The notes beneath the pieces are model-generated. The model did not search any database and was not told where the DNA came from. It saw nothing but the letters and a program-made list of their open reading frames with translations. Shown here piece by piece: positions 1-64,000 of a DNA stretch of 64,000 nucleotides. Position numbers and translations under genes: made by a program. Origin of the DNA: a virus (Duplodnaviria; Caudoviricetes); IMG/VR virus record IMGVR_UViG_3300027800_000347, positions 1,548-65,547 of that record. The stretch is one strand, 5' to 3'. Numbering within the stretch: the stretch's first letter is position 1; every line of letters begins with the position of its first letter.

Positions 1-458
1 TACATGTCCCCTATGAACGCTGCCGGATCATATGACATAAAACGCAAGTCATCTCCCATGCGCAGGCCAAGTTCTACAGCATCTAGATTGTTTAAGTAAC
101 ACCGCGCCGCCTCGACCACCTTGCGGAGCCGGTCGATTTCGGCCAACATTCCACCGAATGTCCCCAGAGCATCGCTTCCGTCTTGCAGGGTTATGCCGTG
201 AACCTCTTGAAATTCAGCGTAGAACCGCTTCACCTCGTTGAATTTGCTTTCCACGTCGCGAAGCCGGACAACCTCTGCTTCTTTGGTGGCATCGCGTGAT
301 AGGGCGTTCCATGCGTCAATGGCATCCTGTGCATGGATTTCACGATGACAATCATTACACCACGCGCAGGGCAAATGAGTCCAAGGCCGGTCAGTATTAT
401 CATCGGAAAGGACATCGTTGCTTTTACACCATGGACAGGGAAGCAGCTTCTCGCTCAT
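1..458 (-). CDS. Lar-like (restriction alleviation) zinc-binding protein, runs off the left edge
   Basis: Manual translation from ATG at 458: MSEKLLPCPWCKSND...CAWCNDC...AIDAWN, open to position 1; LLPCPxC...AIxAWN is typical of Lar-family proteins. Confidence 0.55.
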   Translation of the reverse strand, partial: MSEKLLPCPWCKSNDVLSDDNTDRPWTHLPCAWCNDCHREIHAQDAIDAWNALSRDATKEAEVVRLRDVESKFNEVKRFYAEFQEVHGITLQDGSDALGTFGGMLAEIDRLRKVVEAARCYLNNLDAVELGLRMGDDLRFMSYDPAAFIGDM

Positions 459-490
459 GACTTGTCCTCCTTCGCCAAGGCGGCGGCTCA

Positions 491-1372
491 TTACGGCCTC
501 TGGTCCCACACCCGGCCGTCCAGGATGGACATCTTCGTCACGCGCCCGTCGTCGCCCGGACCCTGCTTGTAGAAGAACGGCACGCCCGCCTCGACGCACT
601 GATCCTTGAGGGAACGCGCCCACTCGATATCTATGGGGCGCGCGCCCGGGCCTGACTCGGAACCGCAGATGATCCAATCCACCAGTGGAGCGCCACCCAC
701 GTATTCGTGCAGACCGCCGTAGGATACTCCGGTCATTTCCGGCGGCGACAGCAACTCGCCGCAGTCCACCGCCCCCAACATCGGCTCCACGCTGACAAAC
801 CGCTTTGCCGCCGGGGTGTCGAGCAGGATGGGGGCGCGGTAGTCGAACATGGCCTGGTTCTCCGCCGTGACGCCAAGCCAGACGTTGGGGAGGGGCCATG
901 GGACGTGTGCCGGGGCACCTGTGCTGCCAGATGGTGCGCCCATCAAATACGCAAAGTTCACGCCGGTAAACGCCGGTTTTTGAACTCTGGAGGTTATGTA
1001 CTCCCTCATCCCATCCGGCCTCTTCGTCAAAAGCAAAAAGGTGTGCTGCTGGCACAGGGCCATGACCGCGAAAATGCGGTCCAGCCATTCGTCGGGCGTC
1101 TCCCGGTGGAAAAGGTCGGTCATGGACCCGACGAAAATGCGGCAGCCCTTGCGCCACGTGAGCGGCTGCTCCAGTGCGCTTTCGACCAGCCGCGTCTTGC
1201 CGTTCCATGACTTCCCGTCCAGGCTCGTCACGTCCTGGTACTGCGGCGTCTGCGGGTTCAGCGCCAAGCGGCACGCCATGCGTTCTGCATAACAGTTGTC
1301 GCAGCCGGGAGAGACTTTTGAACAGCCGATGATAGGGTTGATCGTGCGGTCTGCCCATTCAATTTTGGTCAT
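491..1372 (-). CDS. Phage Gp37/Gp68 (DUF5131) radical-SAM-like protein
   Basis: MTKIEWADRTINPIIGCSKVSPGCDNCYAE; IFVGSMTDLFH; LLTKRP; NVWLGVTAENQ; FVSVEPMLG; DWIICGSESG; PFFYKQ. Confidence 0.9.
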   Translation of the reverse strand: MTKIEWADRTINPIIGCSKVSPGCDNCYAERMACRLALNPQTPQYQDVTSLDGKSWNGKTRLVESALEQPLTWRKGCRIFVGSMTDLFHRETPDEWLDRIFAVMALCQQHTFLLLTKRPDGMREYITSRVQKPAFTGVNFAYLMGAPSGSTGAPAHVPWPLPNVWLGVTAENQAMFDYRAPILLDTPAAKRFVSVEPMLGAVDCGELLSPPEMTGVSYGGLHEYVGGAPLVDWIICGSESGPGARPIDIEWARSLKDQCVEAGVPFFYKQGPGDDGRVTKMSILDGRVWDQRP

Positions 1373-1601
1373 GATGTTCCTCGAATTTATACAATTCACC
1401 CAACAGCGAAAACTCTCCCACGGACAGCTTCCGCAAAGACACCCATTGCCCGTCAGGATGTTTGTAAAGCAGCCAGCCATAGAATCGCGCATCTTTGTTC
1501 ACCCCGACTGCGTACTGATCGGGAACGACTTCGCGAACATCGCCGCTTGCGACGGGATCATAGCTCAGGCCCAGGGGATCAACAGATTGGGAATCAGCCA
1601 T
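1359..1601 (-). CDS. Hypothetical phage protein
   Basis: Closely packed ORF in the leftward operon (MADSQSV...). Confidence 0.55.
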   Translation of the reverse strand: MADSQSVDPLGLSYDPVASGDVREVVPDQYAVGVNKDARFYGWLLYKHPDGQWVSLRKLSVGEFSLLGELYKFEEHHDQN

Positions 1602-2304
1602 GATGCTCCTCCGTCCTCCCGGCCTGCTCGACGGCGTAGGCCCAACACCAGGGGTTTCCCGGGACTCCAAGTCCCCGGTGAGAGTGGTGGAAGTTCCAAA
1701 TGGCGTGCGCGTTATCAAGAAGACTGTCGCCTTCGGGGAACGAGTGCTTTGCGCCGGGCCAGTTTTTGAGGATGCCCCACGCCTTCGCATCCTCTTCGGT
1801 CATCTCCTGGACCCGCTTGACGGTCACGGCCAGGGTCTTGACGTAGGAGCGGACGGCCCACGCGGGCATCGTGGCCGGGGAGCGCCAATACAACGGGGCT
1901 TCCCCTGGTTCCCATCTGTGTGTCCCGTCAGTGGGCAGGATTCCCTTCATCCCGAGTTCAAACAGCGTCTGATTTCGCAAGCCCAGCGCCTCACTCTCGT
2001 CCGGGCATAACACCCATGGCGTCCGCTTCAATTCCGGGCTTGCCTTGTAGTCCAAAGCGAAACGAGAATCGTCTCTCCACGCCCCAATGCGCCACGCCTC
2101 CCGGCACGCCAGCACGTCGCCGGGATCGTAGTCCGGGCATGCGTATCCAGTCTCTCCGTTGTGCCACACCTTGAGCCGGACACCGTCCCAATTTATTACA
2201 TGGTCAGGTTGTACAGGTAGGGGCCTCCAAATCTGCCGCAGCGTCCCTGTTGCGGCGGCGCGCGCCTCGTGCGGGAAGAGGATAACTGTACGTGTTTTTT
2301 CCAT
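1594..2304 (-). CDS. ASCH-like conserved phage protein
   Basis: WRSPATMPAWAVRS...VKRVQEMTEEDAKAWG...NPWCWA resembles the common phage motif WRPSIHMPRWASR...VERLQDISEEDA...NPWVW. Confidence 0.7.
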   Translation of the reverse strand: MEKTRTVILFPHEARAAATGTLRQIWRPLPVQPDHVINWDGVRLKVWHNGETGYACPDYDPGDVLACREAWRIGAWRDDSRFALDYKASPELKRTPWVLCPDESEALGLRNQTLFELGMKGILPTDGTHRWEPGEAPLYWRSPATMPAWAVRSYVKTLAVTVKRVQEMTEEDAKAWGILKNWPGAKHSFPEGDSLLDNAHAIWNFHHSHRGLGVPGNPWCWAYAVEQAGRTEEHHG

Positions 2305-2475
2305 TACAACATCCTGGCCTGACTGATTGTGAACGGCCCGAATCGCAAAAACCACATAGTATGACCGTTTTCTTTCGCTGCCTCTGTCAATTTGTGGTTA
2401 TGAAACCGCATTCCCCAACAAAATGGATGGAATCTTACGGACACCGAAAACGCACTGACCGGATACTTGATGGTC

Positions 2476-2715
2476 TTACCCATGATCTTCCCCCAAGAAT
2501 GGCTTCATGGCCGTGTACAGCACGTCGGCCAGCGGTTCGGGGCCATAAGCGTTGTGGAGGTGCTGATGTGCAGTGGAATACGCAGACACTACGCAGTCCA
2601 TCTCGCCTCCCATTCCGCCAGCGGACATGTACTGGATTTGCACAGCAAGCCGATGCTCACTCGCCAGTTGGAAAAGCTCCCCCAGGCCGTAGGGTGACTT
2701 CGTGATCTCATTCAT
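2476..2715 (-). CDS. Hypothetical phage protein
   Basis: MNEITKSPYG..., GGGGAGG RBS, overlapping operon packing. Confidence 0.5.
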   Translation of the reverse strand: MNEITKSPYGLGELFQLASEHRLAVQIQYMSAGGMGGEMDCVVSAYSTAHQHLHNAYGPEPLADVLYTAMKPFLGEDHG

Positions 2716-2941
2716 GGCTGTCCTCCCCGACCATTTTGCCCGGCTGGGAAAGATGGTCCGTTGCCTCGCGGTAAGCCTTAGTTTTCTTGCACCGCGCACA
2801 TGTGACATTTTTAGCCAACAACGCGACCAGCAACCGGGGAAACTTGTTGCGGTTCCAAAATGTGCCACACGCGACCCGTTCCATCCTGCCGATGTCAAAA
2901 TGCACCACGGGCACGGGGTTGGGGGATGGTGAGATGGTCAT
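2708..2941 (-). CDS. Hypothetical protein with Cys motif (ACG...VTCARC)
   Basis: ATGA overlap with the upstream ORF; H/C pattern shared with 2938..3357. Confidence 0.5.
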   Translation of the reverse strand: MTISPSPNPVPVVHFDIGRMERVACGTFWNRNKFPRLLVALLAKNVTCARCKKTKAYREATDHLSQPGKMVGEDSHE

Positions 2942-3357
2942 TTTTTGGCCGCCTCCTTCCACTGCTTGCTCTCCAGGCAGGCCGGGCACGTCACGGCGGT
3001 GTGAACGTAAGTTGTGCGTCCCGACGTGCCGCCAACAACCTGCTGGCACAGACCGTTATTATAGTGCGAAAGTAGGCCGCATGCCGTGTAGCAAGAATAT
3101 CCATGAAGAAAGTGTGTCGTATTTACGTCGTCAAGCTCGTCCCCCGGTAACGATACTATATTCGCCCCGTCAGCGATGGAGAATCCAATGTGACGGCACA
3201 CCGTTCGGAACGCCGTGCAAAACTCGTTGTCGTTCTGCTCACACCACAGGTGATGCTCAATCCCCATCATCCATCCTGCGCACCACGTCTCTTCGCTGTA
3301 CTGTGACGCAGCGGCACCCAGGATCACGGCGAATGCCTGCTTTTCGGCATCGGTCAT
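2938..3357 (-). CDS. Hypothetical phage protein (TACG...VTCPAC zinc-binding motif)
   Basis: ORF track; 4-bp overlaps with neighbours. Confidence 0.6.
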   Translation of the reverse strand: MTDAEKQAFAVILGAAASQYSEETWCAGWMMGIEHHLWCEQNDNEFCTAFRTVCRHIGFSIADGANIVSLPGDELDDVNTTHFLHGYSCYTACGLLSHYNNGLCQQVVGGTSGRTTYVHTAVTCPACLESKQWKEAAKK

Positions 3358-3779
3358 GACTTCTCTTCCTCCTTCCGCTCTCCTATGACTCGCTGAATCT
3401 CTTCAACTGTCGGAAGATCGTCTCCGGTGAAAGTGAACAGCTTTTCAACATCCACAATGTGTTTGTCTGGCGGGGAGCTATAAATACTTATATCGGTGAT
3501 ACGCAAAACGAAAAATATAGTAGGCAGGTTTGGAAACCATTTGTATTCTGGCGCTATTACAAAATCACCGATTTTCGGTATTTGTGCGCTTACCATTTGC
3601 ACCACGTCTTCAAACATGGCCTGGAATATACGCCCGTGTGTATTCCACCTGTGGTCATGCACGGCAGAATGGCGCGTGGGCGGCTCTTCCTTGCGGAAGA
3701 GGTTTGTGACCTTGCGGAGCAGGCTTACCTTGGGTGGTTTGTACAAAACGCTAACGATCTCCACGGGTCGCCTCCCCAT
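3354..3779 (-). CDS. Hypothetical phage protein
   Basis: C-terminal part of ORF 3354..4067; start inferred at MGRRPVEI. Confidence 0.5.
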   Translation of the reverse strand: MGRRPVEIVSVLYKPPKVSLLRKVTNLFRKEEPPTRHSAVHDHRWNTHGRIFQAMFEDVVQMVSAQIPKIGDFVIAPEYKWFPNLPTIFFVLRITDISIYSSPPDKHIVDVEKLFTFTGDDLPTVEEIQRVIGERKEEEKS

Positions 3780-4026
3780 CCATCTTCTTCTCCCACCTTT
3801 CGGCGCAGTCCGGACACAACGGCCCACCAGGATGCCTGACGTAGTATAGGTGCTCACTACAAAAATACTCATCACAGTAGTCGTCACCGTCGCCGTGCAT
3901 CCCGCCGCATGCGTTGTCCAGGCCTCGGTGTATGGGCTTGCCGCATCCCGGGTAGTCACACGTCCCGGGGTGGTTGTACCCGATTGGCCTGCCTCGGCTG
4001 TCTTCTCCGCAGTTTCCCCATCCCAT
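3751..4026 (-). CDS. Small Cys/His-rich phage protein
   Basis: MGWGNCGEDSRGRPIGY...CDYPGC...CGGMHG...C..YFCSEHL...CPDC; GGAGGA RBS. Confidence 0.7.
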   Translation of the reverse strand: MGWGNCGEDSRGRPIGYNHPGTCDYPGCGKPIHRGLDNACGGMHGDGDDYCDEYFCSEHLYYVRHPGGPLCPDCAERWEKKMDGEATRGDR

Positions 4027-4416
4027 GCCATCCTCCTTTGTCCTCGCCTCATCCCGCCCCAGGACATTCCCGGGGCGAGGGAGGGGAGGGCGCTACCGCA
4101 AATCGTCGCGCAGGGCCGAAGCGGCGGCCGCCAGGGCGAAATATTTCGCCTTGTCGCCGGGGTTGTCGGCCCGCTCGTGGGCGTTCAGGGCCTTCGACTC
4201 GATGTCGCGGATTTCTTCCTGGGACATGATGTGACTCCTTGGTTGAGGTTGGGGGCGCTACCGCTGCCCGCAAAACGGACATTCCTTGAACCGATGCGCG
4301 GTCTTGCAGTGCTTGCAGGCGTGCGCCCTGGACTTGCCGCCTTTCGGCCCCATCTTGACGGCGTTGATGCGCGCGAAGTCCTTTTGCTTCCTGGGCTTGG
4401 CTGGCTTGCTCATGGA

Positions 4417-5268
4417 TCACGCCGCCCGCTTGGTCCCGTTGGCGGCGAAACGGATCTTCGTCGCGTCCGGACCTTTGCCCACGGTGATTTCGCTGACGCC
4501 CTTCGCGCGCAGCGTCTCCTCCAGGACCTTCCCGGCGATGCCGAAGGCCTCTTCCATGGGGTCCGGGGTGGGTTCGACCATTTTGAGCTGGAACGCCTGG
4601 GCGCACTCGCGCTGCGTGATGACCGTGCCGTCCGTGGCCAGATGCAGGCGGCCGCCGGTTGCCTGGGCAGGGACTTCGGCCGCGACCTCGGCGCAGATGA
4701 CCATGGCGTCGTAGTCCGCCTGATCCTCGGTGCAGGCCAGTTTGACCTTGACGTTGCCCTTGTATTTGTTGCCCCGGCGCGACTTGAGGTCGTAGGCCAC
4801 GGTTTGCAGGGCCTGGGCGATGGCCGCCACGGTTTCGCCCTTGTCGATGTCGAGCAGGACCAGGATGTCCCGGGCTTTGCAGGACAGGTCCGGCGGCAGA
4901 TTGGCGCGCTTGAGTTCATCCAGCAGTTCGCCAAGCTCCCCGGCGTAGTCCATGACCTCGGCCTCGAGTTCGGAAACCCGTGCTTTCATGGCGTCCATGG
5001 CCCGGGAGGCGTCGGCGCGGTCCATGACGGACTCGACCAACGCGGACGTGGCCACTTCGGCCTCAAAGGGGGGCGTGGCGTACACGCCAGCGGCGAAGCT
5101 GGCCAGGGGTTGGGCCGGAGACGCAGGCGCGATGCGGGCCGTCTGCGTGGGTTTGGGCGCCGTCTGGACGTTGCCCTTGACGGCGGTCGTAGGCCTGGCT
5201 TTCGTGGCCCTGGTGATGGCGTGCAGGGGCGGGGCCTGCGGCGCGGGACTCGGTTCGGTGTTCAGCAT
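4417..5268 (-). CDS. Hypothetical phage protein
   Basis: 283-aa ORF with GGAGG RBS and a coiled-coil middle region. Confidence 0.65.
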   Translation of the reverse strand: MLNTEPSPAPQAPPLHAITRATKARPTTAVKGNVQTAPKPTQTARIAPASPAQPLASFAAGVYATPPFEAEVATSALVESVMDRADASRAMDAMKARVSELEAEVMDYAGELGELLDELKRANLPPDLSCKARDILVLLDIDKGETVAAIAQALQTVAYDLKSRRGNKYKGNVKVKLACTEDQADYDAMVICAEVAAEVPAQATGGRLHLATDGTVITQRECAQAFQLKMVEPTPDPMEEAFGIAGKVLEETLRAKGVSEITVGKGPDATKIRFAANGTKRAA

Positions 5269-5336
5269 GGTTTTTCCTCCTGGATTTTTGTCTTCCTTCC
5301 CGGCCAGGAGGTTCCCGGCCGGTTGGAAGGCAGGGG

Positions 5337-5621
5337 CTACTGCCCCAGGGCTTCTTTGCCCGGTTGAAGGACCGTGATCTTCAAGGCCCGCTTGGCCGGA
5401 ACCTGGACTGGCTCCCCGGTGCGCGGATTTCGCCCGGCGCGGGCCTTGCGCTCGATGACCTTGATCCTGGCGAGGCCGAACAGGTTGATCTCTTCGCCGC
5501 CACGGATGGCGTCGCTAAAGATTCGGCCCAGGGCGTCGTAAACATCGAACGACGCCGGGACGGTCATCCCGGTCTTGGCGCGCAACTCATTGGCGATTCC
5601 CGCTTTGGTATTGACGTTCAT
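5337..5621 (-). CDS. HU/IHF-family DNA-binding protein
   Basis: GEEINLFGLARIKVIERKARAGRNPRTGEPVQVPAKR is the HU signature arm. Confidence 0.9.
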   Translation of the reverse strand: MNVNTKAGIANELRAKTGMTVPASFDVYDALGRIFSDAIRGGEEINLFGLARIKVIERKARAGRNPRTGEPVQVPAKRALKITVLQPGKEALGQ

Positions 5622-5629
5622 CCTTCCCC

Positions 5630-5845
5630 CTATCTCCCGGACCTCAAGGCCCGGAGGTTGATGTTCTCCCGGTAAAAGCCCGGGCAGTGGCCTAAGTGAA
5701 TTTTCCCGCACACCGGGCACCGATACGGCTTCTGCCCCCATGTCATTTCCGCTGGCAGGCTGTTCAGGCACTTCCAGGCCCCCTCGATGGTCTGGAAGGT
5801 CCGCTTGCGGCCGCACTTACGCCGCTTGTGACGTTTGCTGGCCAT
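5630..5845 (-). CDS. Small zinc-finger phage protein
   Basis: KCGRKRTF...PYRCPVCGKIHLGH. Confidence 0.6.
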   Translation of the reverse strand: MASKRHKRRKCGRKRTFQTIEGAWKCLNSLPAEMTWGQKPYRCPVCGKIHLGHCPGFYRENINLRALRSGR

Positions 5846-5941
5846 GGGCTTCCCTCCGTTTGGCCTCGGCCTCTGCCCGGGCCTTGTCGAAGATCCTTGC
5901 GATGCGCACGGCGGCTTGGTCGATTGTGATGGGGCGGCGCT

Positions 5942-7768
5942 TCATAGCCATGCCTCGGCCACGAACCGGGACACCGGGGACTCGTACAGGCGCATCTGGC
6001 CGTCATGGCCCGGCTTTTCGGACCGCTCCGGACGCACCGCCATAAGCAGCACGTCCCGCGCGCGGGTGATGGCCACATAGGCAAGCCGCCGTTCTTCCTC
6101 GATGTCTCCGGACCTCACGGCGCGTTCGCTCGGCAAAATGCCCTCGTTGCATCCGGCCAGGATCACGCACGGCCATTCCAGGCCCTTGGCGCCATGGATG
6201 GTGGCCAGGGTGACGACGCCGGGGCCTTCGGAGTCAGAGGGGGGGATTTCGTCCTGCACGTCGTAGGTGGAGAGCCAGTCCAGGTAGGCGGACACGGATT
6301 CGTGGCCCATCGGCGCGCCCTGACTCCATTCTTCAATGAAGACGAAAGCCGGGTGCGGCGGATTATCCTGGCCGGAACAAAGAAGATCGTCGAGCGTCGC
6401 GGCCACGTCGAAGGCGTCGGCGTCCGGACCATCTATCCCGGCAAAGAACAGGCTGTGCCGCCCATCGCCGGAGTTCGCCAACCACGCCTCCAGGTGGCCG
6501 ATGTCCAGTTGCACGGCCAGGGCCCGGACGGCGGAATACTCCTCGGGCGAAAGCCCGATGGCGTCCTTGATGAGCATGAAGGCGAAATTGTCCCTGGGGT
6601 TCACGACCAGCTTGAGGAAGGCATGGAACCGCCGGAACTCTTCGGAGTTGGTCAGGGCGGCCTTGCGCCCCACGTAGAGGTACGGCACTCCCAAAGCGTC
6701 CAGTTCGTCGGCCACGCGCCCGAGCAGGGCATGCTTGCGGGCCAGGACGGCGATGTCGCGGGGAGCACTTCCTTCTGCGATGGTCAGGCCGACACATTGG
6801 GCGGTACGGGCGCTATCCATCCCGGGAGCACGGCCAATCCGCGTGGACGCCTTCCGGCACGCCTGCATCGTCACCGGAAGCCGCATCAGGTTGTGCTCGA
6901 TCAGCCTGTTTGCCGATTCGACGATGCCGACACCGGAGCGGTAATTCCGCTCCAGCCTCAAAACATGGAAGGTGTCAGCATTCTCAAGGAGGTATTCCGG
7001 AGCGGCCCCACGCCATTGATAGATGGCCTGACTGGTATCTCCGACCGCAAACAGCGTGGCCGGAAGGTCGCGGGCCATGGACTCCAGGAGGCCCCATTGC
7101 AGCCGGTCCAGGTCCTGCACTTCGTCCACCAGGACGTGCCGCCAGCCGAGGTATTGCTTGACCAGGGGCAGAAGCAGCATGAAGCCGGTCAATATGCCGC
7201 CGTAGGTCAGGGCGTTATTCTCGCGGCAACGGCCCATGAAGGCGTTGAACAGGTTGAAGGCCGGATCAAATTCGGCCGGTTCGATGCCCGTGGCGTAGAA
7301 GTCCGAAAAGGCCTTATCCACGGCCTTTTTCGGGGTCTTCCAGGTCTTTCCCTTGAGGGCACCGACCTCCGTGGCCACCGTGCGCAGCAGGAAATCCTCT
7401 TCCCACTCCGAATAGACGGTGATCTGCCCGGGGCGCAGACCGATCAACTCCCCGAACCGCTGGAGCTGATGCAGGGCCAGGGCGTGCATGGTGCCCATGG
7501 TCACCCGGTAGGCGGCGCTGCCGATGCGGGCCACGAGGCGCTCCCGCATCTCGCCAGCGGCTTTCCGGGTGAAGGTGACGGCCACGATTTCGGACGGCGA
7601 GGCGTGGCATTGCTCGATCAGGGAGGCGATCCGTTCCGTGAGCACGCGGGTCTTCCCGGAACCGGCCCCGGCCAGGACCAGGGCGCGCCGGGCGTCCGTG
7701 GTCACGGCGGCAAGCTGGTCCGGGTCCAGGCTTGGGCGGGTCGGGCACGAGGGATTAAGCGTTTCCAT
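5942..7768 (-). CDS. UvrD/Rep/PcrA-family SF1 helicase
   Basis: LVLAGAGSGKT, VTFTRKAA, LVDEVQD, VGDTSQAIYQWRGA, LERNYRS, TIHGAKGLEW, EEERRLAYVAITRAR. Confidence 0.95.
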   Translation of the reverse strand: METLNPSCPTRPSLDPDQLAAVTTDARRALVLAGAGSGKTRVLTERIASLIEQCHASPSEIVAVTFTRKAAGEMRERLVARIGSAAYRVTMGTMHALALHQLQRFGELIGLRPGQITVYSEWEEDFLLRTVATEVGALKGKTWKTPKKAVDKAFSDFYATGIEPAEFDPAFNLFNAFMGRCRENNALTYGGILTGFMLLLPLVKQYLGWRHVLVDEVQDLDRLQWGLLESMARDLPATLFAVGDTSQAIYQWRGAAPEYLLENADTFHVLRLERNYRSGVGIVESANRLIEHNLMRLPVTMQACRKASTRIGRAPGMDSARTAQCVGLTIAEGSAPRDIAVLARKHALLGRVADELDALGVPYLYVGRKAALTNSEEFRRFHAFLKLVVNPRDNFAFMLIKDAIGLSPEEYSAVRALAVQLDIGHLEAWLANSGDGRHSLFFAGIDGPDADAFDVAATLDDLLCSGQDNPPHPAFVFIEEWSQGAPMGHESVSAYLDWLSTYDVQDEIPPSDSEGPGVVTLATIHGAKGLEWPCVILAGCNEGILPSERAVRSGDIEEERRLAYVAITRARDVLLMAVRPERSEKPGHDGQMRLYESPVSRFVAEAWL

Positions 7769-8348
7769 GGTCAACCCCCATCTCCACCACGTCCCAGCCC
7801 TCGGGAACAACGGACGGCACATGACAGGTGTTGACGATCAGCGCCGCCCCGGGGTTGGTGGCAGCGATGTGTCCCAGAGCCCCGGCCAGCCGGGCTTGAT
7901 CCAGTTCGGCCGCCTCCAGGATCAAGAGCCTGTGCGGGGCCGCGCCAAGCAGGGCATGGGCCAGGGCCGCCTCAAAAAGCACCTTTTCCCCGCCGGAGAG
8001 CCCGGCATGGGGCGTGACCCGGCCTTCCAGTTCCCATGCCAGGGTGACGCCGCCGTCTTCTTCGATGCGCAGAACGGCTTTCCCGTCCGGCAGGATGGCG
8101 CCCATGGTTTCCGCCAGCTTGGCGCACGATCCGGCCACGGCCCAGTCCTTCTTCTTCCGCAGTTCCTCAAGGGCCTCTTTGGCCTCGCGTCCGGCTTTCG
8201 CGGCGGCTTCGGCGTTGACCCGCTGGGTTTCGGCGGTTTCGTCCATCCCCTTGGCCTTTTGGAACAAGGCGAGTTCCCCGCGCAGGGTGCGCAGGCGCTC
8301 ATCCATGCCCTTGGTCTGGGCTTCCATGATGTCGGTGTCAGCGATCAT
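7755..8348 (-). CDS. SMC/Rad50-like ABC ATPase, C-terminal half
   Basis: Coiled coil, then signature LSGGEK, Walker-B-like LLILEAAELD and H-loop IVNTCH. Confidence 0.75.
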   Translation of the reverse strand: MIADTDIMEAQTKGMDERLRTLRGELALFQKAKGMDETAETQRVNAEAAAKAGREAKEALEELRKKKDWAVAGSCAKLAETMGAILPDGKAVLRIEEDGGVTLAWELEGRVTPHAGLSGGEKVLFEAALAHALLGAAPHRLLILEAAELDQARLAGALGHIAATNPGAALIVNTCHVPSVVPEGWDVVEMGVDHGNA

Positions 8349-9334
8349 GCCGCGACCTCCCGGGGCTGGCCCTGGCGGGCCTTGGCCAGTTCGGATTTGA
8401 TGACCATGCGCGCCGCGCAGACCTCGCACCCGGCCCGGGCCATGGCGGCAAGGATGCGCTCAAGGATGGCCGCCACGTCGGGGGCGTCGGAAGCGGAGGG
8501 GGCGGGCTTGGCGTAGGATTCGAGCGGCGGCGGAGGCGCTATGGTCGAACGGGCCTGCCCCCGCCATGCGTCGGGCGACTCGGCGGCCGGGGCCGCTTGC
8601 TGCGGCGTAGGCGCCATGGATCCTTGCTGTGCAGCCTGCCGCTTCGCGGCCTCGGCCTGTTCGTCGGCCCTGGCCGCTTCGATCCTGGCGGCGTGCAGGT
8701 CTTCCCTTGCCTGCTTCAGTTCCGCTTCGACCGTCGCGACTTCGGCGGCCTTGTCGGCCAGGGTTCCGGCGGGCAGTTCAAGGCGGGCCTTCTGCGCCTG
8801 GATGGCCGAAATGACGGACAGGGCCTCGCGCTCCTTGCGTTCGGCCTCGTTCGCCCTGGCCGTGGCCGCAGCGATCTTTTCCCCGATGTTCTTCACGTCG
8901 CCGTCCGGCGGGAAGAGGCGGAAGAGCTCGTCCACTTTCCGCTGGTCCGACAGGGCCAGGAAGACAGACAGGTCCACCACACCCACCCCGGCAAGCTCCC
9001 TGGCGAAATCGGCGGGCTTGGCCTTGGTGCCGCCTACGAAAAGCTCCTGCGAAACGGCGCCGCTTTTCGAGCGCGTGAAGCGGCGTTCGAGCTTCATGCC
9101 CCCGTCCAGGGTGATGCCGACGCGCATGTCTCTCCCCTTGCCGTCAAAGAATGCGTCCATGATGTCGGGGTTTCTTTTACCCGCGCCCGGCACGTAGCCG
9201 AGCACGGCGAGTTGCAGGGCCTGGGAACGGCTGGACTTGCCCGCGCCGTTCGGGCCGACCACGATGGCCCGCGCCCCCAAGGGGGCCGTGAATGTGGCCC
9301 CCTTGAAGTTGTGCGCATGGACGGCGGAAATCAC
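8345..9334 (-). CDS. SMC/Rad50-like ABC ATPase, N-terminal half
   Basis: VHAHNFKG, Walker A IVVGPNGAGKSS, long coiled coil, C-terminal CEVC. Confidence 0.8.
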   Translation of the reverse strand: MISAVHAHNFKGATFTAPLGARAIVVGPNGAGKSSRSQALQLAVLGYVPGAGKRNPDIMDAFFDGKGRDMRVGITLDGGMKLERRFTRSKSGAVSQELFVGGTKAKPADFARELAGVGVVDLSVFLALSDQRKVDELFRLFPPDGDVKNIGEKIAAATARANEAERKEREALSVISAIQAQKARLELPAGTLADKAAEVATVEAELKQAREDLHAARIEAARADEQAEAAKRQAAQQGSMAPTPQQAAPAAESPDAWRGQARSTIAPPPPLESYAKPAPSASDAPDVAAILERILAAMARAGCEVCAARMVIKSELAKARQGQPREVAA

Positions 9335-10620
9335 GACTCGCCCCGGTCCACGCGGGCGCTGATCGAATGGTAGAGGGCGCGGGCCTGCGCCGGGGTCACG
9401 GCAGCCTCGGGGCGGATGCCCATTTCAATCCGGGACACGCGGTCCAGGTCAGGGAACATCTCCTTGGTGCTCTCGTAGTTGGTCAAGTCCTTGCGGTCTT
9501 CGGCAGAGAGCGGGGCGGCCGTGGGCGCCGGGCCGGTCATGTCCTCGGGTTCGGGTTCCGGCTCCGGGGCCTCCGGCTGTCCGTATGTGCCGGTTTCACC
9601 AGGGGCCATGTCGATGGTGGCGGCCATGGGTTCGGGCGGCGCGGTTTCTTCGTCTTCGGCCGCGATGCCCGCCATGTCGTCGTCCATGCGCTCGACGCCC
9701 TTGCGCACGTCGATGGTCATGCCCGGGGCCTGCCCCTGCGGGAGCGCGAAGTTTTGGCCCTCGGAAAGGGACTTCACCCGGTCCTGGACGCTGGCGTAAA
9801 CGCTGGTGTCCCATTTCATGAGGCTGCCGTTGGTGGGCCGCCAGCAAATGACGGCCAAGTCCCACCGGGCGCCAGGGGCCTTTTGCAGGCCGGAGAGGTG
9901 TTTGCATGCGTTGCGGCGGGCGAAGGTCTGGGCAAAATCCAGAGCCTTCTTTTCGCGGTTCAGGATTTCGCCGTACCACTTCAGGGCTTCGTCGTGCTCC
10001 GAGTTGACCCACAGGACCATGGTTTCGTCGAACGGATATTTGCCCCACGTTCCGTCCCCTTTCGGCTTGTCCATCTCGGCCGGAAGCAGCTTGAACGCCT
10101 GCGGGGTCTTCTTGGCCTTGGCCACGAGGTCGATGAGCCTATAACTTGGCACGTCATAGGCCGTGGTCCAGTCCGCCACCATGGGCAGTCCCTTCGAGGA
10201 AAACCGAAAGGCGATGGCCCGGGCGTAGATGTTCAGGATGCGGCGATTGTTGGGGTCGCGGATCACGTGCGGGTTGGTCTGCTCGATGCCGTCCACGATC
10301 ACGGAGCGGGGGAAGATCACGCACGTGCCCGCTGCCTCGGCCCACATCTCATAGCCCTGGGCGGAAACCACGAAGGGGCCGTTGAAAACGGGCTGCACCA
10401 GCCCGCCGTTTTCGACGGTCAGGGTCAACCGTTGTTTGAAAGCCTTGATCTGCCCGTCCTGGCTGCGCAGGGCAAAGGCTTCATCCTCGGCCAGGGCCAG
10501 CACGCTGTGCTTGTGAATCCCGGCGAGGTAAGAGGAAAGGGCCTTGCCTTCCTCGGGCATGGTGGCCAAAACCTTATCCAGGGCGGTCTTCGCCTGGTCC
10601 TGTAGCGATTCGTAGGACAT
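9331..10620 (-). CDS. Hypothetical protein, possible recombination/annealing factor by position
   Basis: 429-aa ORF with GGAGG RBS and acidic Pro-rich tail, directly upstream of the ATPase and helicase genes; function inferred from context only. Confidence 0.6.
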   Translation of the reverse strand: MSYESLQDQAKTALDKVLATMPEEGKALSSYLAGIHKHSVLALAEDEAFALRSQDGQIKAFKQRLTLTVENGGLVQPVFNGPFVVSAQGYEMWAEAAGTCVIFPRSVIVDGIEQTNPHVIRDPNNRRILNIYARAIAFRFSSKGLPMVADWTTAYDVPSYRLIDLVAKAKKTPQAFKLLPAEMDKPKGDGTWGKYPFDETMVLWVNSEHDEALKWYGEILNREKKALDFAQTFARRNACKHLSGLQKAPGARWDLAVICWRPTNGSLMKWDTSVYASVQDRVKSLSEGQNFALPQGQAPGMTIDVRKGVERMDDDMAGIAAEDEETAPPEPMAATIDMAPGETGTYGQPEAPEPEPEPEDMTGPAPTAAPLSAEDRKDLTNYESTKEMFPDLDRVSRIEMGIRPEAAVTPAQARALYHSISARVDRGES

Positions 10621-10834
10621 GATCCCTCCTTGTTGACTCCACAGCCCGGCGGGCTTAGGGGTCAGTTTGTGGTTTGTTTTTGCTCCCCGCAGGAGCTTGT
10701 TGCCGCCCCGGTGTTCGCGCACCGGGGCTTTTCAATCCGGATTCCGAGTTTCTCCGCCAGAACAGCGTTTTCCAGCTTGTTCAGGTCATCCATGAGCCGG
10801 GCAAATCGCCTGTCTGCACGGCCGTTGATGGTCC

Positions 10835-11080
10835 TCACGCCCTCACCCTCCCTCCCTCCACGGGACTGATGTCGATGACCGGGAACGGGGCCGGGATGTC
10901 CAAATCCATGGTCAGGCGGTAATGCCGCCCCGGCATGGGGTCGATTCCGCCGTGGTCCTCCCGGTATTCGTCTACCCATTCGTCCAAGGCTTCGCGCGCC
11001 TCTTCCCTGGTGCCGTAGGCCATGATCTGATCCCACCCGGTATTGGTGGGGTTGCGCTCCCAGATGGCGTATGCTTCCAT
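10835..11080 (-). CDS. Hypothetical phage protein
   Basis: MEAYAIWERN... in the leftward operon. Confidence 0.5.
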   Translation of the reverse strand: MEAYAIWERNPTNTGWDQIMAYGTREEAREALDEWVDEYREDHGGIDPMPGRHYRLTMDLDIPAPFPVIDISPVEGGRVRA

Positions 11081-11508
11081 GGCTATTTCCCCACGCTCGG
11101 ATCGTTGATGGCCGCCACCAGAATCAGGGCCGCGACCATGAGGCACATCAGGATGATGTCTTTGGTTGCCTGCTTCCAATCGGAAGAGGTCATGGGTTCG
11201 TCGTCGCGGTAGCACATGGCCCGGCTCCTTTTGAGGCCCCCAAGTAGGCACTTAGGGGCCTCCTGATGTTGCACCACCACGGCCAATCCGCGGGGCGTCT
11301 CACATGCCGCGTCTTTTCGTGCCGCTACGGCGCGCGGGTGGTGAGATATTCTGTCGAGCCTGGGGCGCGGGGGCGGGCTGGCGCTGGATTTGAACCAGCC
11401 GCAATCGATCCCCCCAGCGTGGAGTCACGGGCCACCGATTCCCCGGATTCGAACCGGGCTGTGTGCGTCCTTGCCGCCCCCTCGTTCCAAGCTCGACGTT
11501 CAATGATC

Positions 11509-11639
11509 TGATGGAGGGGAAGGGATTCGAACCCTTGCACCCTGGGGGCCGCCACCCCCGTCGGGTGTCCTCGCGTCACCACCACGGCGGTGGTATCGGC
11601 AACGCGGAGATGCCATTGGCCTGCCTCGGCCACCCCTCC
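11509..11639 (-). ncRNA. tRNA-like structured RNA with a long hairpin replacing the anticodon arm
   Basis: Minus strand: acceptor stem GGAGGGG/CCCCTCC-A, D arm GCCGAGGCAGGCCAATGGC, T arm AAGGG-TTCGAAT-CCCTT, long variable arm, no 7-nt anticodon loop. Confidence 0.65.
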
Positions 11640-11869
11640 AAATTCAATGATCCGCACTTCCGAAATCTTCCCGCCTTCCGCGTCCCTGGCCCCTTCATTG
11701 TTCCGGCTGTGCCGTGGATGTTCACCCTCGCGGGGCTTATCCTCCGGGTCCGTATGGTTCGCTTCCGGCTCTTGCCGCCTTAGCCCCTACTTGCGCCCGT
11801 AAGCGCGGTGTTCGGGGTTGCTGCGGCTTTTCAATGATCCGGCCCGGGCGGGCCGTGTTCGTCGTTGAT

Positions 11870-11924
11870 CCAAGAATATATCTTTTTGATTTATCATGCA
11901 AGCCAAAAAGTAAATCTTTTTGAT
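11870..11924 (-). promoter_or_regulatory. PL-like leftward promoter with two repressor operators
   Basis: Minus strand TTGCAT-17-TATTCT; two ATC-AAAAA-GAT boxes; 11909..11924 is the exact reverse complement of 14105..14120. Confidence 0.8.
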
Positions 11925-11999
11925 CGCGCGGTGAGCACAAAAAAACCGCCTTTCGGCGGCGGGTGGAGGGGCGCGAGGTGCGCCCTGGCGGGAGGGCAA

Positions 12000-12023
12000 G
12001 AAAAAGGCCCGCCGAAGCGGGCC
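12000..12023 (-). terminator. Rho-independent terminator ending the cI-cargo transcript
   Basis: Minus strand GGCCCGC-TTCG-GCGGGCC-TTTTT. Confidence 0.8.
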
Positions 12024-12028
12024 GTTCA

Positions 12029-12616
12029 TTAAGGGGTCGTTGGCGGTGGCTGCTTGTCTGTAATCTTTTTTATTTCCGACCACTGCCTTTCTGACTCTTT
12101 AGTCATCTGCTGCCACTGCGTGTCTATTGACCTTCGCATTTCTTCTCTTGAATCACTCAGGGAACCATAAAATAAAGACAATGCAGCGATGATTATCCCT
12201 GCCAGCGCCACAATCCCTGCCCCCGTAGCGGCCCAAACTTGTCGTCGCGTTGCCTTGTTGTCGTCTATAACTTTTGAGGAATCTTTTCTCATTTCAGAAA
12301 TATCCTCGCGCATCTGACGCACACCATTGTCAATGTGGTCAAATTTTGCTTCAAGATATTTCTCAAAAAAATCCATATATTCCTCGTTTGCATGAAACTT
12401 AATTGGACTATGAATACTATCCTCGCCAGTGTCAAGGGAGGCATTGGAAATAATTGACCCAAGTATTTCCTTGACTTTTTCAGGGGACATCGTGGCCGAC
12501 GAGTCCATTGCCTCGCCGGTAACACGCGGGGGGCTAGCTTTACTACTAGGACGCCCCGCCGCCGCGCTTTCCGTTTGTTCGGCGGCAGTTTTTTTTAATG
12601 GGGTAATATTTTTCAT
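12029..12616 (-). CDS. Hypothetical membrane protein (cargo)
   Basis: Single TM segment (VWAATGAGIVALAGIIIAALSLFY) flanked by coiled coils; lower GC. Confidence 0.7.
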   Translation of the reverse strand: MKNITPLKKTAAEQTESAAAGRPSSKASPPRVTGEAMDSSATMSPEKVKEILGSIISNASLDTGEDSIHSPIKFHANEEYMDFFEKYLEAKFDHIDNGVRQMREDISEMRKDSSKVIDDNKATRRQVWAATGAGIVALAGIIIAALSLFYGSLSDSREEMRRSIDTQWQQMTKESERQWSEIKKITDKQPPPTTP

Positions 12617-13287
12617 TTTAAGTATTTATTTAGAGTGCTACACAATTTATGTTCCAAAAATTCATTTGCAAATTCCATCGTGGTTTTGAATGTATCCGGC
12701 GCAATCCCATCAGTTTGGTTTTTGTTGTTGATATCTACCGTTATTATAATTGTCTTATCTTGAAAGGCCGGTGATTCTCCGTCCTTATTTCCTATAATAG
12801 ATAGATGTACGTTGTGCTGCCCATCTATAATGACACCCTTCGTCTCGAACGACAATAGAACCTCTTCCGATAAAAAAGATAACTTATGTGAAAGAAATTT
12901 TGCCGAATCTTCTTCTATCTTGGCCATGTATGTAACTATTTGGCCGAGAAGCTTAAAGTCTTCCAGTTTGACGCCTAGTTTTTCGGTATAAAGCTGATAG
13001 ATATTTTTCGCAATAACGATGAAGTCTGAGCACGTTCTTGAGTTTTCTGTGTATTGTGCAAAATCTTTTGCGAGGAGGATGCTTCGACCCGTGCTTGATT
13101 CGGCTAAAACCCGTATGTCTTTATCCTGGTCTACCTGCCCGATTGAATCAAATTTTTTGGGGGCAACAATCCTTATGTTTCGATAAAAATCTTTAAATGT
13201 TTCATTTGGTATCTCGCTTAACAATGGTATGTTAAATTTAATTCCAAAAATTTTATTTACAAATTTAAGGTTTTCAGTGCTAAACAT
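12613..13287 (-). CDS. Hypothetical AT-rich cargo protein
   Basis: 224-aa ORF, visibly lower GC than the flanks, ATGA overlap with the next gene. Confidence 0.7.
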   Translation of the reverse strand: MFSTENLKFVNKIFGIKFNIPLLSEIPNETFKDFYRNIRIVAPKKFDSIGQVDQDKDIRVLAESSTGRSILLAKDFAQYTENSRTCSDFIVIAKNIYQLYTEKLGVKLEDFKLLGQIVTYMAKIEEDSAKFLSHKLSFLSEEVLLSFETKGVIIDGQHNVHLSIIGNKDGESPAFQDKTIIITVDINNKNQTDGIAPDTFKTTMEFANEFLEHKLCSTLNKYLK

Positions 13288-13356
13288 AATTATTCGCCTT
13301 GTATTGTTTTTATAATAACAATCTGTTTGGCTACTATGTTATTTCTTTAGTTACAG

Positions 13357-14037
13357 TCAATCAATCTCCCTGGCCGCCCAAATGACCCTGCCAATAATTT
13401 CAAAATCGTCTCCCTCCACAACGGGGGCCGGACGTGTCTGGTCCGCGTCGGAAACGATTGCGATTGCCCCCGCTGTCCCGGTGAGTCTTTTTACATACAT
13501 CTGCCCGTTATGCCTGATGTAGTATATTTTCCCATCCGAAAACGAAGCCCGGGCCGGAGAAACGAGTACCAGGGATCCATCCGGAATGGTCGGGTGCATG
13601 CTGTCGCCAAAGGCTTTGACGCAGAACAAATCTCTGTCGCTCGACGCCTTTGAAATCAGCCAGTCGCGGCGAAATTGCAGGTGGTATTTGACCGTGCGCC
13701 CGGTCTCCATGGAACCGCCCCCCATGGATCCTGTGGCTTCGCGCAAAGGGACGCTGACGAACTCGCCGTATTCGCCCGACGCCTCGGCGACGACAACGGG
13801 AGACGGGATGGTTACGTCACCGGCCGCGTACTGGTAAAGGTTGCGCGCTTCCATCCCTAGAGCGGCAGCCACCTTGAGGGCGAAATTTCGGCTGATCGTT
13901 TTCCTGCCGCGCAGCGCCGCGTTGACATGCTCCTTCCGATAGCCCGTCAAATTGGCCAATTCCAATTGGGTAATCCCGCGCTCATCCATGATGGACAGGC
14001 AGTTTCTCCGAAAAATGTCGTCCGACTTGTCTTCCAT
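13357..14037 (-). CDS. cI: CI-like repressor (XRE HTH + S24 peptidase); start could also be 14079
   Basis: RGITQLELANLTGYRKEHVNAALRG HTH; AFGDSMHPTIPDGSLVLV and YVKRL Ser/Lys dyad; IIGRVIW. Confidence 0.9.
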   Translation of the reverse strand: MEDKSDDIFRRNCLSIMDERGITQLELANLTGYRKEHVNAALRGRKTISRNFALKVAAALGMEARNLYQYAAGDVTIPSPVVVAEASGEYGEFVSVPLREATGSMGGGSMETGRTVKYHLQFRRDWLISKASSDRDLFCVKAFGDSMHPTIPDGSLVLVSPARASFSDGKIYYIRHNGQMYVKRLTGTAGAIAIVSDADQTRPAPVVEGDDFEIIGRVIWAAREID

Positions 14038-14093
14038 GGTTTTTTTCACCACTCGCCGCTGAAATTCGCAATAAGTCATTTTGACCTCGTTCG

Positions 14094-14150
14094 TTGACAG
14101 GGAAATCAAAAAGATTTACTGTGCGCACATGAAAGAAATCAAAAAGACTC
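14094..14150 (+). promoter_or_regulatory. PR-like promoter with operators
   Basis: TTGACA(14094)-17-TACTGT(14117); palindrome AAATC-AAAAA-GATTT between the hexamers; second imperfect copy at about 14136..14150. Confidence 0.8.
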
Positions 14151-14335
14151 AGCGGCAGGCGGCCCATGCCTTGGGGGTCTCTTATGTCTATCTCAACTCT
14201 GTCCTCTGCGGACGGCGACGCCCGTCCGCCGTTCTTGCCAGGAGAATTGAGGAAGAGATGTCCATCCCCAAGGAAACCTTGCGGCCAGATGTCTTCGCGC
14301 CCGCCCCCGCCCAGCCCCAGGAGGCCCAACCGTGA
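14129..14335 (+). CDS. cro: Cro-like HTH regulator
   Basis: TQRQAAHALGVSYVYLNSVLCGRRRPS...LRPDVF; divergent from cI. Confidence 0.85.
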   Translation: MKEIKKTQRQAAHALGVSYVYLNSVLCGRRRPSAVLARRIEEEMSIPKETLRPDVFAPAPAQPQEAQP

Positions 14336-14553
14336 CCGTCCTGGATTGCCGCACATGCTCCCATGCCCAGGAATGGGCACCGGGGCATTTCAACTGCCAA
14401 GTCGAGTTCCCGGCATGGGCCTTGGCCCGGCGTCGGCCCGTTCCGCATATCTGGGTTGAGGGCGGCCGTGTCCTGTTCGACCGCGCCGACTATGGGCCTT
14501 CCGAGATGACCCGCTGCGGGCTGCATCAGCCGCGGCATGAGGAACAGCCGTGA
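14332..14553 (+). CDS. Hypothetical phage protein
   Basis: GTGA overlap with cro; CRTC motif. Confidence 0.5.
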   Translation: MTVLDCRTCSHAQEWAPGHFNCQVEFPAWALARRRPVPHIWVEGGRVLFDRADYGPSEMTRCGLHQPRHEEQP

Positions 14554-14807
14554 CCAGCATTCTCACCTGTGTCGTCTGCGGCGGCCCGCCTCCCGGTGCG
14601 CGCATCGTCCATACGCTGTTCGTGTGCCGGGCCTGCCTGGAGAAGATCGAGGATTTTCCGGACGCGGCGGTCTGCTTCTGGTGCCGCGAGGATACGCAGG
14701 TCCACCATTTCCCCGGGGTTCGCGGGGCTGGCGGGCTTCCGACGTGCCGGGCCTGCCGGGACAGTTTCGTGAAGCTGGCCCGGGAACTTGAAACCACGAG
14801 GGTATGA
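14550..14807 (+). CDS. Cys-rich hypothetical protein (four CxxC)
   Basis: CVVC, CRAC, CFWC, CRAC. Confidence 0.55.
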   Translation: MTSILTCVVCGGPPPGARIVHTLFVCRACLEKIEDFPDAAVCFWCREDTQVHHFPGVRGAGGLPTCRACRDSFVKLARELETTRV

Positions 14808-14810
14808 ACC

Positions 14811-15089
14811 ATGACCACCACAGAACTCCTGCAGGAACTCCTCGCCGTGGCGAAGGGCATCCGCGCCGACCTCGCCGAGATCAGGCGAAGCACGCAAATG
14901 AGCGCCGGGGAGGCGACGGAACATTTCATCGGGGTCCAGCCGTCGCAGCCGTGGCCCAGGGCGAAGATGCAGGGCGAGGACAATCCCTCCGCGTGCGGGC
15001 TGTCCCGGTCTGATTTTGCCGAGCTTTGCCAGGACGTGAAGGACATCCATTTGGAACTCGTCGAGATCAGGCGCGGAGGGAGCCGGTAA
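14811..15089 (+). CDS. Hypothetical phage protein
   Basis: ORF track; operon packing. Confidence 0.5.
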   Translation: MTTTELLQELLAVAKGIRADLAEIRRSTQMSAGEATEHFIGVQPSQPWPRAKMQGEDNPSACGLSRSDFAELCQDVKDIHLELVEIRRGGSR

Positions 15090-15700
15090 TGACCTCCATC
15101 ACGATCAAACTGGACAGGGCGCTGCGGGAGGAACTGCGGGAGGCCCAAAACCACGCCTTTGGTGGAGAAGTGTCCCGCGCCCTTAGGGGGGCATTTCCGG
15201 AATATTTTAATCGTTACAATAAGTTGTCCTTGGCCCTGGACCTTTCCACGGTCACTTTTTCCCGGGACTAGCTTATGCGCCACGACCGCACCGGACGCAT
15301 CTATCACGACCCCGTTTCCTGCCCGGCCCATGTCGTCGAGTCCGGAGACATGCACCGCTGCACGGTCTGCGGGGCCGAGACGAGGGCAGAAGGCCGGTTG
15401 CTCAAGACGTGGTTTGAATATCATGGCCTGTGTCCACTCCGGGCAGCGCAAGCTGGTACATCACGCCCCCTGGCCATCGCTCCAATACCATCCCGGAAGC
15501 CCGCGCAAGCATCGCTTCCAGGCTTGTGCCCGGCGGGGCATGGAACCGGCGCCAGAAAATTTCGGCGGCGCGAATCACGCGCATCGTGACCAGCAGGCAC
15601 CCAGGCTCACGCTCGACGGTAACGGATAGGCTGTTGTCCATGGTGAGAGCGTAGGGGCTAAAATGGCCCCTTCAAAAGAAAAAATACCGGGGAAAGTTCC

Positions 15701-16201
15701 ATGGAAGGCAAAGAAGATCGGGAAGAGCGCAAAAAGCATTTCAGGCTTTCGGCGCATATTCTCTACGACATTTTCCGCATCCGCAAGATCGTGAACCCCT
15801 ACGAAGCCGAGGACGCAACGGGGATTCCGGCATCAACATGGAATAAATACATCTTGGGCGAGACTCCTTGCCCGCCGGAGGCGTTTGCGTTGCTCTATGC
15901 ATCATTTCCGCCTGCCCGCCCGGCGCTTTATCGCATCATCTGCCCGGCTGGGTTTGCACTCATCAAGAGCGGCGAAGATCGCCCGGCGCTTACCGAGTTG
16001 CGGGCTTGCAGCACCATGACGGACATAGCGTCATCCCTTGGGAAGGTGGCTGACAAAATCAAGTCCGCGCTCGACGACGACGGGAGGCTTTCTCGGAAAG
16101 AACTCCTGGAAATCATGGAATCCACCGTGGGAGTGCATGAGGTCATCGTGGGGCTTTTACATGGAGCGGAGAACGCCATCACAGCGCAGGCACGGCGATG
16201 A
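15701..16201 (+). CDS. CII-like phage regulatory protein
   Basis: Downstream of cro; HTH-like N-terminus; C-terminal SALDDDGRLSRKELLEI typical of CII/CP76-like regulators. Confidence 0.6.
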   Translation: MEGKEDREERKKHFRLSAHILYDIFRIRKIVNPYEAEDATGIPASTWNKYILGETPCPPEAFALLYASFPPARPALYRIICPAGFALIKSGEDRPALTELRACSTMTDIASSLGKVADKIKSALDDDGRLSRKELLEIMESTVGVHEVIVGLLHGAENAITAQARR

Positions 16202-17187
16202 TCGGCCAGCAGATGCCCGCGTCCTTCGACACGGCCCGTGGACGTGAGCCGACGCTATGCCGGGCCGGGATCGCCGCAGAAAAAAACGGGCTCAAGCTGG
16301 CCACGGGCAGCCGGTTCCTGTGCCCACGCCTCGGACCGATGACGCGCGAGAAGTGTCTTGGGAATTTTCAGGCCGGGCATTCGGCCTGCACCACGGGCTT
16401 CGTCTGCGGGATTGGCAGACTTGAGGCCGAAAAGGAGGGATTGGACGTGGGCTACAACACAAAGAAAGGCGACTGCGCGTGCGGCACCAAGGATGTGCAA
16501 CTCGACAAGCACGGACGGTGCTACAAATGCCAAGCTGCTATCCGGGAAGAGGCCCGCAGGCTTGCCAGGATGACGCCTGCCGCTTCCGAGGACGCTACGC
16601 CGCCCGTTGCCCCGAGCGAGGCCGCGCCGTCCATTCAGGCGGTGCAGGGCGGGTGTCCGGCGGACCTGCAGGACGATCCGGACCTGTCGGACGATCTGGA
16701 TTTGCCGGACGCGGGCTATGCGCCGGGCGTGACGGCAGTGGTCGAGACGCTGCCGCCTGAGGGCCAGCTTGTCGGGGACGAAGATCCGGTGCCCGGGGAC
16801 TGCCAGGGTTGGCCGGAAACGGCCGGCACGCTGGTCATCGACGGGATGGAGTTTGAGGTCATCCCTTCCGGTAAAAACGCCAGCATCGGGCGTCCTGTCG
16901 TTTCCTTCCGGTCTGCCGCCATCGCCTTTTCCGCCGACGCCGTGCGCAAGCATGGCCTGGACAAATACAGCCACGTCCGCATGCACAAGGCCCCTGGCGC
17001 GGTCTGCTTCGAGGTCATGGCCAAGCCCGGGGCGAATGCCCGCAAGCTGCACCGCCAACAAAAAGACGCGGCGTCCCTCGCCTGCACGATCCACAATCTC
17101 AAGGACATTTTCCCGGGGCTGACCGGGAGGCGGTTTGATCTGGAGGCAACGGGTCGGCCGGGCTTCTTTCTGGCGAGGGTGGGATGA
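16198..17187 (+). CDS. Hypothetical phage protein
   Basis: 329-aa ORF, Cys-rich N-terminus, ATGA overlaps at both ends. Confidence 0.65.
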   Translation: MIGQQMPASFDTARGREPTLCRAGIAAEKNGLKLATGSRFLCPRLGPMTREKCLGNFQAGHSACTTGFVCGIGRLEAEKEGLDVGYNTKKGDCACGTKDVQLDKHGRCYKCQAAIREEARRLARMTPAASEDATPPVAPSEAAPSIQAVQGGCPADLQDDPDLSDDLDLPDAGYAPGVTAVVETLPPEGQLVGDEDPVPGDCQGWPETAGTLVIDGMEFEVIPSGKNASIGRPVVSFRSAAIAFSADAVRKHGLDKYSHVRMHKAPGAVCFEVMAKPGANARKLHRQQKDAASLACTIHNLKDIFPGLTGRRFDLEATGRPGFFLARVG

Positions 17188-19004
17188 TGCTGGATCTGTT
17201 CGGCGGACAATACGGCGGCCCGGGCCATGGCGACGAGCTCATCATCGATTCGTTCGCCGGGGGCGGCGGGGCGTCAACGGGGATCAAGTCCGCTCTCGGG
17301 CGCGATCCGGATGTGGCGCTCAACCATGACCCCATCGCCCTGGCCATCCACCGGGCCAACCACCCCGGCAGTCGCCACTACTGCCAGGACATCTTTTCCG
17401 TCGAGCCGAACCACGTCACGAACGGCCGCCCGGTGGGGTTGTTGTGGGCCAGTCCGGACTGCACTCATTTTTCCAAGGCCAAGGGCGGCGCGCCGAAGCG
17501 GGATGCAAAAATCCGCGACCTCGCGTGGGCCGTCGTGAAGTGGGCCAAGCAGGCCCGGCCCCGGGTCATCATCTTGGAAAACGTGGAGGAATTCGCCACC
17601 TGGGGACCGCTCACCGACCGGGGCGAGATCATCAAGGGCCGGGCGGGCGAGACGTTCCGGGCTTGGCTGCGGCAGTTGCGACGCCTCGGATACCGGGTTG
17701 AGTACCGGGAGCTTCGGGCCTGTGACTACGGGGCCCCGACGATCCGCAAGCGGTTTTTCCTCATCGCCCGTTGCGACGGTCAGCCCATCGTCTGGCCGAA
17801 GCCGACCCCTCGGCCGGAAGCCGTGAACGAGGACGGGGTTGTCACGAAATGGGCGACAGGTCACGGCCTCACGTTGAAAGATTTGCAGCGGCTTCCTTCG
17901 TACCGCACGGCGGCGGACATCATTGACTGGTCCATCCCGTGCCCGTCGATCTTCGAGCGCAAGCGGCCGTTGGCTGAAAATACCCTGCGCCGCATTGCCG
18001 AGGGCATCAGGCGGTACGTCATCAATGCGGCCGAACCGTTCATCGTGACCTACTACGGGCCGAAGCGGGTCGGGGATTTTCGGGGCAACGGCATCGAGGA
18101 GATGCTTGGGACGCAAACCACGGAAAACCGGCACGCCCTGGTGACGCCGTACATCGTCAAGCCGAACCACGCATACCCGCATTTTCGGGGGAACTCGGTT
18201 GATGAGCCGCTGCGCACCGTGACCGCGAGCGAACCGGGCTTTGCCCTTGCGGCTCCGGTTTTGGTTGGGGCGGGAGGCCCGGTCTACGGGGGAAAACCCC
18301 ACCCGGTAGATCGGCCCATGAACACGCTCATGACCGAAAATCACCACGCCCTGGTGTCCGCCTTCCTGGCCCAGCACAACGGCGGCCCTCGCAACGACCG
18401 GTTGGCCGGGCGCCCTGCGGATGCGCCCATGTCCACGATCACGGCCACGGGCAGCCAGCAAGGCCTTGTGGCGGTCCATGTGCAACGCGATTTCGGCAAC
18501 AGCGTCGGGCACCCGGCGTCCTCCCCATGCGGGACGGTGACATCCGGGGGTGGCGGCAAGTCCAGCTTGGTCGCTTCGCACCTGGTCAAGTTGCGCGGCA
18601 CATGCCGACACGGCCAGGCCGCAACCGACCCCATGCCCACGGTCACGGCCGGGGGGATGCACATCGGCGAGGTGCGGGCGTTTCTGGTTAAGTATTTCGG
18701 GTGCGGCATCGGGCAGGATGCGCGCGATCCGCTCCATACGGTCACGACCAAGGACCGCTTTGGCCTCGTGACCGTCCAGGGCGAGGACTACATCATCGCG
18801 GACATCGGCCTGCGCATGCTCACGCCCCGGGAGCTGTTTTTGGCCCAAGGATTCCCGCCGGATTACGTCATCGATCCCGTCTACAACGGCAAGCCGCTCC
18901 CGAAGTCCAAGCAGGTCAGGGCATGCGGAAACTCTGTGTGCCCGCCGCTGGCGGAGGCCCTGGTGCGCGCGAACTGCCACGACATGGCGGAGGTTGCGCC
19001 GTGA
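17184..19004 (+). CDS. C5-cytosine DNA methyltransferase (orphan)
   Basis: [18 protein letters not shown] catalytic motif, [29 protein letters not shown]. Confidence 0.95.
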
Positions 19005-20050
19005 CCACAATCCACCACGGCGACGCCTTGTCCGTCCTACGGACACTGCCGGCCGAATCCGTCCAGTGCGTCGTGACCAGTCCCCCTTACTGGGGGCTTA
19101 GGGATTACGGCGTGGACGGGCAGTTGGGCCTGGAGTCCATGCCGGACTGCCACGCCCGGGCCACGGGGCAGCCCTGCGGCAGGTGCTACGTGTGCCGGAT
19201 GCTGGACGTGTTTCGCGAGGTCCGGCGCGTGTTGCGGCGGGACGGCACGGCCTGGATCAATATGGGGGACAGCTATTCGGTGGGCACCAACGACAGCAAG
19301 TCGTTTAGACGCGACAAGATTCAATCCGTGCCGCCGTATCGGAAGGCCTTGGGTCTCCCAGCTAAAAATTTGATCGGGATGCCCTGGCGACTGGCCTTGG
19401 CCATGCAGGCCGACGGCTGGATTTTGCGCAGCGACATCATCTGGCACAAGCCCACGGCCATGCCCGAGGCGGTTAAGGACCGGCCAACGACGGCGCACGA
19501 GCATTTGTTTCTACTCTCACGCTCGGCATCCTACCACTACGATGCTGCCGCTATCCAGGAACCGGTGACGGGCGGAGCGCAGTCTCGCGGCAACGGACTC
19601 CATAAAAAAGTCCAGAAAGTCCCCGGCGGTTGGGACACTGCGCCGGGAGCGCACGGCACGGTCCACCGCGAGGGCCGAAGCGCCCCGGAATACCGGCCGC
19701 GTCAAAACGCATCCTTTTCTGCGGCCGTTTGCGGGCTGGTGGAGACGCGCAACCGGCGCACGGTCTGGACGATCCCGGCCGCTAGGTTTTCGGAAGCCCA
19801 TTTCGCCACATTTCCTTCGGACTTGGTCACTCCCTGCATCCTGGCCGGGTGCCCGGCGGGCGGCGTGGTGCTGGACCCGTTTTGCGGCAGCGGCACCACG
19901 GGTCTGGTGGCCCGGCAGCTCGGCCGGGAGTTTGTCGGCATCGAACTGAACCCGGACTACGTCCGTATGGCCGCGGCCCGCATCGAGCGCGAGACGGGTT
20001 TGCTTGGCCCGGTGCGGGTTGTAGCGGAAAAGCAGGAGGCGACGGCATGA
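19001..20050 (+). CDS. N4-cytosine/N6-adenine DNA methyltransferase (beta class, orphan)
   Basis: [12 protein letters not shown]; HFATFP; [11 protein letters not shown]; GIELN; GTG start overlapping the upstream stop. Confidence 0.93.
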
Positions 20051-20156
20051 GACGGCAGGGTAGACAACAACGCCGGGGGAGCGCCGGGCGCTACCGGGTG
20101 GAGAAAAACCCCATCCTGCGCCTTTTGGCGCGGATGATGGAGTGGTGCAGGGGGAG

Positions 20157-20519
20157 ATGATGAGCGAAACAGGGGCCAAGCAAGCAGAAATGCTTGAACA
20201 GTTTTTCGGAGACTATGACGTGCCGCAAGAGCCATTTCAGAAGGCGCTTACCGTATCTACTCCGATACGACAGGTATACGCCAAGTGGCTGACTTGCGCG
20301 TCCAGGTTTTACGAAGAAATCATAGGCGCAAATCAGTGGGTTGTGTGGTGGACCGATATGGACACGCCGCTATATGAAGAAATTTCAGCAGAGGACTTTT
20401 CTTCCCGGTTCGTTCTTGAGTCGCAAGCCCCGCCATCCATGAAACACGTGTATGACGCCATGCCGACTTATGAACAATGGTGCGACATGCACAATACGGA
20501 TGAAGAGTCTCCGCAATGA
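20157..20519 (+). CDS. Hypothetical phage protein
   Basis: GGGGAG RBS; ATGA overlap with the next gene. Confidence 0.55.
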   Translation: MMSETGAKQAEMLEQFFGDYDVPQEPFQKALTVSTPIRQVYAKWLTCASRFYEEIIGANQWVVWWTDMDTPLYEEISAEDFSSRFVLESQAPPSMKHVYDAMPTYEQWCDMHNTDEESPQ

Positions 20520-20914
20520 GTGATTCCGACGCCGAACGCATTTCCCGCCTTGAGCGGCAAATAACCGACCTTCAGGACCGGAACACCGAACTCGTGGAGC
20601 GGCGCCGTGAACTCAAGCGGCAGCTTCACGGGCCGAGCGAAATCTACGAGGCCGCCATTGCAGTCTTTGGGGCCGACGCGCAGCTTGAAATAGCCGTCGA
20701 AGAGTGCGGGGAGGTCATCGTGGCCATCAAGCACCATGGCCGCAAGCGCGTCTTGCCATCTATCGTCGCCGAAGAGATTGCCGACGCCATGATAGCCCTG
20801 GGGCAGGCACGGCTGATCGTCGGGACCGTGCTTGTGGATGCCTTCACAGAATCGAAGCTGCGGCGGCTACAGGCCAGGGTGAAGGAAGCTGGAGGGGGGA
20901 AGGCGAATGGCTAA
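20516..20914 (+). CDS. MazG-like NTP pyrophosphohydrolase
   Basis: FGADAQLEIAVEECGEVIVAI...AEEIADAMI (EExxE...EExxD). Confidence 0.75.
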   Translation: MSDSDAERISRLERQITDLQDRNTELVERRRELKRQLHGPSEIYEAAIAVFGADAQLEIAVEECGEVIVAIKHHGRKRVLPSIVAEEIADAMIALGQARLIVGTVLVDAFTESKLRRLQARVKEAGGGKANG

Positions 20915-21854
20915 GGCCCCGGCGTTTCAGTTCTACGCCAAGGACTGGCTCGACATGCGTGTCATGCGCATGAGTTTTGAGGCCCAGGGCGTCTACATCC
21001 GTCTCTTGGCCCACATCTGGGCCGACACGGACACGCAATTTTCCATCGAGAACAACTCAAAAATGCTCTCCAGAATGATCGGAATAAGTGAGAAAAAATT
21101 CAAAAAAATCTTCGCGGAGATTCAATGGCCGAATGACCCAATTTTCATTTTAGAGGGCGGGCTTCTGGTGTCGAAACGACTCCGAAAAGAGAAGGAAAAG
21201 CAAGTAAAAATAAGCATTAAGCGTTCTGCGGCCGCCCAAACTAGATGGGAGCCAGACGATGCAAATGCATATGCAAATGCAAAGCAAATGGAATGCAAAC
21301 GGCATGCTCTTCAGTCTTCCTCTTCTTTTTCAGAGAAAGAAAAGAATAAAGAAACACCCCCCCCTCCCCCCTCGCGGGGGGTGACGCGACCGCCTGCGGC
21401 GGATCGCGAGTTTGACGAATTTTGGCAGGCGTACCCCAAGCGAAAGTCGAGAGGGCAGGCCAAGAAGACTTGGGACAAGCTTCGGCGCGAGAAAAGGCTA
21501 CCGCCGCTTTCCACGATCCTACACGCCATAGCAGCCGCAAAGGCGGGCCATGATTGGCAAAAGGACGGCGGACAGTACATCCCGCACCCCTCGACCTGGC
21601 TTAACGACGAGGGTTGGGAGGACGAGCACACTTCGGCGCTGGTTGCTCAAGTCGCTCGTCAGGGATCTTTCCCTTTGACCCCACGGCAACAGCAAACAGA
21701 GCGACTCAGGGGAATGGCTATCGCCCTGAAAAACAGAGAGGCGAACGGAAATGGCGCAAATCACGCGGGAGGATGTGGCGGCGATGCTGATGCGCTTCTC
21801 GGTGTTCTACCGGGACCAGGATGTGAACGAGGAAACCCTGGCGATCCTCGTTGA
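20907..21854 (+). CDS. Phage replication initiator (DUF1376/YdaU-like)
   Basis: PAFQFYAKDWL...MSFEAQGVYIRLL; FDEFWQAYPKR...YIPHPSTWLNDEGWEDE. Confidence 0.85.
   Translation: MAKAPAFQFYAKDWLDMRVMRMSFEAQGVYIRLLAHIWADTDTQFSIENNSKMLSRMIGISEKKFKKIFAEIQWPNDPIFILEGGLLVSKRLRKEKEKQVKISIKRSAAAQTRWEPDDANAYANAKQMECKRHALQSSSSFSEKEKNKETPPPPPSRGVTRPPAADREFDEFWQAYPKRKSRGQAKKTWDKLRREKRLPPLSTILHAIAAAKAGHDWQKDGGQYIPHPSTWLNDEGWEDEHTSALVAQVARQGSFPLTPRQQQTERLRGMAIALKNREANGNGANHAGGCGGDADALLGVLPGPGCERGNPGDPR
21259..21356 (+). repeat. Putative replication origin: GCAAA iteron-like repeats followed by a skewed AT-rich tract
   Basis: ATGCAAATGCATATGCAAATGCAAAGCAAATGGAATGCAAAC then TCTTC repeats and an A-rich run, inside the initiator gene as in lambda O. 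Confidence 0.6.
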
Positions 21855-22119
21855 GGACTACTTCGAGGATTTGAGCGGCATGGATGTCGGGACATTCCGG
21901 GCCGCAATCAGCGAGGCCAGGAAGGTCTGCCGGTTTTTCCCGAAAACCGTGGACCTGATCGAGGCGTCAAGGCGCGTGACGCCGACATACCGCGAGTTCC
22001 CGCCGCTTCCCGCCGGGGATGACGACGACGCCCGGCGGCGCGAGATAGGCAAGGCCTGGATCGCGAAAATCAGGGAATCGCTGTCCGGTTGGCAGTCGCC
22101 CGCCCAGAGGCCGAATTGA
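21751..22119 (+). CDS. Putative helicase loader/inhibitor (P-like position)
   Basis: Follows the initiator; FRAAISEARKVCRFFPKTVDL motif. Confidence 0.6.
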   Translation: MAQITREDVAAMLMRFSVFYRDQDVNEETLAILVEDYFEDLSGMDVGTFRAAISEARKVCRFFPKTVDLIEASRRVTPTYREFPPLPAGDDDDARRREIGKAWIAKIRESLSGWQSPAQRPN

Positions 22120-22281
22120 AGCCCTGCGACAAGATCCCCGGCATCCCCTGCGCTCACAACGGCCGTTGCTTCGGCGCCGTGATGTGGGACGGGAAGCGCG
22201 AAGAGGCGCAGCCGCTGGCCCAGGTCCAGGAGTGCAAACACGTCGAGGAATGCCGCGAATGGTGGCGGCGGGAGGGGAAAG

Positions 22282-22341
22282 ATGGCCGGATCGCTCAATA
22301 AAGTCATCATCGGAAGGATTGGGAAGGCGTCCAATGCCTAG
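22282..22341 (+). pseudogene. Stranded 5' copy of ssb (19 codons)
   Basis: [19 protein letters not shown] versus intact [21 protein letters not shown]; GGAGGGG RBS. Confidence 0.75.
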
Positions 22342-22912
22342 CGCAAAGGTCGAAGTGATATGCCCAGAGTGCGGCGGCTCGTTTATGCGTCGGCCATCAG
22401 ACATTAAAAAAGCGGTTTCCAGGTCTGGTATATGGAGATGTCAACCTTGCGCGCTGTCGATGCGGAACAAGGCCAATCAGCAGCCGACAGGGGCAAGACG
22501 AAACAACTGCAAAGGTTATGTGGAAGTCAAGACTGAATATGGGTGGGTATTCGAACACCGGCTTGTTTACGAAAAGGCATCGGGCCGCAAGCTGCTTCCA
22601 ACAGAAATTATCCACCATCTGAACGGCGACATTACAGACAACAGGATTGAAAACTTGGCCGTCATGCTGGCCGGGGCGCACACACAGCACCACAAGCGCG
22701 GGACCATCTTGAAGGCAGAGACCAAGGCAAAGCTCTCTGCGGCCAAGATAGGCAAACCAAGCCCGAAGAAACTAACGGCCGAACAAGTTTTGGCAATCAG
22801 GGACGCATACACAAAAGGCAAGGGTGGACGATCCGCCATAGCGGACGCCTACGGCATCACGCCGTCTATGGTGAGCCATATAACAACCAGAAGGGCCTGG
22901 AGGAACGTGTAA
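22334..22912 (+). CDS. HNH endonuclease (free-standing homing type)
   Basis: EHRLVYE...[17 protein letters not shown]; CPEC/CQPC N-terminus; NUMOD3-like and HTH C-terminus. Confidence 0.88.
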
Positions 22913-23388
22913 TGGCCGGAAGCCTCAATAAGGTCATTTTGATTGGGAGGCTTGGTCAAGATCCACGTCTGCAATACCTCCCGAGCGGCCAACCCGTGGC
23001 AAATTTCAGTGTCGCCACAGATGAAAGTTACAAAGACAAGAGCGGCAACAAGATTGAGAAAACCGAGTGGCACAACGTGGCTGTGTTCGGCCGTTCAGCC
23101 GAGTTTTGCGGCCAATACCTGGGCAAGGGGCGGCTGGCCTACATCGAAGGGACATTGCGCACCAGGAAATGGCAGAAGGACGGCCAGGACCACTACACCA
23201 CGGAAGTAACCGTGAGCGCCCCGGGGCATCGCGTGCAGGGCCTGGATAAGAATCCGGACTCCAACCAAAGCGCCGGGAACTCCGCTCAAAGCCGGGGCAA
23301 CTCTGGACGGGGTTCGTCCGACGGGGACCAAGACACAGGCCCGGCGTTTCCCTCCGAAGCATCCGGCATGGACGACGTTCCCTTCTAG
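22912..23388 (+). CDS. ssb: Single-stranded DNA-binding protein
   Basis: [31 protein letters not shown], acidic DDVPF tail. Confidence 0.97.
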
Positions 23389-23403
23389 CAAGGAGCGGAC
23401 AAT

Positions 23404-23856
23404 ATGAAATTCACGATATACACCCGTCCTGTTGGGCAGATGAGGGCCAGGGCAACAATCCGAGGCCGTCACGCCACGGTCTATAAGGCCGCGAAACAGG
23501 AGCAGAACGAGCAGACACTTGCCGCGTTGATGGTGGCGCATCGGCCATCAACGCCAATGGATGGGCCTGTATTGCTCTACGTCAACGCTGTTTTTGCATG
23601 CCCGGCCAGCAAGTCGAAGAAGTGGAGACAAGAGGCGCTGTGCGGGAGGATACGTCCCACAACAAAGCCTGACGCCGACAATTTGGCGAAGCATATCAAG
23701 GATGTCATGACGCAGTTGCAATTTTGGAACGACGACAAACAGGTTGTCGAATTGGCGGTGCGTAAGTGGTATGGTGTCCGAGATCATATCGCCATCGAAG
23801 TGCGCCCGGCCGATGTCGCCCCGCTCGGGCTGTACGAGGACGGGGAAGCAGCATGA
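23404..23856 (+). CDS. rusA: RusA-family Holliday junction resolvase
   Basis: TTKPDADNLAKHIKDVM...WNDDKQVVEL. Confidence 0.92.
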   Translation: MKFTIYTRPVGQMRARATIRGRHATVYKAAKQEQNEQTLAALMVAHRPSTPMDGPVLLYVNAVFACPASKSKKWRQEALCGRIRPTTKPDADNLAKHIKDVMTQLQFWNDDKQVVELAVRKWYGVRDHIAIEVRPADVAPLGLYEDGEAA

Positions 23857-24161
23857 AAGCCCTCGCCCTCGGCCTCCTGGTCATCACCGCTTACACCCCG
23901 GGCGAAGGCGGCGGCCACGGCATCGGCGCCATGGGCCACGAGGTGCGCCCGGGGCTGACCGCGGCTGTGAGCCGGGACCTGCGGCACCTCATGGGCCAGG
24001 AAATCCATGTGGAGGGCGTGGGTTGGGTTTTCGTCCAGGATACAACTGGCCCTGACGCCCGGCGTACCGTGGATCTGTGCGTCGAGGACGAAGCCACGGC
24101 CAGGGAGTGGGGAAGGCGAGAGCGCCATGTGATCATCCGGGATCAAAAAGGCGACAACTAG
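23853..24161 (+). CDS. 3D-domain (MltA-like) protein
   Basis: ITAYTP...AAVSRD...GQEIHVEGVG...VQDTTG...VDL...AREWGRR. Confidence 0.75.
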   Translation: MKALALGLLVITAYTPGEGGGHGIGAMGHEVRPGLTAAVSRDLRHLMGQEIHVEGVGWVFVQDTTGPDARRTVDLCVEDEATAREWGRRERHVIIRDQKGDN

Positions 24162-24249
24162 GAAAATATTTAACAATCTAAAAGTGTTGCGCATGTGATC
24201 AATGTGTACCAGCATGCGTTGAAACCAACCAACCGGGGAGATAGAAGAG

Positions 24250-24663
24250 ATGACCAGAGAAGAGGCATTGAAAGAGGCATTGGAGATCGTGAAGGCCCAG
24301 GCCAGCGTCAGGGCGATGAGCGCCGAAGAGCTGACCGTCATGGTCGGGAACGTGGCCCGGGGCATCATGAGCCTGGACGGCCCGGGCCAGTCGGAAGAGG
24401 GCGGCGCCCAACCCCCCGCCGTGGACCCCGCGAAGGCTATTAAAGAAAGCTCCGTGACCTGTCTGGAGTGCGGCAGGGCCATGAAGATCATCACCAAGAA
24501 GCACCTGGCTTCCCACGGCCTGACTCCGGACGGCTATCGGTTTAAGTGGGGCATGAAGAAGGGCGTGGCCCTGGCCTGCAAGGCCCTGGTCCGGGAGCGC
24601 CGCAAGAAGATGAAGGACATGAAGCTGTGGGAGAAGCGGGGAGCCGCCAAGCCCGGCGCGTAG
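24250..24663 (+). CDS. MucR/Ros-family transcriptional regulator
   Basis: PAVDPAKAIKESSVTCLECGRAMKIITKKHLASHGLTPDGYRFKWG. Confidence 0.9.
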   Translation: MTREEALKEALEIVKAQASVRAMSAEELTVMVGNVARGIMSLDGPGQSEEGGAQPPAVDPAKAIKESSVTCLECGRAMKIITKKHLASHGLTPDGYRFKWGMKKGVALACKALVRERRKKMKDMKLWEKRGAAKPGA

Positions 24664-24746
24664 ATGAATAACATCGTGCGCCTCGGATGGCCGGGGCGCT
24701 GGGGAGATGTGTAAATACAATGGATACGTCCAGGGAGCGACAAGCG

Positions 24747-25007
24747 ATGGAAGATAAACGCATTTTGAATCCAGAGTTTCAAAACGAAAAGGACGACAAC
24801 ACACCTGTGCCATGCAAAAGGTGCGGATCGTCAGATATTGGGTTTTTTGGTGACGGACTTGGCGTCTGGTGCAAGTGCTTGGCTTGCGGAAGCACCGGGA
24901 AAAGAGGAACCACGAATATGGTGCGGGCTGGCGACGATGAACTATGGTGGACGGCCGCAGATGCCGCGCTTGTGTCTTGGGATGACGCCAACGAAAAGCA
25001 GGAATAG
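24747..25007 (+). CDS. Lar-like zinc-ribbon protein
   Basis: PCKRCGS...WCKCLACGSTG...ALVSWD. Confidence 0.55.
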   Translation: MEDKRILNPEFQNEKDDNTPVPCKRCGSSDIGFFGDGLGVWCKCLACGSTGKRGTTNMVRAGDDELWWTAADAALVSWDDANEKQE

Positions 25008-25034
25008 GCCAGCGATGCGCTGAAAGGGGGAACC

Positions 25035-25457
25035 ATGCGCACCATCACCATGATCGTCACGGTTGTCGTTTTGTCCCTCCTAGCCTTCCCGGTCCGGGCC
25101 CGGCATCTGCATCCCGAGGCGTGGTATCAGGCCCGTTGGTGCGAGGCCCAGGGCGGGGAGATGGAGCACCGCTTGCCTGACATGGCCCGTGTGGACTGCC
25201 TGTTGCCCGACGTGGCCGTGGAGTTCGACTTCGGCCACAAATGGGCCGAAAGCGTCGGCCAAGCCCTGTACTACGCCACCATGACCGGCCGCCGCTGCGG
25301 GATCGTGCTGATCCTGGAGGATAACGGCCCGGTCTTTATGACGCGGCTCATGCGGACGATTGAGGGGCACAGGCTGGGCTGTCAGGTGTGGTTGATGGGC
25401 CGGGAGGGGGAAGAGCTTGGAACCGGCGAGATGACGCGCGGGGAGGAAAGGCCGTGA
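25035..25457 (+). CDS. Signal-peptide protein with a PD-(D/E)xK-like core
   Basis: Hydrophobic N-terminus; RVDCL...AVEFDF..KWAESVGQALYY. Confidence 0.6.
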   Translation: MRTITMIVTVVVLSLLAFPVRARHLHPEAWYQARWCEAQGGEMEHRLPDMARVDCLLPDVAVEFDFGHKWAESVGQALYYATMTGRRCGIVLILEDNGPVFMTRLMRTIEGHRLGCQVWLMGREGEELGTGEMTRGEERP

Positions 25458-25720
25458 ACCTCATCGCCATCATCATCCTGGCCCTATCCGCCTCCTGCGC
25501 CATGGCACACCCGGGAACCGGCGAGGTTCCGCGTAGCTACTCCACCGTCTACGACGCCCAGGGCCGCTACCAGGGCCGAATCCACGACGGCCGGGTTTTC
25601 GATGCGAAAGGCCAGTTCCGGGGGCGCCTCCAGGACGGGAAGGTCTTTGACTCCCGGGGCAATTTCATGGGCCGGATCAAGCAGGACCGGCCAGGGGGAC
25701 AACAGGATGGAACTCGATAA
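25454..25720 (+). CDS. Small exported protein with three (V)(Y/F)DxxGxxxGR repeats
   Basis: GTG start, signal peptide, VYDAQGRYQGR / VFDAKGQFRGR / VFDSRGNFMGR. Confidence 0.65.
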   Translation: MNLIAIIILALSASCAMAHPGTGEVPRSYSTVYDAQGRYQGRIHDGRVFDAKGQFRGRLQDGKVFDSRGNFMGRIKQDRPGGQQDGTR

Positions 25721-25943
25721 GGCACCGGCCGGCACATCCGGCGTGGTCGCGGCCTACGATCTGGAGACGGCCGCGCAGGTCGCGGACTTCCTGCGCGTGT
25801 CCGACCGCACCTTGCGCCGGATGCTCCAGGAAGACGATCCGCCGCCTGTGCATCGGTACAGCGGCCGGGGCGTCATGCGCGCTCACCGGGCAGAGCTTGC
25901 GGCGTGGCGCGCGCGCAGGGAGCAGGGGCAGCGCAAGCAGTAG
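25707..25943 (+). CDS. Xis/AlpA-like winged-HTH protein, candidate late-gene activator
   Basis: LETAAQVADFLRVSDRTLRRML...RAHRAELAAW; last early gene before the late promoter. Confidence 0.75.
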   Translation: MELDKAPAGTSGVVAAYDLETAAQVADFLRVSDRTLRRMLQEDDPPPVHRYSGRGVMRAHRAELAAWRARREQGQRKQ

Positions 25944-26108
25944 GCCAGGACGGCAAGGCGCGCCAGCCCTCGGGAGGCGTCGGGAGGCGGAAAGCTCTCG
26001 CGCGCGAGGGGGAGGGGGGGGGTAAAACCCTGCCGGGGTATAGTTGGCAACCGAGTGTGCTCATTCACACAGAGTTTCGGCCACATTTTCGTGAAAAAGT
26101 GCCCGCCT

Positions 26109-26177
26109 GATTTGTCCGCAAATGTCCGGATATGGCCGCAAATGTCCGGCCTGCATCTCTTGATTTCCCGGTAAGAT
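26109..26177 (+). promoter_or_regulatory. Putative late promoter 1 (decamer repeats + -10)
   Basis: 42 bp identical to 40762..40803; TAAGAT 21 nt downstream. Confidence 0.75.
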
Positions 26178-26242
26178 GCTCTCCCAAAAGGGGCCGCCCG
26201 TCGTCATCACGAGGTCGCGGCGGCCCTCCCTTGGGAGGCCAC

Positions 26243-27253
26243 ATGTCCACGCCCGTCACGCCGGAATCAATCAAGCAGACCTTCCCTGTCGCCGTTTCCC
26301 TGGTCCAGGCCGAAGAGGGGTTCAGGGCCGAACCCTACAAGTGTTCCGAGGGATTTTGGACCATCGGCTATGGATACAATCTCCAGGCCCACGGCTACAC
26401 CACGGCCGACTTCACCGGCTGGAGGTGGACGCGCGATCACGCCGAGGCAGTGCTTCTCGACGAAATGGTGGACGTTGTTTCCTCCCTGGACGCCCGCTAC
26501 CCGCTGTGGCGGGAGCGACTGAGCGAGACGCGCGAGGCCGTGGTTATCTCGGCGGTTTACCAGATGGGGATAGCTGGGGCCTCGAAGTTCAAGGACACCA
26601 TCGCCGCGATCCGCAGACAGGACTGGCCGGGCGCCGCAGCCTGCATGATGCGCAGCAAGTGGGCCTCGCAAGACGCCGAGCGCGTCTCGCGCAACTGCGA
26701 AATACTCATCACCGACACGATGCCCACGGAGGTGCGCGGTGCGAAAATCCTCCAGCCCTCACAGCCCTCGCCCCCGTCTCCCGATCCGTCGCCGGTTCAG
26801 GATGTGGATGCAGCACCGGCTGAACCCCATGCACCTGCAATGCCGACTCCTGGACCTAGGGTTGGACAAGCCCCGGGCGAAGCGGTGGGCCAAGAAATGG
26901 GAACGCCTGTACCGGAAGATGTTCCCGCAGGCCCTCCCACCGGCCTGACGCCCGCGACATTCGCCCTCTCCACGGCCTGGGACGCCGCAAAGCTGATTCT
27001 CTCCCGGGTCGGCAACGTCTCCGCGCTCATCGGCAAGTCTCCGGCCAGCTACGGCGCAGGCGGCATGCTGGCCATGCTGGTGGGCAAGGTGTCCATCGAA
27101 GGCAACATCAGGATTTTCGACCACACTTTTTACTACCAGGACGGCGACATCCTGGCCGCCTTGGCCGCCCTGGGCCTTGTCCTGTGGGGCGTGGCCGGGA
27201 AGGCCATCCGGGCGCAAATCGGCGAGATCAAGAAGGAGAATCCCCATGCGTAA
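26243..27253 (+). CDS. Endolysin (T4-like lysozyme) with Pro-rich linker and C-terminal hydrophobic helices
   Basis: EEGFRAEPYKCSEGFWTIGYGYNL (catalytic E/T); SAVYQMG...FKDTIAAI...SKWASQ. Confidence 0.88.
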   Translation: MSTPVTPESIKQTFPVAVSLVQAEEGFRAEPYKCSEGFWTIGYGYNLQAHGYTTADFTGWRWTRDHAEAVLLDEMVDVVSSLDARYPLWRERLSETREAVVISAVYQMGIAGASKFKDTIAAIRRQDWPGAAACMMRSKWASQDAERVSRNCEILITDTMPTEVRGAKILQPSQPSPPSPDPSPVQDVDAAPAEPHAPAMPTPGPRVGQAPGEAVGQEMGTPVPEDVPAGPPTGLTPATFALSTAWDAAKLILSRVGNVSALIGKSPASYGAGGMLAMLVGKVSIEGNIRIFDHTFYYQDGDILAALAALGLVLWGVAGKAIRAQIGEIKKENPHA

Positions 27254-27602
27254 GCTCATCGTCCTGGTGCTCGTGGCCTCCCTGGCCTGCGCCTCGTGCC
27301 TGCCGTCCGTGCTCACCGGAGGGTCCGGGCCTCCCACCCTGGGGCCTGACGCCCCGGCCGATTCCGAGACCATCGCCCCGCCCGAAGAGAAGTCCGGTTC
27401 CAAGATCAAATCCGGCGTGGCCTGGCTGTGGGCCTGCGTAGTCGCGCTGAAGGCGCGTGGCGTGGCCCACGATGCCCTGGCCGAGCTTCGGGCCACGATC
27501 ATGGACATCGGCCGACTGGCCGCCGAGGGAAGCGCACAGGCCGCCCTGGCGCTTTTTGATCGTGCCCGCGATCTGGCCGCCAACCTCCGGGGAGGCGAAT
27601 AG
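27246..27602 (+). CDS. Putative lipoprotein/spanin-like lysis protein
   Basis: MRKLIVLVLVASLACASC lipobox-like signal; located in the lysis cassette. Confidence 0.5.
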   Translation: MRKLIVLVLVASLACASCLPSVLTGGSGPPTLGPDAPADSETIAPPEEKSGSKIKSGVAWLWACVVALKARGVAHDALAELRATIMDIGRLAAEGSAQAALALFDRARDLAANLRGGE

Positions 27603-27604
27603 CC

Positions 27605-28528
27605 GTGGCTTCCTGCATCGTCTCCATCGACGGCGGGGGCATCAAGGGCTACCTCCCGGCGCTTGTCCTGGCCGGGATCGAATCGCAGGCCGGGAAGAAA
27701 GTCGGCGACATGGCCGGGGTCTTGGTCGGGACATCAACCGGTGCGATCCTGGCCCTCGGGCTTGCCGCCGGGATATCCGCCTCCGACATGGCCGAGTTCT
27801 ACCGCCTCAAGGGTCCGGCGATCTTTCGCAAGCCCCTGGGCAAGCGCTTGACCTCGCTTTTCGGCCTTGCCGATGAGCAATACGGCAATGAGGGCTTGCG
27901 CCGGGGCCTGGATGAGATTTTCGGCGACCGCATGTTTTCGCAGCTTGGCCCATGCTGCATGGTCTGCGCCTATGATATCGAGGCGCGCAAAACCCGCTTC
28001 TTCGCCTCCTGGGAAGCCGAGCGTGATTCGTCCCGGGATTACCGGCTGGTCGATCTGGCCATGGCCTCAAGCGCAGCCCCCACCTATTTTGAGCCTGTCG
28101 AGATCGTCAGCGCCAGCGGCGACCGCATGTCCTGCATCGACGGCGGCGTCGCCGCCAACAACCCCGCCCTGGCCGCCCTGATCGAAGCCAAAAAGGCCGG
28201 GTGGAATCTCGACGGGACACGCCTTGTCTCCCTGGGAACGGGCCGCGAGGACCGGCCGTATCTGGCCACCAAGGCCCGGGGCTGGGGCCTGGCCAAGTGG
28301 GCGCGCCCACTGCTCGACGTGCTGTTTTCGGCCGCTTCCGAGGTCACGGACCATCAGTGCCGGGCGCTTTTGGGCGACAGGTACGCGCGGCTGCAACAGG
28401 ACTTCACCGAACCCGTGGGGATGGATGACACGAGCGCCAGGGCTTTCACGGTCATGCGCATGTGCGCGGGCAAGATCCTTGAACGGCCGGAGGCGACCCA
28501 CGCCTTGCGGCTTCTGGAGGGGGAATAG
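27605..28528 (+). CDS. Patatin-like phospholipase
   Basis: SIDGGGIKG, GTSTG nucleophile elbow, ASSAAPTYF, DGGVAANNP, VSLGTG. Confidence 0.95.
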   Translation: MASCIVSIDGGGIKGYLPALVLAGIESQAGKKVGDMAGVLVGTSTGAILALGLAAGISASDMAEFYRLKGPAIFRKPLGKRLTSLFGLADEQYGNEGLRRGLDEIFGDRMFSQLGPCCMVCAYDIEARKTRFFASWEAERDSSRDYRLVDLAMASSAAPTYFEPVEIVSASGDRMSCIDGGVAANNPALAALIEAKKAGWNLDGTRLVSLGTGREDRPYLATKARGWGLAKWARPLLDVLFSAASEVTDHQCRALLGDRYARLQQDFTEPVGMDDTSARAFTVMRMCAGKILERPEATHALRLLEGE

Positions 28529-28531
28529 GCC

Positions 28532-28879
28532 ATGACCCCGATGTCCCCCGAAACCCCGACACCGGAAAAGGTTGACTGGATCGTGCAGTGGCTTGACGCC
28601 GTTCCCGCTGTGGCCCTGGCCTGTATGGGCGGCGTGGTCCGCGCCCTGGTGGCCCGTCGAAAGAAAACCTGTCGCCCCATCGTCATCGTCATGGACTTGG
28701 CGGTTTCGGCGGTTGTGGCCGCCTTCGCCGGGGCCGTGACCTACTTCTTTCTCGACAGCGCGGACATCTCCCAAGGCGTCAAGGCCGGGCTGTGCGGCAT
28801 GGCCGGATATTCCGGGACGGAACTCCTGCGGGTGTTCTCGCGGCGGATGCTGGTCGCGGCCGGGGACTGCGACGTTTAA
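28532..28879 (+). CDS. Holin
   Basis: 115 aa, three hydrophobic segments, GGVVRAL...GMAGYSG, in the lysis cassette. Confidence 0.75.
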   Translation: MTPMSPETPTPEKVDWIVQWLDAVPAVALACMGGVVRALVARRKKTCRPIVIVMDLAVSAVVAAFAGAVTYFFLDSADISQGVKAGLCGMAGYSGTELLRVFSRRMLVAAGDCDV

Positions 28880-29076
28880 CGCCCACATGGCCGTGAAGGC
28901 GGCCGGGGGCTGATATTTGGTCGTCCGGGCGCCCCTCCACGCCCAAGGACGGCCTCTGCCGGGGGGAGAAGTCCCCCTGGCCAGATTTTGCCCGGCTACT
29001 GCGGCCACAGGAAAAGACGTGATGCCTCCACGTCCTGCCGGGCAAGAAACTTACGAGGCTGCCGAGGCATGGCGAT

Positions 29077-29577
29077 GTGGCGAAAAGACCAAACGTAAAC
29101 ATCATCCTGCAGGACGCCATTTTCAAGGCGCAAGACCTGACCACACCGGAGAAGATCGTGGCCCTTTGCTTGGTCTGGCACAGAAACCAAAAAACCGGGC
29201 GGTGCGACCCGGGACAGGCCCGGATATGCCTGGAGACTGGCCTTAAAGAACGGGCCGTCCGGGACGCCATCCACGGTTTGACCGAAAAACAGGTCATCGT
29301 CACGACCAGGACGCAGAAAACGACGCGCTACGAATTTTGCGCGCGCAATGGTTCTCTTGATGGTTTACCGGCATCTGGCGCCGGTCCAGACCGGCGTTTA
29401 ATGCCGGTCGGAAAGCCTCGCAAAAAGCCCCGCTATCCCAAGGTCAGGCGGGAAATCACGTCCAGGGCCGACGACGGGTGCGCGACGGACGAACACGAGC
29501 GGGTGAACGATATCGAGTTCATGGAGGCGGTGCGGCGGGACAGCCGGGAGAAACGAGAAAGAGCGGGGGGAAGCTGA
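29077..29577 (+). CDS. Winged-HTH protein resembling a replication-initiator N-terminus
   Basis: LTTPEKIVALCLVWHRNQKTGRCDPGQARICLETGLKERAVRDAIHGL. Confidence 0.7.
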   Translation: MAKRPNVNIILQDAIFKAQDLTTPEKIVALCLVWHRNQKTGRCDPGQARICLETGLKERAVRDAIHGLTEKQVIVTTRTQKTTRYEFCARNGSLDGLPASGAGPDRRLMPVGKPRKKPRYPKVRREITSRADDGCATDEHERVNDIEFMEAVRRDSREKRERAGGS

Positions 29578-30110
29578 TGCCCATACTCATTGGAGAGGGA
29601 AGGATATTTATGGACGGTCAAGAAATAGACCACGGGATACGCAAAGCGATGGACGTCAACGGCAAAGAAACAACGATGCTTTGCGCCTGCGGGGACACTC
29701 ATGGCTTTGCCTGTGGCGGCATCGTGAGAAAGGAGACGCTGGAGAAAGTTTTGCGCCTTCAGGTATGGCCGCACGCTGGACTGCCGTTCCCTTCCTTGCT
29801 CCCGGACATGGACATCGACTTTGGGAGAAACAGGGCCGTGATGGAGAAAGAAAGCCATGCGCTCATGGAAGAACTCAAGGCGATACGGGCCGAGGCTTTG
29901 CGGGCCTCCCGCCGCACGCCATACTTTCACCGCCCCAACACGAACCGCAACACGCGCCGCAGGATGATCCTGGCCGAAAAGCGGCGGGAAGAGATCAGGA
30001 GGGAAGGCTCGATATTTCGCGAGGGGGAGGCGGCAACCAGGGCCGATCATACAGGGTTTCTACGGGTGAGCTGCGCCCTCTGGCGTACACGATTTCCCGC
30101 ACGAATTTGA
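29577..30110 (+). CDS. Hypothetical phage protein
   Basis: TGATG overlap with the upstream ORF. Confidence 0.45.
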   Translation: MPILIGEGRIFMDGQEIDHGIRKAMDVNGKETTMLCACGDTHGFACGGIVRKETLEKVLRLQVWPHAGLPFPSLLPDMDIDFGRNRAVMEKESHALMEELKAIRAEALRASRRTPYFHRPNTNRNTRRRMILAEKRREEIRREGSIFREGEAATRADHTGFLRVSCALWRTRFPARI

Positions 30111-30284
30111 ACGTAAAACGAGGAGGTGATGACCAATGGCGATTCCGAACAGGAGAGGTGTGGCGAGGGTGACGGGACAGGCAGCCGCCAGAACGGGTGG
30201 CGCCCGTGGCGCGAACCTCGTTCGTGCGACGGCGAAGCGCAGCGGAGGCAGCCCCACGACCACGAGGGGCAAGAAGTTCCGCCG

Positions 30285-31670
30285 TTAAACCACAAACGCT
30301 TCGAGCTTGGCGTCAGGCCTCGCTTCCGGCCGGTAGAAATATGTGGTCGGCGGGAGGTCAACGCCAAGCCGGGGCGCAAGATCATGGCCCCAGAGGCGGC
30401 CGTTGCAATGCAGATCAAGCCAGCCAGCTTTTTTCAAAAACCGCTCGGCGAGGGAACCCGAAAGGGGAGTGGCCCTGGGGAACGCCTTGAGCAGCGCCTC
30501 GTAGTCCGCGAGGCATTCCGTTTCCGGGTCGCCTGTGGCCTCCAGGTCGGCCAAGGGATTCGGGGTCTTCACGGGGCGGCCTGCAAGCCTGGAATATTCC
30601 AGGCCCGGCACCTTCAGGCCCATCTTTTGAGCCACAAAGCCGCCGTTCAGGAACATATCCCCATGGGAAACGAGCTTGAGCGCCCCCAAGAAGTGGTCTT
30701 TTTGCGCCCGATCCTCAAACACGATTTCAAATCGGGAGGCATCGGAAAAATAGATGGACACCCAAAAAGACGGCTCGGTCATCGAGGCGTCCTTGTTGGC
30801 CATTTGCTTGGCCTGGGCATTCAGGCGCGAATAGCGGTCGGCCGTGGGCATGGCGTTCGCCGCAGCCTTTTTGGGCTGGGGCCTGGAGAACGTGAAGCGT
30901 TTTTGCGGCTCGGCCTTTGGCGCATCCATCGCGGCCAGGGACTCGGCCTTGGGCAGCGCCGCCATGGAGCCGTATCGCTCAATCGCCCGCTCCAGGCGAA
31001 AAATCTCCAGATCCATCATCGGGAAAAATTCCAGGCACCGGGCATAGTCCCTGGGGAAGTGCTTTTTGAGGCCCCACGCATACAGCAGATACAGGCCGTC
31101 GAACGTGCGGCCGAAGGCCTTGTACTCCGGGGAAAGTTTTACGTCGTTCGCCTTGAGGGCGCCGAGGATGTCGGGCTTTTTCCAGTCCCAAATCGGGTAG
31201 AAAACCCGGCGCCCATTGTTCCAGGCCCCGTGCTTCTTGATCGCCGATGCGCGCTGGATCGAGTCGGCCGCACGAACCCCGATGGCGGTCCAGGAGTTTT
31301 CCGGGATGCCGGCCGAAATTTCAGCCAACCGGCTCACATCGTCCCAATGAAACTGCGGCAGGGCGGCCGCGTGGAGCACCGGATATCTCTCCGGGGCCTG
31401 AAAAACCATCCCGTCCAACGCCATGTGCAGCACGGGCGAGGGCAGGCGAACGATCCGCGCGCCCATCTTTTTCTCGCAGTAGGCCAGGTATTCCTCAACC
31501 ACCTCAAGCCCGGGCACCATATAGTAATAATACGGAACGATTTCAAAGTGTTCCCGAAGCGCAAAAAAGCATCCCCAAGCGTCCTTGCCTCCGGAAAACG
31601 AGAGCAGGCACTTCTTTGGGTCCGGGCTATTAGCCCGAACATGCTGGATTATTGCGTCTAACGATTGCAT
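30285..31670 (-). CDS. PAPS-reductase-like (PP-loop) protein with C-terminal extension
   Basis: LLSFSGGKDA PP-loop; IGVRAADSIQR; FYPIWDW; YKAFGRTFDGL. Confidence 0.85.
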   Translation of the reverse strand: MQSLDAIIQHVRANSPDPKKCLLSFSGGKDAWGCFFALREHFEIVPYYYYMVPGLEVVEEYLAYCEKKMGARIVRLPSPVLHMALDGMVFQAPERYPVLHAAALPQFHWDDVSRLAEISAGIPENSWTAIGVRAADSIQRASAIKKHGAWNNGRRVFYPIWDWKKPDILGALKANDVKLSPEYKAFGRTFDGLYLLYAWGLKKHFPRDYARCLEFFPMMDLEIFRLERAIERYGSMAALPKAESLAAMDAPKAEPQKRFTFSRPQPKKAAANAMPTADRYSRLNAQAKQMANKDASMTEPSFWVSIYFSDASRFEIVFEDRAQKDHFLGALKLVSHGDMFLNGGFVAQKMGLKVPGLEYSRLAGRPVKTPNPLADLEATGDPETECLADYEALLKAFPRATPLSGSLAERFLKKAGWLDLHCNGRLWGHDLAPRLGVDLPPTTYFYRPEARPDAKLEAFVV

Positions 31671-31685
31671 AGGCGGTATTTTTAT

Positions 31686-32147
31686 ATGGAAAAAGAAAAA
31701 AAGCAAGAAAAAAAGCCAAAGAAAAAGAAAAAAACTAAACGCACTAATCGCGGTAAGTACAGCCAGTCCAGGGTGATCAAGGCTATCGAAGGGACAGGTG
31801 GTATAATAACCGAGATTGCTACGAAGTTGGGTTGTCAACGTGCGACGGTTTATGCATACCTTGAAAAATTTCCCAAGGTTAAAAAAGCATACGACGACGA
31901 AAGGGACTCCGTAACAGATGTTGCCCGTGGAAACATTGTAGAAGCAATTTTTAACGGCGACCTTGAAGTCTCTATGTGGTGGGCGTCAAGGCGTGACCCT
32001 GACTTCACGACAAAGCAGCAAATCCAGGCTGATGTCAACAACACTGGCGGCGTGCTCATGGTTCCGGGCGTCGCCACGGATGCCGACGCATGGAGCAAGG
32101 CAGTCCAGGAGCAGCAAGCCGCCATATTGGGAAAGGCGGATGGCTAA
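31686..32147 (+). CDS. terS: Terminase small subunit (putative)
   Basis: HTH GIITEIATKLGCQRATVYAYL; overlaps the terL start. Confidence 0.75.
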   Translation: MEKEKKQEKKPKKKKKTKRTNRGKYSQSRVIKAIEGTGGIITEIATKLGCQRATVYAYLEKFPKVKKAYDDERDSVTDVARGNIVEAIFNGDLEVSMWWASRRDPDFTTKQQIQADVNNTGGVLMVPGVATDADAWSKAVQEQQAAILGKADG

Positions 32148-33540
32148 GGTCACGTGGGCGCCGCAAGCCGGGTCGCAGACGCTCTTCCTGGCCTGCCCGA
32201 TCTTTGAATGCCTGTACGAAGGCACGCGAGGCCCCGGCAAGACGGACGCCTTACTTATGGACTTCGCCCAGCACGTCGGCCAGGGGTTCGGCGCGGCGTG
32301 GAGAGGGATTTTGTTCCGCCGGGAGTACAAGGAACTTGCGGACGTTGTAACCAAGTCGAAGAAGTGGTTTCGCCAGATATTTTCCAAGGCAAGATTCCTT
32401 GAGAGCCAGTCTGATTACAAGTGGCGCTTTGCGGATGGCGAAGAACTGCTCTTTCGCACGGCGAAAGTAAAAGACGACTACTGGAACTACCACGGCCACG
32501 AATACCCCTGGATTGGGTGGGAAGAACTTACAAACTGGGCAAGTCCAGGGCTTTACGAAGATATGACTTCGGTTTGCCGGTCATCGCATCCCGGCGTCCC
32601 TCGCAAGTACAGGGCCACGGCCAACCCCTACGGGGCCGGGCATAACTGGGTAAAAGCCAGATTCATTGACCCTGCGCCGCGAGGGGTTGTTGTCCGGGAT
32701 GAGCATGGGCGGCCGAGGGTGTGCATCCATGGTTCGATCTGCGAAAACAAGATCCTTCTAGCGGCGGACCCGGAATACATCAAAAACATTGAGGCCGTTA
32801 CGGATGAGAACAAGCGTAAGGCGTGGCTTCACGGGGATTGGAACATCACGGCCGGAGGCGCGATTGACGACTTGTGGCGCAAATCCGTCCACGAGATTCC
32901 GCCGTTTGCGGTCCCAAAGTCCTGGCGCGTGGACAGGTCTTTCGATTGGGGTTCGAGTCATCCGTTTTCCGTGTGCTGGTGGGCCGAGTCGGATGGAACG
33001 GAGGCCACCTTGCGAGACGGAACGAGGAAGTCATGGCCCCGGGGAACCCTCTTCCTGGTTGCGGAGTATTACGGCTGGAACGGCAAGCCGAACGAGGGAT
33101 GCCGGATGATCGCCACGGACATCGCCCGGAAGATCGTGGAGGCCGAAAAGGGGTTCTCGTTCAAGGTCGTCCCTGGCCCGGCGGATGGCGAAATTTTTGA
33201 GGCCCAAAATGGCGTCTGCATCGGCGACGACATGGCCCGGGTCGGGGTCCGGTGGGATCGAGCGGACAAGTCCTCCGGGAGCCGCGTGAATGGGCTTGAG
33301 CGGTTCCGGAAATATCTTTCGGACTCGTGCAAGACCCCCATGGAAGAGCCAGGTTTTTTCGCGTTCGATACATGTCGGCATTTTCTCCGCACGGTCCCGG
33401 TCCTGCCCCGCAGCGAAAAGAATTGGGACGACATCGACACTGACGCCGAAGACCACATTTACGACGCCACGCGATACCGGATTCTGGAGAAAACCCGCAC
33501 CTTCAGTTCCCAGCAACAAACCGGGGGGTTCAGGAGATGA
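32140..33540 (+). CDS. terL: Terminase large subunit
   Basis: YEGTRGPGKT Walker A, IGWEELT Walker B, ATANPYG, SFDWGSS and EDHIYDATRY nuclease motifs. Confidence 0.95.
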   Translation: MAKVTWAPQAGSQTLFLACPIFECLYEGTRGPGKTDALLMDFAQHVGQGFGAAWRGILFRREYKELADVVTKSKKWFRQIFSKARFLESQSDYKWRFADGEELLFRTAKVKDDYWNYHGHEYPWIGWEELTNWASPGLYEDMTSVCRSSHPGVPRKYRATANPYGAGHNWVKARFIDPAPRGVVVRDEHGRPRVCIHGSICENKILLAADPEYIKNIEAVTDENKRKAWLHGDWNITAGGAIDDLWRKSVHEIPPFAVPKSWRVDRSFDWGSSHPFSVCWWAESDGTEATLRDGTRKSWPRGTLFLVAEYYGWNGKPNEGCRMIATDIARKIVEAEKGFSFKVVPGPADGEIFEAQNGVCIGDDMARVGVRWDRADKSSGSRVNGLERFRKYLSDSCKTPMEEPGFFAFDTCRHFLRTVPVLPRSEKNWDDIDTDAEDHIYDATRYRILEKTRTFSSQQQTGGFRR

Positions 33541-35087
33541 CCACCATGGCCGAAATCAAAAAAGTCAACGTCGCCACGCCGCGCGCCGAGGTAGCGGCCT
33601 ACAGGGATCGCGCCCGGGTCACCAAAGACCTCATGGGCGGGCTCTGTGTCATGCGCGCCGCCGGGGTCCGGTATCTGCCGAAGTACGACGGCGAGGACGA
33701 CGCCAAATGGAAAGACCGCGTGCAGGGGGCCACGCTATTCAACGGCTACGAAAAGACCCTGGCATATCTGGCCGGGCAGGTGTTTTCGCGCGACGTGGCC
33801 ATGGAGAAGGAAGGGGAGGCCAAGGGTACGGAGTTCGATGCCCTCATGGAAAACATCGACGGCGAGGGCAACAACATCACAACGTGGGCGAAGCGGTTTT
33901 TCCACGGGTGCCTCAATGACGGTTTCGGCCTGATCCTGGTCGATTCCGAGAGCGTGAACATGCGCCCCGGGCCGAACGGCACCAGGGAATACCTGTCCAA
34001 GGACGATGCCGGGATCGAGGCGTGGAAACCGCTCACGGCCGAGGCAAGCGCCGTCCTTGGCCTGCGGCCGAAGCTGGTCCGTGTGCTGGCCGAAAACGTC
34101 CTGGGCTGGCGCTACGAGGTCCAGGAGGGCAAGAAACGCCTGACGCTGCTGCGCATCCTGGAAACCTACACCGAACAGGGCGAGTGGGACGCCGGGGACA
34201 AGACGCGGCTTCAGGTGCGCGTGCTTCGGCCCGGCGGGTACGAGATTTGGCGCAAGCAGAACGAGGACAAAGACGAATGGGTCAAGAAAAAGGAGGGCGC
34301 CCTTCCTGGCGATGAAATTCCCGGGGCCTTCTACCGGCCCGGCAAACCGCTGGATGAAGTGACCTGCGCCCCGGCGCTTGAGGCCCTGGCCGACAAGAAT
34401 ATCGAGCATTGGCAGAAGCAGGCCGAACACAACCAGCTCATGACCTGGGTTCGCTCCCCGGGCATGTACGCGGCCGGGGCCGGGCCGGATGACAAGGTGC
34501 CGTGGGGGCCGGGCACCCTGACGAAGATTTCCGATCCGTCCGGAAGAATCCAGCCCATCGGCGTTGATGCGCCGTCCGTGGCGGCCTCTCGGCAGGAACT
34601 CGAGGATCTGAAGACCGAGATGGCCTTGTTCGGGCTGCAACTGCTTATGCCCCGCACGGGCGACGTGACGGCCACCGGGTCGGCCTTGTCGTCCGCTGAG
34701 TCCGATTCCACGCTAAAGGGGTGGGCACTGGAGCTCAAGGACGCGCTTGAACAGGCCATGGTATTCATGGGCGTGTTCATGGGCGGCCAAGTCCAGGCCC
34801 CGAGCTTGGTGGTGAACACGGAGTTCCGCCCGGCGCTCATGGACGATGCCGTGGCGCTTCAGGGCCTTTCCGATGACGTGAAAAGCGGCATCATCAGCCG
34901 GGAAACCTACCTCAAGGAGAAGAAGCGGCGCGGCATTTTCGCGGATGACTTCGACATCGGGAAGGAAAACGAGCGGATTACCAAGGAACAGCGGGCGGGG
35001 ACATTTCAGGCGGCGGCTACGTCGGCTTTCGGCGGGATGGATCAGCCTCCGGCGGCGAATCCGGCAAATCAAGGTCAGGCAGCGTAA
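33537..35087 (+). CDS. Portal protein (DUF4055-like)
   Basis: 516 aa directly after terL; MRAAGVRYLPK...ATLFN; ISRETYL. Confidence 0.85.
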   Translation: MTTMAEIKKVNVATPRAEVAAYRDRARVTKDLMGGLCVMRAAGVRYLPKYDGEDDAKWKDRVQGATLFNGYEKTLAYLAGQVFSRDVAMEKEGEAKGTEFDALMENIDGEGNNITTWAKRFFHGCLNDGFGLILVDSESVNMRPGPNGTREYLSKDDAGIEAWKPLTAEASAVLGLRPKLVRVLAENVLGWRYEVQEGKKRLTLLRILETYTEQGEWDAGDKTRLQVRVLRPGGYEIWRKQNEDKDEWVKKKEGALPGDEIPGAFYRPGKPLDEVTCAPALEALADKNIEHWQKQAEHNQLMTWVRSPGMYAAGAGPDDKVPWGPGTLTKISDPSGRIQPIGVDAPSVAASRQELEDLKTEMALFGLQLLMPRTGDVTATGSALSSAESDSTLKGWALELKDALEQAMVFMGVFMGGQVQAPSLVVNTEFRPALMDDAVALQGLSDDVKSGIISRETYLKEKKRRGIFADDFDIGKENERITKEQRAGTFQAAATSAFGGMDQPPAANPANQGQAA

Positions 35088-35327
35088 TGGAGGCGTCCAC
35101 CTTCGGGCCTTCGACGCCGGGCCTTCCGGCAAGTTCCGGATCGGTCTGCGCGACCTCGGATGGCATGTTCTCCATGACCATGAGCCGTCGCCCGAAGGCG
35201 GCTTGCGCCCGGCGGCGCGGCGTCATGTGCGTGGAAATGGGCGGCAGCTTGGCCCATTCGGCGTGTAGGCGGGCAATCTCTTCCGGGTCGGTGATCTTTC
35301 CTTCGGCCATGGAGGCGGCATAACACC

Positions 35328-36446
35328 ATGGAAAGGGACTCGCAAGCACTCCTAGACCTGTACTTTCGCGCCCGGGCCATCGCGTTCCGGTATCGCCTTG
35401 ACATCTTCGAGGCTTCGGCGCTTGAGCAAATCCTTGCCGCCTTCGACCAGGGCCGGGCCGAGGTCTTCCGCGAGTTCGCGGCCAAGTTCCAGGGCATGAG
35501 CGATTGGAAGGCCGAACGCCTGCAAGCCCTGCTTGAATCCATGGACGATATGACCCTAGCGCTGCGGCAAACCTTGTCCGGGCAGTATGTGGCCATGGCC
35601 GCCACAGCCGGGGGGCCTGCCCTGGCCGAGGCCGCCGCCATGCTCACCGTGGGCGGCCTGTCGCATGTGGCGGTCAACGCCGTGGACCTGACGCAAAGCC
35701 AGCTTCAGGCGTTTTTCCAGTCCACGCCCTTGAGCGGCAGGCGTATCGACAAATGGGTGGACGCCAGCTTTGACGCCACGGTGCAAGCCCAAATCCGGCA
35801 GGCCATCAACGTGGGCGTCATCAAGGGCGAGGGCTATCCGGGGCTGGTGAAGCGCGTGGAGCAGGGCTTCGGTATGGCCCGCAACGAGGCCGTGACCCTG
35901 ACAAGAACCTTCGTGAGCGCGGCCAACAATGAGGCCCGGAACATGGTTTTCAAGGCCAACCCGGACGTGGTGAAGGGCTGGAAATGGTTGACCAGCGGCG
36001 ACAACCTGGTTTGCCCCCGGTGTCTGGCCCTGCACGGCCGCCGGTTCGACGTGGGCAAGGGGCCGCCTATCCCTTTACATCCCCGGTGCCGCTGCAACCG
36101 TGGCCCGGCCACCATCACCATGCGTGAACTCGGCATCCCCATCGATGAGTTTCAGGGCGAAATGGACAGGTGGGTGGTGCGGGGCAAAAAAGGCGCGGAC
36201 GGGGAGCTTGTCGTTCGCAACATCGACGCCGGAAACCGAAACGCCGTGGTGCGCGTCTCCCGGGCCACGGACGCCGATGCGTGGTTTCAAAGTTTGTCCG
36301 GTGCCGAGAAGCGGGCTACGACGCTTGGCCCTGGCCGGGTCAAGCTGCTCGAGGAAGGCAAGATCGGGGTGAAGGATCTTTTGCGAGAGGATTTCACGCA
36401 AAGGACGCTTGAAGAACTGCACAGGATTGCGGAGGGGAGATCATGA
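35328..36446 (+). CDS. Minor capsid/head morphogenesis protein (SPP1 gp7/MuF)
   Basis: AVTLTRT; KWLTSGDNLVCPRCLALHG...PPIPLHPRCRC. Confidence 0.9.
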   Translation: MERDSQALLDLYFRARAIAFRYRLDIFEASALEQILAAFDQGRAEVFREFAAKFQGMSDWKAERLQALLESMDDMTLALRQTLSGQYVAMAATAGGPALAEAAAMLTVGGLSHVAVNAVDLTQSQLQAFFQSTPLSGRRIDKWVDASFDATVQAQIRQAINVGVIKGEGYPGLVKRVEQGFGMARNEAVTLTRTFVSAANNEARNMVFKANPDVVKGWKWLTSGDNLVCPRCLALHGRRFDVGKGPPIPLHPRCRCNRGPATITMRELGIPIDEFQGEMDRWVVRGKKGADGELVVRNIDAGNRNAVVRVSRATDADAWFQSLSGAEKRATTLGPGRVKLLEEGKIGVKDLLREDFTQRTLEELHRIAEGRS

Positions 36447-36532
36447 ACCAAGGGGAACCACATGCCTGATTCCGGCGACTACGACGTCCCGGCCATGGAC
36501 GCCGGGCGAGGGGTCGGGGCCGAGGCGCGGGC

Positions 36533-36736
36533 CTAGTCGTCAAGGAAGAGGTCTTTTGGGCGAAGATCAAGGGCGCGGGCGATTTTCCTCAATGTCTTTA
36601 GGGTGCAGCAATCAATGCCCTCTTCGCCGTTTCGACAGGCGCGAACAAGCGTCGTTCTCGCCAACCCGGTTTTTCTCTCCATGTCGGACAAGGACAGGCC
36701 TTTCACGGCCATGAAGTCGCGGACACGGCTTTGCAT
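36533..36736 (-). CDS. XRE/Cro-type HTH regulator divergent from the TIGR locus (start could be 36802)
   Basis: KGLSLSDMERKTGLARTTLVR...TLKTLRKIARALDLRPKDLF. Confidence 0.8.
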   Translation of the reverse strand: MQSRVRDFMAVKGLSLSDMERKTGLARTTLVRACRNGEEGIDCCTLKTLRKIARALDLRPKDLFLDD

Positions 36737-36849
36737 CGGTTCCAGGTGGATGATTTCCCCGGCCCGGTCAAGGCCGTTTTTATTATTCGTCGCGTGGAGC
36801 ATGGAGCATAAAAAATCACGCCAGAGAGGAAAAATCAAGCTCGAAGTGG

Positions 36850-36878
36850 TTGACGGCAGATAAGCGGTAGTGTAAAAA
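36850..36878 (+). promoter_or_regulatory. Sigma70-like promoter for the array-Tas operon
   Basis: TTGACG(36850)-17-TAAAAA(36873), ending about 6 nt before the first array unit. Confidence 0.6.
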
Positions 36879-36883
36879 GTCAT

Positions 36884-37108
36884 GAACGGCCCGAGGTAGG
36901 GTGGAACCCAGGATATTCATGCGAGCCATTGGATGGATGAAACCCATATATGCCGTGCGAGCCACGGTTTCCCTTAATCACAGGCCCGTCGTGCGAGCCA
37001 GTTTTGAAGTGAACCCCGGGACCAGAATGCGAGCCAGGTTGCCCATGAAATCCAAAATAGCATTGCGAGCCACACCACCCTTGAAGCCCACCCCCTTTAT
37101 GCGCCCCC
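36884..37108 (+). ncRNA. TIGR-like dual-repeat guide array 1 (6 x 36 nt)
   Basis: TGCGAGCCA at 36920, 36956, 36992, 37028, 37064; TGAAACCCA-like repeats 18 nt later; unique 9-nt spacers; terminal TGCGCCC at 37100. Confidence 0.9.
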
Positions 37109-37124
37109 AAACCCAGGAGGACCA

Positions 37125-37964
37125 ATGAGACCCGACACCCCGGAACGTGAACTGGCGATTCAGCGGTTGAACAAGTCCATCCGCGACTACGACGCCCTGA
37201 ACAAAGTCATCACGGGCATGAAGAACCGCCTCCACGCCCTGAACCCGGACGCCGACCCGAAACACGACCCGTTTTTGAACGGCACAAAGCAGTCCTCCGG
37301 GCTTGAACAGATCAAGGCCCGACTGTCCCGGGCCATCGAGAAGGATTTGTTGGCGTGGCCGATCTACACGGAGTGGATGCAGCACGTTCCCGGCATCGGC
37401 CCGGCCATCGCGGGGCGGCTCATCATGTTGTACTACTACAGGTTTACGCCCGTGTGCGCCTGCGGGGAGGTCCTTGAAAAGAAGGACGGCACTTTCTGGT
37501 GCCCGGCGTGCGAGAAGTCGGTCAAGGGCGACGGCGTGACCAAATACCGGATCGAGCTTCGGGATTTTCCGAACATCTCCAAGTGGTGGGCTTTCATGGG
37601 CATGGCTGTCCTGGACGGCAAGAAGCCGCACCGCGAGAAGGGAAAGCAGCAAAATTGGTCGAGCGTCGGCCGTGCCACCTGCTACCTCATCGGGGACCAG
37701 TTCAACCGCCAGACCACCAAGACCCCCTATGGCGCGTTCCTGCTTGAGCGCAAGGCCCGTATCGAGCGGCTACAACCCGAGGTCAAGAAGGGGCATCGCC
37801 TGAACCGCGCCCGGCATGAGGCGGCGAAACTGTTCCTGGCCCACTTCTGGACTGTGGCCCGGACGCTGGACGGCCTGACCGTGACGCCTCCCTACGCGGG
37901 CACGATCATGGGGCACACCGGGATCGTTGAGCCGTTCCACTTCGGGGTGAAGCAGGCGGCGTAG
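37125..37964 (+). CDS. tasA: TasA-like Nop-domain RNA-guided DNA-binding protein (no nuclease domain; zinc-ribbon insert)
   Basis: N-terminal coiled coil; WMQHVPGIGPAIAGRLI; FPNISKWWAFMGM...GKKPHREKGKQQNWS; HRLNRARHEAAKLFLAHFW; CACG...CPAC insert; no DEDD/RuvC or HNH; flanked by 36-nt arrays. Confidence 0.85.
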   Translation: MRPDTPERELAIQRLNKSIRDYDALNKVITGMKNRLHALNPDADPKHDPFLNGTKQSSGLEQIKARLSRAIEKDLLAWPIYTEWMQHVPGIGPAIAGRLIMLYYYRFTPVCACGEVLEKKDGTFWCPACEKSVKGDGVTKYRIELRDFPNISKWWAFMGMAVLDGKKPHREKGKQQNWSSVGRATCYLIGDQFNRQTTKTPYGAFLLERKARIERLQPEVKKGHRLNRARHEAAKLFLAHFWTVARTLDGLTVTPPYAGTIMGHTGIVEPFHFGVKQAA

Positions 37965-37965
37965 G

Positions 37966-38442
37966 TTTTTGCCAGAGTCCGAGTGAAGCCCATAGACATT
38001 GTGCGAGCCACTGGCCCGATGAAACTCATGCGAACGCTGCGAGCCATGTCAACGCTGAAACCCAACCCCCGGGTGCGAGCCATGAACTTGATGAAACTCA
38101 ACGGCGCATTGCGAGCCATCGAGCAGATGAAACCCAGAAAATGATTGCGAGCCAGTGTTTATGTGAACCCCATGAGTGAAGTGCGAGCCATTGCTCGCGT
38201 GAATTCCATCGCTAACGTGCAAGCCAGACATGTTTTGAAGCCTAAAACCGCCATGCGAGTCAATTTGTGCCTGAAACCCGTTTTAGGGGTGCGAGCCAGC
38301 GGCCAAATGAAATCCATCGGGCATGTGCGAGCCAAAAAAGGAGCGAACCCCATTTAGTATTTGCGAGCCAGCGTCAATGTGAAACCTACTCCCCCTGTGC
38401 GAGCCATGGCGAAAGTGAAACCTACGCTTCCAGTGCGCCCTT
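37966..38442 (+). ncRNA. TIGR-like dual-repeat guide array 2 (13 x 36 nt)
   Basis: TGCGAGCCA (two copies with one mismatch) every 36 nt from 38002 to 38398; TGAAAC(C/T)CA-like loop repeat; unique 9-nt spacers; terminal TGCGCCC at 38434. Confidence 0.93.
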
Positions 38443-38455
38443 AAAAGGAGAACCC

Positions 38456-39082
38456 ATGAAGATCAACCATCTGAAAGCGCAGTACGACAGTAAGCCCATC
38501 GCGGACATTGAGGCCGCGATTCGAGCCTGCCAGTCCGAAGAATTGACCTCCCACCGGAAGTACATCGGCATTCTGGCCTACCTGGAGCATACCGGGCGCT
38601 TCAAGGAGAATCCGGTCTATACCAAGGCCGACTTTGACACCTACCTTCGGGAGTGCTTCGACATTTCCATGACCAAGTTCCGGGAGTCGAAACTGCTTTA
38701 CGTCAAGTTTCCGGATCAGGCCGAAAAGTACGGCATCGGCTACGTCTCCCGGGCGGCCAAGCAGTGCGGGCAGGACAAGCTCCCGACCATCTTCACCGCC
38801 CTGCGCCGCGAGGAAGCCAAGCGCAACGCGCCCGTTTCGTCCGAGGTCAAAGACGCGATCCTGGACGCGCATGCGAAGCCCAAGAAGCTCATCCAGTATA
38901 TCAATTGGGAGGCCAGATACCGCGAGGCCGCCGAGGAAATCCAGGTTTTGCGCGCCGAAATGGCCGAGAAGGACAAGACCATCGAACGCCTGCGGGCGGC
39001 CCTGGCGAAGCAGAAGGGCCACGGCGCGGCGTTTGTGCCGGTCACGATGGACGGCCAGCGGAGGGAGGCCATAGCACAGTAG
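38456..39082 (+). CDS. Tas-associated hypothetical protein (possible HTH + C-terminal coiled coil)
   Basis: AAGGAG RBS right after array 2; FDTYLRECFDISMTKFRESKLL helix pattern; heptad-rich C-terminus. Confidence 0.75.
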   Translation: MKINHLKAQYDSKPIADIEAAIRACQSEELTSHRKYIGILAYLEHTGRFKENPVYTKADFDTYLRECFDISMTKFRESKLLYVKFPDQAEKYGIGYVSRAAKQCGQDKLPTIFTALRREEAKRNAPVSSEVKDAILDAHAKPKKLIQYINWEARYREAAEEIQVLRAEMAEKDKTIERLRAALAKQKGHGAAFVPVTMDGQRREAIAQ

Positions 39083-39106
39083 TCTTTACGCACAACCGTT
39101 CCGCCA

Positions 39107-40300
39107 TCATAGGGGCCACTCCGGAAACAGCTTGCGAACCTCTCCGCTCCCAACAGACCGGGAAAACAGCTTGTAATTGCCAGTCTCCCTCCTGACCCTC
39201 CCGGCGACAATGGCCGGACTGATCTTGAGAGCTTCTGCGGTCTGAAAGACGAATCTCAGCTTGGTTCGATCTTTGGCAGGCGTCGCCTCCCATATTTCAG
39301 ACGGGATCGCCACATCAGCCGCAAAGGCGTTGGCTTGTTTCTCGACACCATCCATGGTCCGCGCGTCGAGGTCATCCACCATAAAGCCGCCCGGCTCGAC
39401 GTGTCCAAGGGCCAGATGCGCCAGCTCATGGAGCAAGGTGAACCAGAAGTTGTCCAGGCGGTCGAAGCGCAAGGACAGGCCCACGACGGCCCGACCATCA
39501 GGAACGAAGAGAGCCGCCCCATCCTGGTAGGTTTTGGGAAAGTGCTTCAGGACGATCATGCAGACGCCGAATCTGGCCAGATAGTCACGGGCGAGGGCCG
39601 GGCCGCGAGGATCTGTGCTCAATTCCAAAAGACCCTTGAAAAAGACGTGGTCCAAGGCCGCCCGGTCGAAAACGCCACCCTGGGGAGTGGCGGAGGCGAG
39701 GCAGCGCAGGCCCCCGACCCAAGCCAGGACGCAGGACGCATCGCCACGCATTCCGAGGCGCGTGGAGGAACGGGCGCAAAAGGCCGGCGCCACAGAGGCA
39801 AAGCCGACTTGCTCCAACCATCGCCCTGCCTGTGCGCGCATTTCGTCCGCCTCGGCAACGGCTTTAAGCCACCCGCGCTTGACCATCTCTTTGGTGGCCG
39901 CGCCATTCAGGGCGGAACACGGGTCAGGGTTCGGATCGGGGTCATCGGGTTGGTCCTGAAACAGCGTATCCAAGGGGATACCAAGCCCGGCATGAAGGCG
40001 TCGGATCATCTCCAGGGTTAGCCGACGCTTACCAGCCAGAACTTCGGACACAACCCCCTTGCTTCCGATGAAGGGTTCGAGGTCGCGCCGAGAAAGACCC
40101 TGCTGGTCCATGGCAAATTCTATGGCAGACAGGGGGGTCGGCTGCGGCATCGGGTAGTGCTCATCTTCATAGATTTCGACGAGCCGCGACCAATACTCCA
40201 GACGATCCAATTCCTCTGTCCCTGCTTTGGCGTGCATAAGGCTTTCAACCTTCGCCAGCGCCGCCTCATATTCTGCTTCGGTTTTAATCAGACGTTCCAT
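39107..40300 (-). CDS. higA: HigA-type antitoxin (HTH) fused to an ImmA/IrrE-like Zn-peptidase domain
   Basis: IKTEAEYEAAL...LVEIYEDEHYP...SEVLAGKRRLTLEMIRRLH; FWFTLLHELAH; EKQANAFA. Confidence 0.9.
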   Translation of the reverse strand: MERLIKTEAEYEAALAKVESLMHAKAGTEELDRLEYWSRLVEIYEDEHYPMPQPTPLSAIEFAMDQQGLSRRDLEPFIGSKGVVSEVLAGKRRLTLEMIRRLHAGLGIPLDTLFQDQPDDPDPNPDPCSALNGAATKEMVKRGWLKAVAEADEMRAQAGRWLEQVGFASVAPAFCARSSTRLGMRGDASCVLAWVGGLRCLASATPQGGVFDRAALDHVFFKGLLELSTDPRGPALARDYLARFGVCMIVLKHFPKTYQDGAALFVPDGRAVVGLSLRFDRLDNFWFTLLHELAHLALGHVEPGGFMVDDLDARTMDGVEKQANAFAADVAIPSEIWEATPAKDRTKLRFVFQTAEALKISPAIVAGRVRRETGNYKLFSRSVGSGEVRKLFPEWPL

Positions 40301-40333
40301 GATTCGCCCCCTGCTTTTGAGGCATGTTCAATG

Positions 40334-40651
40334 CTAAAGAGAAGATATGTTTTTTATGCGCCCATACTCTGTATGGGTCATAACCTTCCGCACAAAAGCC
40401 TTTTGAGCAGTAAAGTTGATGATAGCTATTAAGCGAAAATTATCACCGATATTAAATACAAAATGCCCATTCCCCACATCGTCAACAGAACGCGAGAAAT
40501 ATGCCTTCAAGTCAACAAGGCTTCCCCACGCCCTTGAAGAAATCACATTATACCAGTTTACCAACGGGGCCTTGGCCTGGGCGTGCCCTTCCCAATACTC
40601 CCGCAGGGTCCGCCTGGAGATAACCCGCATTTTCTTTTCCGCCCCGTTCAT
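40334..40651 (-). CDS. higB: HigB mRNA-interferase toxin
   Basis: MRVISRRTLREYW...FVFNIGDNFRLIAIINF...VMTHTEY. Confidence 0.92.
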   Translation of the reverse strand: MNGAEKKMRVISRRTLREYWEGHAQAKAPLVNWYNVISSRAWGSLVDLKAYFSRSVDDVGNGHFVFNIGDNFRLIAIINFTAQKAFVRKVMTHTEYGRIKNISSL

Positions 40652-40682
40652 GGCTGTATATTACCATCCGGCCCGGCCTTGT

Positions 40683-40719
40683 CAATGAAAAAGTTCTCAA
40701 ATTGAGAACTTTTTCATTG
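40683..40719. promoter_or_regulatory. Perfect 18-bp-arm palindrome, putative HigA operator
   Basis: CAATGAAAAAGTTCTCAA-A-TTGAGAACTTTTTCATTG, overlapping the minus-strand TTGACA (40680..40685) upstream of higB. Confidence 0.7.
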
Positions 40720-40761
40720 CAAGCGCCGAGCGCCGGAGCGGGGAGGGGCAGGGGGCATGAC

Positions 40762-40830
40762 GATTTGTCCGCAAATGTCCGGATATGGCCGCAAATGTCC
40801 GGCTTCAAAACCAGAAACCCTTGCTATGCT
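40762..40830 (+). promoter_or_regulatory. Putative late promoter 2 (decamer repeats + -10)
   Basis: 42 bp identical to 26109..26150; TATGCT 21 nt downstream. Confidence 0.75.
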
Positions 40831-40917
40831 TGCCGCATCTCTCAAGAGAATGCGGCTTTTTCATTTTTCAACATCTACCGCCCTGCCTGGGGCCGGGCGC
40901 ACTCCCCGGAGGGGATC

Positions 40918-41706
40918 ATGGGCTTGCAATTCAGAGTGACCGATTTGAACACGGTGCCCGAGGCGCTGCGTTCGGCCTACGTCCCGAGGGACGGGGCGTT
41001 CGTTTTGGACGTGGACGGCGGCGTGGTGCCCGAAGCCGATGTGAAGGGGCTCAAGGACAAAAACTCCGAGCTTTTGGGCGAGAAGAAAAAAGCCCTGGCC
41101 GACCTTCAGGCCGTCCTGGACACCGCCAAGATGACCGACGAGGAGCGTACCCGGCTCAAGGCCCGGGTGGATGAACTCGAAAGCCAGGTCATGACCAAGG
41201 AAGAGCTTGCCGCGAAGGCCGTCAAGAAGGCCAAGGAAGAGGCCGAAGGCGAGAAAGCCAAGGTCAAGGCGCAGGCCGACCATTTCCAGAAGCTTTTCAC
41301 GGACTCCACCATCAAGGCCACCCTGTTCGGGGCCGCCCAGGAAGCCGGGGCCTACAGCGCCGAGCAAATCCACGGGCTTCTGGCCGGGCGCACGGTCCTG
41401 GAAGAGGTCCGCGACGACGAAGGCAAGCCCACCGGGCAGTACGTCCCGAAGACCACGGTCACGGTCCTGGACGGTGACAAGCGCATCGAAAAGACCCTGC
41501 CCGCCGCCGAGGCGGTCAAGGCGTTCTTGGGGCAGCCCGAGAACAAGAATCTTGTGAACTCGACGGCCCACCCCGGGGGCGGGGCCAGACAAGGCGGACA
41601 GGCGGCCAGCGGGGCCGGAAAGTCCATTTCCCGTCAACAGTTCGAGGCCCTGAGTCCCCAGGCGCAGATGGATCACGTCAAGGGCGGCGGGGTTCTCCAC
41701 GATTAA
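40918..41706 (+). CDS. Capsid scaffolding protein
   Basis: VPEALRSAY...FVLDVDG...GLKDKNSELLGEKK coiled coil; GGGA tail; directly precedes the capsid gene. Confidence 0.8.
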   Translation: MGLQFRVTDLNTVPEALRSAYVPRDGAFVLDVDGGVVPEADVKGLKDKNSELLGEKKKALADLQAVLDTAKMTDEERTRLKARVDELESQVMTKEELAAKAVKKAKEEAEGEKAKVKAQADHFQKLFTDSTIKATLFGAAQEAGAYSAEQIHGLLAGRTVLEEVRDDEGKPTGQYVPKTTVTVLDGDKRIEKTLPAAEAVKAFLGQPENKNLVNSTAHPGGGARQGGQAASGAGKSISRQQFEALSPQAQMDHVKGGGVLHD

Positions 41707-41722
41707 GAAGGAGCTTTGAGCC

Positions 41723-42874
41723 ATGGCCAACACCCTGACCAAACTCGTCCCCGACCTTTACGAGGCCTTGGACACCGTCGCCCGGGAGCAGACCGGCCTG
41801 ATCCCGGCCGTCACCATGGACGCGCAGGCCGCGCGCGCCGCCAAGGACCAGGACGTGACCGTCCCCATCTTCCCCGCCGCCGCGGCCGAAGACATCGTCG
41901 CGGGGACCAACCCGCCCGATACCGGCGACCAGGAGATCGGGACCACGGTCATCAAGATCACCAAGTCCAGGGCCGTCCCCTTCCGGTGGACCGGAGAGGA
42001 GCAGCGCGGCGTCAACAGCGGCCCGGGCTACGGGAATCTTCGTCAGGGCCAAATGGCCCAGGCCATGCGCACCCTGGTCAACGAAGTGGAAGCAGACGTG
42101 GCCGCGCTGTACTACAACGCCTCCCGCGCCTACGGCACCGCCGGGACCGTGCCCTTTGGCGGAACCACCGGGTTTGAAGACCCGGCCTATACCCGCAAGA
42201 TCCTTGCCGACAACGGCGCGCCCATGACCGACCTCCAGATGGTCGTGGACACCCTCGCCGGGGCCAAGATACGCACCCTGGCCGCGATGAACAACGCCAA
42301 CCAGGCCGGAACCGACGCGCTGCGGGCGCAGGGCATCTTGCTTCCGCTGCACGGGTTCGACGTTCGCGAGTCCGCGCAGATCAAGCGGCACACCGCCGGG
42401 ACCGGCGCGGCCACCTACGACACCAACGCCTCCGGCGGGTTCGCCATCGGCGCGCAGACCATCGCCGTGGACACCGGGTCCGGGACCATCCTGGCCGGTG
42501 ACGTGATCGACTTCGCGGACGACTCCCCGGACAACAAGTACATGGTCAAGACCGCCCTGTCCGGCGGCTCCCTGGTCATCCAGAAGCCGGGCCTCATGGC
42601 CGCCGTTGCCGACGGGAAGGACGTGACCCTGGCCGCCGCTTACCGCGCCAACATGGCCTTCCATCGCTCTGCCCTGGTCCTCGCGACCCGCGCACCGGCC
42701 ATCCCCGACGAAGGCGACGCCGCCGACGACCGTATGGTCATCACCGATCCGCGCACCGGGCTGTCCTTCGAGGTGGCCATTTACCGGCAGTATCGCCGGG
42801 TTCGGTACGAAATCGGCCTTGCCTGGGGCGTGGCCTGCGTGAAGCCCGAATTCCTGGCCATTCTGCTCGGATAA
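41723..42874 (+). CDS. Major capsid protein (P22 coat-like)
   Basis: MANTLTKLVPDLYEALD...NMAFHRSALVLATR...YRQYRRVRYEIGLAWGV; position. Confidence 0.88.
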   Translation: MANTLTKLVPDLYEALDTVAREQTGLIPAVTMDAQAARAAKDQDVTVPIFPAAAAEDIVAGTNPPDTGDQEIGTTVIKITKSRAVPFRWTGEEQRGVNSGPGYGNLRQGQMAQAMRTLVNEVEADVAALYYNASRAYGTAGTVPFGGTTGFEDPAYTRKILADNGAPMTDLQMVVDTLAGAKIRTLAAMNNANQAGTDALRAQGILLPLHGFDVRESAQIKRHTAGTGAATYDTNASGGFAIGAQTIAVDTGSGTILAGDVIDFADDSPDNKYMVKTALSGGSLVIQKPGLMAAVADGKDVTLAAAYRANMAFHRSALVLATRAPAIPDEGDAADDRMVITDPRTGLSFEVAIYRQYRRVRYEIGLAWGVACVKPEFLAILLG

Positions 42875-42937
42875 CCTTCAAGCGACTTTGCGTGTGGCCG
42901 TGGCACCGGCTGCGGCCACACATCTCCGGGGGATGTA

Positions 42938-43258
42938 ATGGGCGACGAAATTATCTTGACCCGAATGAGGCGCGATGCGCCGATGCACCCTGGCGGGCCA
43001 GTCACGGCGGACGTGCATCCGGCTGAAGTCGAAAACTGGCTGGCCTGTGGCTGGCGCGAAGATACTTCCCCGCCCGCCGCACCCGGCCCGGAAACGTCTA
43101 CCTCGGCCGACCCGCTGGACGGCATGAGCCTCAAGGAGCTTCGGGCCTACGCCGGGAAACACGACATCACCATCGGGGCCAAGGCGACGAAGAAAGACGA
43201 AATCCTGGCCGTGATCCGGGCCGCCGTGGGGGAATCCATGCCCCCGGCCTCTGCCTGA
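42938..43258 (+). CDS. Small protein with Rho-N/HeH-like C-terminal domain
   Basis: LDGMSLKELRAYAGKHDI...KKDEILAVI. Confidence 0.7.
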   Translation: MGDEIILTRMRRDAPMHPGGPVTADVHPAEVENWLACGWREDTSPPAAPGPETSTSADPLDGMSLKELRAYAGKHDITIGAKATKKDEILAVIRAAVGESMPPASA

Positions 43259-43713
43259 TCGTCGGCGATGCACCGGGGGCGCGACATGACCTTGAAGCTT
43301 TTTGGAACCTTCGTCCGGGGCCGCATGAGGCCTGTTGCGTCAACCGCGCCGGGCTTTGGTATCCGCAAAATTTCCGCTTCTGGGTTTCGTGGCACGCGGA
43401 CCTTCTCCCCGGCTGGGGGAGCAAGCGTCCCGGGCCTGAACTGTGGTCAACCCAGCCGTGGCCCGGCGTCAACGTCGCGCCGGTTCGGCACCTTTATGGA
43501 AGTTCGGCCATGATCGGATTGCAGCTTGCCCTGGACGTGTGGGGATATGCCCGGGCCGCCATCGTCGGCGTGCATCTTACGGGGCCGTATGACGGATACC
43601 GGGCCGGGTGGACGCCGGTAAAAAACGAGATGGGCGACCGCATCCGGGCCATAGGCGGCTTCGCGGAAGACCTTTTCGGGCGGCCTGACGCCGCCTTTGT
43701 GGGGGCCGTATGA
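43238..43713 (+). other. Cryptic ~155-aa coding region lacking an in-frame canonical start (frameshifted or CTG-initiated)
   Basis: Frame of ORF 43510..43713 is open back past 43252 (GLCLIVGDAPG...CCVNRAG...WVSWHAD...GSSAMIGLQLAL); the ATG at 43238 is one base out of frame across a C5 run. Confidence 0.6.
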
Positions 43714-44219
43714 GCCTGATCATCGAAACAGGGGCCGTGGTCCCCGGGGCCAACACCTACGCCGCCATTGCGGCCGTGACCGCGCATTGCGCCGCTCTGG
43801 GCTACGCCGAATGGGCGGCCACGGGCGTGACCGACGCACAGCGCGAAGCGGCCATCCTGCGGGCCATGGCCTACATCGAGGCCTTGCCCTGGTGCGGCAT
43901 CAAGACCGCCCGGGACAACCCGTTGTCCTGGCCCCGGTCCAATATGTACGACCGCGAGGGCTACGCCTTGGACTCCAATGCCGTGCCCGCCGTGGTGGTT
44001 AAGGCCCTGTGTGAGGCCGCGCATCGAGAGCTGAAAACGGCCGGCACCTTACAGCCCGACGAAACCCGCGACGACTCTTTGACCTCGCTGTCCGTGGCCG
44101 GGGCTGTGAGCCTGCAATGGGGCGCCGGGGCGCCGTCGAGAACGAATTTCCGCGTGATCCGCGACTTGCTGGCCGGGCTGATCCAGGCCGGGGGCGGGAT
44201 CAAGTTGGTGAGGGGGTAG
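43710..44219 (+). CDS. Head-tail adaptor (DnaT-like family annotation)
   Basis: MSLIIETGAVVPGANTYA...LSWPRS...VPAVVVKALCEAA. Confidence 0.8.
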   Translation: MSLIIETGAVVPGANTYAAIAAVTAHCAALGYAEWAATGVTDAQREAAILRAMAYIEALPWCGIKTARDNPLSWPRSNMYDREGYALDSNAVPAVVVKALCEAAHRELKTAGTLQPDETRDDSLTSLSVAGAVSLQWGAGAPSRTNFRVIRDLLAGLIQAGGGIKLVRG

Positions 44220-44223
44220 GGGC

Positions 44224-44592
44224 GTGGCCATCGACATCCGCACCCTGGCCGCAAGCGCCGTCGCCAAGGGCTTCGGGGCCACGAACGCCCCGCAGGCCAT
44301 GGCCATCATGCGCACGCCGACCACGGACACCTATAGCCCCGTCACGGGCACAGTCACTCCGGGCACGCCCGTGGACAATACCTGCACAGGCATCGTCACC
44401 ACCTACGGGCAGCGTGAGGTTGACGGGACATCGATCCTGACCACTGACCGCAAGGTCATCATCCCGCAGTCCGAGCTTTCGATTTCGCCGACCACCGCCG
44501 ACAAGGCCGTCATCGGCGGGGCGGCCAAGGCCATCATCCATGTGGGCCAGGATGCCGTGGGCGCAACGTGGGTTCTCCAGGTGAGGGGGTAG
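44224..44592 (+). CDS. Head-closure/neck protein
   Basis: YSPVTG...DGTSILTTDRKVII...WVLQVRG; position. Confidence 0.7.
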   Translation: MAIDIRTLAASAVAKGFGATNAPQAMAIMRTPTTDTYSPVTGTVTPGTPVDNTCTGIVTTYGQREVDGTSILTTDRKVIIPQSELSISPTTADKAVIGGAAKAIIHVGQDAVGATWVLQVRG

Positions 44593-44595
44593 GCC

Positions 44596-45033
44596 ATGTA
44601 CGCCGACATCCAGCCGAACGCGGACGCCTTCGCCAGGGCGCTTGAGGAATTGGGGGAGAAGATCGAGCAGGACGTTTTCGAGAAGGTCATCGTCAAGGCG
44701 ATTTGCGATGTTTGGCTTGAGATTATGGAGGAAAACCCCACGGAAACGTGCCGATGCCGAAACTCTTGGTTGCTCGACAAGGATTTCAGTGAATGGGCGT
44801 TGCCGGAAGGGGATTACAAGAATGTCGATTTTCGGGCGGCGGTAAGCGCCGTAATGGCCAATTTGCCAATATCCGACCACTACGTGCTTTTCAACAACAT
44901 TGAATATGTCCAGGCCCTTGAAGAGGGCCATTCCACGCAAGCCCCGGCCGGGTTCGTGGCGAAGGCCCTGGCCGCGATGACGGAATTTTTGAGCCAGGCC
45001 GCCAAGTCCGTGGGCTACGAGGTGACGGCATGA
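44596..45033 (+). CDS. HK97-gp10-like tail completion protein
   Basis: NNIEYVQALEEGHSTQAPAGFV. Confidence 0.8.
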   Translation: MYADIQPNADAFARALEELGEKIEQDVFEKVIVKAICDVWLEIMEENPTETCRCRNSWLLDKDFSEWALPEGDYKNVDFRAAVSAVMANLPISDHYVLFNNIEYVQALEEGHSTQAPAGFVAKALAAMTEFLSQAAKSVGYEVTA

Positions 45034-45467
45034 CCGTAAACGAGGTCCGTGCCGCCCTTGAGGGGCATCTGGCCACGGCCGTCTCCACGGTCCCTGTGGC
45101 GTGGCCCGGTGTGGCCTTCACGCCCCCGGAAGGGGCGACCTGGATTCGCCCGGCCTTCCGGCCCGGGCAGAGCTTTGAAGCCGAGATCGGGCGCGAGGGG
45201 CTTTCCCGGCGCACAGGCGTCTTCATCGTCCAGGTCTTTGCGCCCAAGGGCCTCGGATCGGGCGCGGCCCTGGCCCTGTCCGGGCAGATCGAGGCGGCTT
45301 TTCGCAGGCAGGATGTGGGCGGTGTGGAGTGCGGAGAGCCGTACTCCAACGATATTGGCGAGGATGCCGGGGCGCTCGTTTCCCAGGGTGGCGGCGGAAG
45401 CATAGGACTTTCGACTAGCTATCAAGTCAACGTCGCCGTGCCCTGGTGGGCCTGGATCGGGGAATGA
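45030..45467 (+). CDS. Tail terminator-like protein
   Basis: VAWPGVAFTPP...RRTGVFIVQVFAPKGLG...YQVNVAVPW. Confidence 0.75.
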   Translation: MTVNEVRAALEGHLATAVSTVPVAWPGVAFTPPEGATWIRPAFRPGQSFEAEIGREGLSRRTGVFIVQVFAPKGLGSGAALALSGQIEAAFRRQDVGGVECGEPYSNDIGEDAGALVSQGGGGSIGLSTSYQVNVAVPWWAWIGE

Positions 45468-45664
45468 CCATGGACCATTTTTCCGACTTCGCCACCATGC
45501 CGCCTCCGGCCGCCGTGCTGGTCAAGCACCTATGCCCGGCGTGCGGCAAACTGATCGAAGAGTCGGAACCCAAATTTGCCCGCATCGTCTGCCCGAGATG
45601 CAAGCAGCGCATCGTTTTCAGGGGGGGCGTGGCCGTCGAACATCGGCCCAGACGCCGACAGTAA
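45464..45664 (+). CDS. Com-like zinc-ribbon protein
   Basis: CPACGKLI...IVCPRCK. Confidence 0.6.
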   Translation: MTMDHFSDFATMPPPAAVLVKHLCPACGKLIEESEPKFARIVCPRCKQRIVFRGGVAVEHRPRRRQ

Positions 45665-45751
45665 CCGCGCCCCGTCCCGTCGCGCCCCGGAGCCTCTTGA
45701 AGGCCGGAGGGCCTGGAACAACCAGGAACTTCCGCCCAAGGAGGCCCAAAA

Positions 45752-47122
45752 ATGTCCACCGACATCGCCAAATCCAAGCGCGTCAAAGTCTTTGCCGTTC
45801 CGGAGGTGACTCCCGGGACCCTCGTTTTTCCCTCCGCCGAGCACTTCATTTGCCCGGCCGGGGAGCCGTCGCTGAACCAGGTCCCCACCTACACGGATTC
45901 CAAAGAACTGGCCGACACCCTGGACGTGCTTGACCAGTTCCCGGATGCCATGCCCCCGGCAGAGTTCTCGCTTCCCATGTACCTGCGCATGGCCGGTTCC
46001 GGCACCGCCCCGCAGGGCGACATCCTTTTCCAGTCCATGCAGGGCAGCAAGCAGGAATCAGGGGCCGTGACCGCCGCCGTCAACGCCGTGGCCGGGATCG
46101 ACGCCGATGACGTGACCATCCCCTACGATACCGTCGCTGGCGGAGAGCTCCCCCCGGCGGGCGTCATCCAGATCGGGGCCGAGAAGATCCGTTACGCCGC
46201 CAAGTCCGCGACCAACTTCACCGGTTGCACGCGGGGCTACGCCGGGACCACCGCTGCGTCGGCGCTGGATGACGCAAGCATCACCTTGCTTTCCCAGATC
46301 TACAAGCAGGCCACGGCAAGCCCGTCGTGCTCCCTGTGGATCATGCGGGATTGGTTCATCCTGTTCTGCTCGGGCGTCACGGTCAACAACGCTGGCGCCG
46401 GACTCAAGAACGAGGACGCCATCCTGTTCAACCTCAAGGGCCAGGGCATGCGCATGGGGTGGGCCGGGCAGTCCGCCTTGACCGAAGGTGCGTCGGCTGC
46501 AGCCACGCAGATCGTGGTTGCGAACGCCAAGATGTTCACCGTCGGCGCGCGCATCCAGAACGTGACCAAGGGGGCCAATAACGCCGGGGCTGGCTTTGCG
46601 GTCACGGCCGTGAACGTGGCCACCAAAACCTTGACCCTGTCCACGGCCGTTCCGTCCGGAGGGTGGGCCGAGAACGACGTGATTCGCGGCTACCTGCCCG
46701 ACGCCACACCCATCGGAACGGCCGTCAAGTGCCGGGACACCAAGGTTTACATCGGAGGCGTCGAGGGGCGTATTCGCTCCACCGACCTGACCATCGACGT
46801 GCCGAAGACCTACCTGACGGATGTGATCGGGACCCAGTACCCCGAAGAGTACGTCGAGGACACCCGCAAGATCACCACCAACCTGAACGTCTACTTCAAG
46901 AAGGCCGACGCCGAGAAGTTCTATGCGGGCTTCAACGGCGAGGAAACCACCGTCGAGTTCATCCTTGGCGACACGCCCGGCTACAAGTGCAGCCTGTTTT
47001 ACCCCCGGGTCAAGCTCACCATGCCGACCCTTCGGTCCGAAGGGCCGACCGCCGTCCTTGAAATCCCCGTGACCGCGCTCGGCACGGCTGGCGAGGACTC
47101 TTTCTACATGTGCCTGGAATAG
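45752..47122 (+). CDS. Major tail tube protein
   Basis: 456 aa between the terminator and chaperone genes; AAGGAGG RBS. Confidence 0.75.
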   Translation: MSTDIAKSKRVKVFAVPEVTPGTLVFPSAEHFICPAGEPSLNQVPTYTDSKELADTLDVLDQFPDAMPPAEFSLPMYLRMAGSGTAPQGDILFQSMQGSKQESGAVTAAVNAVAGIDADDVTIPYDTVAGGELPPAGVIQIGAEKIRYAAKSATNFTGCTRGYAGTTAASALDDASITLLSQIYKQATASPSCSLWIMRDWFILFCSGVTVNNAGAGLKNEDAILFNLKGQGMRMGWAGQSALTEGASAAATQIVVANAKMFTVGARIQNVTKGANNAGAGFAVTAVNVATKTLTLSTAVPSGGWAENDVIRGYLPDATPIGTAVKCRDTKVYIGGVEGRIRSTDLTIDVPKTYLTDVIGTQYPEEYVEDTRKITTNLNVYFKKADAEKFYAGFNGEETTVEFILGDTPGYKCSLFYPRVKLTMPTLRSEGPTAVLEIPVTALGTAGEDSFYMCLE

Positions 47123-47214
47123 CCCAAACGCGGGCCGGATAGGGCGCGCGCCCGACAAGCGGACACCCCGGCCGCTTCCGGCCCGCACAAATCGGGGACC
47201 AAGGGGAAATTATC

Positions 47215-47577
47215 ATGAAGTTTTCGCTCAAGCCGAAGCAGCGCACCATCCGGGTTGTGTCCGCCCCGGGCGTCAAGTGGGCCGTCGTGCCCATGACCAC
47301 CACCGAGGAGACGGAACTGGCGCGCGGATACCAGGAGTACGACGCCCGCACCAAGACCTATCAGCTCAAGGATTTCCCGGGCTTCCTGAAGGCCAAGGCC
47401 CGCCAGGTCATCCGGGGCTGGTCCGGTCTGCCCGGCGACGACGGCAAGGACATCCCGTACTCGACGGCGGCCCTTGAGGCCATGTGCGAGATGCACAGCG
47501 GCGTCATCACGGAAGTGCTGGCCGAGTCCGGCCGCGCCGACGCCATCGAGGCCGAGGCCGACGAAAAAAACTCCTAG
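47215..47577 (+). CDS. Tail assembly chaperone (G)
   Basis: VIRGWSGL...IPYS...EKNS*; slippery A AAA AAC at the 3' end. Confidence 0.8.
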   Translation: MKFSLKPKQRTIRVVSAPGVKWAVVPMTTTEETELARGYQEYDARTKTYQLKDFPGFLKAKARQVIRGWSGLPGDDGKDIPYSTAALEAMCEMHSGVITEVLAESGRADAIEAEADEKNS

Positions 47578-47933
47578 CGTGGTGTGAGCGGGTCAAGCCG
47601 GGGGGGCAGGAGGCGACGCAGGATGAATGCTTCGACATCTACAACAACTCCCCTCCCTGCGAGACATGCCCACGCCGCGAGATTTGCGAGGCCGACCTTT
47701 TCCCGACCAACGCCCTGGCCTGGAAGGTCTGGCGAATACTGAGCGAGTTTGACCGCCCCATGGGGGCCATGGGCGGGGCAGGACACATCCCGTCCAAGGT
47801 GGTCCGGGAAGAGGTCCAGGCCTTGGGCGGCACAGAACGGGACTTCGAGAAGGTGCTCTTGATCGAACGCACGCTGTACCCGGCCCTGGTCGAAGCCTGG
47901 GAGGCCGCCAGGGAAGCCAAGAAGAAAAAATAA
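47565..47933 (+). CDS. Tail assembly chaperone -1 frameshift extension (GT)
   Basis: Heptamer AAAAAAC at 47565..47571; -1 frame open to 47933 (LLAWCERV...). Confidence 0.8.
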   Translation, partial: KKLLAWCERVKPGGQEATQDECFDIYNNSPPCETCPRREICEADLFPTNALAWKVWRILSEFDRPMGAMGGAGHIPSKVVREEVQALGGTERDFEKVLLIERTLYPALVEAWEAAREAKKKK

Positions 47934-48059
47934 GCCGGGCGGTTGCGCGCCGCCCGCAAAATTTCCGGCCAAGCAGCATCGGCCGAGGATCTTTGAAAAC
48001 CGAGTATGTGTGGATGCGGAAGGGGGGCCGGAATGGACCGGTCCCCCTTGGACCACATG

Positions 48060-48458
48060 TTATTCTTGAAGCTGCCGCAGCAACTGCCGGGCTCCTGCCG
48101 CCAAGAATCCGGAGCGGGTCATACCCTCATGCTTGGACTTCCGGTCTATCTCGGAAAGCAGCTTTTGGCTGATTGAGACACTAATGCGAACCGGGGCCGG
48201 GTCTGCCTCGTTTCTCGGCGCCGGGACCAGGGCCAGGAATCCGCCGGAAGGAACGGAGATGCCCGACAACGGCGACGGCGCGGGGACATCCTCCCCGTTT
48301 GAGCGCATAAGGCCCAAATATCCGTCCATGGCGTCCACGGCCATGGCCATGGCCTCGTCCTCGGTATCCCCCTCGGTAAAGCATCCCGGGAGATCAGGGA
48401 ACGAGACCACGAATCCCCCTTTTTCGTTTCGCTCGAAAATCGCGGGGTACGCTTTCAT
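48060..48458 (-). CDS. hicB: HicB antitoxin
   Basis: YPAIFE...FVVSFPDLPGCFTEGDTEDEA; C-terminal RHH RISVSI...TRSGFL. Confidence 0.93.
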   Translation of the reverse strand: MKAYPAIFERNEKGGFVVSFPDLPGCFTEGDTEDEAMAMAVDAMDGYLGLMRSNGEDVPAPSPLSGISVPSGGFLALVPAPRNEADPAPVRISVSISQKLLSEIDRKSKHEGMTRSGFLAAGARQLLRQLQE

Positions 48459-48527
48459 ATCCGATGCTCCTTTTATATTTTTCATCCGGCCAGGGGGACG
48501 GCGGGGGTTGTTGCCCCCGCCCCCTCT

Positions 48528-48719
48528 CTACCTAAGCCCCGTCCCCGCTTGCCTCTCTATTTTCTTCACGAGGTCTATGCTTAGGTCTTTTGCTGGATGT
48601 TTTACGGTCACTTTTCCGGGTTTCTCTGGGTGCTCGAAGTGGTGGTGGTCCCCCTTCGCGTTTTTCAACACCCACCCGGCCGCCTTGAGCCTCTTGATGA
48701 TTTCCGTGCTGCTTGGCAT
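48528..48719 (-). CDS. hicA: HicA toxin
   Basis: IIKRLKAAGW...KGDHHHFEHPEKPGKVTVKHP...IERQAG. Confidence 0.93.
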   Translation of the reverse strand: MPSSTEIIKRLKAAGWVLKNAKGDHHHFEHPEKPGKVTVKHPAKDLSIDLVKKIERQAGTGLR

Positions 48720-48747
48720 ATCCTCCTTCCCGTTCGTCGTTGAAAGT

Positions 48748-48776
48748 AAAGTACGCATTTTTTGTGTAGTTGTCAA
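48748..48776 (-). promoter_or_regulatory. Sigma70-like promoter of hicAB
   Basis: Minus strand TTGACA-17-TACTTT. Confidence 0.7.
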
Positions 48777-48799
48777 CAAAAAATGTATAAAAAATGCAC

Positions 48800-48823
48800 A
48801 AAAAAGCCGCCCCGAAGGGCGGC
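48800..48823 (-). terminator. Rho-independent terminator downstream of the antirepressor
   Basis: Minus strand GCCGCCC-TTCG-GGGCGGC-TTTTTT. Confidence 0.75.
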
Positions 48824-49029
48824 CTTGAGAGATTTCGGGGCTTCCCCGGTCATTCTCTTTGGTTTTCGGTTCTGGCCTCGCGCGAGGCTTGGCGCAGAAC
48901 GCGCCGAACTTCCATCATCCCATAGGCCACGGCCTTGGCCGATCCGGGCACGATCTGTTCCATGGTTTCCAGGGTGAGCGGGGCCTTGCCGACGATGCGG
49001 TAGTCTGTGCGCGTCATGGTCATGCCCCC

Positions 49030-50058
49030 TTATCCCTTTACCAGCAGCCGCCACGCGGCGGCCATGCCGTGGATGCCGTCGGCAAGCGCCCGAAGCGCGA
49101 GGTGCGCGTTGTCGCCAGCCGTGCGCATCATCTCCCGCGAGGGCTTGATAACCTCATCGAAGAAGTTGCCCACGTTCGAGGCGCGGCGCTCGTGGAACGG
49201 CGCATAGGCGGCCTTGTGGATGGCCAAGACCTCATCACGGAACGCCTCGTAGGCCACGCAGGCGCGGTGTTCGAGCTTGTTCCAGGCCTCATCCGTCTCG
49301 GGCAGATTGCCGTAGAATCGGGCGTAGTCGCGCAGGGTCACGGTATCGCTTCCCGGCGGCAGGGCCTTCTGGGGTTCACCCTCAATGGCCAGGGCGTTCT
49401 TGACGGTCATAGCCACGATGTACTCCACGGCCTCGGGGAACTGCCCGGCCGGAATCTGATCGTACTTGGCGACCTTGAAGCGGTTGTGGACGCGCGACCA
49501 GATTTGCGCCCGGATGCGCCCGATGGCCTCCTTCGGAAACGCCGAGGACTTGGCCGCGACGATGTTTTGAAGCTCTTGCTGTTGGGCCGGGGCCAGGGGG
49601 CCGGTGGGGAGGGCGGCCTGGGCCACCTGATACTGCCCGGTCCTACGGATCGCCGGGATGACCTCCGAGGCAATCCAGTTCGTGAAGCGGTCGGCCTCGG
49701 GCTTGTTTGAGCGGAAGGCCAGCTTGTAGACGGCGGGTTCGGAGATGAGGGAAATCGCCCCGCGCAAGCCGCCTTTTTTGGGGTGCGGAGATTCCGACCC
49801 GCAAGTTTTTGGGATGTCGTTTTGCGACACCCCAGGAGTACGGGCCGGGAGCTTCCCTACCCGCTTCCAGTCCTCTGGAACTGAGCGAAGCGTATTCCCG
49901 CTCCACGTCAGTCCAAGCGCGGCGCAAACGTCCTTGGCGACGAACCAGGGGAAGAAGTCGTCTTTCACGGTCCTGATGTTGTGCCCCTCGAAAACGAACG
50001 GGGGCAGGACGGGCGCGTTGCCCGTGACGGTGGGATCGGTTACAATGGCTTCAGCCAT
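49030..50058 (-). CDS. BRO-N-domain antirepressor
   Basis: FVFEGHNIRTV...PWFVAKDVCAALGL...ISEPAVYKLAFRSNKPEADRFTNWIASEVIPAIRRTGQY; ORF6C-like middle. Confidence 0.92.
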   Translation of the reverse strand: MAEAIVTDPTVTGNAPVLPPFVFEGHNIRTVKDDFFPWFVAKDVCAALGLTWSGNTLRSVPEDWKRVGKLPARTPGVSQNDIPKTCGSESPHPKKGGLRGAISLISEPAVYKLAFRSNKPEADRFTNWIASEVIPAIRRTGQYQVAQAALPTGPLAPAQQQELQNIVAAKSSAFPKEAIGRIRAQIWSRVHNRFKVAKYDQIPAGQFPEAVEYIVAMTVKNALAIEGEPQKALPPGSDTVTLRDYARFYGNLPETDEAWNKLEHRACVAYEAFRDEVLAIHKAAYAPFHERRASNVGNFFDEVIKPSREMMRTAGDNAHLALRALADGIHGMAAAWRLLVKG

Positions 50059-50142
50059 GGCGGAAACCTCCGGTGGTTTCGGTTGTGGTTAGGCCCTGGT
50101 CGGAAGGTGCGAACTTCTGGCTGGGGCCGTTTCATCGCCTCG

Positions 50143-50298
50143 TCAGTTCTTTTTTCTTTCTTCCTCCTCTAAGAGACGGTTCAGGCACCCGACGAACAGG
50201 CCCTTAACGGTCGTGTCTCTCTCAACCGCCAGCAGCTTGATTCGTTTGTGAAAATCCTTGTCAAGCCTGATCGTTATGCTGGTTTTTCCCTTGTCCAT
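50143..50298 (-). CDS. Ribbon-helix-helix regulator upstream of the antirepressor
   Basis: TSITIRLDKDFHKRIKLLAVERDTTVK; upstream TTGACA and an ATCAATAC direct repeat. Confidence 0.75.
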   Translation of the reverse strand: MDKGKTSITIRLDKDFHKRIKLLAVERDTTVKGLFVGCLNRLLEEEERKKN

Positions 50299-50423
50299 GC
50301 GTATTGATGTATTGATTTGTTGCCGGGTTGTCAACCCCAAATTTTGGCCCGCTCAAAAAAAGTCAAGAAGAATTTGCCACCAGCAAAATCTTTGCGTACC
50401 TCCGAACAAAAAGGAGATACGAC

Positions 50424-51050
50424 ATGGAAATAGACGGGTTGCGCGACGCCATAGAATTTTTCCTGCTCCACCTGGATCGGCTCCACCCCCAAGACAAGGG
50501 GATGGCCATGACTGTTTTGATCGGCGAAGGAACAGGGGTTCTCCCCGAGGCGGCGATAGATGAAATTTGCGAGAAACCGGCCACTGTGCGCGCCCCTGAT
50601 TTTTATGATGACTCTGGGCGGCCAAGGCTTCGCATAAAGACTATCGTCCAAATGACAGGGCTAAACCATGAATATTTTCTTCGTGAGTTAGAGGGCGGGC
50701 TAAATGAAAATTTTGTCGATGCCCTTGACTTTATCTCATTGAATAAAGAGAATTTCGTAAAGGGGAATGGGGACAAGCGAGTCTTTCAGTCGGCCCATGC
50801 AGCAATAATTGATTACGGCCCGCCCAAGGTTCTTCAAGCATTTAGAGAGAAATTCAGAGAAGTGTTTGGCCAGATACCATTTGACTACATTGATGAAAAT
50901 GGCGAGGAATACATTACAACGGAGACATTAGCGAGATTCATGGGCGTCGCGGTGGAAGAAGTTAAAGAGAGTGCGGAAGAGGCTGTAAAGCTTGGGCACG
51001 CGAAAACTGTAACGATCCCCCCAGACCCAGAGGACGGGACAGTGCATTAA
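50424..51050 (+). CDS. Hypothetical cargo protein
   Basis: AAGGAG RBS; lower GC; ends at a terminator hairpin. Confidence 0.65.
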   Translation: MEIDGLRDAIEFFLLHLDRLHPQDKGMAMTVLIGEGTGVLPEAAIDEICEKPATVRAPDFYDDSGRPRLRIKTIVQMTGLNHEYFLRELEGGLNENFVDALDFISLNKENFVKGNGDKRVFQSAHAAIIDYGPPKVLQAFREKFREVFGQIPFDYIDENGEEYITTETLARFMGVAVEEVKESAEEAVKLGHAKTVTIPPDPEDGTVH

Positions 51051-51069
51051 AAAACCCGCCGAAGCGGGC
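51048..51069. terminator. Terminator between convergent genes
   Basis: AAAAAA-CCCGC-CGAA-GCGGG. Confidence 0.7.
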
Positions 51070-51099
51070 TTGTGGCTGAACGATAGCGCAGGTCATTCC

Positions 51100-51270
51100 C
51101 TAAAGGCCAAGTTCGGCCTTGATCTTTTCCCAGGGGACAAATTCCATTTCTTCGGGCTGGGCGTTTTCGATAGCCCGAAGATCCTCGGCATCTTCTGCCA
51201 GGAAAGTATCGGCTTCGTGAGGATGCTCGTCAATGACGAGAAATACGCTTTTTTCAGGTGCTGGACTCAT
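51100..51270 (-). CDS. Small antitoxin-like ORF (orphan)
   Basis: Ends EDLRAIENA...FVPWEKIKAELGL, resembling type II antitoxin tails. Confidence 0.4.
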   Translation of the reverse strand: MSPAPEKSVFLVIDEHPHEADTFLAEDAEDLRAIENAQPEEMEFVPWEKIKAELGL

Positions 51271-51350
51271 GATGAACCCGTAATCCTCGGGCAGTTGACA
51301 GTCAAGGGAAAAGCCCCGCGAGAAATCCACGGGGCTATGGGCCAGGGGCT

Positions 51351-51905
51351 TCACCGGGCCTGAACAGCTCCCGTGACTTCGCAAATTGTTGTCGCCACCT
51401 GAGAATGAATAAACCCCATGTTAAATTTATCAATCACCTTTGGTTCTTTTGGGTAAAAAGTATCATAAATTGTCCTGGTGTTTGAGTCTATCTCCGTTCC
51501 GCTTTTTGCTTTATGCACGCATTTTATTGTGACGTCTTTCACTGGGTATTTGTTGTAGTTTGTGATTTCAACTGTAATGACAAGTATTGAATCAAGCGCA
51601 CTCGGATCAAGTGAATTTTTCGTAATTTTCACAAGTTCGTAAGGCTTTCTTTGCGGTTCTTCTTTAGCCGCGCCTTCGCTGCCTACCGTCGTATTTTGCT
51701 TTGTTCGCGGCCCAAGAACATTTGCCAAGATAAACCCAAGCGCGACAAAAAGCGCGAATCCAAGTAGCAGCCGTTGCAGGCACCCCATTTTCTTTTTTTG
51801 TATGGGTTGCGAAGAATTTTTAGCAATCGACATTCCGCAGTGCGGGCACGATGCCGCCTTATCAGAAATCTCCTTGCCACATTCAGGGCAGTCTACCAAG
51901 GACAT
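51351..51905 (-). CDS. Zinc-ribbon membrane protein (cargo)
   Basis: MSLVDCPECGKEISDKAASCPHCG, one TM helix, C-terminal soluble domain. Confidence 0.8.
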   Translation of the reverse strand: MSLVDCPECGKEISDKAASCPHCGMSIAKNSSQPIQKKKMGCLQRLLLGFALFVALGFILANVLGPRTKQNTTVGSEGAAKEEPQRKPYELVKITKNSLDPSALDSILVITVEITNYNKYPVKDVTIKCVHKAKSGTEIDSNTRTIYDTFYPKEPKVIDKFNMGFIHSQVATTICEVTGAVQAR

Positions 51906-51936
51906 TCCGTAACTCCTTAACAAGAGAGGGTTTCGC

Positions 51937-52146
51937 ATGCAGTCCGTAACCGTTGAAATCGACGCCACCTACGCAATGAACCTGATGGATCGCATCCGGG
52001 ACCACACCGCAAAGGCAAAAATGCACGGCGTTTCGGATGAATACCTTGGGGAAGAGCAAGAATTGCTGCTGGAAATGATTCACCTCTCCCTTCGGCTCAT
52101 TGGGGCCACGGTAAAGCCGAAAACGCCCAAAGGGGACGCCAAGTAA
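51937..52146 (+). CDS. Hypothetical protein
   Basis: GAGGG RBS, 69 aa. Confidence 0.45.
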   Translation: MQSVTVEIDATYAMNLMDRIRDHTAKAKMHGVSDEYLGEEQELLLEMIHLSLRLIGATVKPKTPKGDAK

Positions 52147-52247
52147 CACTCCGCCCCTCTTTCCCCGCCCCGATATCAGAAACATGATCTGACGGGCAAC
52201 CCTCCGCATCCACGCATTCTCGGTTTTCGCCAACAAGGGAGACGAGA

Positions 52248-55200
52248 ATGCCCGGCATCCGCATAGACGTTGACACCTCTCGCAGCATCAAGAGCTTGGC
52301 CGACTTCCGGAAGTCCCTCAAGGACACCGGGGCGGACGCCAAGCTTTCCGCGTGGGAAATCAAGCAGCTTGAGGATCGCGTCAAGAAGAACCTGGAAGCC
52401 GACAAGGCGGCCAGGGCCGCCGACAAATACGCCAACTCGATCCGTTCCATGGGCAAGGCCGCCGGGCTTTCGGCCCGCGAAATGGGCGACCTTGAGCGGC
52501 GGCTTGGGTCGATCCGCCGTGAAGCCGAAAGCACGCACGCCGGTTCGTCGTCGCTGTCCGGGGGGGTCACAACCCTGGCGGGCGCGTTCGGCCGGTTCGC
52601 ACCGCAAGTCCTGGCGGTTACGGGGGCTTATCTGTCCCTGAGCAAGGCCATGGAGACGGTATCGAACTTCGTCAGCCGAGGCTTCGATTTCAACCGGACC
52701 ATGGAGACGGCTTCGCTCGGCATCGCCTCTATCCTGACTGCCACGCAAGACCTTGTGACCACCGAGGGCCGCAGGCTCCAGGGTGTTGAAAAGCTCAACG
52801 CCGCGCAGGCCATATCCCGGGGACTGATGAAAGACATCCAGGTCATGGGTCTTCAGACCACGGCCACCACCAAAGACCTGGTTGACGGGTTCCAGATGAT
52901 CCTTGGCCCGGCCACGCAAGCGGGCATGAGCCTGGACCAGACCAAAAAGACCATGATTGGGATAGTCCAGGCCTTCGGGGCGCTCGGCATCCCGCTTGAA
53001 CAGTTGAGCGCCGAAGCCCGTTCCCTCTTCGACGGCGATATCAAGATGGGCCAAGACCGCTTGGCTGGTTTCCTTGGGATCACCAAGGAACTGGTCCTGG
53101 AATGGCAGAAGCAGGGCGTCTACTTCGACAAGCTCAACGAAAAGCTTGAGGCGTTCCGGGTGGCCGGGGATGCCACGGCCAAGACCTGGACCGGACTTTC
53201 GTCGAACTTGGCCGAGTCCTTTGACGTGATCGCCGGGCGCTCCACAGAGGGCCTTTTTGAGGGCGCGAAAACGGCCGTGGCCGAGATCACCGGGCTTCTC
53301 ATCGACACCAAGAACCTTGGCCTCGGGCAGGACATCCAAAACATCGCCTCCCTGATTCGGGAGATGGGTGACGACTTTGGCAGCCTACTGGTTTCCGGGG
53401 CGCGGGCGCTTGTCGAAAACATCAGAGATTTTGACAAATGGCTTGGGGAGAACCGGGGCAAGGTCGAATCCATCTACGAGAAATTCAAGTCCATCGGTTC
53501 GCAGCTCTTGGAGATCGTGGGCAAGGTCTTCAGCATCGCGGAGGCGTTCGCTCAGGCCGAAGTCGCCACAGGGAAGATGAATTTTACAATGGGGGTCGTC
53601 AAGGCGTCCCTCACGGTCATCAATGAGCTTGTCGGGTATGTCGAGGTTGCCTTTTGGGCAGTGTCCACGGCCATTACCACCGGACTTCTTGGGCCGTTGG
53701 CCGCTGTTCAGAGGTCAATTGCCGCTATCGGCGGAACGAGCATCGGAAGTAAGTTGATCGACGCCGACACCGTGGCCGCTCTTGAAAAGTATGCGGCAAG
53801 CAATGAGGCGACGGTTGAAGGCATGCAGCAAAGGCTTTCCGGGGTCGCCTCACGATACAAAAACACCCCATTCCCGTCCGTGAAGGCGGCGTACAATCCA
53901 GACCAGACGACAAAAACCAGGGACGAGCTTTTCCGGGAAGAGCATAGCCAGGCATACAAGGACAATCTCAAAAGCGGGATCGAGCTTGAGAAGCTTCAAG
54001 GCCAGGAGCTTGCCAAGCAGCTTTCCCTTATGGGGCAGATCAAGGAGGCGAACAGCGCGGCCCTTTCCGTCGAACAGCGCCGGGCAGACGTTACGCAAAA
54101 GTGGACCGAACAGCGGACGAAGGCCGAAGAGGCTATGGCGTTTGCCCAGAAGACCGGCAACGCCAAGTTGATGGAAGAAGCCACGGCCATGAAGAACTTG
54201 GCCGACTCCGGGGCGGTGAAGGCTTTTGATGACATCGCCAAGTCTGCCGCAAAGGCCGGAGGTGGCGCCGCCAAGTCCGCGCAACAAGCGGAGAACCTCT
54301 TCGCGTCTCTGAACGACCAGATTGTCGCCGCCGAGGCCGCGCTATCCGGCGATACCCTGCAAACCAAACTGGCGCAAATCGACAAGAAATGGGGCGAATG
54401 GACCCGGAAAGTCGAAAACTCAAAGCTGGCCGCCGAGGAAGTCAAGGCGGCACTGGCCAGCATTGAAAAAATCCAGGCGCTTGAAACACAGGCCGCCCAG
54501 GCCGAAGCCGCAGCGGACGCCCTTGCGCGCATGTCGCAACTGCTTTCCGACATCGCGGACGCCTCCGGCTCCCCCGACCTCAAGATCAAAGCCGGGATGA
54601 TGGACGTGGATGCTTGGTATCAGCAATCCCGGCAGGCCATCGAACAGGCCACGCAGGACGAAGCGCAGCGCGCCGAATTGGTGGCCGCCCTTGACCAGGG
54701 CGTGGCGCTCAAGCGGCTTGAAGTCACCCGCGACGCCTACGAGTCCATGTCCGCCGTCTCCCAAAAGTATTGGGACGCCGAGAAGGCCCTGATCGAACAA
54801 AAGCTGTCCGTGGTCAAAGAGAACGCCGACGACGAACTTGCCTACAAGATCTCTGCCGCCCAGGAATGGGACGACTTCAACCGCCGCAAGCTCGAAGCCA
54901 AGGCCAACGCCCCGCGTTCCCAGGGCGAGGCTATCCAGGCCGTGTTCGCCCTCGACTCCGGTTCCTACAAATCCCAGATGGGCCAGCTTCAGGACTCCTG
55001 GAAGTCCACGGCCGACGGCATGCTTAACCTGACCGACGATCTTTCCTCGGGCATCGCGCAAAGCCTCGGGGATGCGCTTCGGGGCATAGCCCAGGGCGAC
55101 TTCGAGAGCTTCGAGACCATTTTTCGCTCCATGCTCTTGCGTATGGCCGATGCCTTCATCTCATTTTCCGAGGACATGCTGGCGCAGGCGCTCAAAGGCG

Positions 55201-58200
55201 GCCTGTCGTCGCTTTTCCAGGGCGGCGGATCGACGGCCGGCACGGCGCAGGCCGGGGGCCAGGGTGGCGGCATCGCGTCCGTTCTCACTGGGCTTGTGGG
55301 CAACATCGCCACGCACAGCTTTTCCTCCCTTTTCAATTCTTCGTCTTCCAGCGAGATCACGCCCGCCATGGAGATGACCGGCGGTGGCGACGTGGCCGGT
55401 GCGCCCTGGGCGAACGCCGCTACGGGGATTGTTGGAGGCGCGATTGCTGGAGCAATGGCCGGGTCTGTTGTTCCCGTCATCGGAACCCTTGTGGGCGCTG
55501 GCTTGGGGCTTCTTGGGGGGCTTCTCACCCAGGAAGAAGAGAAGGAGCAAGCCCCCTCGGAAGCGTGGCGTGGCAGTTCGATCATGTTCTCTGGTGGGAA
55601 CTTTTCGGGTTGGAACGAAACGAAAATGAGCGACGGCACGTCGCGCTATGACCCGGCTGACCCGATGGAGATGGAGGAAGAGCGGAAGCGGTTCAAGTCC
55701 ACGGTCAAAGACCTGAACGACTCCATGAGAACCCTGGAGATAGATTTCGCGCCGAATTGGGAGCGGAACTTCTCCTTCCAGGCCATGGGCGTCCCGGACG
55801 CGCTCAAGGGCATCCTTGAGCGCAACATGAAGGATTCCGCCGCCGCGCAGGCCATGGGCAACGTGTCGTGGACGGCCAATTTGTTCAAGGAGGGCCTTGA
55901 AAGCCTGGACGAAACCGTGCGCCGCCTCGCCACGGCGTTCGGGACAGTGCAGCCCCTCATCGGCCCGCTTGGTATCGACTTCGAGAAGATGGGCGGGGTT
56001 ACGGAAGGCGTGTTGCTGGCCTTTGCCTCAATGGCCACGGGGTTCTCCTCGGGCGCCGGGATCGTCACGACCGCAATGCTCGACGGGGCGGAATCAGCCG
56101 AAGAACTCGCGGAAAGGTTCGCCGCCGCCGGGGAATCAGGCCAGGTCGTGCTGAACTACCTTGAGCAGTACCGAAAGCAAATCAGCAACATGATCCTCGC
56201 GTCCTATTCCGAGCAGCTTATAGACGCGGTTGGCGGCGAGGATGCCTTCCAGCAGGCAATGACGGTTTTCAGCAACTACGCAATGGGCGACAAGGAACGG
56301 GCCACTGCAAGCGTAAATTACTCACGTTCGCAATTCCAGGAAGGCCTTTCGAGCATAACCACGCTCCTTCCAAATTTCAATCAAGACTGGATTGGAGACA
56401 ATACAGATGCTTTTTGGGCGGCCTACGCTGCCGCCATGGGCGAGTCAATGCCCCCTTCGGTGTTTGACGAATGGGCCGCCATCGCGCAGCACGTCGCAAA
56501 TCTTGAAGACTCCCTGCAAGACCTCGCGGATATCGAGTTCGCGGAATGGGCGTGGGATGAAGAACTGAAGTACCGCAGACAGGTTGCGTCAGAGCAGACG
56601 ACCGGCGCGGAAATCACGCGCTGGAGCATCACAATGGAGCAGGAGCTTGCCGACGCCCGTAAAAACGGCGCGTCCTATGCGCAGCAGGCCGCGCTCGTGG
56701 AGACGCAGATTTACGAGATGCAGGCCAAGCTGGCGAAGCTCCAGGGCACCGAGATTGAGCCGCAAGACATGGAATCCGTGGTGGATCGCCTGGGCGACGC
56801 CGTGTCCCGGCAGGTTTCTGTTCTTCAAGAGCTTGCGTCCGAAGCGTCCGCCGCAGCAACGGCTTTTGAATCCCTTGGCGAATCTCTCCGGGATACCATT
56901 GAAGGGCTGTCGGACGACATCAGCAACCCAATGGAAGACTTCCTGAAGTACAGGGCTTCTTTCAACGAGCAATTCTCTCTTGCCATGAAGGACTTCGACG
57001 CCGACTCGCAAGAGGCTATGGGCGAACTGTCCGGCATAGCCGAGGACATGCTTGATGCTGCCAAGAAAAGCGTGAGCTACGAGGAATACCGGATTTTACA
57101 GGCCCGGACTGTTTCACGGCTTGGCAAGGCCGCGACCCGGGCGGAACTCCAGGGCGAATACGGCGCCGTGGCGTCCGACCTTTACACCACGGAAAGCGGC
57201 CTGCTCTCCCGCGTGCAGGAAGACCTTTCCAGCGGCGCTCCGGATGCGGTTTTTGTCGCACAGGCCAACGAGCTTTTTGAAAAGCTGTCCTTGGTGTCAG
57301 ACGCCGCCAAAAGCGTGGCCGAGGGCGGCATGAGCGAAAGCGCGTTTGCCGCCATGGCGAAGAAAACCGAAACCGACATTTTGTCGGACGGCAACATAAA
57401 GAAGCTCCTGGCCGGAACCCTTGACCTTGGGAACATCGACCAGAATCAGGCCCGGATGCTCCTTTCATCCGTGGACGCGCTTGAATCCCTGGAAAAATAT
57501 ACCGGCCACGATGTGGACCTGGCCGACAAGATGCGTCTCCAGCTTGAAACCATCGCGGCCGGTGTCACGGACCAGTCGCAGTGGTCCGCCCTCGTGGAAC
57601 AAATCGAATCGGGCCAGGACGAATACATTTCGTGGCTCAAGACCAACATTGAAGAGCGCCGCAAGGAAGCCGACAGGCTGTATGCTTTGAGCGAAGGAGA
57701 AGCAGACTCTTCGGAACAAATGTCCGCGTATTTCAAGGCCGTTTCGCAGTATCTTTTGAAGCAAACAAGCATCGAAACGCTGTCGAAGCAGATCACGTCG
57801 CTGAACTCGCAGTCTGCGTCTTTGAGTGCTCTTGCGAACCAAGCGGCAATTCAAAGGAATTTGCAGGCTTTCAACCAATACATGCAGCAAGTTCAGCAAA
57901 TCAATAACCAGGTAAGCGCCCTAGAGCGACAATTAAACTACTGGCTGAATTTGCAGGTCGATATCCCTGAATTTGCTACGGGCGGCATCGTCGCCCAGCG
58001 GACCCTGGCGACGATTGGCGAAGAAGGGCCAGAGGCTGTCGTCCCTCTAAACCAGTTTTTCGTGGCTATGGATGATGTCCGGGAAGAGATTGTGGAGCTT
58101 CGGAAGGAGAACAAGGAACTGCAAAAGCAGATTGCGGATAACACGGAAGCCCTCGTTCATTATGCCCATGTGCAGCTTAACGAGACCAGACGCCCGAGGC

Positions 58201-58223
58201 TTGAGCCTGTGGAGGCCGCATGA
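52248..58223 (+). CDS. Tail tape measure protein
   Basis: 1991 aa, Ala-rich and helical; C-terminal FATGGIV...IGEEGPEAVVPL. Confidence 0.93.
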   Translation: MPGIRIDVDTSRSIKSLADFRKSLKDTGADAKLSAWEIKQLEDRVKKNLEADKAARAADKYANSIRSMGKAAGLSAREMGDLERRLGSIRREAESTHAGSSSLSGGVTTLAGAFGRFAPQVLAVTGAYLSLSKAMETVSNFVSRGFDFNRTMETASLGIASILTATQDLVTTEGRRLQGVEKLNAAQAISRGLMKDIQVMGLQTTATTKDLVDGFQMILGPATQAGMSLDQTKKTMIGIVQAFGALGIPLEQLSAEARSLFDGDIKMGQDRLAGFLGITKELVLEWQKQGVYFDKLNEKLEAFRVAGDATAKTWTGLSSNLAESFDVIAGRSTEGLFEGAKTAVAEITGLLIDTKNLGLGQDIQNIASLIREMGDDFGSLLVSGARALVENIRDFDKWLGENRGKVESIYEKFKSIGSQLLEIVGKVFSIAEAFAQAEVATGKMNFTMGVVKASLTVINELVGYVEVAFWAVSTAITTGLLGPLAAVQRSIAAIGGTSIGSKLIDADTVAALEKYAASNEATVEGMQQRLSGVASRYKNTPFPSVKAAYNPDQTTKTRDELFREEHSQAYKDNLKSGIELEKLQGQELAKQLSLMGQIKEANSAALSVEQRRADVTQKWTEQRTKAEEAMAFAQKTGNAKLMEEATAMKNLADSGAVKAFDDIAKSAAKAGGGAAKSAQQAENLFASLNDQIVAAEAALSGDTLQTKLAQIDKKWGEWTRKVENSKLAAEEVKAALASIEKIQALETQAAQAEAAADALARMSQLLSDIADASGSPDLKIKAGMMDVDAWYQQSRQAIEQATQDEAQRAELVAALDQGVALKRLEVTRDAYESMSAVSQKYWDAEKALIEQKLSVVKENADDELAYKISAAQEWDDFNRRKLEAKANAPRSQGEAIQAVFALDSGSYKSQMGQLQDSWKSTADGMLNLTDDLSSGIAQSLGDALRGIAQGDFESFETIFRSMLLRMADAFISFSEDMLAQALKGGLSSLFQGGGSTAGTAQAGGQGGGIASVLTGLVGNIATHSFSSLFNSSSSSEITPAMEMTGGGDVAGAPWANAATGIVGGAIAGAMAGSVVPVIGTLVGAGLGLLGGLLTQEEEKEQAPSEAWRGSSIMFSGGNFSGWNETKMSDGTSRYDPADPMEMEEERKRFKSTVKDLNDSMRTLEIDFAPNWERNFSFQAMGVPDALKGILERNMKDSAAAQAMGNVSWTANLFKEGLESLDETVRRLATAFGTVQPLIGPLGIDFEKMGGVTEGVLLAFASMATGFSSGAGIVTTAMLDGAESAEELAERFAAAGESGQVVLNYLEQYRKQISNMILASYSEQLIDAVGGEDAFQQAMTVFSNYAMGDKERATASVNYSRSQFQEGLSSITTLLPNFNQDWIGDNTDAFWAAYAAAMGESMPPSVFDEWAAIAQHVANLEDSLQDLADIEFAEWAWDEELKYRRQVASEQTTGAEITRWSITMEQELADARKNGASYAQQAALVETQIYEMQAKLAKLQGTEIEPQDMESVVDRLGDAVSRQVSVLQELASEASAAATAFESLGESLRDTIEGLSDDISNPMEDFLKYRASFNEQFSLAMKDFDADSQEAMGELSGIAEDMLDAAKKSVSYEEYRILQARTVSRLGKAATRAELQGEYGAVASDLYTTESGLLSRVQEDLSSGAPDAVFVAQANELFEKLSLVSDAAKSVAEGGMSESAFAAMAKKTETDILSDGNIKKLLAGTLDLGNIDQNQARMLLSSVDALESLEKYTGHDVDLADKMRLQLETIAAGVTDQSQWSALVEQIESGQDEYISWLKTNIEERRKEADRLYALSEGEADSSEQMSAYFKAVSQYLLKQTSIETLSKQITSLNSQSASLSALANQAAIQRNLQAFNQYMQQVQQINNQVSALERQLNYWLNLQVDIPEFATGGIVAQRTLATIGEEGPEAVVPLNQFFVAMDDVREEIVELRKENKELQKQIADNTEALVHYAHVQLNETRRPRLEPVEAA

Positions 58224-59176
58224 AGGTCATAAAGCCCAAAGAGATGACCTCTGCGGTCATTCTGGCGTGCAGCATCCCGGCCCTGGATATCAACTCCCCG
58301 GCCAGGGATTCCGACGATCCGCCGGAGTATGTAGCCAGTACCATATACGCCGCCGGGACTCGTTGCACGGTCCTGTCCACGGTCAACACCATCTACGAAT
58401 CTCTTGAGGACGGGAACACCGGCAATTATCCGCCTACCGACGTTCTCGCGGAAACTCCGAAATGGGCCGTAGTTTGTCCGACGAACCGGTGGAGGGCGCT
58501 TGACGACTACATCAACACCCGGGCTTCCGCTCCGGACGCAGCTTCCTACACCCTGGACGCAACGCGGACTTCGAGCGTCGCCCTGTTCGGGCTTAATGCT
58601 TCCGAGGTAATCCTGGAACTCTACACAGGGGCTGATGTCCTCATAAGCTCTGAAACAATAAAGCTCTTGGACCGCAACGTCACGGACTGGTATAGTTATT
58701 TCTTTTCGGAGTTCACCAACGCCGACAGGTGCTTTTGGGATTACCCAATTGGCTTTGGGACGAAGCTCAAAGTCACAGTGAACGCCCCTTCCGGCACCGT
58801 GGAGATCGGGAAGATATGTCACGGCTTAGACCGCTACATAGGGAAGACCCTGCGCGACATCACCAGGACATTTGCTTCATACGGAACAATGGAAACAAAC
58901 TCATACGGATTCACAAACGTAAAGAAAGGATTTGTGGCAGAATTGACGGATTCCGTCATCCTGGTTGACCATGTGGTTTCAGATGCAGTGAACAGCTACA
59001 TAAAATCAATACTTGAAACTCCTGTCGTAGTAATCGGGGACAACTCGCTTACATTTAGAAACTCTTTACAGTCTCTCATATCTTACGGAGTCGTCAAGGA
59101 TATCTCGTACATCTACCAGAGCGGCGTGCAAAACTCGAAAGACAAGATGAATTTTTCCTTCCAAGGGATAATTTAG
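58220..59176 (+). CDS. Tail tip/baseplate structural protein
   Basis: ATGA overlap with the tape measure gene; PTNRWRALD motif. Confidence 0.7.
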   Translation: MKVIKPKEMTSAVILACSIPALDINSPARDSDDPPEYVASTIYAAGTRCTVLSTVNTIYESLEDGNTGNYPPTDVLAETPKWAVVCPTNRWRALDDYINTRASAPDAASYTLDATRTSSVALFGLNASEVILELYTGADVLISSETIKLLDRNVTDWYSYFFSEFTNADRCFWDYPIGFGTKLKVTVNAPSGTVEIGKICHGLDRYIGKTLRDITRTFASYGTMETNSYGFTNVKKGFVAELTDSVILVDHVVSDAVNSYIKSILETPVVVIGDNSLTFRNSLQSLISYGVVKDISYIYQSGVQNSKDKMNFSFQGII

Positions 59177-59188
59177 AGGAGGCTCGAC

Positions 59189-60607
59189 ATGGACTATGTG
59201 GTTCCCCAGATACCGGCGCTTCCGGCTCCGCCCTCCACCGCCAGCCCGGAGACGTTTGCCGACCTGGCTGATGCCTTTTTGAGCGCATTGCCAACATTCA
59301 GGAACAACCTCAATGCGGTAAGCGCGCTGATTTCCGCCTGGGTTGCAGCGGCTGTCGCCGGAGGGGGTGCGGGAATAACGGCATATTCGTCAACGTCCCA
59401 GACCGTTGGGGTGGGGTCGAAGTCTTGGACAGTTCCGAAGGGCAAGGAGTTTGTCCCCGGGCAAACCGTGGCAATCTACAATCCCGGCGGACTGTCCATG
59501 TACGGAACGATCATCTCGTATTCCGAGGACCTTACCGCTTCGCTGGCCGTGAATGTGTCCTATACGGAGGGCGTGGGCAGCGCATCGGGGTGGAACATCT
59601 TCATCTCTCCCGTGGTTGATTTGCGCATCCGGTTCATGTCCTGGATCAGAGAAGTCACCGGGCATTTTATCGGCATGCCGGACGCGGCCATAGATATGCA
59701 TTTGGAGAATCTCTTCTTGCCCGCCGAGTGCGCGTTCACCCGGGCATCTGCCGGGTATTCCTACACCTCCGTTGGCGGCATCGAGCTTTACGCGGCGAAC
59801 GAGGAACGCTACGATTTCGACAGCAACACCGGTAACTGCGATGGACTGCTTCTGGAGAGCGAGAGAAACAACTACCTCGACAACCCAGGAACTCCAGCCA
59901 CGCAATCCAAGACACTCGCCGCCGGGACGTACACCTGTTGGCTGGATGGAACCGGGACCGTCACCTTGTCCGGAGGCGCCACGGGCGTCGTCTCCTCGGC
60001 CGAATCGATCACCTTCACGCTTTCGACATCGACTTCTGTGACCTTTACGGTTGCGGGCACGGTCACGCGCATGCAGTGCGAGAACACGTCCTACAGGACT
60101 TCGTTTATCGGTGGCACCACCGCGCCGATCAACCGTAAAGCCGACATCCCGGTCATCTTGTTTTCCGCTGTCAGGTTGCGCCGGGTGTCGGGCACCATCT
60201 TTCTTCATGCCAAGACCGCCAGGGGGGCCGGAACCGGAAACCAGGTCTTGCTCCAGATTGACGACGGCACCGATAATAACCGGATCGTCGTTCTCCGGGA
60301 TCAGAATCGCTACATGTTCTTCAACATCTATTCGGCCGGGGCGCTGGTCCTGTCCCTTAATCTGGGGGTTGTCGCCGACGCCGCCACGGTCCGCATTATG
60401 GTGCAGTGGCAGGACGGGGCGTTCTCGGCGTCCATCAACGGCGGAGGCGATGTGACATCGGTCGCAGGGGGAATCCCGACCGCACTTACGCATATCAGGA
60501 TAGGCCACAACCTTTACGGGGCGTCGAATTGGGATGGAACGCTGCGGCAGTTGACCGCATGGTCTCTTGCCGCAATCAACGTCTCGCCGTCGAACATGAC
60601 CAAATAA
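59189..60607 (+). CDS. Tail fibre/receptor-binding protein with lectin-like C-terminus
   Basis: FTRASAG...GLLLESERNN...TSFI...RKAD; beta-rich C-terminus. Confidence 0.7.
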   Translation: MDYVVPQIPALPAPPSTASPETFADLADAFLSALPTFRNNLNAVSALISAWVAAAVAGGGAGITAYSSTSQTVGVGSKSWTVPKGKEFVPGQTVAIYNPGGLSMYGTIISYSEDLTASLAVNVSYTEGVGSASGWNIFISPVVDLRIRFMSWIREVTGHFIGMPDAAIDMHLENLFLPAECAFTRASAGYSYTSVGGIELYAANEERYDFDSNTGNCDGLLLESERNNYLDNPGTPATQSKTLAAGTYTCWLDGTGTVTLSGGATGVVSSAESITFTLSTSTSVTFTVAGTVTRMQCENTSYRTSFIGGTTAPINRKADIPVILFSAVRLRRVSGTIFLHAKTARGAGTGNQVLLQIDDGTDNNRIVVLRDQNRYMFFNIYSAGALVLSLNLGVVADAATVRIMVQWQDGAFSASINGGGDVTSVAGGIPTALTHIRIGHNLYGASNWDGTLRQLTAWSLAAINVSPSNMTK

Positions 60608-60623
60608 CCCAGGAGGCGACAAG

Positions 60624-61235
60624 ATGCTCCCCCTCAAGCCAGGATATATCCCTCTCGCCACCTCGGACCACATGGGGGCCTTGACCCACCCGGGCCGAGT
60701 CATTTCGCCGTATCTGCTCGGGCTGATCGTCTCGGCCGCTGGCGGTAACAGCAAGCTCGTCAAAACCGACGCCGACGGGAACTTGGTTCTCGCCAGCGGC
60801 GATGGCCTAAAGCTCAACGGAAGCACGGCCGTTTTTGGCCGATACGATGTCGGGACATGGACCCCCGTGCTTCAGGGTGTGACGACCGCAGGGACGCAGA
60901 CTTACGACACGCAGAGCGGCAAGTATTGGCGCATTGGCGGCCTATGCTTCCTGGTCGGCCACATCGCCCTGTCCGCCAAAGACGCCGCCATGGCCGGGCA
61001 AGCCATGGTTACGGGCCTGCCGTTTATGGCCGTGACCGCAAACCCAAATGGCGGCGCAGCCTTCGCTTGGTATTCGAACCTTACCGGCCTCACGCAGATG
61101 CAGGTGACGGGACGGTTCAACGGATCTGGGATGCTGCTTTTTCAAAACGGAAACGGGTCAGTCGGACTGGTGGGGGCGACCAACATCACCAACACCACGA
61201 TTCTGGCTCTCGCCGGGTTCTACGAGTGCTCGTAA
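60624..61235 (+). CDS. Tail fibre-related protein
   Basis: YDVGTWTPVL...GKYWRIG...VTGLPF repeat typical of fibres. Confidence 0.7.
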   Translation: MLPLKPGYIPLATSDHMGALTHPGRVISPYLLGLIVSAAGGNSKLVKTDADGNLVLASGDGLKLNGSTAVFGRYDVGTWTPVLQGVTTAGTQTYDTQSGKYWRIGGLCFLVGHIALSAKDAAMAGQAMVTGLPFMAVTANPNGGAAFAWYSNLTGLTQMQVTGRFNGSGMLLFQNGNGSVGLVGATNITNTTILALAGFYECS

Positions 61236-61245
61236 GGGAGGAATT

Positions 61246-61857
61246 ATGATTGCCACGCTGGTCGGTGTAGAGATTCTGGGAGACGGGCATATCCAGGTGC
61301 TCAAGCATCTGGACACGGTTGACGATTCCGGGGCCGCCGTGAGCCGCGACGACTGGCGCGCCACCATCGCCCCCGGCGATCACGAGACGGCCCGGGCCGT
61401 GTTGGGCGAGGACTATGCGCGCGTCATGGCCGAGGCCGGGGACCGGTTTACGGCGCCACCGAAGCCCGCTGTCAACCTGGACGATGTTGTGGCCACCAAG
61501 ATGGCAGCTATCCAGGCCGAAAAATGCAGGGTCAGGGACGCTGGGTTCATGGCTGGCGGCGTGCTGTGGGATTCCGACCAATCCGCCCGGACCAGCTACT
61601 TGGAACTTGCCATGCGCCTACAATTCTCCCCGGCTCTCCAGGTCCCCTGGAAGGCCAGCGCCGGGGTGTGGGTGGACATGAACGCCAATCTCTATGCCCA
61701 GGTGGACGCAGCCGGGACCGCGCACATCCAGGCCGTGTTTTCCTGGCAGGCCTCCCGGGATGCCGAGGTGGCGGAAATCCTGGCCGGGGAGGGGACGGAC
61801 ACGGAGAAGGCCGAGGCGATCCAGGCCATGCGGGTGGGGTACGAGATGCCGGGATAG
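61246..61857 (+). CDS. DUF4376-like tail fibre chaperone
   Basis: KMAAIQAEK...GVLWDSDQSAR...VPWKAS...HIQAVFSWQ. Confidence 0.7.
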   Translation: MIATLVGVEILGDGHIQVLKHLDTVDDSGAAVSRDDWRATIAPGDHETARAVLGEDYARVMAEAGDRFTAPPKPAVNLDDVVATKMAAIQAEKCRVRDAGFMAGGVLWDSDQSARTSYLELAMRLQFSPALQVPWKASAGVWVDMNANLYAQVDAAGTAHIQAVFSWQASRDAEVAEILAGEGTDTEKAEAIQAMRVGYEMPG

Positions 61858-61902
61858 CAGTTCGCAGATGGTTCGCAAGCAGTTCGCAAAATGCGAACCA
61901 TC
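61858..61902. repeat. GTTCGCA repeats (three direct, one inverted), candidate integrase arm-type sites
   Basis: CAGTTCGCAGATGGTTCGCAAGCAGTTCGCAAAATGCGAACCATC immediately after the last phage gene. Confidence 0.55.
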
Positions 61903-61943
61903 GTGAGCAAAAATGGGCAGATTTGAGCAAATCGAATTTGCCC

Positions 61944-61972
61944 TTGACGCCCCGCGAGGCCGCGTGTATCAA
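61944..61972 (+). promoter_or_regulatory. Sigma70-like promoter of tRNA-Thr
   Basis: TTGACG-17-TATCAA, 16 nt before the tRNA. Confidence 0.6.
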
Positions 61973-61988
61973 GCATTTCCGCCATTCG

Positions 61989-62064
61989 GCCAGCATAGCT
62001 CAGTTGGTAGAGCAGCTGATTCGTAATCAGCAGGTCTGGAGTTCGAGTCTCCATGCTGGCTCCA
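61989..62064 (+). tRNA. tRNA-Thr(CGT)
   Basis: GCCAGCA acceptor, D arm AGCTCAGTTGGTAGAGC, anticodon arm GCTGA-TTCGTAA-TCAGC, T loop GTTCGAGT, encoded CCA. Confidence 0.97.
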
Positions 62065-62070
62065 GAAAGT

Positions 62071-62111
62071 TCAAGGGCTTGGGATGTTAAAATCCTAGGC
62101 CCTTTTGATTT
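62071..62111 (+). terminator. Hairpin/terminator after the tRNA
   Basis: AAGGGCTTGGGA...TCCTAGGCCCTT-TTGATTTT. Confidence 0.65.
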
Positions 62112-62444
62112 TCCGCCCGGTTCCCCATCCATTCCCCAATGAATGTTGCAAATGGCAAGCCCAAAAATGGTCCGTTTTGGGGATGGGTGCGTTTGCGTCT
62201 TTCCGGTATGATTTTCGAGAGGCGCCCTCCCCTTGGATATATGCATCCGCCGCAGAAAATCCGGTCCAGGTGAGAACCACCGCCCCGTTCTCTGCCGTCT
62301 GCGGTTTTATCCGAGCATTATGCAGGAGATTTCGCATAAATAGGCCGAGTAAAGCGCTGGAACTGGGAATTTACCCGGCTCCGTTGGTTTTCTGGGCCAA
62401 TCCAGTCCGCCTCACCCGCTCGGCCTATATATTCAAGGCCCTAA

Positions 62445-62735
62445 CTATTTCTTTTCAGTGGAATGCTGATCATCCTTGTGACCATAGCCGTGAGCCTTCT
62501 TGAAAGCGTGCCATTCATCGTGGTCTATGCCGCCAGATTTATCGACGTCAATGATAACAAATACTTCTGCCGGATCGCCGTTCGCTTTGAAAAATTCAAC
62601 AAATTCTTCTTTTACAACGATCTTGTTGCCGTCTTTGTCAATATCGCCGAGGTGGCCATCGTAGTTTCCGCCAGCAATGGCCAAGCTTGTAAGTGAAAAC
62701 GCGCAAACGAGAACAAGGACTGCATAATTTTTCAT
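62445..62735 (-). CDS. Exported EF-hand protein
   Basis: Signal peptide; DKDGNKIVVKEEF and DVDKSGGIDHDEW EF-hand loops. Confidence 0.85.
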   Translation of the reverse strand: MKNYAVLVLVCAFSLTSLAIAGGNYDGHLGDIDKDGNKIVVKEEFVEFFKANGDPAEVFVIIDVDKSGGIDHDEWHAFKKAHGYGHKDDQHSTEKK

Positions 62736-63431
62736 AATTCCTCCGGTGAAGTTAATGCTACAAAATACGATTGATCTTGATGCCGTCAACCCTGCTGGGC
62801 CATTTATCCCTTTACTCGTCCATACATCGTGCCAGCCTTGCACTTCAACGCCCAGCCAAAAAAGGGAGGTCAAAACCCATCAGTGGAGACCATTCCCTTG
62901 AACTGGACATCGGTGTCGGCGTGACGGACTCTGCTACAGGAAGAAACCGCTGGAACTGGCCGCGTGAGCATCACGGCACGGGTATTTACCGGGGCCGATT
63001 GGTTTCCTGATCCGGTCTTTTCCCTGCCGCCGTCCCAGCCTTCCTCCGTCTCTCCTCGGTTCCCTGTCTCTCAAATTTTCTCGGATTCGAAACATCCGTA
63101 AAGAGCATGCTGACGTGCCAGCTCCTGGGAGCTTTCGGAAAAAACGTGAGCTGCTTTTGGCTGAAGCTCAGGGGATCAATCAGGCGTTCCTGAAGATCGT
63201 GGGCAAAACGGTGGGGTAGGGCGGCCCGACACATTACTACCACCCAGATTGGTGAAAAGGGTTCTCTTGACTGGATGTATGTCGCATTGACGACGATGGT
63301 TTTTTATGTTCAATTTCTACTAGAGTAAAAATGGTAGAATCATGGTGTTTAAGTATCGAATATCCTCCATCCATCGAGGGGGAGCGTCATGGACCGACCC
63401 CGTATATTTTTCGCCATAACCTCACGGATGC

Positions 63432-64000
63432 ATGAGAAATTATTGTTTTTCGCTTTGCTCATGTGTGTTTCTTGGGTCGTCGTGCCCGGGACGGCTCAAT
63501 GCGCGTTTCCGACGTACACGATCATCGACCTGGGAACCCTTGGTGGGGATGGTAGTGAGAGTCAGGCTGCGGCCTTGAACGACGCAGGCGTGGTCGTGGG
63601 TTGGTCAGGAACGGCTACAGGCGACATCCATGCTTTTCGGTATGAAAATGGGATGATGACCGATCTTGGCGTTCTCTCCGGGGGCGCGAACAGTTATGCG
63701 ACCGGAATCAATCATACGGGACAGATCGTCGGGAAGTCCTACACGACCTCGTCCGGATTACTGCACGCTTTTCTGTATCAAAACGAGGTGATGACCGATC
63801 TTGGAGTACTCCCGGGCGGAGATTACAGCTATGCCACGGGGATAAACAATTCGGGCGAGATCGTTGGAAAAGCAGGTACTGTTTCGGGATCACGGGCGTT
63901 CCTGTACTCGAACGGAAACATGACAGATCTGGGATTGCCGCCGGACCCGCTGCCCTCTACGCTGCCGCCCGGCGCCACCTGGGTTTGGACGACAAGTGAG
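63432..64000 (+). CDS. Secreted HAF-repeat protein (runs off the right edge)
   Basis: Manual translation: MRNYCFFALLM...YTIIDLGTLGG...LNDAGVVVGWS...HAFRYENGMMTDLG, repeated. Confidence 0.88.

What the first reader, a model, noticed from the sequence alone, without database searches (positions are those of the whole stretch)
36893..38433. Guide repertoire: 19 spacer pairs predicting 18-bp targets
Seen (A/B). Array 1: GAGGTAGGG/GGATATTCA, TTGGATGGA/TATATGCCG, CGGTTTCCC/GGCCCGTCG, GTTTTGAAG/GGACCAGAA, GGTTGCCCA/AAATAGCAT, CACCACCCT/CCCCCTTTA. Array 2: GAGTCCGAG/TAGACATTG, CTGGCCCGA/TGCGAACGC, TGTCAACGC/ACCCCCGGG, TGAACTTGA/ACGGCGCAT, TCGAGCAGA/GAAAATGAT, GTGTTTATG/TGAGTGAAG, TTGCTCGCG/TCGCTAACG, GACATGTTT/AAACCGCCA, ATTTGTGCC/TTTTAGGGG, GCGGCCAAA/TCGGGCATG, AAAAAGGAG/TTTAGTATT, GCGTCAATG/CTCCCCCTG, TGGCGAAAG/CGCTTCCAG. 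I noticed no full self-target in this window but could not search exhaustively. Inference: the targets are competing phages, plasmids or host genes. No spacer-acquisition gene is visible.
Basis: partly seen in the sequence, partly recalled or inferred. Interest (0 to 1): 0.8.

Follow-up and report, generated by a model that had tools for sequence, protein, structure and literature searches.

The report
Phage TIGR guide arrays, targets unknown
This stretch of a phage genome holds two arrays of 19 short two-part guide RNAs flanking a nuclease-free TIGR-Tas protein, a recently described kind of RNA-guided DNA binder, and no DNA that these guides would recognise could be found.

Summary
Six units lie upstream and 13 downstream of a 279-aa gene.

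That gene is a nuclease-less TasA. It matches solved TIGR-TasR at E 6e-30 by sequence and 1e-11 by fold. This is a dual-repeat TIGR-TasA locus of the kind described by Faure et al. 2025, on a 65.5-kb virus contig, with a conserved 208-aa companion gene.

The 18-bp two-strand target model follows from that literature. The claim about what the guides target is not supported:
- No match with 2 or fewer mismatches in the contig.
- No excess of cognate over shuffled pairs in the contig, in the one close relative's 52-kb genome, or in 0.94 Mb of 110 TIGR-bearing loci.
- In IMG/VR, only 4 of 19 pairs were scanned, against one shuffled control.

The arrays are not invariant. A relative with 95%-identical TasA keeps only 2 of the 19 units.

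Verdict: a new member of a known kind. Targets and the spacer-renewal mechanism stay open, as in the literature.

The parts
36850..36878 (+). Promoter-like site upstream of array 1: TTGACG, 17 nt, TAAAAA
   Evidence: Read. It did not pass the strict sigma-70 scan. The relative L001 has TTGACA, 17 nt, TATTAT at the same relative place. Inferred, not shown.
36884..37108 (+). TIGR array 1: 6 units of 36 nt, with a 5'-truncated first edge, then a 3'-truncated terminal edge (TGCGCCCCC) from 37100. Unit 3 (36956) has a degenerate loop, TTAATCACA.
37125..37964 (+). tasA: a 279-aa nuclease-less Tas protein with a coiled coil, a Nop domain, a 4-Cys insert and a C-terminal Tyr/His loop
   Evidence: Sequence match to PDB 9mty at E 6e-30 and to TasH at 2.9e-8. 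Foldseek match to 9mty at 1e-11. Invariant C111, C113, C126, C129, Y257 and H264 in 12 sequences. No Pfam hit.
37966..38442 (+). TIGR array 2: 13 units of 36 nt, with a 5'-truncated first edge (TTTTTGCCA), then a 3'-truncated terminal edge (TGCGCCCTT) from 38434
38456..39082 (+). Conserved TIGR-associated 208-aa helical protein, a candidate for the TasParB of Faure et al. An RBS-like AAGGAG lies upstream.
   Evidence: tblastn homologues lie beside arrays in 34 fetched loci. AF2 model has pLDDT 86.5, is all-helical and has a long C-terminal helix at 151-192. ParB likeness is inconclusive.
36533..36883 (-). Divergent Cro/C1-type HTH regulator gene. The true start may be the ATG at 36802.
   Evidence: Pfam HTH_26 at 1.8e-8. 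A 51%-identical homologue sits at the same place in L001.
39107..40300 (-). Convergent HTH plus IrrE/ImmA-type M78 peptidase gene that closes the island
   Evidence: Pfam Peptidase_M78 at 2.6e-10 and HTH_3 at 1.8e-5

Best explanation
The two arrays are the guide store of a phage-borne dual-repeat TIGR-TasA system.

Inferred steps:
- One transcript starts near 36850 and runs through array 1, tasA, array 2 and the 208-aa gene. No terminator separates them.
- By homology, TasA dimers bind the UG...CCA boxes of the edge and loop repeats. Their C-terminal Tyr/His loop cuts the precursor inside each edge repeat, giving 19 different 36-nt tigRNAs.
- From characterised relatives, each tigRNA directs a TasA dimer to an 18-bp DNA site. 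Spacer A pairs with one strand and spacer B with the adjoining 9 nt of the other strand. On one strand the site reads 5'-A + reverse complement of B-3', and a gap of up to 2 bp is tolerated.
- TasA has no nuclease domain, so the outcome is binding and blocking of transcription or replication, not cleavage.

Shown here:
- The targets are not in this phage's own 65.5-kb contig, nor in its one close relative.
- Guide content is replaced almost completely between phages whose TasA is 95% identical.

The most likely targets are therefore outside DNA: co-resident mobile elements or the host. They remain unidentified.
For: Array anatomy:
- 19 units of exactly 36 nt, with 9-nt spacers.
- 17 pattern matches against 0.19 expected.
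- Every full edge starts with UG, and 16 of 17 end with CCA. Loops start with UG in 17 of 19 and end with CCA in 11 of 19; the rest differ from CCA by one base.
- This matches box D = UG and box C = CCA (PMC12045711 section 8; yeast preprint passage).
- The first edge is 5'-truncated and the last edge 3'-truncated, as described for TIGR arrays.

Protein:
- phmmer gives E 6e-30 to the 331-aa chain of 9mty, which titles TIGR-TasR with tigRNA and target DNA.
- Query residues 65-102 and 147-274 align to chain residues 155-192 and 198-322. The N-terminal nuclease part of that chain therefore has no counterpart.
- The Foldseek top 10 rows are all TasR or TasH, followed by IS621/ISCro4 bridge-RNA recombinases.
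- Tyr257 and His264 are invariant and align with TasH PLY...GHTGIV. A Y/H dyad processes pre-tigRNA in dual-repeat systems.
- The gene is under purifying selection. Against L001, codon positions 1+2 are 544/560 identical and position 3 is 236/280.

Function of relatives:
- TasA and dead TasR bind DNA and repress transcription in a guide-dependent way.

Operon:
- No terminator-like site on the + strand between 36884 and 39082.
- RBS-like sequences directly follow each array.

Turnover:
- L001 has 92.9% tasA nucleotide identity, but only 2 of the window's 19 units have a homologue there.
- Three position-matched units share 20/54 spacer bases, while the edges of these units are 25/27 identical.
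- In other locus pairs, all units were shared in 4 of 4 pairs at 100% TasA identity. At 99.5%, 3 of 9 units were shared. In 5 of the 6 pairs at 93.0-98.5%, none were shared; in the sixth, the window with L001, the automatic parser found 1 of 15.

Composition:
- Spacer GC follows locus GC across 92 loci (r 0.68, p 1e-13).
Against: No target was found.

Own contig (counts at 0, 1, 2, 3, 4 mismatches):
- A+rcB: cognate 0, 0, 0, 1, 14 against shuffled 0, 0.06, 0, 1.17, 12.6 per 19 pairs.
- rcB+A: cognate 0, 0, 0, 0, 14 against 0, 0, 0.06, 1.28, 13.2.

Relative's genome:
- Window guides against all 52,363 bp of G001, and G001's 20 guides against the window contig. There was no cognate hit with 1 or fewer mismatches, and two hits with 2 mismatches (gap 2) against 0.11 expected. 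One of these is the shared degenerate unit, and it is not conserved in G001 itself.

TIGR-bearing loci:
- 1,063 distinct pairs were tested against 0.94 Mb of masked loci. The two-strand geometries gave 22 half-exact hits with 1 or fewer mismatches against 16.6 for shuffled pairs. The one exact hit is not from the window. The same-strand controls gave 16 against 16.5.

IMG/VR:
- 4 of 19 pairs were scanned as A, 0-2 nt, rcB. They gave 0, 3, 3 and 2 stretches, none at gap 0. One shuffled pair gave 3.
- The six hit contexts I examined are unrelated to each other, apart from one duplicate record.

Not shown for this locus: transcription, processing and DNA binding. No RNA run is listed. No terminator follows the arrays, unlike the published description.
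Confidence: 0.7

Rival explanations
1. Self or life-cycle regulation. The guides act on the phage's own genome at imperfectly matched sites, for example to time late genes. The cassette sits in the head module between two HTH regulators.
For: The cassette lies between the portal and Mu-F genes and the coat gene, flanked by a Cro/C1-type HTH gene and an HTH-M78 gene. TasA relatives repress transcription. Edge mismatches are tolerated by TasR. The unit shared with L001 has a site in the window at 28651: spacer B 9/9, a 2-nt gap, then rc(A) 6/9, or 7/9 for L001's version.
Against: There is no cognate excess at 0-5 mismatches in the contig. The 28651 site is within what shuffled pairs give (0.11 per set at 2 mismatches). 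No matching site exists in G001 for its own copy. Near-total guide replacement between close relatives fits poorly with fixed internal operators.
Confidence: 0.12
2. The spacers currently have no matched targets. The arrays are drifting, or the unit RNAs serve another role such as scaffold or decoy, and the apparent repertoire is not a list of targets.
For: No target was found in any search. Spacers are replaced or randomised between relatives. No acquisition machinery was seen, which agrees with the literature.
Against: Repeats and register are kept perfectly over 19 units. The same repeat consensus is kept in 34 genome stretches and 60 viral stretches from bacteria and archaea. tasA is under purifying selection. 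Arrays are identical in independent metagenome runs wherever covered. Relatives use such spacers as true guides. The search space was small compared with the unknown host and its mobile elements.
Confidence: 0.13
3. Same-strand (box C/D-like) recognition of RNA or single-stranded DNA. Both spacers pair with one strand, for example an mRNA.
For: Unit 16 (38290) read as B+A matches window 10553-10570 in 17 of 18 bases. The complementary strand there is the sense strand of the ORF at 9331-10722. Shuffled pairs gave 0 such hits in 342 pairings. TasR cuts single-stranded DNA that matches one spacer.
Against: It is one hit among 12 geometry and gap combinations. My own estimate of the chance is roughly 0.02-0.03. 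TasR showed no activity on RNA substrates. The global test shows no same-strand excess, 16 against 16.5.
Confidence: 0.03

Closest known systems
Dual-repeat TIGR-TasA systems with a tasParB-type companion gene (Faure et al. 2025, Science, PMC12045711; Xu et al. 2026, bioRxiv 10.64898/2026.09.09.750476)
   Same: 36-nt units made of edge repeat, 9-nt spacer A, loop repeat and 9-nt spacer B. UG and CCA boxes. Truncated first and last edges. Arrays upstream of, downstream of and between tasA and a small conserved gene. A solo Nop-domain protein without a nuclease. Phage-borne. No adaptation genes.
   Different: No terminator follows the arrays; they run straight into the next gene's RBS. TasA carries a conserved 4-Cys insert that I did not see mentioned in the sections I read. 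ParB homology of the companion gene could not be reproduced with my tools. Whether this contig is already in the authors' tables could not be checked, because supplements are closed.
TIGR-TasR and TasH nucleases (PDB 9mty; 9w04, 21kl and others)
   Same: The Nop domain, coiled-coil dimerisation region and C-terminal loop are homologous. The repeats have the same architecture.
   Different: There is no RuvC or HNH domain. The query aligns only from residue 155 of the 331-aa TasR chain onwards. Binding without cleavage is therefore expected.
CRISPR arrays
   Same: Repeat-spacer arrays encode many guides beside an effector gene. Guide content is hypervariable between close relatives.
   Different: Two alternating 9-nt repeats with split 9+9-nt guides that read both DNA strands. 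No cas genes, including no Cas1/Cas2. No PAM in characterised relatives. Here the units shared with the relative lie in the interior of the arrays, not at one end.
Archaeal box C/D sRNAs and IS110/IS621 bridge RNAs
   Same: A Nop-fold protein binds a two-guide RNA framed by C and D boxes. Foldseek lists IS621 and ISCro4 after the Tas entries.
   Different: No Rfam family matches. There is no fibrillarin or L7Ae partner and no DEDD transposase domain. The units form a regular tandem array.

Membership tests
TIGR-Tas (dual-repeat type) | A Tas protein with a Nop domain homologous to characterised Tas proteins | tested here: met
   phmmer gives E 6e-30 to 9mty and 2.9e-8 to TasH. The AF2 model (pLDDT 82.2) gives Foldseek 1e-11 to 9mty, and the top 10 rows are all TasR or TasH.
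TIGR-Tas (dual-repeat type) | An array of two alternating 8-12-nt repeats separated by roughly 9-nt spacers, in 36-nt units beside the tas gene | tested here: met
   There are 19 units of exactly 36 nt in a 9/9/9/9 layout. The pattern matches 17 times against 0.19 expected by chance.
TIGR-Tas (dual-repeat type) | Both repeats start with UG (box D) and end with CCA (box C) | tested here: met
   Full edges: UG in 17 of 17 and CCA in 16 of 17. Loops: UG in 17 of 19 and CCA in 11 of 19, with the others one base off.
TIGR-Tas (dual-repeat type) | The array begins with a 5'-truncated edge and ends with a 3'-truncated edge followed by a terminator | tested here: inconclusive
   The truncated edges are present at both ends of both arrays. 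No terminator-like site follows either array on the + strand. An RBS and a gene follow instead.
TIGR-Tas (dual-repeat type) | Processing into 36-nt tigRNAs, carried out by a C-terminal Tyr/His loop | not testable with these tools
   Y257 and H264 are invariant in 12 sequences and align to TasH Y...GH. No RNA run is listed for this DNA.
TIGR-Tas (dual-repeat type) | Tandem-spacer recognition of an 18-bp DNA site on both strands | not testable with these tools
   This is known for TasR, TasH and other TasA proteins. No natural site was found for any of the 19 pairs.
TasA subtype (no nuclease) | No RuvC or HNH domain N-terminal to the coiled coil and Nop domain | tested here: met
   The protein has 279 aa. 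Residues 1-75 are modelled as long helices. The alignment to the 331-aa TasR chain starts at its residue 155. No Pfam domain was found.
TasA-TasParB operon (Faure 2025, Methods and fig. S14) | A ParB-like gene in an operon with tasA, with arrays around or between the two genes | tested here: inconclusive
   A conserved 208-aa gene follows array 2, and homologues lie beside arrays in 34 loci. No ParB family was found in Pfam for any of 22 members. Foldseek found nothing at E 0.001 or better. VIA gave the ParB DNA-binding domain 6s6h_B at Z 5.2 over 96 residues, below unrelated rows at Z 6.0. The Atlas features point to partition-protein and DUF3102 clusters at 0.91-0.92.
CRISPR-Cas | A single 25-36-nt repeat with spacers of similar size, and cas genes | tested here: not met
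   The repeats are 9 nt and of two kinds. No Cas family was found among the 25 ORFs scanned in Pfam.
Box C/D sRNA | A match to a C/D sRNA model, with K-turn boxes RUGAUGA and CUGA | tested here: not met
   No Rfam match at E 1 or better over 36500-38800. The boxes are reduced to UG and CCA.

The most novel reading that the evidence does not exclude
TIGR guide sets are renewed by an unknown in-place replacement process that is much faster than divergence of the effector gene. Whole 9+9-nt spacer pairs, and sometimes only one half of a pair, are exchanged in the interior of the array. The 9-nt repeats, the register and the flanking genes stay about 90% or more identical, and no adaptation gene is present. 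The phage would use this fast-changing set to bind and silence rival elements or host loci that are absent from present databases.
Probability: 0.25. Interest if true: 0.7.

Novelty: new member of a known kind. Interest (0 to 1): 0.3.

Why it matters
TIGR-Tas systems were described in 2025. A 2026 preprint from the group that described them still lists their natural targets and the way arrays gain spacers as open questions. This locus adds nothing new in kind.

It does offer a clean natural case. It is a complete cassette (promoter, array, tasA, array, companion gene) on a 65-kb phage contig, with a close relative whose guides have almost all been exchanged. That makes the pair a usable starting point for testing guide turnover and TasA repression.

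The negative target searches, run with shuffled-pair controls, also show how little can be concluded from 18-bp matches without the host and community sequence.

Tried and rejected
Repeat and RNA-family searches:
- Tandem Repeats Finder found no array.
- Rfam had no match.

Protein-family searches:
- Pfam had no hit for TasA or for the 208-aa protein.

Relatives and host:
- INPHARED phages gave only two remote TasA-like hits (29-31% identity) and no DNA relative.
- The genome contigs protein scan found no TasA relative.

Sequencing runs:
- No RNA holder is listed for this DNA, so expression and processing could not be examined.
- The laid runs were contigs only.

Target searches, all without excess over shuffled pairs:
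- Own contig.
- G001 in both directions.
- 0.94 Mb of TIGR loci.
- IMG/VR for 4 of 19 pairs in one geometry plus one shuffled control. I did not inspect the contexts of the two hits.

Spacer relationships:
- In one search, cognate A and B looked less alike than shuffled pairs. I set this aside as an artefact of out-of-phase unit calls in one locus (L056).
- Across all loci, half-unit sharing (A only 110, B only 108) is close to the A-against-B cross-comparison level in the same tally (185 over two comparisons). I make no general claim from it.

The 208-aa protein:
- Fold searches gave no clear fold.
- A profile search of PDB sequences gave only coiled-coil noise.

Not sent:
- Complex prediction, because I do not claim that the two proteins bind.
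Full report
**What is there**

The window is 64,000 of the 65,547 bases of a single virus record. Between 36884 and 38442 the + strand carries two arrays of strictly 36-nt units. Each unit is a 9-nt edge repeat (consensus TGCGAGCCA), a 9-nt spacer A, a 9-nt loop repeat (TGAAACCCA) and a 9-nt spacer B.
- Array 1 has 6 units (36884-37099).
- Array 2 has 13 units (37966-38433).
- In both arrays the first edge is 5'-truncated and a 3'-truncated edge closes the array.

A pattern made of the edge, nine free bases and the loop core matches 17 times, only inside these arrays. Shuffles gave 0.19 on average, and 0 of 100 reached 17. Tandem Repeats Finder and Rfam see nothing.

**The gene between the arrays**

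ORF 37125-37964 (279 aa) has no Pfam domain.
- It matches the 331-aa chain of PDB 9mty at E 6e-30 and TasH chains at 2.9e-8.
- Its AlphaFold model (pLDDT 82.2) finds 9mty, titled TIGR-TasR with tigRNA and target DNA, at Foldseek E 1e-11. The next hits are eight TasH chains, followed by IS621/ISCro4 bridge-RNA recombinases.
- The alignment covers only residues 155-322 of TasR, so the N-terminal nuclease is missing. This is a TasA.
- Among 12 aligned family members, four cysteines of an insert (C111, C113, C126, C129) and Y257 and H264 are invariant.
- The Tyr and His align with TasH PLY...GHTGIV. They correspond to the Y/H dyad reported to process pre-tigRNA in dual-repeat systems.

The family is large: 199 proteins at E 1e-5 or better, nearly all unnamed metagenome sequences.

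**Surroundings**

The cassette lies inside the head module.
- Upstream are a portal-type protein (DUF4055) and a Mu-F-like protein. Downstream is a P22-type coat protein.
- The cassette is framed by a divergent Cro/C1-type HTH gene and a convergent HTH-M78 peptidase gene.
- A promoter-like TTGACG, 17 nt, TAAAAA precedes array 1. This is my reading, and it fails the strict scan. The relative has TTGACA, 17 nt, TATTAT at the same place.
- No terminator-like site separates the arrays from the genes, and each array runs into an RBS. I infer one operon.

After array 2 comes a 208-aa gene.
- tblastn finds homologues directly beside TIGR arrays in 34 fetched loci.
- The model is all-helical with a long C-terminal helix.
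- Faure et al. describe a ParB-like tasParB gene in exactly this arrangement.
- I could not reproduce ParB homology. Pfam found no ParB family in 22 of 22 members, and Foldseek found nothing. VIA places a ParB DNA-binding domain at Z 5.2, below unrelated rows at Z 6.0. The Atlas offers only leads to partition-protein and DUF3102 clusters.

No Cas1/Cas2, integrase or reverse transcriptase appeared among the 25 ORFs I scanned.

**How it should work (from the literature)**

I read the following:
- Faure et al. 2025 (PMC12045711): outline and sections 4-8, 10, 44 and 49.
- Xu et al. 2026 (10.64898/2026.09.09.750476): outline and sections 5, 10, 12 and 13.
- Guan et al. 2026 (10.64898/2026.08.11.744272): outline, found passages and section 6.
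- Found passages only of PMC13421893 and of 10.64898/2026.07.30.739390.

What they report:
- Spacer A pairs with one DNA strand and spacer B with the adjoining stretch of the other.
- Gaps of 1-2 bp are tolerated, and there is no PAM.
- Box D is UG and box C is CCA.

The 'C - 5 rule' and the 8-nt 3' overhangs fit a site that reads 5'-A + rc(B)-3' on one strand (my derivation). One sentence in section 7 words the cut side differently, so I tested both orders throughout.

TasA and catalytically dead TasR repress transcription in a guide-dependent way. Natural targets and spacer acquisition are stated to be unknown.

**Target searches**

(a) Own contig, arrays masked. Counts are at 0, 1, 2, 3, 4 and 5 mismatches.
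- A+rcB: cognate 0, 0, 0, 1, 14, 119 against 0, 0.06, 0, 1.17, 12.6, 104.7 per 19 shuffled pairs (342 pairings).
- rcB+A: cognate 0, 0, 0, 0, 14, 116 against 0, 0, 0.06, 1.28, 13.2, 109.4.
- With gaps of 1-2, the best hit is a single 2-mismatch site.

(b) The only close relative is IMG/VR locus L001 (TasA 95% identical). I fetched its whole 52,363-bp record, G001.
- Neither the window's guides on G001, nor G001's 20 guides on the window, nor G001's guides on itself exceed shuffled pairs. There was no hit at 1 or fewer mismatches.

(c) The repeat pattern found 34 stretches in bacterial and archaeal genome contigs and 60 in IMG/VR.
- From 110 loci I parsed 1,176 units, of which 1,063 were distinct pairs.
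- Against 0.94 Mb of these loci with arrays masked, the two-strand geometries gave 22 hits against 16.6 for shuffled pairs. The same-strand controls gave 16 against 16.5.
- Among the 22 two-strand hits, the window contributes one 1-mismatch hit, at gap 2.

(d) In IMG/VR I could scan only 4 of the 19 pairs, as A, 0-2 nt, rcB on both strands.
- These gave 0, 3, 3 and 2 stretches, none at gap 0. One shuffled pairing gave 3.
- The contexts I inspected are unrelated high-GC phage sequences, and two are the same record.

No host genome is available for this virus record. The target question therefore remains open, not answered in the negative.

**Array turnover**

Against L001, tasA is 780/840 nt identical and the 208-aa gene 549/627. 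Outside the cassette the two phages share only patches of 75-85% identity.

L001 has 9 + 11 units against 6 + 13 in the window. Only two of the window's units have a recognisable homologue there:
- Array 1 unit 3, which has a degenerate loop in both phages (17/18 spacer bases shared).
- Array 2 unit 7 (15/18 spacer bases shared).
- Both lie in the interior of their arrays.

In the collinear stretch, the three units after the shared one keep 25/27 edge bases but only 20/54 spacer bases.

The same behaviour holds across other locus pairs:
- 100% TasA identity: all units shared, in 4 of 4 pairs.
- 99.5%: 3 of 9 units shared.
- 93.0-98.5% (6 pairs): none shared in 5 pairs. In the sixth, the window with L001, the automatic parser found 1 of 15.

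In the L004/L005/L015 trio, one spacer A is kept while its spacer B differs.

Within one freshwater system the arrays are stable. Low-coverage contigs of two further runs are identical wherever they cover the arrays. One run shows a single change in 5 kb, at 38354 inside a spacer B.

Spacer GC follows locus GC (r 0.68, n 92).

**Verdict**

This is a further member of the published TIGR-TasA kind.

The statement about what is targeted has no support beyond analogy. The most useful by-product is the well-matched pair of phages showing near-complete interior replacement of guides at about 93% gene identity.

Noticed in passing
window 10553-10570 (+), inside the ORF at 9331-10722 (-): Spacer B followed directly by spacer A of unit 16 (38290), on the same strand, matches in 17 of 18 bases. 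The sense strand of that ORF would be complementary to both spacers. Shuffled pairs gave 0 such hits in 342 pairings. It is one of 12 geometry and gap combinations tested, and it is not the published two-strand geometry.
   Followed up: partly
window 38354: One metagenome run holds a contig identical to 35500-40500 except for a single T>G change. The change falls in spacer B of unit 17.
   Followed up: no
loci L021-L114: The same edge and loop repeat consensus occurs in arrays on contigs labelled as very distant organisms. These include Aenigmatarchaeota, Nanoarchaeota and Thermoplasmatota among archaea, and Planctomycetota, Smithella, Desulfobacterales, Acidimicrobiaceae and Patescibacteria among bacteria. 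It also occurs in 60 IMG/VR stretches. One Thermoplasmatota contig carries more than 40 units.
   Followed up: partly
window 36956-36991 and L001 9834-9867: The one array 1 unit shared by both phages has a loop repeat without the UG and CCA boxes: TTAATCACA in the window and TTGACCACA in L001. L001 also has a 7-nt edge. It may be a dead unit, or it may mark the point where homology between the two phages begins.
   Followed up: partly
window 37125-37964, residues 103-146: TasA carries an insert with four invariant cysteines (CxC...CxxC), modelled as short strands and likely a zinc ribbon. TasR (9mty) does not align over it.
   Followed up: partly
loci L067, L089, L019, L003, L095, L022: Several arrays hold two units with an identical spacer A but unrelated spacer B, or the reverse, sometimes in adjacent units. 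By my estimate, exact 9-mer sharing within one array is far above chance. This hints at duplication followed by replacement of half a unit.
   Followed up: no
window 36400-40400 against G001: The HTH, array, tasA, array and 208-aa cassette is about 88-93% identical between two phages that elsewhere share only short patches of 75-85% identity. The cassette seems to move, or to be conserved, independently of the phage backbone.
   Followed up: partly
window 5942-7822, 8345-10722, 17184-19004: The contig also encodes a UvrD-type helicase, an AAA_23 protein next to an unassigned 462-aa protein, and a C-5 cytosine methyltransferase. These may be further defence or anti-defence cargo.
   Followed up: no
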